DNA of 64,000 nucleotides, taken from Pocillopora damicornis (taxonomy: Eukaryota). The stretch covers positions 620,001-684,000 of the forward strand of contig NW_020843834.1 in NCBI RefSeq assembly GCF_003704095.1. Reading direction: 5' to 3'. Positions 1 to 64,000 of the stretch are shown piece after piece (position 1 is the stretch's first letter; each line of letters opens with the position of its first letter). The notes beneath the pieces are model-generated. The model saw only the letters and a list, made by a program, of their open reading frames with translations. It did no database searches and had not been told where the DNA came from. The position numbers were made by a program, and so were the translations under genes.

Positions 1-236
1 TTTGAGCCCAAAATTCTACCATGGATCTCTTAGTTGAAAGTCTATATATGGAAATGAGGAAAACTGAACTATTAATAGTAAGTGACTCATGGTATGGGAA
101 AATTAAAGAAGTTAGCATCACTTACCTGAAAATGATCAGTCTGCTTGATAACACTTTTTTATCATGGAAAAGTAAGGAAATTTTGAAAATCATTTTTTGT
201 GGCTATTATAAATTTTCACCTTGTTACCCTTCACAG

Positions 237-2201
237 AGTGCTACGTCGTAATGTTGCAAGGCTTCTGTCCGAGGCAGAGACAGGGAAGAAAGATGAAGAT
301 AAAGTAAACCAAGAACACAAAGAATTGAGAGAAGCCTTGGAAGATAAATCCAAGGAGCTATCTGAACGATCTGAAGGTGCTGCTAAGTATGACACTTTTT
401 AACAAGGGGGGGGGGGGCAAGGAAAAGGTTAAACTGTCTTCAACCATTTAACCCTTCACTCCTATGATCTCAAATGTATTCTGTATACTGTTTGTCCAAC
501 ATGTCTTTAAAATTTAGCTCTGAGGATTTATTGACCCTCAGTTAAAGGCTTTTTTTTTCATGTCTCATTGCCTTTCTGCACTAAAATGTATTGATACTGT
601 GAGCAGAAAGTTGACTGTTTGATGATCGCTCCAGGGAGGTGAACTTCTCCATACAATTTCTATACATCATCCAGCAGAAAGGTAATGAGAAAACACAACC
701 AATCAGTTGACAGGTTTTGTCTTGATATAACATAAAATGCTATCAAATAATTTTCAAGGAACTGTGTTCTTAAGCAGCTAAAAGGAAGCCCCCTTAAACA
801 TCAGGATGTATTTTCTCTACACTGTTCTCTATGCATTTCCTAAAATGCTGACAAAAGGAATTTGTTTACCAGTCAAGAGCTTCTTTAGCGGGTGATCATT
901 TCCTTTACCCTTTAACTCCCATAAGTGAAAAAGACGGAATTTCTCCTTACAATATCAATGCAGTATCAAGCAGATAAGTGATGAGAATAAAGAAAAATAT
1001 CAATCAGGGGATTATGAGTTCAATGTCAAATTCTTCTAACTAACTCCACAAGAACTGTATGGTGGATGGGAAGGTGAATTACTAAATGCGATCTTGGAAG
1101 TTAAAAGGTGAATGTGTGATTCAGGGGTAATATTGTGGAAAGAAATTAGATGTCTGTCACCCTTAGAGGCAAAGGTTGGTGGTTTACTGTTATAAAACCA
1201 TAAAACCATAAAACCAAAATCAAGATAGTAACAACAGCCCAGTAGTAAAGAAATATCATAAGGAGCCAATCAGAACTCAAAATTAAAGATAAACAAACTG
1301 CTTGAAGCTCAGGGAACGTTTCACATCTGATTTGTTGCACATTTTTGACCTTTTCTGGTTTGGTTTTAATCCTGGCAGAGCTTGAAAGGACAAAGAAAGA
1401 TTTGGCTGCATTGAAAGAACGGCATGCTGAACTGACACAGGAATACGACAAGCTTTTGAAGGAATATGCTAAAGCACAGGTGGGAGGGGAGGGCTGGGAG
1501 ATGGGTGTAGATGGGTTTAGCCTGAGAGCAGGCCCTTGTCACTTGCGCTGCAGGACACGCCTTTGTCCGCCCGCAGGAGGGTTGGGAGGAGTCGAGAAGC
1601 GATTAACCTGGGATCTGGCACTAATAATGAGGGCCTGAAAGGACGCTATTGTCTTTTCATCATCTGCGTTCGCCCACGAATGCAGCATTCTGATTGGTGA
1701 AAAAATGACAGGTCCTGTCATTTTGAAACAAACTAGTACTTTATATCGATGTCAAACACAGACGTGAGCCAGCTTGTGACTTGTCCAAGGCTTCACATAT
1801 CCTGCGGACGAAGAAACACTCGTGCCGAAGCGCTGATAATGTTGGCCGGCTCATTGGGAATAAGAGGTTCTAGAAAGGACGCAGAATTAATGTAGAAGGA
1901 GATTTATGGGAGTATTTACCGTAAAGAAATAAGGAACTAGGATTGTAAAGAGAATCAACTGGTTTTCTTGTAAAACTTTTTGAGCGTTTTGAAACTCGAT
2001 CCTCCAGCCTCAAAATTCGACTCTCGATTCCCGAATATTTCGAGAATCGAGGTTCCAAGTTCGAGTTTCGAGTCGAGATTGACATTTTACCAGTTACCGT
2101 TACCCACCTGAGGTTCGTTTTAATTACTTTTGTTTTTCTTCCATCAGGCCAAGCTGGGGAAAGACGAGAACAAAACAGGAGAAGATAAGAAAGACAACTG
2201 A
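237..2201 (+). CDS. BCAP31: B-cell receptor-associated protein 31/29 family (BAP31), last three exons; 5' part lies outside the window
   Basis: Exons 237-376, 1379-1479 and 2148-2201 have AG/GT boundaries and compatible phases. They give the coiled coil ELERTKKDLAALKERHAELTQEYDKLLKEYAKAQ (cf. BAP31 GLTKEYDRLLEEHAKLQ) and end ...GEDKKDN*, a KKXX ER-retrieval signal. BCAP31 and BCAP29 cannot be distinguished by eye. Confidence 0.8.
1971..2075. mobile_element. ~105-bp hairpin (MITE-like) insertion in the BAP31 intron
   Basis: Present at 1971-2075 but absent from the paralogous sequence at ~6010-6025 (GGTTTTTCTTGAGATTGAC). It contains internal inverted repeats AAACTCGA/TCGAGTTT and CTCGATTC/GAATCGAG. 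Confidence 0.55.
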
Positions 2202-3114
2202 GGACATGTGACCATCATCTGAATTATTTAATAATTATTATTAGTAATAGAACACATTTATTTGATAGAACAGATCTAAAGATAGCTCGTCACATAGTCT
2301 CTGTTTAAAGCTTGTGAGAAAACTTAGAAGTCAGTAACAAAAATCGCTGTGATGCTTGTTTGAAAGTTGAAGTAAGTTTGCATAAGATTTTATGTTGAAA
2401 AAAAAAAAAAGAGAGAGAACTGAATTAGTTGTAACTGTGCAGAAACCTTAGTGAGAGACTTGACCATCAAGTGTTGTTCCTATCAGTTAAAACACAGTGA
2501 AAATGAATTATGTTGACACTCAGGGTAATCTCCTCAATCTCAGTTTCCCAAATAGTCTTTTAACCCTTTAACTTCCAAGATCTGATTGTATATTCTCCCC
2601 TCCAGCTTTTACACAATTACTGGCAAATAAGTGAGACGAATTTGGTATTAGATCAAGATAACAACTTCTACCTGATAAGTTTGGGTTTTCTCGCTTGCCC
2701 TTTGCTGGATAATGTATGGATATTGTAGAGAGAATTTTCATGTTAATCGCTTCCGGAAGTTAAAGGGAAACGAGTTTCTGTATGGATAGTTCAAAACGTC
2801 GTGGGATAAGAAACTTTTGTCAAGTGTCTATTAAAGGAAGGGAATTCTGTGAATTTTTTTTATACATTTAACTGTAAGGTTACTTCCCACCTTCAGAGGC
2901 CGAAAAAATCGATTTTTCTGTTATTTGACAAAACTGAATTCAAAGATTCAACCTAACGTTTCCATAAAAAAAATTCCTGAAATCTTTAAAGACACCCAAG
3001 TTATTTAGAAAAGCTTACTTTCGGAAAAAAGTTAATGGATCAGGGAGGTGTCGGTCTCGGACTGAGGCGAATCCCCCGGGGGAATTTTCGCAGCAACCAC
3101 TCACCTTGAGTAAA

Positions 3115-3159
<45 letters not shown>

Positions 3160-4859
3160 TATAGCAGGTAATTTAGTGTTAACAACTGGGTTGAAAACGT
3201 AAATTAGCCACCGTAGCTTTTTTACCCTTTACGTTGGCTAATTTACGTTTTCAACCCACTTGTTAACACTAAATTATCTGCTACACTCACGTTGAGGCTC
3301 GATTTCTCTGTTATTTCCAAATTTTGTTTACATTACGCACTTTACCAAATTCACACGTGGAAGCTCTTTGTTTATGAATAATTCTTTGCTCATGGAAAAA
3401 TCAAAAGTGGAAGAAAGTCCTTGGTTAAAAAAACAGGCCCAAAGAAGAAAGAAAGAGTACCATTCTGTTAAGAAAAGAAAAAAATTCCTTTAGGAAAGCG
3501 ACTGGTACTGGCGGAGCTCTCGATTCGTTGACTTCCTCGTCAGCACATTTTACGGTTTTTCCATTTTTGCCGCAGGTTTTTCTTTCGCCTTTGTGTCGTC
3601 CTCGTCGATGCTCCACTGAGCGATCGAGTTAAGAGAAAATAAGTGTCTGCAATGGATCACTTTTGCCGGGAAATCTTGATCACTCTTCATTGAAGCCAGA
3701 AGGTCCCATCGTCCTATTGGTTCGTGGTTTCAGGAGGCGAGATAATCTCCTGGCGTGGCGCGAGTTGTTTGTGAACCTTTATGAGCTAAAATCTCGAATT
3801 TGATTTGGGAGGAATACAACCACTTTTGACCGAATTTTTAGAGAATATAGATTTGACAGATTTTCGTTAAGTTAAATTTCGCCAAATCATCCTAGGAATA
3901 ATAACAAACGAAAGTGTGTCGAGAAATTTTGGTATTTGATTTGTCCCATTGCGTCCATTAACGCAACATGACTCGCATATTCTTCTCGAAAAAAACACTA
4001 CCGATATCTAGATAACCAATCAGGATATCGAAAAAGTCTGACACTTTTGTTGATTGATGGCTTGTAAATGAGACTGAGCAGCCATTTTGTCGTGCTGCAG
4101 CATCCGATACCCGATAAATTCAATAGAGGAACTTTCGGTTGTTTTGTGCCCTACCGGCTCCTGACTCTTCCTTAAAAGAAGATACCACAGGTATCCCAGT
4201 AAAAATGACTACCCAGGGGTATCTCGCTGCTGACTTTCTGTACGCTGAAGCCACTCTTATTTCTTCGTTCTGTCTGCCTTTTATTTCAGGCAAAAGGTAA
4301 GCTTTTTGAACACAAAGAATCTAAAAACTTAGAGCGAAGACGGTCGACCATTTCCTCTTGGGGTTGATCATTGCAATGAATGATTAATGGTTTTACATGT
4401 TGCATTCTAGATGGAATAAAATTTTTAACAACAGGATCTTGGCTGCTTTGTTTGCGTATGGAGAATTCTACGTCAACGTCTCTGCGTTGGTTATAGCCCT
4501 ACTAATCTCCTCATTTTGACGTGAAATGACGAGTCAGTTATCTTGATAGCGCATTTAATAGACGATCCATACTGTAACGATAAGTTTTATTTAAAAAGCT
4601 ATCATAAGAAGTTCAATTGCACGTGCCTGTTCGCCGCTTCTATATCGGCCGGGTACTTTATGCCGGCACACTCTAACAATATTTCGTTATATCAATTACA
4701 CTTTGCCGCCTTTATTGCTCAAATTTTCGTTTCAGTTGTTGCATCATATTCATGAATATTAATAATGTGGTATCAGAAAAACTATTCTGTTACTCTCTAT
4801 TACTAATCCAAATTGTCTCATGAATTACTGAACTCCAGTGGGAAATTTGTTATTTGCAG

Positions 4860-5545
4860 ATAAAAGTCGAGTTCGTTCTATGAACTTCTAAACGCCGATA
4901 CCGTCAGTGTTTGCTGATTAAAATATGTAGACCGCATCGTATAACTCTCACTTTTCACGAATAAGTGTGGCATCGAGAATCACTGTATGACTGTAAATTT
5001 TCTGCTAATGAAAATGATATAAAGTTTATTGGGGTGAAACTAAAAAACTGTGATTTGTGAAATTACGTCATAAAAAACAAGATGCCCTCAGGCACCTGCC
5101 AGCGAAAGGCTGAAAAAGCTATCGTAATAATTTTAATTGCGCGTTACTCACGTCCGTTCTATAAATTTTTAAACATAGATACCGTGAGTGTTTGTTTATT
5201 AAAATGTATAGACCACATCGTATTGCTTTCACTTTTCACGAATAAGTGTGGCAGCGAGAATCACTGTATGATTGCAAATTTTCTGCTAATTAAAATGATA
5301 TAAAGTTTATTGGGGTTTGTCGGCTTACGTCGTAGAAAAACGAGAAGCCCCTTGTCACCTGCCAGCTAAAACAATCGTAATAAATTCAATTGCACGTGCC
5401 TGTTCGCCCCTCCTCTATATCTGGGTATATTAGCTACGTCCGTTCTATGAACTTAAGTGTCATAAACACTATAAGTGTTTGTTTATTAAAATATGTAGAC
5501 CACATCGTATTGCTTTCACTTTTCACGAAAAAGTGTGGCAGCGCT
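4860..5545. repeat. Imperfect tandem repeat, about 2.5-3 copies of a ~283-bp unit
   Basis: GTTCTATRAA recurs at ~4875/5156/5442 and CTTTTCACGAAWAAGTGTGGCA at ~4951/5232/5519. ATTGCACGTGCCTGTTCGCC occurs at ~4616 and ~5389. Confidence 0.75.
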
Positions 5546-5795
5546 AAGAGCAAAACAGCTCTTTTTTTTCTGCTTGCGAAATAATTTAATTTTCGTGCTA
5601 GCATATGTTAATTTCAGCTGGAAAAAAACCTGTATTAAATTTGTTTCAAACTCATTATCGTAATTTAAATGCCCAAAAACAAAAGAAAAGAAAATTTGAA
5701 CGAAAGCATGTGTCTTATCATTTCATTCAGCTCGTTGATCATGGCAGCGAAAGAAACCTCTGTTGAGAAGTAAATAATTTTTCCTAATTCTTGTT

Positions 5796-5895
5796 NNNNN
5801 NNNNNNNNNNNNNNNNNNNNNNNNNNNNNNNNNNNNNNNNNNNNNNNNNNNNNNNNNNNNNNNNNNNNNNNNNNNNNNNNNNNNNNNNNNNNNNN
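5796..5895. other. Assembly gap (100 N); other gaps at 9190-9289, 20885-20984 and 24867-24966
   Basis: Runs of exactly 100 N, i.e. placeholders of unknown true size. Confidence 0.99.
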
Positions 5896-8243
5896 CTCAT
5901 TGGGAACAAGAGGTTCTAGAAAGGGCGCAGAATTAATGTAGAAGGAGATTTAGGAAAGTATTTACGGTAAAGAAATAAGGAACTAGGATTGTAAAGAGAA
6001 TCAACTGGTTTTTCTTGAGATTGACATTTTACCAGTTACTGTTACCTACCTGAGATTGATTTTAATTAGTTTTGTTTTTCTTCTATTAGGCCAAACTGGA
6101 GAAAGACGAGAACCAAACAGGAGAAGAAAAGAAAGACAACTGAGGTCATGTTACCATGACCTGGATCATTTCATTATCATTATCATCATCATTATTATTA
6201 GTATTATAATTATTATTAATGGTAATATTATCATTATCATTATTATTATTTTTATTATTAAAATAATAATCTCTGTTAAAAGCTTGTGAGAAAACTTAGA
6301 AGCGCGTCACAGTCAAAAGCTTGCGCAAGCGTGATGAGAACTTGACTGCGTTTTGCGTCTCAAGACGGGGAAAAACAACCCCCAATTTATAACTCGGGCA
6401 TTCTACAGGAAGCCCGAGTAACAAGTCGCCGTTAGATTTAAACTTGAAAGACTAGTTTTATAGGAAGGTTGCTCTGTTGGGAGTACGTCATATTAACTTC
6501 AAAAGTGTTGAAAAATATCTTTCAAAATAGAAACTGATTTTTGTAAACAGTATTTGTACAAAGTTGTAGTATGGAATTATTTGGAAATAAAGGTTTGTGA
6601 AGCGCTAAAGCGAATTTTCTTTTGTTTATCTTTTTTCGTGAACCTGATATTTACTGGGATACCTGTGGTAGCCCAGTCATAAAATGCCTTTGTTTGTTTT
6701 TTTTTTTTGATCCTGCTTTAGGCGCTCAGTAATTAAAGCGAAGCGCAATGGTGAACGGCGCCATAGTGGCAAAGAACTGAAAAACCGAGGGGGGGCTTGG
6801 GTAGGGTGGAGTATCGACGACCTGTCCCAAGCCCCCTCACCCTCCTTTTAGCTCTGCCGTTTGTACAGTGTTCCGTTTTACTCAATGTACGCCTAGAAAA
6901 GGTTACCTTTTATTAGTAAGAGTTGCTTGGTGGGTAGAGTCGTTGCTTCGAAACACGTATATATTTTGTTGTTGTTGTTGTTGATCACCTTTCTCACACT
7001 TTTTCCAAGGAAATCAAGAGTGCTGACATACATCCGTATGAAGTCCACAATTTTGGCGGATCGATTTGGAATCTCTGTTGTCGTGGAGGCGAAATTATCA
7101 TCTAGCTTACTTCCCTTTCAGACGTTAACTCTAATATCAGTCCAAAACGGAAACTCATGCTGAATCGCCTTCAAATGTCAAATCTGTATTCATTTGTTTT
7201 CGAGCGCCGCAGTGCACTATGACAGGATTTAAAATGTTCAAATCACAGTTCTGTTTAAGATAACTTTTTATCAGTAGCCCCATTGCATAAAGTTCATGTT
7301 GATGGATATTGTATGATTTCGACAGAATCCTTTCGGGAGTTATGAAACGAGTTGAAAGATTCTAGGGGCAAAATTTTTTTAGTACAGGGGTAAGCTCGCA
7401 AAGGTGGTCGGGAGTGAACTTGTAATGCGGCGAAACCTCCAGTTGTTGGTTAATACAGTCAATCTTCTCTCGTGCGACCACCTTTAGAGCAGGGGAAATG
7501 GTCACTCAAAGGAGGTGGTCCCAGTAAAACAAAGATCAAAATATAAATCCAAAAATAAAAGGAGAAAAATTCAATTGCATCCACTGAAAGAAAACACTTA
7601 TTCTTCTCTCATTGGTTTAATGACGCAGTTATACAAAGTTTTTCTTAAAAAATCATAATTCTGAAACAGTCTTAGCGTACTCTACGCGTCTTTTTAACCC
7701 TTGGTTTTTGTGACAAGCACATTGGCAGTTTGAAACAGAATCCCTTTTAAATCACTAGAAATCAATTGCCACAAAATGACATGGCAACATGATTTGAAAT
7801 TTGTGCGTATATCTATATGCCTATTTATAAATTAGTTTTGACCCATCGGCGTAACCCAAAGATTTCCTTTTATCTTAATGATGGTCCTTATTGGAAACAA
7901 AAAACAAAAAACTTTGACAAATTTAGGGCCTCAAAAAGGGTCGCGTAAGGTGAAGAAGATCGAAGAAGGGACGCTAATTTAAGAGTTCTTGAAACGGTAT
8001 TTGGCAAAGAATTCTAACGAGCATATATATGCAGGACGCTGAAGGGAAGTAGTCGCTTCACAGAGTGATCGTTCAAAAGAGTGGACTACGCGACTTGAAA
8101 GAACATCCAAAAAAGGTAATGACCACCAGAAAAAAAAAACATTTGATAACTTTATCATTCTTCATAACAAGGAGCACAAACTATGTACACAACACATGGT
8201 GCAGATCGAGTGAGTCAAACAGGAAGGCATGCTAAGTAGCTGA

Positions 8244-11200
8244 TTACTCCACACATTGTGCTGTACAAGAGCACAATTGATCCCAATCTATGGACACCGA
8301 AAACACCTCCCGCTCGAGCCATCTCTCGTAGTTATTCTTGAAATCGCTGCTCAAATCGATCTTCTCTCCTAAGACGCTCAAAACGTCGTTATCTACCGGC
8401 TGATACTCGTCTTCTTCGACGCTTTCTCCCAGGCGGTCGCCATTCTCGAAGCCGTATCGACGGTTGTTGAAGCGATCTACACATGTGCGCAAAGCGTTTT
8501 CTTCACCTTGGAAGTCCCAGGGCCGGGCATCAAGATCTATTGATTAAAATAACAGTTGGATAACTTTTGAAGGCCTTTAGATCACAGTACGAGTGCGAGC
8601 TCTTATGATAAAAGTTAAGGGGAAACATGTTTTGAAATAATTGGCCTTCCAAACTCGTACCGTTGAACAATTGTTTGTTAATTTCTCTAATTGCTCGTTA
8701 GTATTTTGTCAGTCTTGGTTCTACTAAAAGAATATTGTGACAAATATAATTTCAAAGCAGTGGCAGTTTCGCGCGAATTTTTGGGTGTTTTAGTTGGCTG
8801 TCACGTTCTGTTTCCTGCTTGGCCATTGCAAGAGGGAGAAATTTTCAAGGGAGAAATCATTCACATGACTTGCGCCGACCAATAAGAGGTCAAATCCACG
8901 ATGAATGATGTGCTCACCGTTCCCATAAGCCCAATCGTCATTGAGCCGATGCCGGACCCTTTGGTAGATCGCGGACATAGTCTTCATGTTACTCTTTCTC
9001 CAATTCCTTCCTAAAAACTTAGTTTGCGCCTTCAGCAACTGAGAAAACAAAACAACGTAAAACGAATAAATAAACAATACAAATTCATCAAATTTGGATT
9101 ACTTTATTCATCTCACCCACCAGTAAAGGCAATTTCCTACTTCCAAGAACCTCACTTAAAAGACGAGGCAAATGTTCTCGCTTTTCCCCNNNNNNNNNNN
9201 NNNNNNNNNNNNNNNNNNNNNNNNNNNNNNNNNNNNNNNNNNNNNNNNNNNNNNNNNNNNNNNNNNNNNNNNNNNNNNNNNNNNNNNNNGATATTTTCAG
9301 TTAAGAAAAGAGACAGCTTACTTACGTGTTCTTAGCAGCAACAAAGGCGGAAATATTTTGATTCAGGTATTTCAGAATAAGAGGAATACAGTTGGCGAAG
9401 ACGAGATGTTGGCTCATGTACTCAAACTGGTAAAAAAAAAGAAAACAAAATTAAAAAACACAAGGCAATTTAGATGTTGTATGAAATATGCGTCAGCTAC
9501 TCAAGAAGGGAAGAACTGCAAATCATTAGAAACATGATTAAAGTTAATTTCTACCTCACCTGATAAATATGATTCATCTTGTAATGTTTAAGCAAAAGAA
9601 AGAGAATTGCTGATATGGCTTTCACTATGATCTCCTAAGGATGAAACAGAACACAGTATTGAAGGTACGGAATAAAAAGACCCTCTAATCAGAACAAGAT
9701 TTCAAGCAAATATTTGTGGAATTCTCACCTTGTGTCTGTTAACATCAATTCCAAGTTTCATGGACGTAAGAACTGATGAGCTGGTATAACAAAAACATTA
9801 TTAAATCAATTTCTGTGAACACTAGGCACATATAAAAAAAAGCAAAAAAAAGACAAAATGAAACATACAAACAAAAAAAACAATCAATAAGAAACAAAAT
9901 AAACAAAAACAAACAAAATAAAGAAAAAGACACAAACAGACAGAGGCACAGAACAGAAAAAAAGGAGTACACACAAAACAGACAAACAAACAAATAGCAA
10001 AACAACAAAAAAAGAGAACAAATAAACAACAAATGACAGAAAATACAAACAAATAAACAACAAATTACAGAACAGACAAATCAAACAAACAAACAAACAA
10101 TAAGATCCAAAAAGCAGACAGATCTGTTATTGTTGTCTCAACAAATTCTTCTATTTGTGTGGGTCGTGTTGGTTTCTGCACTAGGTAATTTTTATTCAGT
10201 TCGTGTCAACCCAACTCGCGTTAGTTCACATACCTCAATACAAACGAGCGAGTTTATCGAACTGCGTGTCTGAAAGAGCCCTTGACAAAAAAAACGAAGG
10301 AGGCAGTTTGTACTTGTGTTTTTAATTAATTTTTGCGACGAACAGTTCGTAATGTTAAGAGTTCTTGAGGAATATGAGTGCTTTGATAAAAAGCAAGGTC
10401 AAAGGCTTGTAAGTAAAGAGCAACACTAACGGCATATCCTGTGGAAAGACGTCGGCCAAGATGTTGATCGACTCAGTTTTAGGTTTGGCTGTTGGTGCAG
10501 CAGCGAGGAGGATCTTCAATATGGCAATCTGAAAAGTGAGAAAAACCGTGTAGTCGTGTGGTCTGGTCGTTTAAGCAGGTGTGGTTCACAAAACGACTAT
10601 TGCTGGTAGTAAAAGCTGAGTTGATGGTATAGTCTGATCGTCCGCAAGAAAGTAGTCCTGAGAAGGACTGTTGTTTGTAGTAGTGTTTTGAACGCGTAGT
10701 CTGATCGTTCGGGTGAGGAAATTTCTAAAGAACAATTTATGTATTAGTGACTGATGTTTCGAAAACCTCAGCGAAAACATTATCAGCTTCGAGTCATTGA
10801 ACCCCTAAGGCTCTCGGCGACAGTCCTTCCCAGGACTACTCCCACCGAGACGATCAGACAACACGATCAAACACTACTCCTGGGCTCAAGCCACTCAATG
10901 TAGAAGACTAAAGTTACTAGTCTTTGGACGCGACCCTAATATGTGTCACTCTCTACCTATTTCTCTACTTACCACATACTGAGGTAGATTTGGAAGCATA
11001 GCTTCGTACAGCTGTTCCACTCGGTTTGAAGGCACGTTTAGGTTTCCCTACAAAAATCCAAATCCTTTGATCAGGTGAGACACTTAATAATTCGAGAAAA
11101 ACCTGCATAATCAGTCTTAGAGGCTGCCTACTGCAAAAATGGTGCACTCTACTGGCGTCAAGACGGCTATAAAAACACTGCTTTGCGGACGGAAATAGGC

Positions 11201-38401: not shown

Positions 38402-38952
38402 GATGCTGCCCTTATGCCTTTTGAAACCAATGGTGTCTGTAGTGTCTTATGTGAGCCTTTTTTGTTGGTGACTGCCTTTATGCCGGTACAGAGAGTGCCA
38501 CTGTCTTGCTTTGACGCAAGGTATCCCGAGATACTACCAGTTGTCGCCTTTGAAACCAATACTGACCAATGTAGGATCTACTTGACTTGTTATTTTCAAG
38601 GAACTGTGACTGCCCTTATGCCAAGACTGTGTTAAAACAGTGAGTTTTCTTGCTGTTATGGACTGCAATGCTGGTTGCTGAAAACATCCTGTTCGGAGGC
38701 CGTCAGTGCATCTTGCGCTCTGAAGAGATGATTGCGCTTATGCCAAAGCACTTGACAATGAACCACAAAGCTGGTTCTACGTATGAAGAAACAGCCCTTA
38801 TGCCAATTGGTCAACGACGCTCAAGAACTTTAGACTGTGGCCAACTTGTGCGAAACGTGGTCCTTAACTTGCCAACTAAAGGGAATTGAAAAGTTCAGTT
38901 TAGTAACGCTGTTATTAGATTAGATAATGGGGTGACTGCCTTTTATGCCAAA
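38402..38952 (+). repeat. Dispersed motif array in the ALAS 3' UTR, consensus (GTGA)CTGCCYTTATGCC(AA)
   Basis: Six clear copies start at 38407, 38473, 38611, 38733, 38793 and 38937; degenerate copies at ~38535 and ~38858. Spacers are largely unrelated. Confidence 0.8.
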
Positions 38953-39007
38953 GCCGTTTCGGCTACGTAGAGAGTGGACAATTAATTTAATGACACTGCT
39001 GTGACCC

Positions 39008-39457
39008 TACAGCTACGAAATGGAACTCTTTAAGTATAGATAAATCGATTCGCGGGGAGTAAGTTATGTAAAATTGGAAGAGTTTTTCAGGACAACGAGC
39101 GAACGATGTTGGTTTTCGGATTTCCATTTAGTATCTGTAATGACCCTTTTCATTCTTGAAGCGGTTCATAGAGCGCAGAAGTCGAAGGAGGTAAATCTGA
39201 AAAGACAATTCTAGCGGACTGGCGATTTCAAAAGAAAGATATCGGGACATGACAGTGGGACGCCTTGCCTGTGTTCCCTGATTCCTTTCTTTACGTATTT
39301 TTTACTTTGTAAACTTTATTAATAGCACAGCTACGAAATGGAACCTCCGGGTGTAGTTAAATCGATTCGCAGGGAGAAAGTAGAGTAAAAAAGGGGGAAG
39401 TTTTTCAGGAATAACGTGCGAACGATGAAGGTTTACGGTTTCCACTTAGTACCTGTG
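39008..39457. repeat. Two ~132-bp direct repeats, each folding into a long hairpin
   Basis: Copies at 39008-39139 and 39326-39457. Outer arm ACAGCTACGAAATGGAA pairs with TTCCAYTTAGTAYCTGT; inner arm ATCGATTCGC pairs with GCGAACGAT. Confidence 0.75.
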
Positions 39458-39983
39458 TTGCCTCTTGCCAATTTACAATTAGCTTAAGAAGATTTACACG
39501 TCTAGGGAGCTACATTCGGAGTAGCAATTTAGCGGATTTGTCGTTAGTGAGAAAAAAGAAACCGGATATGTCCTTGGTTAAAAATCGGTGTTGGGTTTTT
39601 GTAGATAGTGGTAAGTTTTAGTCTTCTTTTGAGTGAAACTCGAGATTCAAACTTACCAATTAAAATGTATTACTTTCATAACCAAAAGTGTTCTTGATGC
39701 ATTACAATCTAGTTCCGAACAACGTCGCTCTTTTGATAACTTACTCGTCATGACTAAAAAGCTCCACAAGTCCTTTACCATCTCTCTTCCCAGCTATAGG
39801 TTGCACTCCCGCTCGACACATTTGTGGCCTCAGGAAGAAGCATGTGGCTACTGATAAAGGGCAATTTTTAAAGCATCGAAAGGAACTAGGGGTTTTATAG
39901 TGACGCTAGAAGGTAGTGTTGCCCAAGATTTGTATTCGCATGCAAACGGTAAACCTGCCACACCCCACATATCCTACACACCC

Positions 39984-40396
39984 GCCGCCTGTTAAGCTCA
40001 TTTTCTGTGTAGGGCGCCAGACCACCTTTCGGGAGGTCGAGGGTTGACACTCAGGGTCTTAAAGTAACTGAGAAGAATATGCTGCCTTAGCTATGACATC
40101 TGCAGATGGTTGAACATTCTTGTCTCCTCAGATAAGGACGAAAAACCGGAGGCCCTGTCCCGTGCATTTCCTCTGCGCTGTACAGCAGGGGACTTTGAAC
40201 AACCCACGCACTTCTCGGTGATGTGGTCTGACCTTGTTTCCAAAAATCACAAATTGAGGGTACCTGCAAAATTCCCTTTCAAAAAGTTGTAAACTGCTCA
40301 ATGCAGTCCGACTAAAGTCCCCTGAAAAGTACTGTAAAGCGCATTAGAGCATATCCATATGGAGAATGTGCTAAATAAATTCATCATTATCATTAT
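39984..40396 (+). mobile_element. Degenerate SINE (tRNA-like head, LINE-type tail)
   Basis: Head resembles A/B boxes (TAAGCTCA..., GGTCGAGGGTT); tail TGTAAAGCGCATTAGAG...AAATAAATTCATCATTATCATTAT. Confidence 0.5.
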
Positions 40397-40813
40397 ACGT
40401 ACTATGTTCCACAAGAAAAAAGATTACTCAAGAAAATAGTGACTAATTGACATTCAACCAATGATTAAATGGTAACAAATGATGAAAATAACAATAGTAA
40501 TAATACTAATACTAATAACAATAGTAATGGTGCTGATAATTTAAAGGGGCTTGCCCAAGAACCTCATTGTTCCTCTATACTCAGCTAGGCTACATTAATG
40601 ACTACATTTTGCCTTTTAATTATAAATTATCTTCTTATTTCATTGAAATTCTATTCTGTTTCATACAATAAGAAATTCCATGCTAAAGGATATTCTCCCA
40701 TTCCATCATTCTATCATTTCATCGAATAGCGTCACCCTATTAAACTTCGCTTCGCGAATTCATCGGCTCTTTAGAGCATTATTCACTGATTGAAATGGTA
40801 AAACGCTCTCTCT

Positions 40814-41650
40814 CAAAATTGGCCACAAGTGTCCAAAATCGAAAATCGGCCATAAGGGTCCAAAATCCATCATCGGTCACTAAGGTCCCAAATTGAAGAT
40901 CGGCCACTAGTGTGTAAAATTCAATATCGGCCATTATGGTCCATAATGAAAAGTTGGCCACTAGGGTCCAAAATGAAAAATCAGCCATAAGCGTCAAAAA
41001 ACTAATATCGGCCACCAGTGTCCTAAATCAAAAATCGGCTTCTAGGGTCCAAAATGTAAAATTGGTCACTAGTGTCAAAAATCTTATATCGGCCACTCGT
41101 GTCCAAATTCCAAAATAGGCCACCAGGGTCCAAAATGCAAATTCGGCCACAAGTGTCCAGAATCCAAAATCGACCACAAGTTTCTAAAATCGAGGATCGG
41201 CCACTGGTGTCTAAAATCTCTCACTGGACACTCGGGTCCAAAATTTAAATCGGTCAATAATGTCCAAAATCTGTAATCGGCCACTAGGGTCTAAAATGCA
41301 AAACCGGCCACTTGAGTCCAAAATCGAAAATCGGCCACTAATGTCCAAAATCACAAATCGGCCACTGAGGTCCAAAATTCAAATTCGGCCACTGTTGACC
41401 AAAATCTTAAATCGGCCACAAGAGTCCAAAATCCAAATTCGACCATTAGTTTCCAAGATTCAAAATCGGCGACTGGTGTCCAAAATGCAAAATCGGCCAC
41501 TTATGTCCAAAATGCAAAAATCGGCCGCCAATGTCCAAAATGCAAAATCGGCCATTAGTATCCAAAATCTTATATCGGCGACTAGTGTCCAAAATGCAAT
41601 AGGGTCCAAAATGAAAAATTGGCCACTATGATCCGAAATCCAAATTTCTT
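40814..41650. repeat. 27-bp minisatellite, about 31 copies
   Basis: Unit ~GGCCACTAGTGTCCAAAATCNAAAATC. The 9-aa periodic ORFs (SKIQNRPLV) are by-products of the repeat. Confidence 0.92.
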
Positions 41651-41904
41651 CCGTTCTCCAACGTTGTCTACTCCGACAAAATTTTAACTTCTAAGTAGAA
41701 AATATCAGTATAACGTAAATCAGCTGTCTTCTGCTGAAGTACAATCATATCCTTGTATTGAATACAATGATTTGTGAGTGCGTATTCGACCGTGAACTGC
41801 ATAAATTAACAAAAATTCTCGGCAGAAACATTGCCATCCATGCCAACGGCGCTCGATATGCGGTGAACAAGTTTGCTAAACTTGAACAATTCTCCGTCTA
41901 AATA

Positions 41905-44900
41905 ATGACTGAAACGTCGCCACATGAAGTTGCTAACAGCAAAGAAAGTTTCCGAAACATAGCCTGCTTCTTTGTGTTTGGAATACTGTCGTTAATCTAC
42001 GATGAGACTTCTCTCGCGGCGGCCGAAGATGTGTTGTCGGGCAGTAAGATTCCCACTACAGTTGTTATAATTGCCATCGCCGTACCGGTTCTCGGTGTAA
42101 AAATCACCGCGCCGTGGTTTCTCCAGAAGTGTCCATACTTGGTCAAGGCCTGCCTGGTTGTGTTGCTTCTTTTTGCGGGATTAATCGTGGTTGTAACGGC
42201 TTACGATGTTCACTTGAGGTTGTTCGGAATTAGCGTCATCGAATCGGGAGTCAGTTTGAGCGAAATAACTTTCTTGGCCATGACTGCCTGCTATGGCGAG
42301 ATGACAGTCAGTGCATTTGTAGCGGGAATCGGTGTGGCCTCGTTATTGGGACCATTTTATTACACAGGTTTGACCCTACTAGTATAATCTTAGTTTTATT
42401 GACGCGGAATTTTGAAAAGTAACACATACTTAATCATTATCGTAAAATATATAGTGGTTATTCACTATTTTAAGTAACACTTCGTGGTCGCTTCGGATGT
42501 GGTCGCAGCGTTTCGACTGCTTCTGCCAGTCTTCTTCAGGGGAATGTCTTCAAACCGAGCGGCGGGAGACGATTAAGATGTTAAAGATCAGAAGAGGCGT
42601 AGATTTATATCGCTTGTTCGCTAAGGAGTATTTTTTTAAATGATTGTGAATATATGGAAGTCATATATTTGAACTGCGGTTAAAGACGTGAATATGAAAG
42701 CGATCTTCGCAGTAATGAACACTACGTAAGTATTAGTGAGAAGAAGAGCTTGTTAGCTCAGTTAGTAGAGCACTGAACCGGTATCGCAGAGGTCATGGGT
42801 TCAAATCCCGTACAGGCCTGAACTTTTTTCAGGCCTCCTTTTGATCACTACTACCTAAGTAGTGTTCATTACTGCGAAGATCGCTTTCATATTCACGTCT
42901 TTAGCCGCAGTTCAAATATATAACTTCCATATATTCACAATCATTTATTCACCATTTCACGCGTTTATTTAGAACCAACACATTGACCAGCTCCCAGTTG
43001 GCTTGTTAGCTCAGTTGGTAGAGCACTGCACCGTGACCGGTATCACAGAGGTCATGGGTTCAAATCCCGTACAGGCCTTGAAAAAAGTGAAGAACTGACA
43101 TCCTGACTGAATATTATTAGACGTTTTGATGTGTAGTATCACTGAGTAATTTTATGAGTTGTGCCGTATTTTGACGAGCCCCTAGGGCGCGAGTCGAATT
43201 ACAAACAACGAATAAATTAGAGAAAGATGTATTTTTTTTAATGCAAATTCATACCTGGCACGAGAAGAAATTTCTAGCGATGACAGAGGCGGACCACTTC
43301 TATTGATCATTGAAGATCAAGAAACTTTGAGATTTTCATTTAAAAAGATAAGTTTGTGCCCCAAAGTGATCATAAAATCAAACTTTTTTAAGCAGATTCT
43401 TATACTCTACTTTTTATGTAGAAATTCATTTATTATGATTCAATTCATATAATCCGTTTGAGTAAGATTTACAAACCTAGCCGGGCCTAATCGGGCCCAG
43501 TCGTTCAAAGGGGAGATAACGCTGTCCAGCGGATAGCCTTCGAAAGACCAGGGCCCTGATCTGTTACGGAGTATGAACTTCAGAGACATTTGCTATAGAA
43601 CAGGACATCACATCTTCAAAATATTAGCAGTTATGCGATTTTAGACGACGATATTCTGCCTCGCAAAATGCGTCAGTAAAAAAATGCTTCTGTGTTAAGA
43701 GGGTAACTGTGAGAGGTGGTTGTCGTATGAGAACGCGGTAATAGGAACTGCATATTGAGCTGAAATTCAGCAAACAGTGTGATTTAAATCTTTTGACCCA
43801 ATCTACGGCACATAGGCACGTGTGCCTCCACTGATGAAGTGGAAGAAAAGCGGGGACCTGGGACAGGAGGGGGGGGGAGGCGAGGTTAGTGCAAATTTTT
43901 AGGTTACAAGGTACAGCAAAGTACAATCAATGTAATCCTCAATTACTTTCTTGGCTGTTACATCGAAATTTCTTCATGTTTAATAGGTATCATTGTAACT
44001 TTGCAGTTCTTTACTGAAATGATTATGACCTATATCTTACAGGTCTATCCACATGGCTGTGTCTCGCACCGAAAAGAACACTTTCAACAACATTTCCTTG
44101 GCCATTTCTTGTCTTAGTTACGTACTTCATCTTGGAAAAGAAAGACATTGATTCAAACGCGAAAGGACACGGAGGCGGCGGGTACGAAAAACTTCCCTTG
44201 AGCGAGAACACTTCTTCGGATGAACAAAATGCTACTCCTGAACACGGCTTGACTTGGGAAGAGAAATTTTCCGTTACCAAGCAGATTTTGCCTTATATCA
44301 CTTTCTTGTTTCTCACGTATTTTGCAGAGTATCTCTCTAACCATTCCGTTATAACAACCCTAGCTTTTTCAAACTCCTCGTTCAGTCCGCGGGATCATTA
44401 CCAGTACTACATTGTGTGCTATCAAGTTGGAAAGTTCCTAGGAAGGTCCCATATCTTCCTGCTCTCTTGCACCTGCTCAAAAGTGGTCCCTTATGTGCGA
44501 GTTAAGAAAACATGGATTTTCGCTTTGGTAGAGATAGCACATCTCATGTTCTTTACGTTTGCTTCGTGGTTTCGTTTCGTGCCGCATGTTTCTATCGTAC
44601 TAATTCTCTGTGTAACAGAAGGATTTGTGGCCGGATCAATGTACGTCAATTCGGCCCACACAGTGTCTGAGGTCGTCTCAGATCCGAAACAGAGAGAATT
44701 TGCATTAGGACTACTAACCATTGGAAACGGGATAGGAAAGCTAACAGCTGGGCTCGTAGGACTTCATTTGGAACCGGAGCTGAAGAGTCATTGTGTTTAT
44801 GACTTGAAGTTACAAGATCAGTGCATTACTCGATATTCAACAGAATCTGGCTGGGAGACAAACATGCGCTGCAGTCATTCTCAAACAAACTCAACAAAAT

Positions 44901-44905
44901 TTTGA
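41905..44905 (+). CDS. CLN3: CLN3/battenin-like lysosomal MFS-fold protein, copy A (~441 aa, 2 exons)
   Basis: Exons 41905-42367 and 44043-44905 (phase 1). CLN3-like motifs: LAAAEDVL, VKITAPW, LSEITFL, YFAEYLSNHS, YQVGKFLGRS, GSMYVNS, REFALG. Candidate YXXL sorting signal GYEKL. Confidence 0.82.
42639..43078 (+). mobile_element. tRNA-derived SINE/repeat cluster with ~100-bp inverted arms, in the CLN3-A intron
   Basis: tRNA-like heads at 42747-42819 (TAGCTCAGTT.GTAGAGC, GGT anticodon-like loop, GGTTCAAATCC, followed by T6) and 43000-43078 (with a 6-nt insertion). 42639-42739 is the reverse complement of ~42845-42946. Confidence 0.7.
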
Positions 44906-46659
44906 AAAAACAATTGCAAGAGAATATGAATATACGTTTTTTCTCTGTAGTAAAGCAATATTGGAGTTCAATGAACATTGAAAAGAGGAACTTGATGACA
45001 TAATTGCTTTTGTTTTGATTTTAAAGTGGATAGAGTTATGTTTCGTTTCCTTATCGCGTTTACGCCCCTATTTTCCAGACTAGATACTATTGTTCAAAGT
45101 TTGAATCACTTACGCGGCTAGCATTCCTGTTTAAACCAATTTACAATTGTAATTATACCCTTGTAATGGTGCGCCTCTTGAGTATCGAGGCAGTTGGAGT
45201 TAGGGAATGGACGGAGTTAGATCAGAGTTTCTTTTTACATAAAATTTTTCTAGTTTTTAAATATTATTGTTCCAGTTACTGATGTTCTGACCATATTTTG
45301 ACATCTTCTGGACTACAACTGTACAGACCCAGGACAACATGGAATCAATTTGTTTTTACTCTAATAAAACAGCAAATTCTGCTAATGGTGACGTCATCTA
45401 TGCGTCTGTTTCTCAGTAGATCATAAGTAAGAACCAATCAAAACGCGTATATAACTCCTTTCTTTTTAAATGCGTATACAACTCAACTTGTTATGTAAAC
45501 TAAAACCTGTTTGCATTTTCCCGCGAATTAGGCAGTTTACTTGATTTTGTTTTGAATTCTCATTGCCTGCTTGTGATAAAGTCCTTTATTTAAGCTGATT
45601 GGGTAGAGGTTCAGTGATGAAATTTGGTGTGACGTTTGGCGGCCTGCAGTTTGCGTTCATTGTGGCGGCGTGATGACATGTTTTGGTCAAGACGATAAAA
45701 AACATGTATCCACACACAGTATCGAAATTAACACCCAAATGAAAATTAAAACAGAAGTGGCTGACCATTACGATGCAAATGCAGGGGAAAAGGAAAACTA
45801 AAATGGGATTGAAATTGTCGACGAAAATTTAAACGCAAAAGAAAATCAAAACAAAATCAACATCAAGGTTAAGATCAAGTGACACGTTGTCATAGCAACC
45901 ATCTCTTTCCAATATGGCGGCCACTTCTCAGCGGAAAATTCCCAGCGGAGCGAAAAATGCAATATTTGATTTCTATTTTACTATGATTTAACACAAGGAA
46001 AGTTTCGAATAGAAATAGAAACAGGAATATGAATTTTGCTATGGGTTAAAGAATAAGAACACATGTCTATCCAAAACAAACTGGAAAATGCTCAATTCAA
46101 TTTTTATTATCGGAGAGCGTCGCGGGAAAACTATGATAGACCTCGAGTGCTCTTAAAATATGGCTTTATTCCCCTCCCATCGGAATTTTATGCGTGCCAG
46201 TCGTTCAAAGAGACCAACAAAAAAAAACAGCAAATCAACTTCCATAAGGTATATTTCTTGTTGTGTGACAAACATTAATGAGCTTGACCTGACATGGTTC
46301 GATGTTACTCTGGTTTAAAGATTCAATGAATGTAACCGATAAGTTACAATTTACACACCCAATGTTTCGACATTAAAATGCTCTGTCTAGTGCCTCACCC
46401 CTGATGAAGGTACTGTTTAGTGCCCTCATCAGGGGTGAGCTAATCGCTGCAAAAGAGGTCCTTTTATATTCTCAGTAACTAGTTACCCTTCTCTCTGACG
46501 AGGAGTAAGTAGGCGTTAGGTGGTAGCGTCGATTAGTGGTGGTAATTTAAGAATTATCAGGCATATGGGCTCCATTGAACGGAATAGAATAAATAGCGTC
46601 AGTTCGTTGTTCTTCTGAATTTCTAAAACGATTAAAAAAGTATCAAGAACATCACACTG

Positions 46660-47520
46660 GACGTAGCAGATATTGTTTCGGGAACTTTCTCTTATTTCAG
46701 AGCCTTCGTCCGCTGATATTTCCACCATTTTGGCAAATCTTGCGTTGTCATACACGACTGTGATTTGAGACAGACGTTCATGGTTGGAAAAACTTTTGAA
46801 CTTAACTTACGGACAATATAATTTATGCAGTTTGCTGTCGAATATGTAGAAACAACAATTGATTCATGACATGACTTCAGACCAAGACAGCATTCTTTTC
46901 CGATGTAGGCTTCATAATGTATGCTATACAAGTGTAATATCTACTAATTATCTTTTTAATTTTAAGACCTCGTGCTACGGATTTCATCAGGTTTCCAAAC
47001 GTTGGAAAACAATAAAACCGCCATGCCTAAGGCCTCTTTGTTTCAAATGTCATAAACGACTGTGATTTGAGACAGAAGGTCATGGTTGAAAAAACTTTTC
47101 TCCATAATTTACCGACAATTTATACAGCTTGCTGTCGAATATGTACGAAAAAACAATTGATTCGTGACATGAATTCAGACTAAGACAGTACTCTCTTCCG
47201 AAGAGTGCCTCATAATGGTATGTTATACAAAAGAAGGCCATGACCCTAAAAAAATTTTGATGGTCGGGTCATGTCCATCTCACTTATATGTGTCGTTAGG
47301 CTTTCAGGAACGAGACATAACACAATTGATGCTATTTTTATTCAATGACATGTAAATGAGTGGCAGGGTATTCTGCACTTTAGCCAATCTTCACTTCAAC
47401 TGTTGAAAAAAATACTGTTTTCAAAATATATATCTAGGATAGAAGTGTCGGATTTGAACTGTGAACGAAGTGAGACCTTAATTTTGAAAATTTGAATCCT
47501 TTGGAAGTTATTGCGTGTTG
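46660..47520 (-). pseudogene. 5'-only stub of a third CLN3-like copy with duplicated upstream region
   Basis: ATG at 46728 gives MVEISADEGSEIRESSRNNICY, matching copy B (MAEMSADASRSEIRESSRNIICF); homology then stops. 46750-46930 and 47050-47230 are both similar to ~50585-50710, and ~47430-47510 is similar to ~50810-50910. Confidence 0.7.
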
Positions 47521-48037
47521 GTATTTTTTAGTCCAGTCCGGACACATACCTTCTCGCACAAAGAAATAATGATCTTCCTCAGGGTATGGCAGGAATTAAT
47601 TATGCCCTAAGGATGGCGAGGTCGATAGCGTGTGGCTCGTAAAAAAGAAAAAAATGTTCCCAATGCGTCATGCGGTTTTTACTTTTTAATTAGCTTTCTC
47701 AGTGCCTTTCAACTGGAAGTGTATTATATGATGTAAGCAGAACATGCAATTTCGGGAATTATCGTTTTGTAAATACGTTCGGGATAACAAAAGAATTACT
47801 TAAACTACAAAAAAAAATAAATAAAGGCTCATGCAAACATTTTCATCACTTTCAAACTACCAACTAACTCCTCCATGTTATTAAAAATTTGAAATTATTC
47901 AATCACTGCAAAAACTCGAGCGACATTCAAATTTGATTGTGTTTTTTCATCATGTCAAGAGTATCCCTGCAACTTTCTGGGTAGGCTAAGCTTACTATTG
48001 TTATCTTAAGAAAAAATCATTTCATGATTGTAAATCT

Positions 48038-49608
48038 CTACAATGCAGTCGAACTACATTGCGTATTCGTTGCCCAGCCTGCTTCAGTGCGATGTCTAGT
48101 AATACAATGATCATCTAACTCCAGGTCATAAACGCAATGAATCTTCAGCTGCGGTTCCACATGAAGTCCCACGAGCCCAGCTGTTAACTGTCCCATATCG
48201 TTTCCAATGGTTAGTAAGCCCAATGCAAATTCTCTCTGTTTCGGATCTGGGAAGACCTTAAAGACGGTGTGGGCCGAATTAACATACATTGATCCAGCCA
48301 CAAATCCACCTGTTGCACAGAAAATTAGTACGATAGAAACATGCGGCACAAAACGAAACCATGTAGCAAAAATGAAAAACATGAGATGTGCTATCTCTAC
48401 CACAGCAAAAATCCAAGTTTCCTCGACTCGCACATAGGGGACCACTTTTGAGCAGGTACAAGAGAGCAGGAAGATATGGGACCTTCCTAAAAACTCTCCA
48501 ACTTGATAGCATATAATGTAGTACTGGTAATGGTCTCTTGGAGTGAAAGAGGAGTTTGAAAAGGTAAGGGTCGTAATGATAGACTGGGTTGAGAGGTTCG
48601 CTGCAAAATAGGTGAGAAATGAGGAATTGACATACGGCAAAATCTGCCTTGCGACAGAAAATTTCTCTTTCCACGATAAGCCATGTTCAGGCGAGGTAGG
48701 TGCTTCATCCAAGGGGGTTTTTTCGCTCGAGGGCAGCTGTTTGTACTCGACTCCAGCGCGTTCTTTCGTAATTGAATCGATCTCTTTCTTCTCTAAGATG
48801 TAGTAGGTGATTAAGATAAGAAGCAGCCAAGGGATTGTTGTTGAAATTGTCGTTCTTGATGCAATGCACAGCCACGTTGTTAGGCCTGCAGGATACACGA
48901 AAAATATAGTTAGAAACCTCTTTGTAATTATTTTCTGAATTATCTTTGTGCAGTTCCCCACTCTAAATGTCGCTTCAAAACCAAACCATGAGATTTATTC
49001 TGAGGGCCAACAGAACCACCCGCACACAATTTATGAGGAACACTCTAAGGCTGTTAATACTGTACAATAGGAGACGATTCCTCAGATTTGTTTTGTTTTT
49101 AAGATTGTAAACAACCAAAACTGCCCTAAGCAACTAGAGAGTTACCTAACCAGTAAGATTGAGCTCAAAAACAGAAATCTACGGAACCAAGGGACTCTCG
49201 ACGTACCACAATCCAAAACTTCTTCCGGAAGAAAGACTTTCCAAATTTCTGGTGCAAGTGACTGGAACTCTCTCCCTACAGAACTTAGGAAAACAACTTG
49301 TATAGGCTCTTTTAAATTTAATCTTTTTAGACGACTGAGAGACAGTGACATTAGTAACAATAAATGTACAGTGTAACTAGTTGGATTTTTGTAGCGTTTT
49401 AATAGTTTTTAGGTTCTTGATATTTTAAATTAATTTTAGTGGTTCTTAAATTAACGGTTTTTAGCGGTCTTATCTTAGCAGTTTTTAGCGTCCTTGAAAT
49501 ATGTAATTTAGAATAATATTATTATAATTTTTATTTACTGGACATCTTGTTTAGACCAGCGCCCCAGCGTTGTATAGTGCTGATAGATATCTCCAATATA
49601 AATAAAGC

Positions 49609-49661
<53 letters not shown>

Positions 49662-50563
49662 CCTCCAGGAGGGATTCAAGAGATATTTGCAGAAATTTTG
49701 CAAGCTGTTTCTTAAAGCAAGAAAAATGATTTATCAAGCCTACAAACGGTCAAATAATGCAGTTCTGACACCTTCAAGAAACGGTCTTGTTACATCATAT
49801 GCAAACGCATTCCTTACGGGGTACTTTGCATCGGTAAATCTCTAATGAATTGAAACGTTACCTCAATCTAAAAATATTTATTTTAAGGATGGTTTTCACT
49901 TACATATGGGGAGCCAATTGCGCCAAAAAATGAATCACGAGTGATAAAACTCAATCGCTAGTCCTAGCAACAAATCGAAATTGTGTATCATATTTTTGGC
50001 ACACATTACTCCCCACTCAGAAGCGTACAACGTCACGATCTAGTGATTTTCAAATGCTGCATCAAAATGAATGAAAATTACCATCAGGTTTTCTTACCCG
50101 CGTAGTAAAAGGGTCCCAGTAGGTAGGCCACACCGATTCCAGCCACGAGTGCAATTACAGTGACTTCTTGATAGGAGGCAGTCATGGCGAGGAAAGTTAT
50201 CTCACTTAAGCTAATTCCCGATTCCATAACCATTATACCGAGCAACCTTGAGTGAACATTAGGGGCTGATACAAATACGATTAATCCTACAAAAAGAAGC
50301 AGCACCGACAGGCAGGTCTTCAGCGAGTAAGAAAACTTTTGAAGGAACCATGGAGCGGTGATTTTTAAACCAAGAACCGATGCAGCCATGGCAATGCTGA
50401 CAGCAGCAGTGGGGATTTCACTTCCAGATAAGGCATCTTCGGCCGCCGTGATGGTTAATGTATCGTAGAATAATGAAAGTATTCCAAATACGAAAAAACA
50501 GATAATGTTTCGGGAACTTTCCCTAATTTCAGAGCGGCTTGCGTCCGCTGACATTTCCGCCAT
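48038..50563 (-). CDS. CLN3: CLN3/battenin-like protein, copy B (~437 aa, 2 exons)
   Basis: Exons 50563-50098 and 48885-48038 with the same phase-1 intron position as copy A (FYYAG|LTTW). Highly similar to copy A: PRDHYQYYI, GRSHIFLLSCTCSKVVPYVRV, REFALGLLTIGN. Confidence 0.82.
49050..49659 (+). mobile_element. CR1/L2-like LINE 3' end with (ATT)n tail, in the CLN3-B intron
   Basis: FKIVNNQNCPKQLESYL...RNLRN...VPQSKTSSGRKTFQISGASDWNSLPTELRK...SFKFNL is a typical LINE ORF2 C-terminus, followed by AATAAA and (ATT)n at ~49611-49659. Confidence 0.7.
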
Positions 50564-52474
50564 TGTCTATTTGGCAAATCTTTCGTTATCATACACGATT
50601 GTGATTTGAGACAGACAGTCATGGTCGAGAAACTTTTCACCGGAATTTACAGACAATTTACTATTGACATGAATTCAGATTTATGGCAGCACTTTTTCCT
50701 AGGAAGCATTACAATTTAGGTCATCCAATGACCCCGAAAAATGTCACAATGGCTGGATCATGTCATACTCTTAACTTCAAATATCGGAAAACGTCCGTTC
50801 TAAAAATCTGCATCTGGAATAGACGTGTGTCGGATTTGAACCGTGAACGCACCGAGACTGTCTTCATGTTCCTCAGAGATATGATTAAATTGAATTCTTT
50901 TGGAAACCATAGCGGATTGAAATTGTTATTTCCTCTATTTCTGGACAAATAACTCGGCGCAAGAATGAATATTCAAAGGGTATAAAAACGGGGCTCAAAT
51001 TTGATCAAACCTCGGGAAAGTTTTGCCTACTGCGCATTGTCGCATATCAAATTAAACGACAAGGGTAGGTCAGTAATGCTTTCCATGCAAATTTAACGAA
51101 AAGTTGAAATAGAGAAACCTGTAGATTCATGTTCCTCTGATATGCGAGCCGTAAATTTTATAGTGGATGGTGACTCTTTAAATTCCTCTTGATAGCAACC
51201 TTGAGCTGACTTACTTTCGGCTTTCTAAGCGAAAGGAAATTCTCACGTGCATTTAAGTTACCGGGCGACTCTTATACTCTCTTTTAAACATAAACACTTT
51301 TGATTTTAGCCTGCGAAGAATTCCTCATTACATGTGCTGTGCCATGGGTGTTTCTAACGGTAAGTTTAGAGCCTTGGACTGTTGAGCCAAGCGAGCTGGC
51401 GAGAGGTCTTCAACATATCTGGCACTTATCATTAGTGAATGACGTCTAGCGTTTTTCAAGGACTCAAAATTACTCGCGAGCGAAGAAACGCCCGTTCTGA
51501 AGGGATTTTTTGCTGTGATGTGGTATGCCTAGTTCGTTTCCACATGCTGTACGCCTTTCTCTAATAGCCACTGACTATCAGAGATAGGCGCACAGCATGT
51601 GCTAAACAAAGATGCACAATGTAGCTAAACAAAGCAACTTAGAGGAGATTTATAATTCTCATTGGTTATTGCGGTCATTTTTATTTTGGTTTTCACGACT
51701 CTTAATTGAAAAGCGCCTTGTCAATGAAGCGGTTAAGCATGCACGAAGAACGATGGCTGTGTAGCAAAACATTGATCTAGAATTGCTAGATCTCCACTTA
51801 AGACTTTCACTGCTCTTTGCGTAAATTGTTTGGACAACGATAAGTTCAGTTTAAAAGAATCTGATTAAAAAGACGTTTCAAGGAACTGAATGTGTCAGGG
51901 TCGATGGAGGGAATTTACTGTGCCGGTCCACGTTACGTGACTGCATATATTCTTTCGTTTTCTTTGCAACACTCAACTAGACATAACAATCCATGATGGT
52001 GTTCACGATGTTTTGATCATGGGAGAAAAATTTTCCCAAAATTTGAATTTCGACGGAAGATATTTTAGAGAGTCGTTCGAGAGGGGGAGGAGGGGGGAGG
52101 AGACAAAAATAAGAGAGCAACATAGTCTAAGAAAACCGAAGAAACGTGGGAGGAATCAAAGCCGAGAAAAGCGGTTTCTCTCAGTATTTTTTTTTAGCTG
52201 CATTTTCGTCGAACTTCCTCACGCAAACTTGTAATGTGACCAATATCGACCTCTCTAAACTGATCTGCTAAAGAAAACATAAAGAAATTGGCAAAATCAA
52301 GAAAATGGATGATCAACTCAATCCTTATGTAATTCTCTTTTTTAGGGTCGGTTTATTTATATAGTCTAATCTCCTTTCTTACAAAAACATCCTTCACTTT
52401 CCATAAATTTGATCAGTTCATATAAATATTTCTTTTTTCATTATGGCTAACTATGTTTATAAGCAATTTCATTT

Positions 52475-53476
52475 TCAGTTACGGAGAGCCCCTAAATTGA
52501 TATTTCCACCGCTCAGTACAGCTTCTCCGTGGAAAAAGATTCTTTTGAAGTTTTTTCTATAATTAGAGCTCTGAAAGGCGTAAATAAATGGATTTAAGCA
52601 TGAGTTAAAGTACATGATATAGCCAAGAACTCGATAAATTTTGTATAAAGACTTATAGTTATTTAAGGTGTCTTCGCGTTCTGTATAAGCTAAATAGACC
52701 TCAAAAACCACATATGGTGCGTTACAAATTATGTAGGCTGCTGTAACTGTAAAAGAAACAATGGCAAGAGTACGTTTTGCCCTCAAATTTTCCCTTTTCG
52801 TGCCTGCAGGTGCAGCGGAACAGACAGTGTTGGTAATAAAGATGCCTTTAAGTATCTGGAAATGGCAATAGAACAAACAAATGGAGCATATGATTACTAA
52901 AACTATTGTAATTGTTATTTGCCATTTTATAGTCGAAATTCTTTCAATTGTCCATGGATCTAAACATCTTTTCAACCGTTCATCGTATTCGCTGTAGATA
53001 AAACCAGGCAAGGAGAATATTATTGCAAAAATCCAGATAAATGCTATGCGATAACCAATGTATTTCTGACGTCGACGCAAATTGATTTCCAAAGGCTTGA
53101 GAACTGCGAGGTACCGCTCAATTGCTAAAACGAATAAACTGGAGAGCTTGACAGAAACTGAAACACAAGTCATCGCATATCCAGAGAAAAACTTGCAAAT
53201 ATACGTGCCCAATATCCCACTTGGATGCTCGGCAAAGAGACTCAAAGCTATTGGAATAATGCACCAAATCAATGAGATGATATCAGCAACAGCCACGTTT
53301 GTCAGCAAGAAGTTGGTGGTCGTGTGCATAGAGGTTGTTTTCCAAGCGATTATTACTACCAAGCCATTGCCTATTACGCCGATAACAACCACAATCGCAT
53401 ACAGGATCAATAGGGTGATGTTAAACGGTGACAGCGAGTTATAGAGGCCTGTCACATCGATCGAAGAATTAGCCAT
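52475..53476 (-). CDS. Rhodopsin-like (class A) GPCR, peptide-receptor-like, intronless, 333 aa
   Basis: Seven hydrophobic segments; GN (TM1), NVAVAD (TM2), CK...ERY (TM3), W (TM4), NSCLNPFIY (TM7), helix-8 YRKNFK. Confidence 0.9.
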   Translation of the reverse strand: MANSSIDVTGLYNSLSPFNITLLILYAIVVVIGVIGNGLVVIIAWKTTSMHTTTNFLLTNVAVADIISLIWCIIPIALSLFAEHPSGILGTYICKFFSGYAMTCVSVSVKLSSLFVLAIERYLAVLKPLEINLRRRQKYIGYRIAFIWIFAIIFSLPGFIYSEYDERLKRCLDPWTIERISTIKWQITITIVLVIICSICLFYCHFQILKGIFITNTVCSAAPAGTKRENLRAKRTLAIVSFTVTAAYIICNAPYVVFEVYLAYTEREDTLNNYKSLYKIYRVLGYIMYFNSCLNPFIYAFQSSNYRKNFKRIFFHGEAVLSGGNINLGALRN

Positions 53477-54825
53477 CTTGGTTTTTTTTCGTATGTTTGC
53501 TCACAGCTTTAGGACAACTAATTTCAAGACCAGAAATTGAGAGTAATCAGCCGGCTAAGAGAAGATTTTGTTGACGTCATCTATTGAAATTGTTATGCAA
53601 GGCCTTAGGGCTGTTATAAGATCTTCTTTCTCTTTTTCTATTTGCCACTAATATCAATCTAAAAATAGTGTATTTTATGCAGATCCCATTACAAAAAATA
53701 CGCCTCTATCAGCGTGATGCATCTAGTGAAAATTTATTTATGACTTTTAAGTGAAGAAAAAAGTTGTTTTAGTTTCTTTTTCAGTTTCATGGGGAAGACA
53801 AGATTTCATTTAAGGTAAGGGAAGTGTAAAATGATTCAGCTGAAAAGGACACGTCTAGAGGCGGGACGAACATCATCTTTGACGCAAATAAGCGAAAGTT
53901 GTAAATGAAAGGTCTTGCAGTAAATCTGAAAATGATGATATGAATGTAATGAATTGAATCATAATGAATTGAATAAGTAAGGTTTTGTTAATATTTGTAA
54001 GATTAATAAAGAAGCAAAGTCATCATGAGTTACTGATTATTTAATATCAGGAAGGTTTTAAAAAGATTCAGGGCTGCTGGGGCTGAACGCATTTTAAAAA
54101 AGAGAAAAGCAGTCATCAGATATCACAGTTTTTTATGCGGCTTTAGAGGTCTTACTTTACGTCAGGCCCGAAAGAACGAATTTTTAAGCAACAGGGGTAA
54201 AAAGGTTGAACGGTACTCATGCAATATGATGTGTAATAATGGCCCGGATGGTCATTACATCCCTGAGGAAGAGTTCATAGACATTCTCCTAGGAAAAATG
54301 GTGAAAATGTAAACATAACATAGTCACATGTACCGCATGATCGAACACTTTCTCCAACTTTCAATCAAACTTGTGTTTTCCAATCTTTCGATGTGCTCGG
54401 GTTTTTATCTGCCCTTTTCCATCGCTTACGTCCACGTGGCGTTGCGTACCTCCTCTCTCCTGAGGGTTTACCACAGTATTTATTATCAAAAACGTGTTGT
54501 TTCGATAATCTAGCGTCATATCTATGTAAATATTTTTGAACGTATAACGATAACATTTCTTTCTTCGTCTTTCATTTAAGAAAGGTTATTTTCAAAATCG
54601 ATTAATTGCTGATGACAATCAATTTTTATAAATTAAAGCTTTTACCTACCCGATGTATGTGCACTTGTTAAAATTAAACCCTATTGAACCATGAATAGGA
54701 GGAAGAAAATGATTTTAATATCACATCATCACATGACGTCATTCGTATCTTTCCTGCTTGTGAAAGATGTTCACTTATTCCGCTTTTGTTTGTTTAGAAT
54801 TTCTTTCCATACAAAGAACAAAAAG

Positions 54826-55800
54826 ATGGAAAAATTTTTCACCGATGCGACAAGTCTATACAACTCGCTGTCACCGTTTAATGTCATTTTATTTATCCTG
54901 TATGCGTTAATGGTGGTCATTGGTTTGATAGGCAATTGTTTAGTGGTAATAATCGTTCAGAAAACGATCTCGATGCGCACAACAACCAACTTCTTGTTGT
55001 CAAATATAGCTGTGGCTGACATTATCTCTTTGGTCTGGTGCATAATTCCCTTGGCTACTTGCCTCTTTGCTGAACATCCAAAGGGGCAAGTGGGAACGTA
55101 TATTTGCAAGTTTTTCACAGGATATGCCATGACGAGTATTTCAGTTTCTGTTAAACTCTCCAGTCTGCTCATCGTTGGAGTTGAGCGATATCGCGCAGTT
55201 CTCAAGCCTTTAGAGAGTGACTACCGCCTGGAGCATATTAACTACATAATAGGCTTTCTCTGGATTTTTGCTGTCATTCTCGCCCTGCCTGGGTTTATTT
55301 ACAGCGAATATGATGATCAACTTGGAAGATGCTTACATCCTGGGACAATCGAGAAGACGGCCACTGTAAAATGGCTGATTACAAGCATTACAGTCTTGAC
55401 GGCCGTTTGTTCAATTATTTTATTTTTGTCCTATTTCTATATACTTAAAGGCATTTATGTTAACAAAACAGTTTGTGTTGAATCAGTAGCAACGAGACAG
55501 GTGAACATGAAAGCAAAAAGAAAACTCGCCATAACTTCTTTGACGGTCACAGTTGCATATATCATCTGCAACGCGCCGTTTTTGGTCTTTGAGATGTATA
55601 CAGCTTACACCGAAAGAGAAAAAATTAGGAATAACTATGAGACTATGTATACAGTTTATCGAGTTGTGGGGTTTATCATGTACTTCAACTCATGTCTAAA
55701 TCCCTTCCTTTATGCCTTTCAGAGCTCAAACTATAGAAATAACTTCAAAAGGATCTTTCTACGCAGAATAATTGCGTTGCGCAACAACAGTATAAATTAA
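54826..55800 (+). CDS. Rhodopsin-like (class A) GPCR, paralog of the preceding gene, ~324 aa
   Basis: Same motifs (GN, NIAVAD, ERY, NSCLNPFLY). The start is set at ATG 54826 because MEKFFTDATSLYNSLSPFN aligns with the paralog's MANSSIDVTGLYNSLSPFN. Confidence 0.9.
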   Translation: MEKFFTDATSLYNSLSPFNVILFILYALMVVIGLIGNCLVVIIVQKTISMRTTTNFLLSNIAVADIISLVWCIIPLATCLFAEHPKGQVGTYICKFFTGYAMTSISVSVKLSSLLIVGVERYRAVLKPLESDYRLEHINYIIGFLWIFAVILALPGFIYSEYDDQLGRCLHPGTIEKTATVKWLITSITVLTAVCSIILFLSYFYILKGIYVNKTVCVESVATRQVNMKAKRKLAITSLTVTVAYIICNAPFLVFEMYTAYTEREKIRNNYETMYTVYRVVGFIMYFNSCLNPFLYAFQSSNYRNNFKRIFLRRIIALRNNSIN

Positions 55801-58302
55801 GAGGTTTTTACTAGAAGTTGAAGCATAAGGAACAACTGGATTTTTTTTTAACAAATAGCTGGTGTTATTTATTATGATGTTAATAATTAAAGGGATTTAT
55901 GACCATCCTAAAGACCTTCAAAAATTATATTGTTAACTTTTCAAAGTATGAGCTGGATGACCTTTTCATTGTTGGAAATAAAATTGTGAATTATCGCGCA
56001 TATTTTGAGATTACCAGCAGGAAGAGCAGAATAAAGTGTATTCTGATTGGTGATACCGTCTCCATGGGAACGTTTCAGGGGACAACATGCTTAGTGACAT
56101 AACAGTTATTAGAGCCGAATCTTTCGCCAAGGGCTGTTTTAAAATAATCTAAAAAAATCAGTCACCAAGGGGCGAAATGCTGTGAACTGCTTAAAGACGT
56201 CTTAAGTCATTTTTTCCTGAAAAAAACTATATAAATGAGGATTCAGCATTGAGAAGAGGGGGGTTGAGAGACATTTTGCTTTGAAATCGCCAAATATTTT
56301 TCCACGGGTTTCCTCATATTGAATCCATAAGATCCTTTTTCTTAAAATTGCAGCAATGCATCAGATGGAATGTCGCGAGGTCATGGTTAAAATCCGAGCC
56401 CCGGCCAGCTCGTTTTATTGGGTCTATGCATATGATAGCAACTAGTGAGTTTTATGTCGGCTAAACTATCGCTTACAGCTGTCGTTTAAACCTTTTGTGA
56501 CCGTTAATTTCTTGACTGGAAGATGGACTTTCATGATTTGGCAGATCAAATTGGTAATAAAGGAGCTAGATTTCTTTTCCTTCATGACGAAGCATAAAAT
56601 TATGCCACACTGCATGGCTGAAAATAAACGGAATATAGCAGATGTATTTGTGGAACCCTAGTTTATTAGTGAAACATCGGCAGAAGTGCAGGCCTGGCTA
56701 CCTTTCTCGCGTAACGGGAGGGTTGCGAAATTTTTTTCGGTTTCAGTCCTTAACGGTTATCTCTTTTCGACAATGTTGTTTTGTAGATTTCAAGTCGATA
56801 TCCTCGTTGAGAAAGGAAAACAATGCTTGCCGTTCATTAGTGTGCTAAAAATAAATCACCTTGACTGCGATTATAATAGTTGCCCTCGAATCAAGTGGCA
56901 ACCTCAAAAACTTTCCGGTCCGTGGGATTCCTGATTAAAACAGTGCATTATGTCGGTCTGTTCGTGTACATACGTATTCAAAGTCTACGTGCTTCTGCCA
57001 TGGTGAAAAAATACTGTGTACGTATAGGTGAAAAAATAAACAGCGAAAGCCCAAGGCTAATTCGTGAACCTGAAGTGATTTTAAAGGTAGGTTTCTCTTT
57101 TAAAATCGTCTGACTCCATCGGGAAACAAATTTATTGCAGATACATGATTAAACAATACTGAACAAGAACAAGTTGATCTTGATCGCCAGAATCGGACAT
57201 TTGAACGGTTTTTACTAGTTTTCCGTCTTTCTTACCCTCTTCAGTTTCGTTTTACTAGGTTTTTATTTTCCGTTTTTTTTTTAATGAATAACGAAGAGGG
57301 TCTTTTTTTTAATGAATTTTGCTATTCGTTTACACAGGAACTATTTTACCAGGCCAATATTTCAACATGCAAAATTTCTGATTGGAGCGAATATTTATCT
57401 TTTCAACCAGTTTTCATGGAAACTTCATCTTCAATCGTGCTCTCTGTTCTTTACCAGCCCCAATTCCCTCCTGCTCAGTTCAAGCATATAAAATATCGAA
57501 CTACAATAATAAACCCATGGTAATTTATGATAGCGGTGGAAGCCATCCGCTTATTTAATACCGTTTAAAAATAATTTCGAAGAAGATCTGAGCATTGTAA
57601 GCAGATCAAAGTCGAAAAGACATCTGTGTTACTGCTGTTAAGGTGTAAAAACAATTCCTGACTTGTGATAAAGGCAATTTGAACAAAAAAATTCCGCTGG
57701 CATCGATTTAAACTTTACTAAGACATGTTAGGGGGTAATCAAGCGATTTAACATGTCGTTGACATGTTATATTTTGACAAATAATACGAATATGATAAAT
57801 ACTCAGAATTTACCTATTGCACAACAAAGGAAATGCTTGTAAATTCTGTTTAAACTATGTCTTAAAGTGCACTTTAGCAATAATCGAAAATTACCCTGGT
57901 GTTTCGCAAAGGTGTTAGCTTTTATCACGTTTTTTAAACGACAATTTACTGGCGCTCTGTTTAATCATTTCCAGCCTACTGCAGATGCAGAAAAGCTGAA
58001 AGTGTTATAATATTAATGTTTATTCAAACAGCGTTCCCGACATTAGTGTTTGTCTGTCGAATATTCAATTCCGTCAGCTGGTGAATGAACATCTGCCCGG
58101 GCCTGGGTTCAATCTAAAATAACCCCAAATGTAAATGGTTCACTCTTTGTGTCTGTTTATGCAGCAGGGATGATTGTCGTACATGGACAAATATACTGCC
58201 AGTCTTAAAAGAATGAAGTGAAATCTACGTTTATATACTTGTTCGTTTCACTTATTAGCTTAGAATAGTCGTGAAGGCTTCAAAATTTCGTGAAGCATCG
58301 TC

Positions 58303-61300
58303 ATGGCATCAAAATTGCATTTTGCTGTTTTTCTCTCCTTGGTTATGACCGCGTCTGCCGGGTAAGTTGGACAAGAAATAATTTGTTTTTAGTTTGGATC
58401 AGAAACCAAAGAGTCAGGTTATAGTTCATTAGTGTCTGCACTGTCAACAGTTTTTTCTTAGCTTGTAGCGAGGACCAAAAATTATCTGTAAAGAACCCTA
58501 TGAAAGATGTCATATTCATATTGGTGGATGAAAAAATTACGAATGGAGAAGTGTTCTATTTGTGCGCACTATATCGAAAAGTTGTTCAGTATTCTGAACG
58601 GTGTTTTATCAGGATTGGCTGGACTAAATTTCTCTTTGGAAACGATAACTTCAAATGTGAACACACTGTGTGCAAAGGAAGAATATTTTAAGTATACTTT
58701 AAATTTCCTACTGCAAAATATTCATGATCAGTTTATAAATTTCATATGAAAGGCAAAACGGGGTAGAGACGAAGTTAACAGATAAATGTTTTCCCCACAG
58801 TATAGGGTGATAAAATTCAAATTTCTTCCGTAACATCATTTATGTGATACTGATACGCTATCAAAGAAATGAGCCGTGTTTGAAATATATTGTCAGAAAC
58901 AACTTCACTGTGTTCGAATGGCGCTTCGTCTAATAGCTAATAGCGTGACACTCATCTTCCCACAGAGAGCCACGTGCCTTCAATGAACATCTTTATAATT
59001 GTTACTTATATATTCGCATCCAACAAATTAAAACTGTTTTTAAATGGGAAACTTCATGATTAAAAGCAGACGGTTCTCTTTTCTGCAAGAAATCGAGATC
59101 CACACTCAGGCCTGCGAACAAGTAGTCAAGATGTCTCTGACTTAACTTTCTAAAAACTGAGGGAATCTATAAATCGAAAAATAACAAAAAAAAACTTCTC
59201 AATTGTCTAAAAGCTCCTGTCATGACTTGTTTAACGAGTTTAATTTTTTTTCTCTCATTTAAGTCGTAAAGAATTAATTTTCTTTCCATTCACAAGAGGA
59301 AGTATAGACGTGGAATTTGGAGGGTAGTTCTCCAAGATTTTGATCCCGAGAATCAAACAAGAACTTTTTTTTTAATTCATAATTCGAAATTTCTGAATTT
59401 TTAGAAAGTTACTTCCCTATCATCATTGACACGGCAGGATACTTAGGCGCGTATTTAACCAAATGGAAAACAAAGCATGAATTGTAAATTAAACCTACAG
59501 GAAGAACAACCTTTATTTATAGCTATTCATTGTTAGAAATGAAGGTGTATAGGAAAGTGGCGCCTTAAATTCACCATCATTTCTTTTCACGTTTTCAATT
59601 TCACTTGGCCATTCTTGATCCACAAAAGATTATTCTCTACTTAAATTTTATGCTCACATAAAACACACAGCATGTTCATAAGCTATATATGAACAGCTGG
59701 TTTAAACAAAGCCTTCGTTCGTGGATTTTGCATGTTTGATTGCTGATCGGTTTTCAATGCATCCTCACGTAATTGGTTCGAAATTTAATCCAAGATTCAC
59801 GGGGAAGCCGTACTGGTGTTTGCGTCTCTCAAAAGATACCACGTAATTTTTTTTTTCATTCTTTTATGGAGATAAGCTATTTCTAGAATTCTCTGGTTTC
59901 GAGAAAAGGGTGAGATTTCGGAAGAAATCCATTGAATTTCCTAGAAAGATATATTTCGTGTATCAGGGTTTAAGATTATCGAAACTTAACTTCTTCCCAA
60001 TTTCGTATTACTGTTTCCAATGAAAATGTAATCTTCAGCTCGATAGTTAACAAAACTAAATGATAAAAACGCTGGGAATTCCAGGTGTATTCATTCAAAA
60101 GCGTGAGCGTTAGAAAGGGTGATCGTTTTTGAGTGTGATCTCTTAATAGCGCGATCGTTTTAAAACGTGATCGTTAAATGCGTGAGCATCAAGTTGAATG
60201 GACATTAAAAGTGGAATTCTATTAAGAGTCAAATTACCATTTTAAAGTGGTAGTAGGTGGCAAAATATGAATATGAGCGAATGAAAGTTTCCTGCAGTTA
60301 TTAAGAAGTCGCCTAATTTCTTGCTTTTAACCTAACGTTTGACAATCTCACGCCCTTTCCCGGTATAATCGCTATATTTTTTATGTTTTTGCCACCTCCC
60401 TTCTTGGTTGAATGAAATAAGACAAGAAACACCCCTCATCTATGAATTTCCTTCCTCAATTAAGCGCAAAACTGTTTATACATCATAGAAATGCCAGGAG
60501 TTGGCGCCTCACGGACAGATTTGTCTTGCAATATCTTTTGATAATTTCTTAGGCTTGACTTGAATGAGCCATATGACTACGCAAATAATGTTTCACGACA
60601 GAAACCCTTTTGCAAAAACTTAGTTTCAGGCACTGAGTAAAGAAAACGTTTCTTAGATCTACGGTGACTGAGCACTTCATGAAAAAAGGAAAATATTATT
60701 CATTCGAAACTGACCAATCACAGGAGACGAACGCTGCCTGGTTCTGACTGATCAGTTTCAAGGGATCAAGTGCATGACCCTTGACTGACAGAAAAAAAAC
60801 TTTTCTGATGATGACATATTCTTCACAAGCTTTCGTGGTCCTTGATCTCCTTTGGGAAAAAGAGTTTCTCCATATATAATATTATTTGTTATAATTTGTT
60901 GGCTTTTCGAGGTTTCGTGGATAGACGGTGGCTTAATGGTTAACGTGCTGGACTCCGGGTCGATAAGGCTCGAGTGCACGACGCAGGCGGGACATTGAGT
61001 TGTGGCCTTGGGCAATTAAGACACTTAACGCACACAATACCTCTCTCCACCCGGGAGTATAAATGGGTACTTGCGAACTCTGTGGGAAAGCTTACGAAAA
61101 CCTTTTACCTTTCAAAACGTGAATCACTCTTATCATCACCAATGGTCTATAGGAGTACCTTCTTTGTTCATTGACACGATAGGATCTATCATTTCACTTA
61201 ACACTTTTTCTAAAGACTCATGAAATATTGCTCGAAGAGCAACTTTTGATATCAAATGTTTATCGACAGAAATGTTCTCACTCAGAAGTCCAATCAATTA

Positions 61301-63889
61301 TTGAAGAAGTTATGGAAAACATTGAATATTATTTTTCAAAAACCGATGTGTATACTTGATCTCCTTTGTGAAAAATATTTTCTCCGTGTATATAATATTA
61401 TTTGTTCTAATTTGTTGGCTTTCAGCGACAGAGTCATTCGCATCATCCCAGGAGACTCAAATGAGCTTGATTTTCTGTCATCTTTGGAAGGCAAACAGGA
61501 ACTGGAGGTGAGGTAGAAATGGAAATAACTGAACGGAAATTATAGTCAGTTATAGAGAATGTTGTCTTACATTGTGCATGATGTAGAAAATGGGTCAAGA
61601 ATCGAGTCAAATGGACAAAGAAGCCGAATGTAATGCGAATGCAAATAACGACTTAAAAGAGGGAATTAATGAGAAGGCCGAAGAGAGTAGTAATTAGTAA
61701 CTTGTGTGGGAGAAAAAAAATTCCTTGGCCTTATCCTACTGTCATGGCCTCATGATCTTTTGGCTCTGATCTTACTCACCAATTTCAGATTAAAAAAAAC
61801 AGTGTCGAGGGCTGCATAAAAAACCCAGCTCAAAAAAAATATTTCTCGCTATTCATTTCTCTTTGTGCTTTAAAATTTTTACCATAGGCGAGTAAGCTAT
61901 GATAGCAAAAATTAATTTCTATTGCTGATCGTGATGTAGTTTTCTGGCTCCTAAATGGCCTTTCTTGGAAACACAAAAGCCTTCTAAGAAGCATTTCTGG
62001 GTCCACTGTTCTTCTGAGTCTCTCATTCCAACCATAGCAGTTTTGTTGATTAACCTCTGTTTTTTAAATTTTTTGTCAGCTCGATTTCTGGAAGGCTCCT
62101 CATAAGCCTGGTCTGGCTGTGGACATTCACGTGACAGATGCCGCGTACAAGATTCTTGCCAAGTTACTTAAGGAAAAGAACATTGAGTTTCAAATTATGA
62201 TCGTTGACGTCGACAAATTGGTGGACGACGAAAACGAATTGCAAACGCGGAGCATGTCATTCAGCTTTGACAGCCAATATCATCCTTTACAAGAGGTATC
62301 ACGAGTATTTTTTGACCGAAAAAAAGCCGATGAAAGTTCCAAGAAGCTTTTTAATTTATGCTTAAAAAAACGATGCAGTCAGTGATCTTTTTTCTATTTT
62401 TTACGGTTAGATTGTGGATGAGCTGAGAAACCTTGCAAACCAACATGCAGGAATTGCCTCCATTTTCAATTTGGGAAGATCCTATGAAGGGCGTGACCAG
62501 CAGGCAATTAAGGTGAAAAATGGTTGAATAGCTCCAATGGGAGAATGAATAATGAACGTCCTTAAATATAAACGACACAAATATTTTTTGAAGAACAGGA
62601 CAAACCTGTCCTGAGTCGGTTGATTCCAAAATGTTAACATAAAGATCAAGTATGATCTCTTTCAGGAAAATGGTGTACCTAAGTTTTTCTCAGACAAAAA
62701 ATATTTTTCAAAATTTTACCATTGATTCAGTTTTACCGGGAATTTGTATCTGTGGTAGCGACGCTAACCATGTTTTATTTTTTTCCACAAATATATTCAG
62801 GCTATGATCTTCTTTAGCTAAACATGTCGATGTTGGGCTGACAAACAAAACATGACTGTCACTCAAATACCATATGCAAACATTTTATGGACAAAATTTG
62901 ATTCCAGTGACGAAGGCAGCGATAGAACCTTAAACTCACGCAAAATTGGTTCGCATGAATTCACATTCAATAGGTATTTTTTAAGATACCTTAGGTCTTG
63001 ACTTTTGTTTATGCTATTCTTTAACAATTATTCCACGAGTTCCTTTTGGATATGAAATGATAGATAGCCAACGAGGCCCATAGGGCCGAGTTGGCTGTAA
63101 TCATCACTCATTTAACAAGCGCGAGTGAAATAATCGTTTTGAAATTATCAAAAAACTCCCCCGAATAAAATCTTCCCAACTTTGTTTTGTAAGAACAAAC
63201 GGAATGTTACAATGTAAAAAAACACTTTTGGTTTAACTCGTCTTCATGTGTGCACATGGTGTGATAGCTCATAATCCATGGTGGCTAAGCCAATGAAAAC
63301 TCTTGATTGCATTATCCAATGATCCAGTTTTTAACAATCATAATTATTGCAGTTGAAGGGAAGATATAGACCAGGCAAGAAGGTCTTTTTCATGAACTGT
63401 GGGATTCATGCCCGTGAATGGGTATCTCCAGCGACCTGTATGTACATCATCAGACAGGTACGGGCTCCTTTAGTAATTAGGGCCCTTAGACAGTCTAGAC
63501 AACGCTGAGGAAGAAGTCGAATAAAAAAAACGAATTTATATTTTTAATTAGAATTTCGCGAATGGCTAGATGTGTTTACCGTCTCTTATATTAAACCATT
63601 TGTCTCTATCAAAACTGCTTGTTAACGTCTGTGAACAGTTGGTGGCGAGTTTTTTAAGGCCGGTTGGGTGTTTAATAAACAAGCCAAATGTTCTTCAAAA
63701 AGTGTTACCCGAGATAGATACTCGATAGATCTCGTTCAAAGGTCGCTCATTTGGTTTTTGTACTCATATTCTCATTAGATAGTTTCCAAATACGGTAGAG
63801 ACAGCAGTGTGACCGAAATGTTGGACAAGATGGATTTCGTTATTATGCCTGTTCTAAATGTCGATGGCTACGTTTTCACTTGGAATCCA
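58303..63889 (+). CDS. M14A zinc carboxypeptidase A/B-like preproenzyme, 5' part; continues beyond the window
   Basis: Exons 58303-58361 (signal peptide MASKLHFAVFLSLVMTASA), 61426-61507 (DRVIRI), 62080-62295 (LDFWK..VDIHV..QYH), 62411-62512 (GRSYEGR), 63353-63457 (CGIHAREWVSPA, Zn ligands), 63779-63889 (PVLNVDGYVFTW). Confidence 0.9.
60918..61090 (+). mobile_element. Degenerate tRNA-derived SINE
   Basis: GGTGGCTTAATGGTTAACGTGCTGGACTCC head followed by the core CTTGGGCAA..GACACTT..CCTCTCTCCACCCGGGAGTATAAATGGGTAC. Confidence 0.55.
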
Positions 63890-64000
63890 GTTTGTATCCA
63901 TCTTTTTGTCTCTATTTACAACTGAAGCTTCGTTCCTTACTTCATTTAAAATTCACCATCTTTCTCATTCTATAAATCTTTTGTTACCTGAGAGTAACTA

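What the first reader, a model, noticed from the sequence alone, without database searches (positions are those of the whole stretch)
38402..38952. Repeat-spacer-like array of a conserved TGCCYTTATGCC motif in the ALAS 3' UTR
Seen: six copies on the sense strand: TGCCCTTATGCC (38407), TGCCTTTATGCC (38473), TGCCCTTATGCC (38611), TGCGCTTATGCC (38733), AGCCCTTATGCC (38793), TGCCTTTTATGCC (38937). Three are preceded by GTGAC and four are followed by AA. Start-to-start spacings are 66, 138, 122, 60 and 144 nt, i.e. one or two units of ~60-72 nt, and degenerate copies fill two gaps (~38535, ~38858). Spacers are mostly unrelated, with only traces of shared ancestry (CCTTTGAAACCAAT-like twice, AGAGAGTG twice). 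The copies fall in different reading frames, so this is not a coding repeat. Inference: an old tandem array in which only the core has been preserved, as expected for a multivalent RNA cis-element on the rate-limiting heme enzyme mRNA. Candidates are a protein site (each full copy is two YGCY, MBNL-type, tetramers 4-5 nt apart) or a target for a small RNA such as UUGGCAUAAGGGCAGUCAC; cnidarian miRNAs pair near-perfectly. I do not recognise it as a described element.
Basis: partly seen in the sequence, partly recalled or inferred. Interest (0 to 1): 0.8.

Follow-up and report, generated by a model that had tools for sequence, protein, structure and literature searches.

The report
Six microRNA sites in coral ALAS mRNA
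The repeated motif in the tail of this coral's ALAS (first heme-synthesis enzyme) mRNA is a cluster of six binding sites for a known coral microRNA, which also has conserved sites on the mRNAs of ferrochelatase and the ABCB10 transporter, pointing to an undescribed small-RNA control of heme synthesis.

Summary
Six copies of TGCCYTTATGCC lie at the stated coordinates, against 0.37 expected in the window. They sit inside the transcribed ALAS 3' UTR. It is the only such cluster in the 234-Mb genome, and it is neither a transposon nor a satellite.

The partner exists. A strong hairpin elsewhere in the genome (contig C1382:1064567-1064589) encodes UGGCAUAAGGGCAGCCACCCCUU. That is 23/23 identical to spi-miR-temp-29, a microRNA sequenced from Stylophora pistillata (Liew 2014). 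Each copy is a target site. Four pair continuously from nt 2 to nt 12-15; one has a mismatch at nt 10 and one a single-base bulge.

A related coral's ALAS UTR cannot be aligned with this one, yet carries three strong sites.

The same microRNA has a conserved site downstream of the stop codon of ABCB10 (four taxa) and of ferrochelatase (two taxa). In each case the site is the only alignable island. It also matches coding sites in a Cys-Pro-motif gene family.

Best reading: Argonaute-guided repression of mitochondrial heme-synthesis mRNAs. The microRNA is known. I found the ALAS, FECH and ABCB10 targets, and a six-site array in a cnidarian, in none of the held literature. Expression of the microRNA in this species, cleavage and repression are untested.

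The parts
31817..31975 (+). First coding exon of the ALAS gene (presequence with two Cys-Pro heme-regulatory motifs, KKCPFL and ERCPVM)
   Evidence: Pfam PF09029 Preseq_ALAS, E 2.4e-10; CP motifs listed
37769..38071 (+). Last coding exon of ALAS, with the stop codon at 38069-38071
   Evidence: Translation; PF00155; GT..AG joints 36486/37131 and 37495/37769 in polyA RNA contigs of four studies; relatives named 5-aminolevulinate synthase by JGI
38072..39724 (+). ALAS 3' UTR, about 1.65 kb
   Evidence: RNA contig X1 covers 37769-39724 without a gap. X4 is spliced to upstream exons and runs to 39525; X13 runs to 39557 and X9 to 39637. ATTAAA lies at 39660-39665.
38397..38419 (+). microRNA site 1: pairs with nt 2-15 without interruption; U faces nt 1
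   Evidence: Ungapped pairing, 16 Watson-Crick pairs; duplex -29.7 kcal/mol
38463..38485 (+). microRNA site 2: nt 1-14 (G:U at nt 1 and 9), mismatch at nt 15, nt 16-19
   Evidence: 16 Watson-Crick + 3 G:U pairs; -31.2 kcal/mol
38601..38623 (+). microRNA site 3: nt 1-14, mismatch at nt 15, nt 16-18
   Evidence: 18 Watson-Crick + 1 G:U pairs; -32.8 kcal/mol; one mismatch to the 17-mer target in the genome-wide search
38723..38745 (+). microRNA site 4: nt 1-9 and 11-14, with a G:G mismatch at nt 10 (the cleavage position)
   Evidence: -23.1 kcal/mol
38783..38805 (+). microRNA site 5: nt 1-12 and nt 14 only
   Evidence: -24.0 kcal/mol
38927..38950 (+). microRNA site 6: nt 1-8, one extra U in the target, then nt 9-14 and 16-21
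   Evidence: -35.1 kcal/mol, the best site in the UTR; same architecture as the ferrochelatase site
38530..38560 (+). Probable decayed copy of the site-1 unit (core lost, TTTGAAACCAAT tail kept)
   Evidence: Direct repeat D11; alignment A2; no duplex better than -19.5 outside the six sites
39009..39456 (+). Separate local two-copy repeat in the distal UTR (39009-39140 and 39327-39456); not related to the motif
   Evidence: 80% identity; only these two copies in the genome

Best explanation
The array is a cluster of six target sites for one coral microRNA. The mature guide is UGGCAUAAGGGCAGCCACCCCUU, the orthologue of Stylophora spi-miR-temp-29. It is encoded once in this genome, at contig C1382:1064567-1064589. 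Loaded in Argonaute, the guide pairs with the ALAS 3' UTR 335-880 nt after the stop codon. Sites 1, 2, 3 and 5 pair without interruption across nt 2-12 or further, including the scissile nt 10-11, so they could be sliced as in the plant-like cnidarian mode. Site 4 (mismatch at nt 10) and site 6 (bulge after nt 8) more likely only bind. The expected outcome is lower ALAS mRNA and hence lower flux into heme synthesis. The same guide has a single conserved site downstream of the stop codon of ferrochelatase (the last enzyme) and of ABCB10 (its inner-membrane partner). It therefore probably co-regulates the mitochondrial ends of the pathway. Shown here: the sites, their presence in the ALAS mRNA, the microRNA gene, the complementarity, and conservation across taxa. 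Inferred: microRNA expression in this species, Argonaute binding, slicing versus other repression, inclusion of the FECH and ABCB10 sites in their mRNAs, and the physiological purpose.
For: The partner microRNA exists:
- The hairpin at C1382 folds at -48.8 kcal/mol, and its 5' arm is complementary to the motif.
- The arm is 23/23 identical to spi-miR-temp-29, which had 115 mature and 3 star reads in Stylophora small-RNA data.
- Three metagenome contigs from other corals carry the same hairpin, with an invariant 5' arm and diverged flanks.
- The genome holds only one such locus.

The sites are real and specific:
- Six sites score -23 to -35 kcal/mol, against 0.07 per UTR for 150 shuffled guides; the best shuffled value was -25.9.
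- Pairing explains the 12-nt core, the GTGAC flank and the trailing A.
- The sites lie in the polyA transcript.
- The cluster is unique in the genome.

The sites are conserved:
- ALAS locus L001 of a related coral (last exon 89% aa) has three sites of -35 to -37 kcal/mol plus one decayed site.
- That UTR gives no blastn alignment to this one.

Other heme genes carry sites:
- ABCB10 has a 17-nt perfect match 185 nt after its stop codon. It is kept in three other taxa as the only alignable island.
- FECH has a site of -38.6 kcal/mol 850 nt after its stop codon. It is kept (-42.1) in another coral, again as the only alignable island and just before AATAAA.
Against: - No small-RNA reads of this species were examined, so expression of the microRNA here rests on Stylophora data with modest read numbers.
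- Each ALAS site leaves 4-7 of the 23 guide positions unpaired. That is fewer pairs than in typical cnidarian cleavage targets.
- In Nematostella and Hydractinia, seed-only sites, seed plus 3'-supplementary sites and three seed sites gave no repression, and mismatches at nt 10/11 weakened it (PMC11811051). How well these intermediate sites work is therefore unknown.
- ALAS loci from five other groups of coral or cnidarian contigs (last exon 61-84% aa) have no sites, so the ALAS link is lineage-restricted.
- The FECH and ABCB10 sites are assigned to 3' UTRs by position only.
- No cleavage or expression data were available.
Confidence: 0.8

Rival explanations
1. The array is a decoy (sponge or target mimic). 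The abundant ALAS mRNA would soak up the microRNA through six partly mismatched sites and so buffer its action on ferrochelatase, ABCB10 and the Cys-Pro-motif genes, rather than being the regulated party itself.
For: - Six sites sit on one well-covered mRNA.
- Site 4 has a mismatch at nt 10 and site 6 a bulge near the centre, as in plant target mimics.
- Every ALAS site is less complementary than the FECH, ABCB10 and CP-family sites.
Against: - Four sites pair across nt 10-11 and should be cleavable.
- A protein-coding mRNA for the rate-limiting enzyme is an odd decoy.
- The relative's sites (L001) are more complementary (18-19 pairs), which does not suggest selection for non-cleavable mimicry.
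Confidence: 0.1
2. The copies are binding sites for an RNA-binding protein (for example an MBNL-type reader of paired YGCY), and the match to the microRNA is secondary.
For: Each core contains two UGCC (YGCY) tetramers 4-5 nt apart. No protein-binding test was possible.
Against: - Conservation extends to the bases between the tetramers (CUUA) and to flanks that fit guide nt 14-21 and nt 1.
- The relative's sites keep GGGGUG/GGGUG flanks that pair with the guide's 3' end.
- Single, not paired, sites are conserved in FECH and ABCB10.
- A 17-nt perfect complement is expected only about 0.03 times in this genome by chance (my arithmetic from the genome size).
Confidence: 0.05
3. The array is a neutral remnant of a tandem duplication with no present function.
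For: Traces of shared unit sequence exist: TTTGAAACCAAT twice and AGAGAGTG twice.
Against: - The spacers have diverged beyond alignment while the cores stay intact.
- The motif recurs in a UTR of another species that cannot be aligned with this one.
- None of the variants listed among four RNA data sets touches a 12-nt core. The variant list is truncated, so this is weak evidence.
Confidence: 0.03

Closest known systems
spi-miR-temp-29 of Stylophora pistillata (Liew et al. 2014, PMC3962355)
   Same: The mature sequence is identical, 23/23. The precursor has the same 5' arm and loop; the star arm differs at a few bases.
   Different: That paper lists only GO-term enrichments of bulk seed-type predictions. 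'Aminolev' occurs nowhere in its text or in its eight held supplements. The locus here is in another genus.
Plant-like, highly complementary cnidarian microRNA targets (Moran 2014; Praher 2021, PMC7935066; Admoni 2025, PMC11811051)
   Same: Pairing extends far beyond the seed and across nt 10-11. The sites are conserved between species while their surroundings are not.
   Different: The conserved targets described there have single sites, almost all in coding sequence, with only one or two nucleotide changes across species. Here six sites of intermediate complementarity sit in one 3' UTR.
Multi-site bilaterian 3' UTR targets (lin-4/lin-14, let-7/lin-41, bantam/hid; from my own knowledge)
   Same: Several sites for one microRNA are clustered in one 3' UTR, with imperfect 3' pairing.
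   Different: Those act through seed pairing and GW182-mediated repression. Seed-type sites, even three together, were inactive in two cnidarians. The sites here pair through nt 12-15.
Vertebrate post-transcriptional control of heme synthesis (the IRE in the ALAS2 5' UTR; heme-dependent decay of ALAS1 mRNA; from my own knowledge)
   Same: Control acts at the mRNA of the rate-limiting enzyme and is coordinated with iron and heme handling genes.
   Different: The element, the trans-factor and the position all differ. Rfam finds no known element in 38000-39800.

Membership tests
microRNA target site (cnidarian, high-complementarity type) | A microRNA gene with the complementary mature sequence exists in the same genome | tested here: met
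   There is one locus, C1382:1064567-1064589. Its hairpin folds at -48.8 kcal/mol.
microRNA target site (cnidarian, high-complementarity type) | The small RNA is expressed and processed as a microRNA | tested here: inconclusive
   It was sequenced in Stylophora (115 mature and 3 star reads), and the hairpin is conserved in 4 further sources. No small-RNA data of this species were examined.
microRNA target site (cnidarian, high-complementarity type) | The sites lie in sense orientation inside the mature mRNA | tested here: met
   PolyA RNA contigs, spliced to the ALAS exons, cover 37769-39525 or 39724.
microRNA target site (cnidarian, high-complementarity type) | Seed (nt 2-8) and cleavage-site (nt 10-11) pairing | tested here: met
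   The seed is perfect in all six sites. nt 10-11 pair in sites 1, 2, 3, 5 and 6; site 4 has a mismatch at nt 10 and site 6 a bulge after nt 8.
microRNA target site (cnidarian, high-complementarity type) | Near-full complementarity along the whole guide | tested here: not met
   In the ungapped count, sites 1-5 have 16-18 Watson-Crick pairs of 23, with unpaired nt 15 and 19-23. With the bulge allowed, site 6 pairs nt 1-14 and 16-21. The FECH, ABCB10 and CP-family sites come closer.
microRNA target site (cnidarian, high-complementarity type) | The site is conserved more than its surroundings | tested here: met
   ALAS. ABCB10. FECH.
microRNA target site (cnidarian, high-complementarity type) | Guide-dependent cleavage or repression | not testable with these tools
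   No degradome, AGO-IP or perturbation data were available.
Dispersed repeat / transposon / satellite | Many copies elsewhere in the genome, or head-to-tail units | tested here: not met
   The genome holds 25 exact 12-mers, against 16 for the reversed control, and 3 of them are here. There is no other cluster, and TRF finds nothing.
MBNL-type YGCY cluster | Only the YGCY tetramers and their spacing are constrained | tested here: not met
   The bases between the tetramers and 5-9 flanking bases are also kept, and they fit the guide.
Coding repeat | An open frame kept across the copies and across strains | tested here: not met
   The array lies after the conserved ALAS stop codon. The copies fall in two frames, and a 1-nt insertion at 38457 is present in three RNA data sets.

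The most novel reading that the evidence does not exclude
A lineage-restricted coral microRNA is a dedicated regulator of mitochondrial heme synthesis. It would hit the first enzyme (ALAS, six sites), the last enzyme (ferrochelatase), their membrane partner ABCB10, perhaps HMBS, and a family of Cys-Pro (heme-regulatory-motif-like) proteins. Its perfect target, read in frame, spells GGCPYA. Because Microprocessor (DGCR8) needs heme, this could close a loop: heme raises microRNA output, which lowers ALAS. It would also be the first natural cnidarian target that uses many sites of intermediate complementarity, a possible bridge between the plant-like and the bilaterian targeting modes.
Probability: 0.3. 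Interest if true: 0.8.

Novelty: new member of a known kind. Interest (0 to 1): 0.62.

Why it matters
Cnidarian microRNAs have few assigned functions, and very few conserved targets are known; those are mostly developmental genes with a single coding-sequence site. This case is a compact, conserved and testable target set with a clear metabolic meaning: both mitochondrial ends of heme synthesis plus ABCB10.

Heme and porphyrin balance matters for a light-exposed, symbiont-bearing animal, because free porphyrins are phototoxic. It also links to iron economy and to bleaching physiology.

The six-site UTR is a natural test of a recent experimental claim that multiple partial sites do not work in cnidarians. 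It gives exact positions at which to look for cleavage.

Tried and rejected
Other heme-pathway genes:
- ALAD, UROD, CPOX and heme oxygenase loci (10 kb each) have no site better than -23 kcal/mol with a seed. The -28 kcal/mol hit near heme oxygenase lies upstream of the gene and has no seed.
- UROS was not found with Pfam.
- HMBS has only a near-site in its last coding exon, with a mismatch at nt 7. It is reported as uncertain.

Other genome-wide hits:
- The C1420 hit is antisense to a DNA-polymerase-kappa-like coding exon, so it is not a target.
- Hits on C338, C3447, C2698, C3883, C333 and C3591 (-23 to -29 kcal/mol) had no recognisable gene context.

Origin of the microRNA:
- blastn between the hairpin's flanks and the CP-family genes or the ALAS UTR finds nothing beyond the ~19-nt match. 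Origin by inverted duplication of a target is therefore unsupported.

CP family:
- Pfam and the protein atlas gave nothing. The word search found only close relatives.

Databases and literature:
- Rfam has no family for the hairpin or the UTR.
- Earlier scan notes hold nothing relevant.
- The supplements of the Pocillopora small-RNA paper and of Praher 2021 are not held. I could not check whether the microRNA is listed for Pocillopora or re-annotated for Stylophora.

Tandem origin of the array:
- The alignment of units shows no spacer homology.

Within-genus conservation:
- The variant table is truncated, so no rate test was made.

Full report
**1. The observation**

- Five match TGCCYTTATGCC with at most one mismatch, at 38407, 38473, 38611, 38733 and 38793. 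The window holds 7 such matches in all, against 0.37 expected, and no shuffle reached 7.
- The sixth, at 38937, has one extra T.
- The spacings, the GTGAC prefix on copies 2, 3 and 6, and the AA suffix on copies 3-6 are as described.
- Tandem Repeats Finder reports nothing. An alignment of the eight units, the six copies plus the two 'degenerate' ones, is conserved only in the core.

The gene is ALAS.
- Exon 1 hits Preseq_ALAS, and the later exons hit the aminotransferase class I/II domain.
- Relatives are named 5-aminolevulinate synthase by their sources.
- The stop codon is at 38069-38071.

**2. The array is in the mRNA and is not a repeat family**

PolyA RNA-seq contigs from four independent studies were laid on 36200-42000.
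- They show the GT..AG introns 36486/37131 and 37495/37769.
- They then run without a break from 37769 to 39525, 39557, 39637 or 39724.
- An ATTAAA lies at 39660.
- The 3' UTR is therefore about 1.65 kb, and the array lies 335-880 nt into it.

The window's assembly is 234 Mb.
- It holds only 25 exact copies of the 12-mer on both strands (16 for the reversed control), and three of them are here.
- A search for two CYTTATGCC words 30-160 nt apart finds only this UTR.
- Copies 2-5 lie in short ORFs reading xA[LF]MP. A one-base insertion at 38457 in three of the four RNA data sets breaks that frame, so the array is not coding.

**3. The partner**

I fetched every other genomic occurrence of the core and folded it.
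- One locus, C1382 near 1064567, is a clean hairpin of -48.8 kcal/mol. Its 5' arm reads GUGUGGCAUAAGGGCAGCCACCCC.
- A full-text search for that string found one paper, Liew et al. 2014 on Stylophora pistillata microRNAs. Its Table lists spi-miR-temp-29 as uggcauaagggcagccaccccuu.
- The mature sequence encoded here is identical at 23 of 23 positions.
- The paper's supplement gives 115 mature reads, 3 star reads and the precursor. The precursor here has the same 5' arm and loop and differs in the star arm. That is the usual pattern for a conserved microRNA.
- The genome has a single such locus.
- Three JGI metagenome contigs from other corals carry the same hairpin, with an invariant 5' arm, one-sided changes that keep the stem, and flanks only 80-88% identical or unalignable.
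- Rfam has no family for it.

**4. Anatomy of the six sites**

Positions are counted on the guide.

| Site | Pairing | Duplex (kcal/mol) |
|---|---|---|
| 1 | nt 2-15 | -29.7 |
| 2 | nt 1-14 (two G:U), mismatch nt 15, nt 16-19 | -31.2 |
| 3 | nt 1-14, mismatch nt 15, nt 16-18 | -32.8 |
| 4 | nt 1-9 and 11-14, G:G mismatch at nt 10 | -23.1 |
| 5 | nt 1-12 and nt 14 | -24.0 |
| 6 | nt 1-8, one extra target U, nt 9-14, nt 16-21 | -35.1 |

- A perfect duplex scores -49.3 kcal/mol.
- The next best place in the UTR scores -19.5.
- With 150 shuffled guides, the UTR holds on average 0.07 sites at -23 or better (never more than one), and the best value is -25.9.
The core faces guide nt 2-13. GTGAC faces nt 14-18, with a shared C:A mismatch at nt 15. 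The first A after the core faces the guide's 5' U.

**5. Conservation of the ALAS sites**

I searched with the last ALAS exon and fetched the encoding contigs.
- Locus L001 (last exon 89% aa identity; coding exons 76-81% nt identity) has three sites downstream of its stop codon, at -35.2, -37.4 and -35.5 kcal/mol, plus one decayed copy.
- Its flanks (GGGGUG, GGGUG) pair with the guide's 3' end.
- blastn finds no alignment at all between the two UTRs.
- L002, a 93-95% identical relative of L001, keeps two of the sites. It lacks about 978 nt that include the third site.
- ALAS loci from five more distant groups of contigs (61-84% aa) have no site. The ALAS link is therefore restricted to this lineage, and the number of sites changes over time.

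**6. Other targets of the same guide in this genome**

I searched genome-wide with the 12-mer core, the 17-, 19- and 21-mer targets with mismatches, and the bulged form. The 17-mer with up to 2 mismatches has 35 hits, against 3 for the control. The best hits follow.

(a) ABCB10.
- C1457:160440-160458 on the minus strand is a perfect complement to guide nt 1-17 (-35.4 kcal/mol).
- It lies 185 nt after the stop codon of a half-transporter.
- That transporter's membrane-domain exon matches solved ABCB10 at 65 bits, against 41 for ABCB9. Relatives are named ABCB10 by JGI.
- The site is present downstream of ABCB10 in three other taxa: L050 (last exon 95% aa), L051/L052 (90% aa, from the same sample as L001) and L053 (87% aa).
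- In each pairwise blastn it is the only significant alignment.
- A 77% relative lacks it.

(b) Ferrochelatase.
- Four heme-pathway loci (FECH, ALAD, UROD, CPOX) were scanned deliberately.
- FECH has a site of -38.6 kcal/mol with the same bulged architecture as ALAS site 6.
- It lies about 850 nt after the stop codon of the recognisable last exon (...CPMCVNPTCGLAKEFFLNRTL*) and 75 nt before an AATAAA.
- Another coral's FECH contig (L067, last exon 92% aa) has the site 619 nt after its stop codon (-42.1), just before AATAAA.
- It is again the only alignable island.

(c) A tandem gene family on C3172 and C2425.
- Its ORFs are full of Cys-Pro dipeptides: 5 of 7 and 6 of 7 cysteines.
- The family carries in-frame, sense-strand sites with 2-3 mismatches in 21 (-41 kcal/mol).
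- The perfect target, read in frame, encodes GGCPYA.
- The family has no Pfam domain and only close relatives.
- Cys-Pro motifs are the heme-regulatory motifs of heme-binding proteins, and ALAS itself carries two in exon 1 (PMC4628764). Whether this family binds heme is unknown.

(d) HMBS.
- Its last coding exon has a near-site (-32.8) with a mismatch at nt 7. I regard it as uncertain.

ALAD, UROD, CPOX and heme oxygenase have nothing.

**7. Mechanism**

- The best-supported reading is Argonaute-guided repression of ALAS mRNA through six sites, coordinated with FECH and ABCB10.
- ABCB10 forms a complex with mitoferrin-1 and ferrochelatase and has been proposed to act in ALA handling (PMC4628764). 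The three mRNAs thus mark the mitochondrial entry and exit of the pathway.
- In Nematostella, seed-only sites and seed plus 3'-supplementary sites give no knock-down. Mismatches at nt 10/11 weaken it. Three seed sites do nothing in Nematostella or Hydractinia (PMC11811051).
- The ALAS sites pair well beyond that, continuously to nt 12-15, but less than typical cnidarian cleavage targets. Whether number compensates for imperfect 3' pairing is the open point, and the most interesting one.
- A decoy role is the main rival. A protein-binding motif and neutral decay are poorly supported.

**8. What is known and what is new**

- The microRNA is published.
- Its targets were treated only as GO enrichments of bulk predictions. 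ALAS is mentioned neither in that paper nor in its held supplements.
- ALAS, heme and this microRNA also appear in neither of two recent coral non-coding-RNA papers, nor in the main text of Praher et al. 2021.
- Full-text searches combining ALAS or ABCB10 with coral or microRNA terms found nothing relevant.
- Supplementary tables of some papers are not held, so an entry in a bulk prediction table cannot be excluded.

**9. Limits**

The genome size, the RNA sources ('coral metagenome') and the identity to a Stylophora microRNA suggest a pocilloporid coral, by inference only.
- The fetched loci carry no organism names, so 'taxa' are defined by sequence divergence.
- The Stylophora precursor used was copied from the paper's supplement.

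Noticed in passing
G000:C3172:229440-229460, 229686-229706 and at least 5 further gene copies on C3172 and C2425 (loci L048, L049): A tandem family of uncharacterised ORFs is rich in Cys-Pro (heme-regulatory-motif-like) dipeptides. Each copy carries two sense-strand coding sites for the same microRNA, with 2-3 mismatches in 21. The family has no Pfam domain and only close relatives.
   Followed up: partly
G000:C1390:61035-61051 (-), locus L068: The last coding exon of HMBS (porphobilinogen deaminase) holds a near-site for the microRNA (-32.8 kcal/mol, mismatch at guide nt 7). It encodes ..DGSCPHA..
   Followed up: partly
window 39009-39140 and 39327-39456: A two-copy ~130-nt repeat (80% identity) sits in the distal ALAS 3' UTR. 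These are the only two copies in the genome. Each begins with ACAGCTACGAAATGGAAC, and the first copy has inverted arms at 39008-39028 and 39119-39139.
   Followed up: partly
L001:4386-5363 versus L002: Two 93-95% identical relatives differ by a ~978-nt indel in the ALAS downstream region. The indel removes one strong and one decayed microRNA site, so the number of sites is evolutionarily labile.
   Followed up: partly
L060:5935-6050 (G000:C1284, ferrochelatase 3' region): About six head-to-tail copies of a 19-nt unit, TATCCAGCGGATAAATCGC, lie between the FECH stop codon and the microRNA site.
   Followed up: no
ABCB10 downstream regions: L036 (minus strand) ~5430-5480, L050, L051, L053: Beside the microRNA site, short flanks are also conserved in all four taxa: GCTGTGGCAC upstream and GCCAC downstream. 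They could form a local stem that presents the site.
   Followed up: no
G000:C1420:145470-145486 (locus L059): A 17-mer with one mismatch to the target lies antisense to the YGVRAAMPG motif of a DNA-polymerase-kappa-like gene. The mRNA there resembles the microRNA rather than its target; it is taken as chance.
   Followed up: yes
window 38414-38635 and 38650-38889: Two short ORFs (73 and 79 aa) read copies 2-5 of the motif in the same relative frame (TAFMP, TALMP, IALMP, TALMP). The frame is broken by a 1-nt insertion polymorphism at 38457 in other strains.
   Followed up: yes
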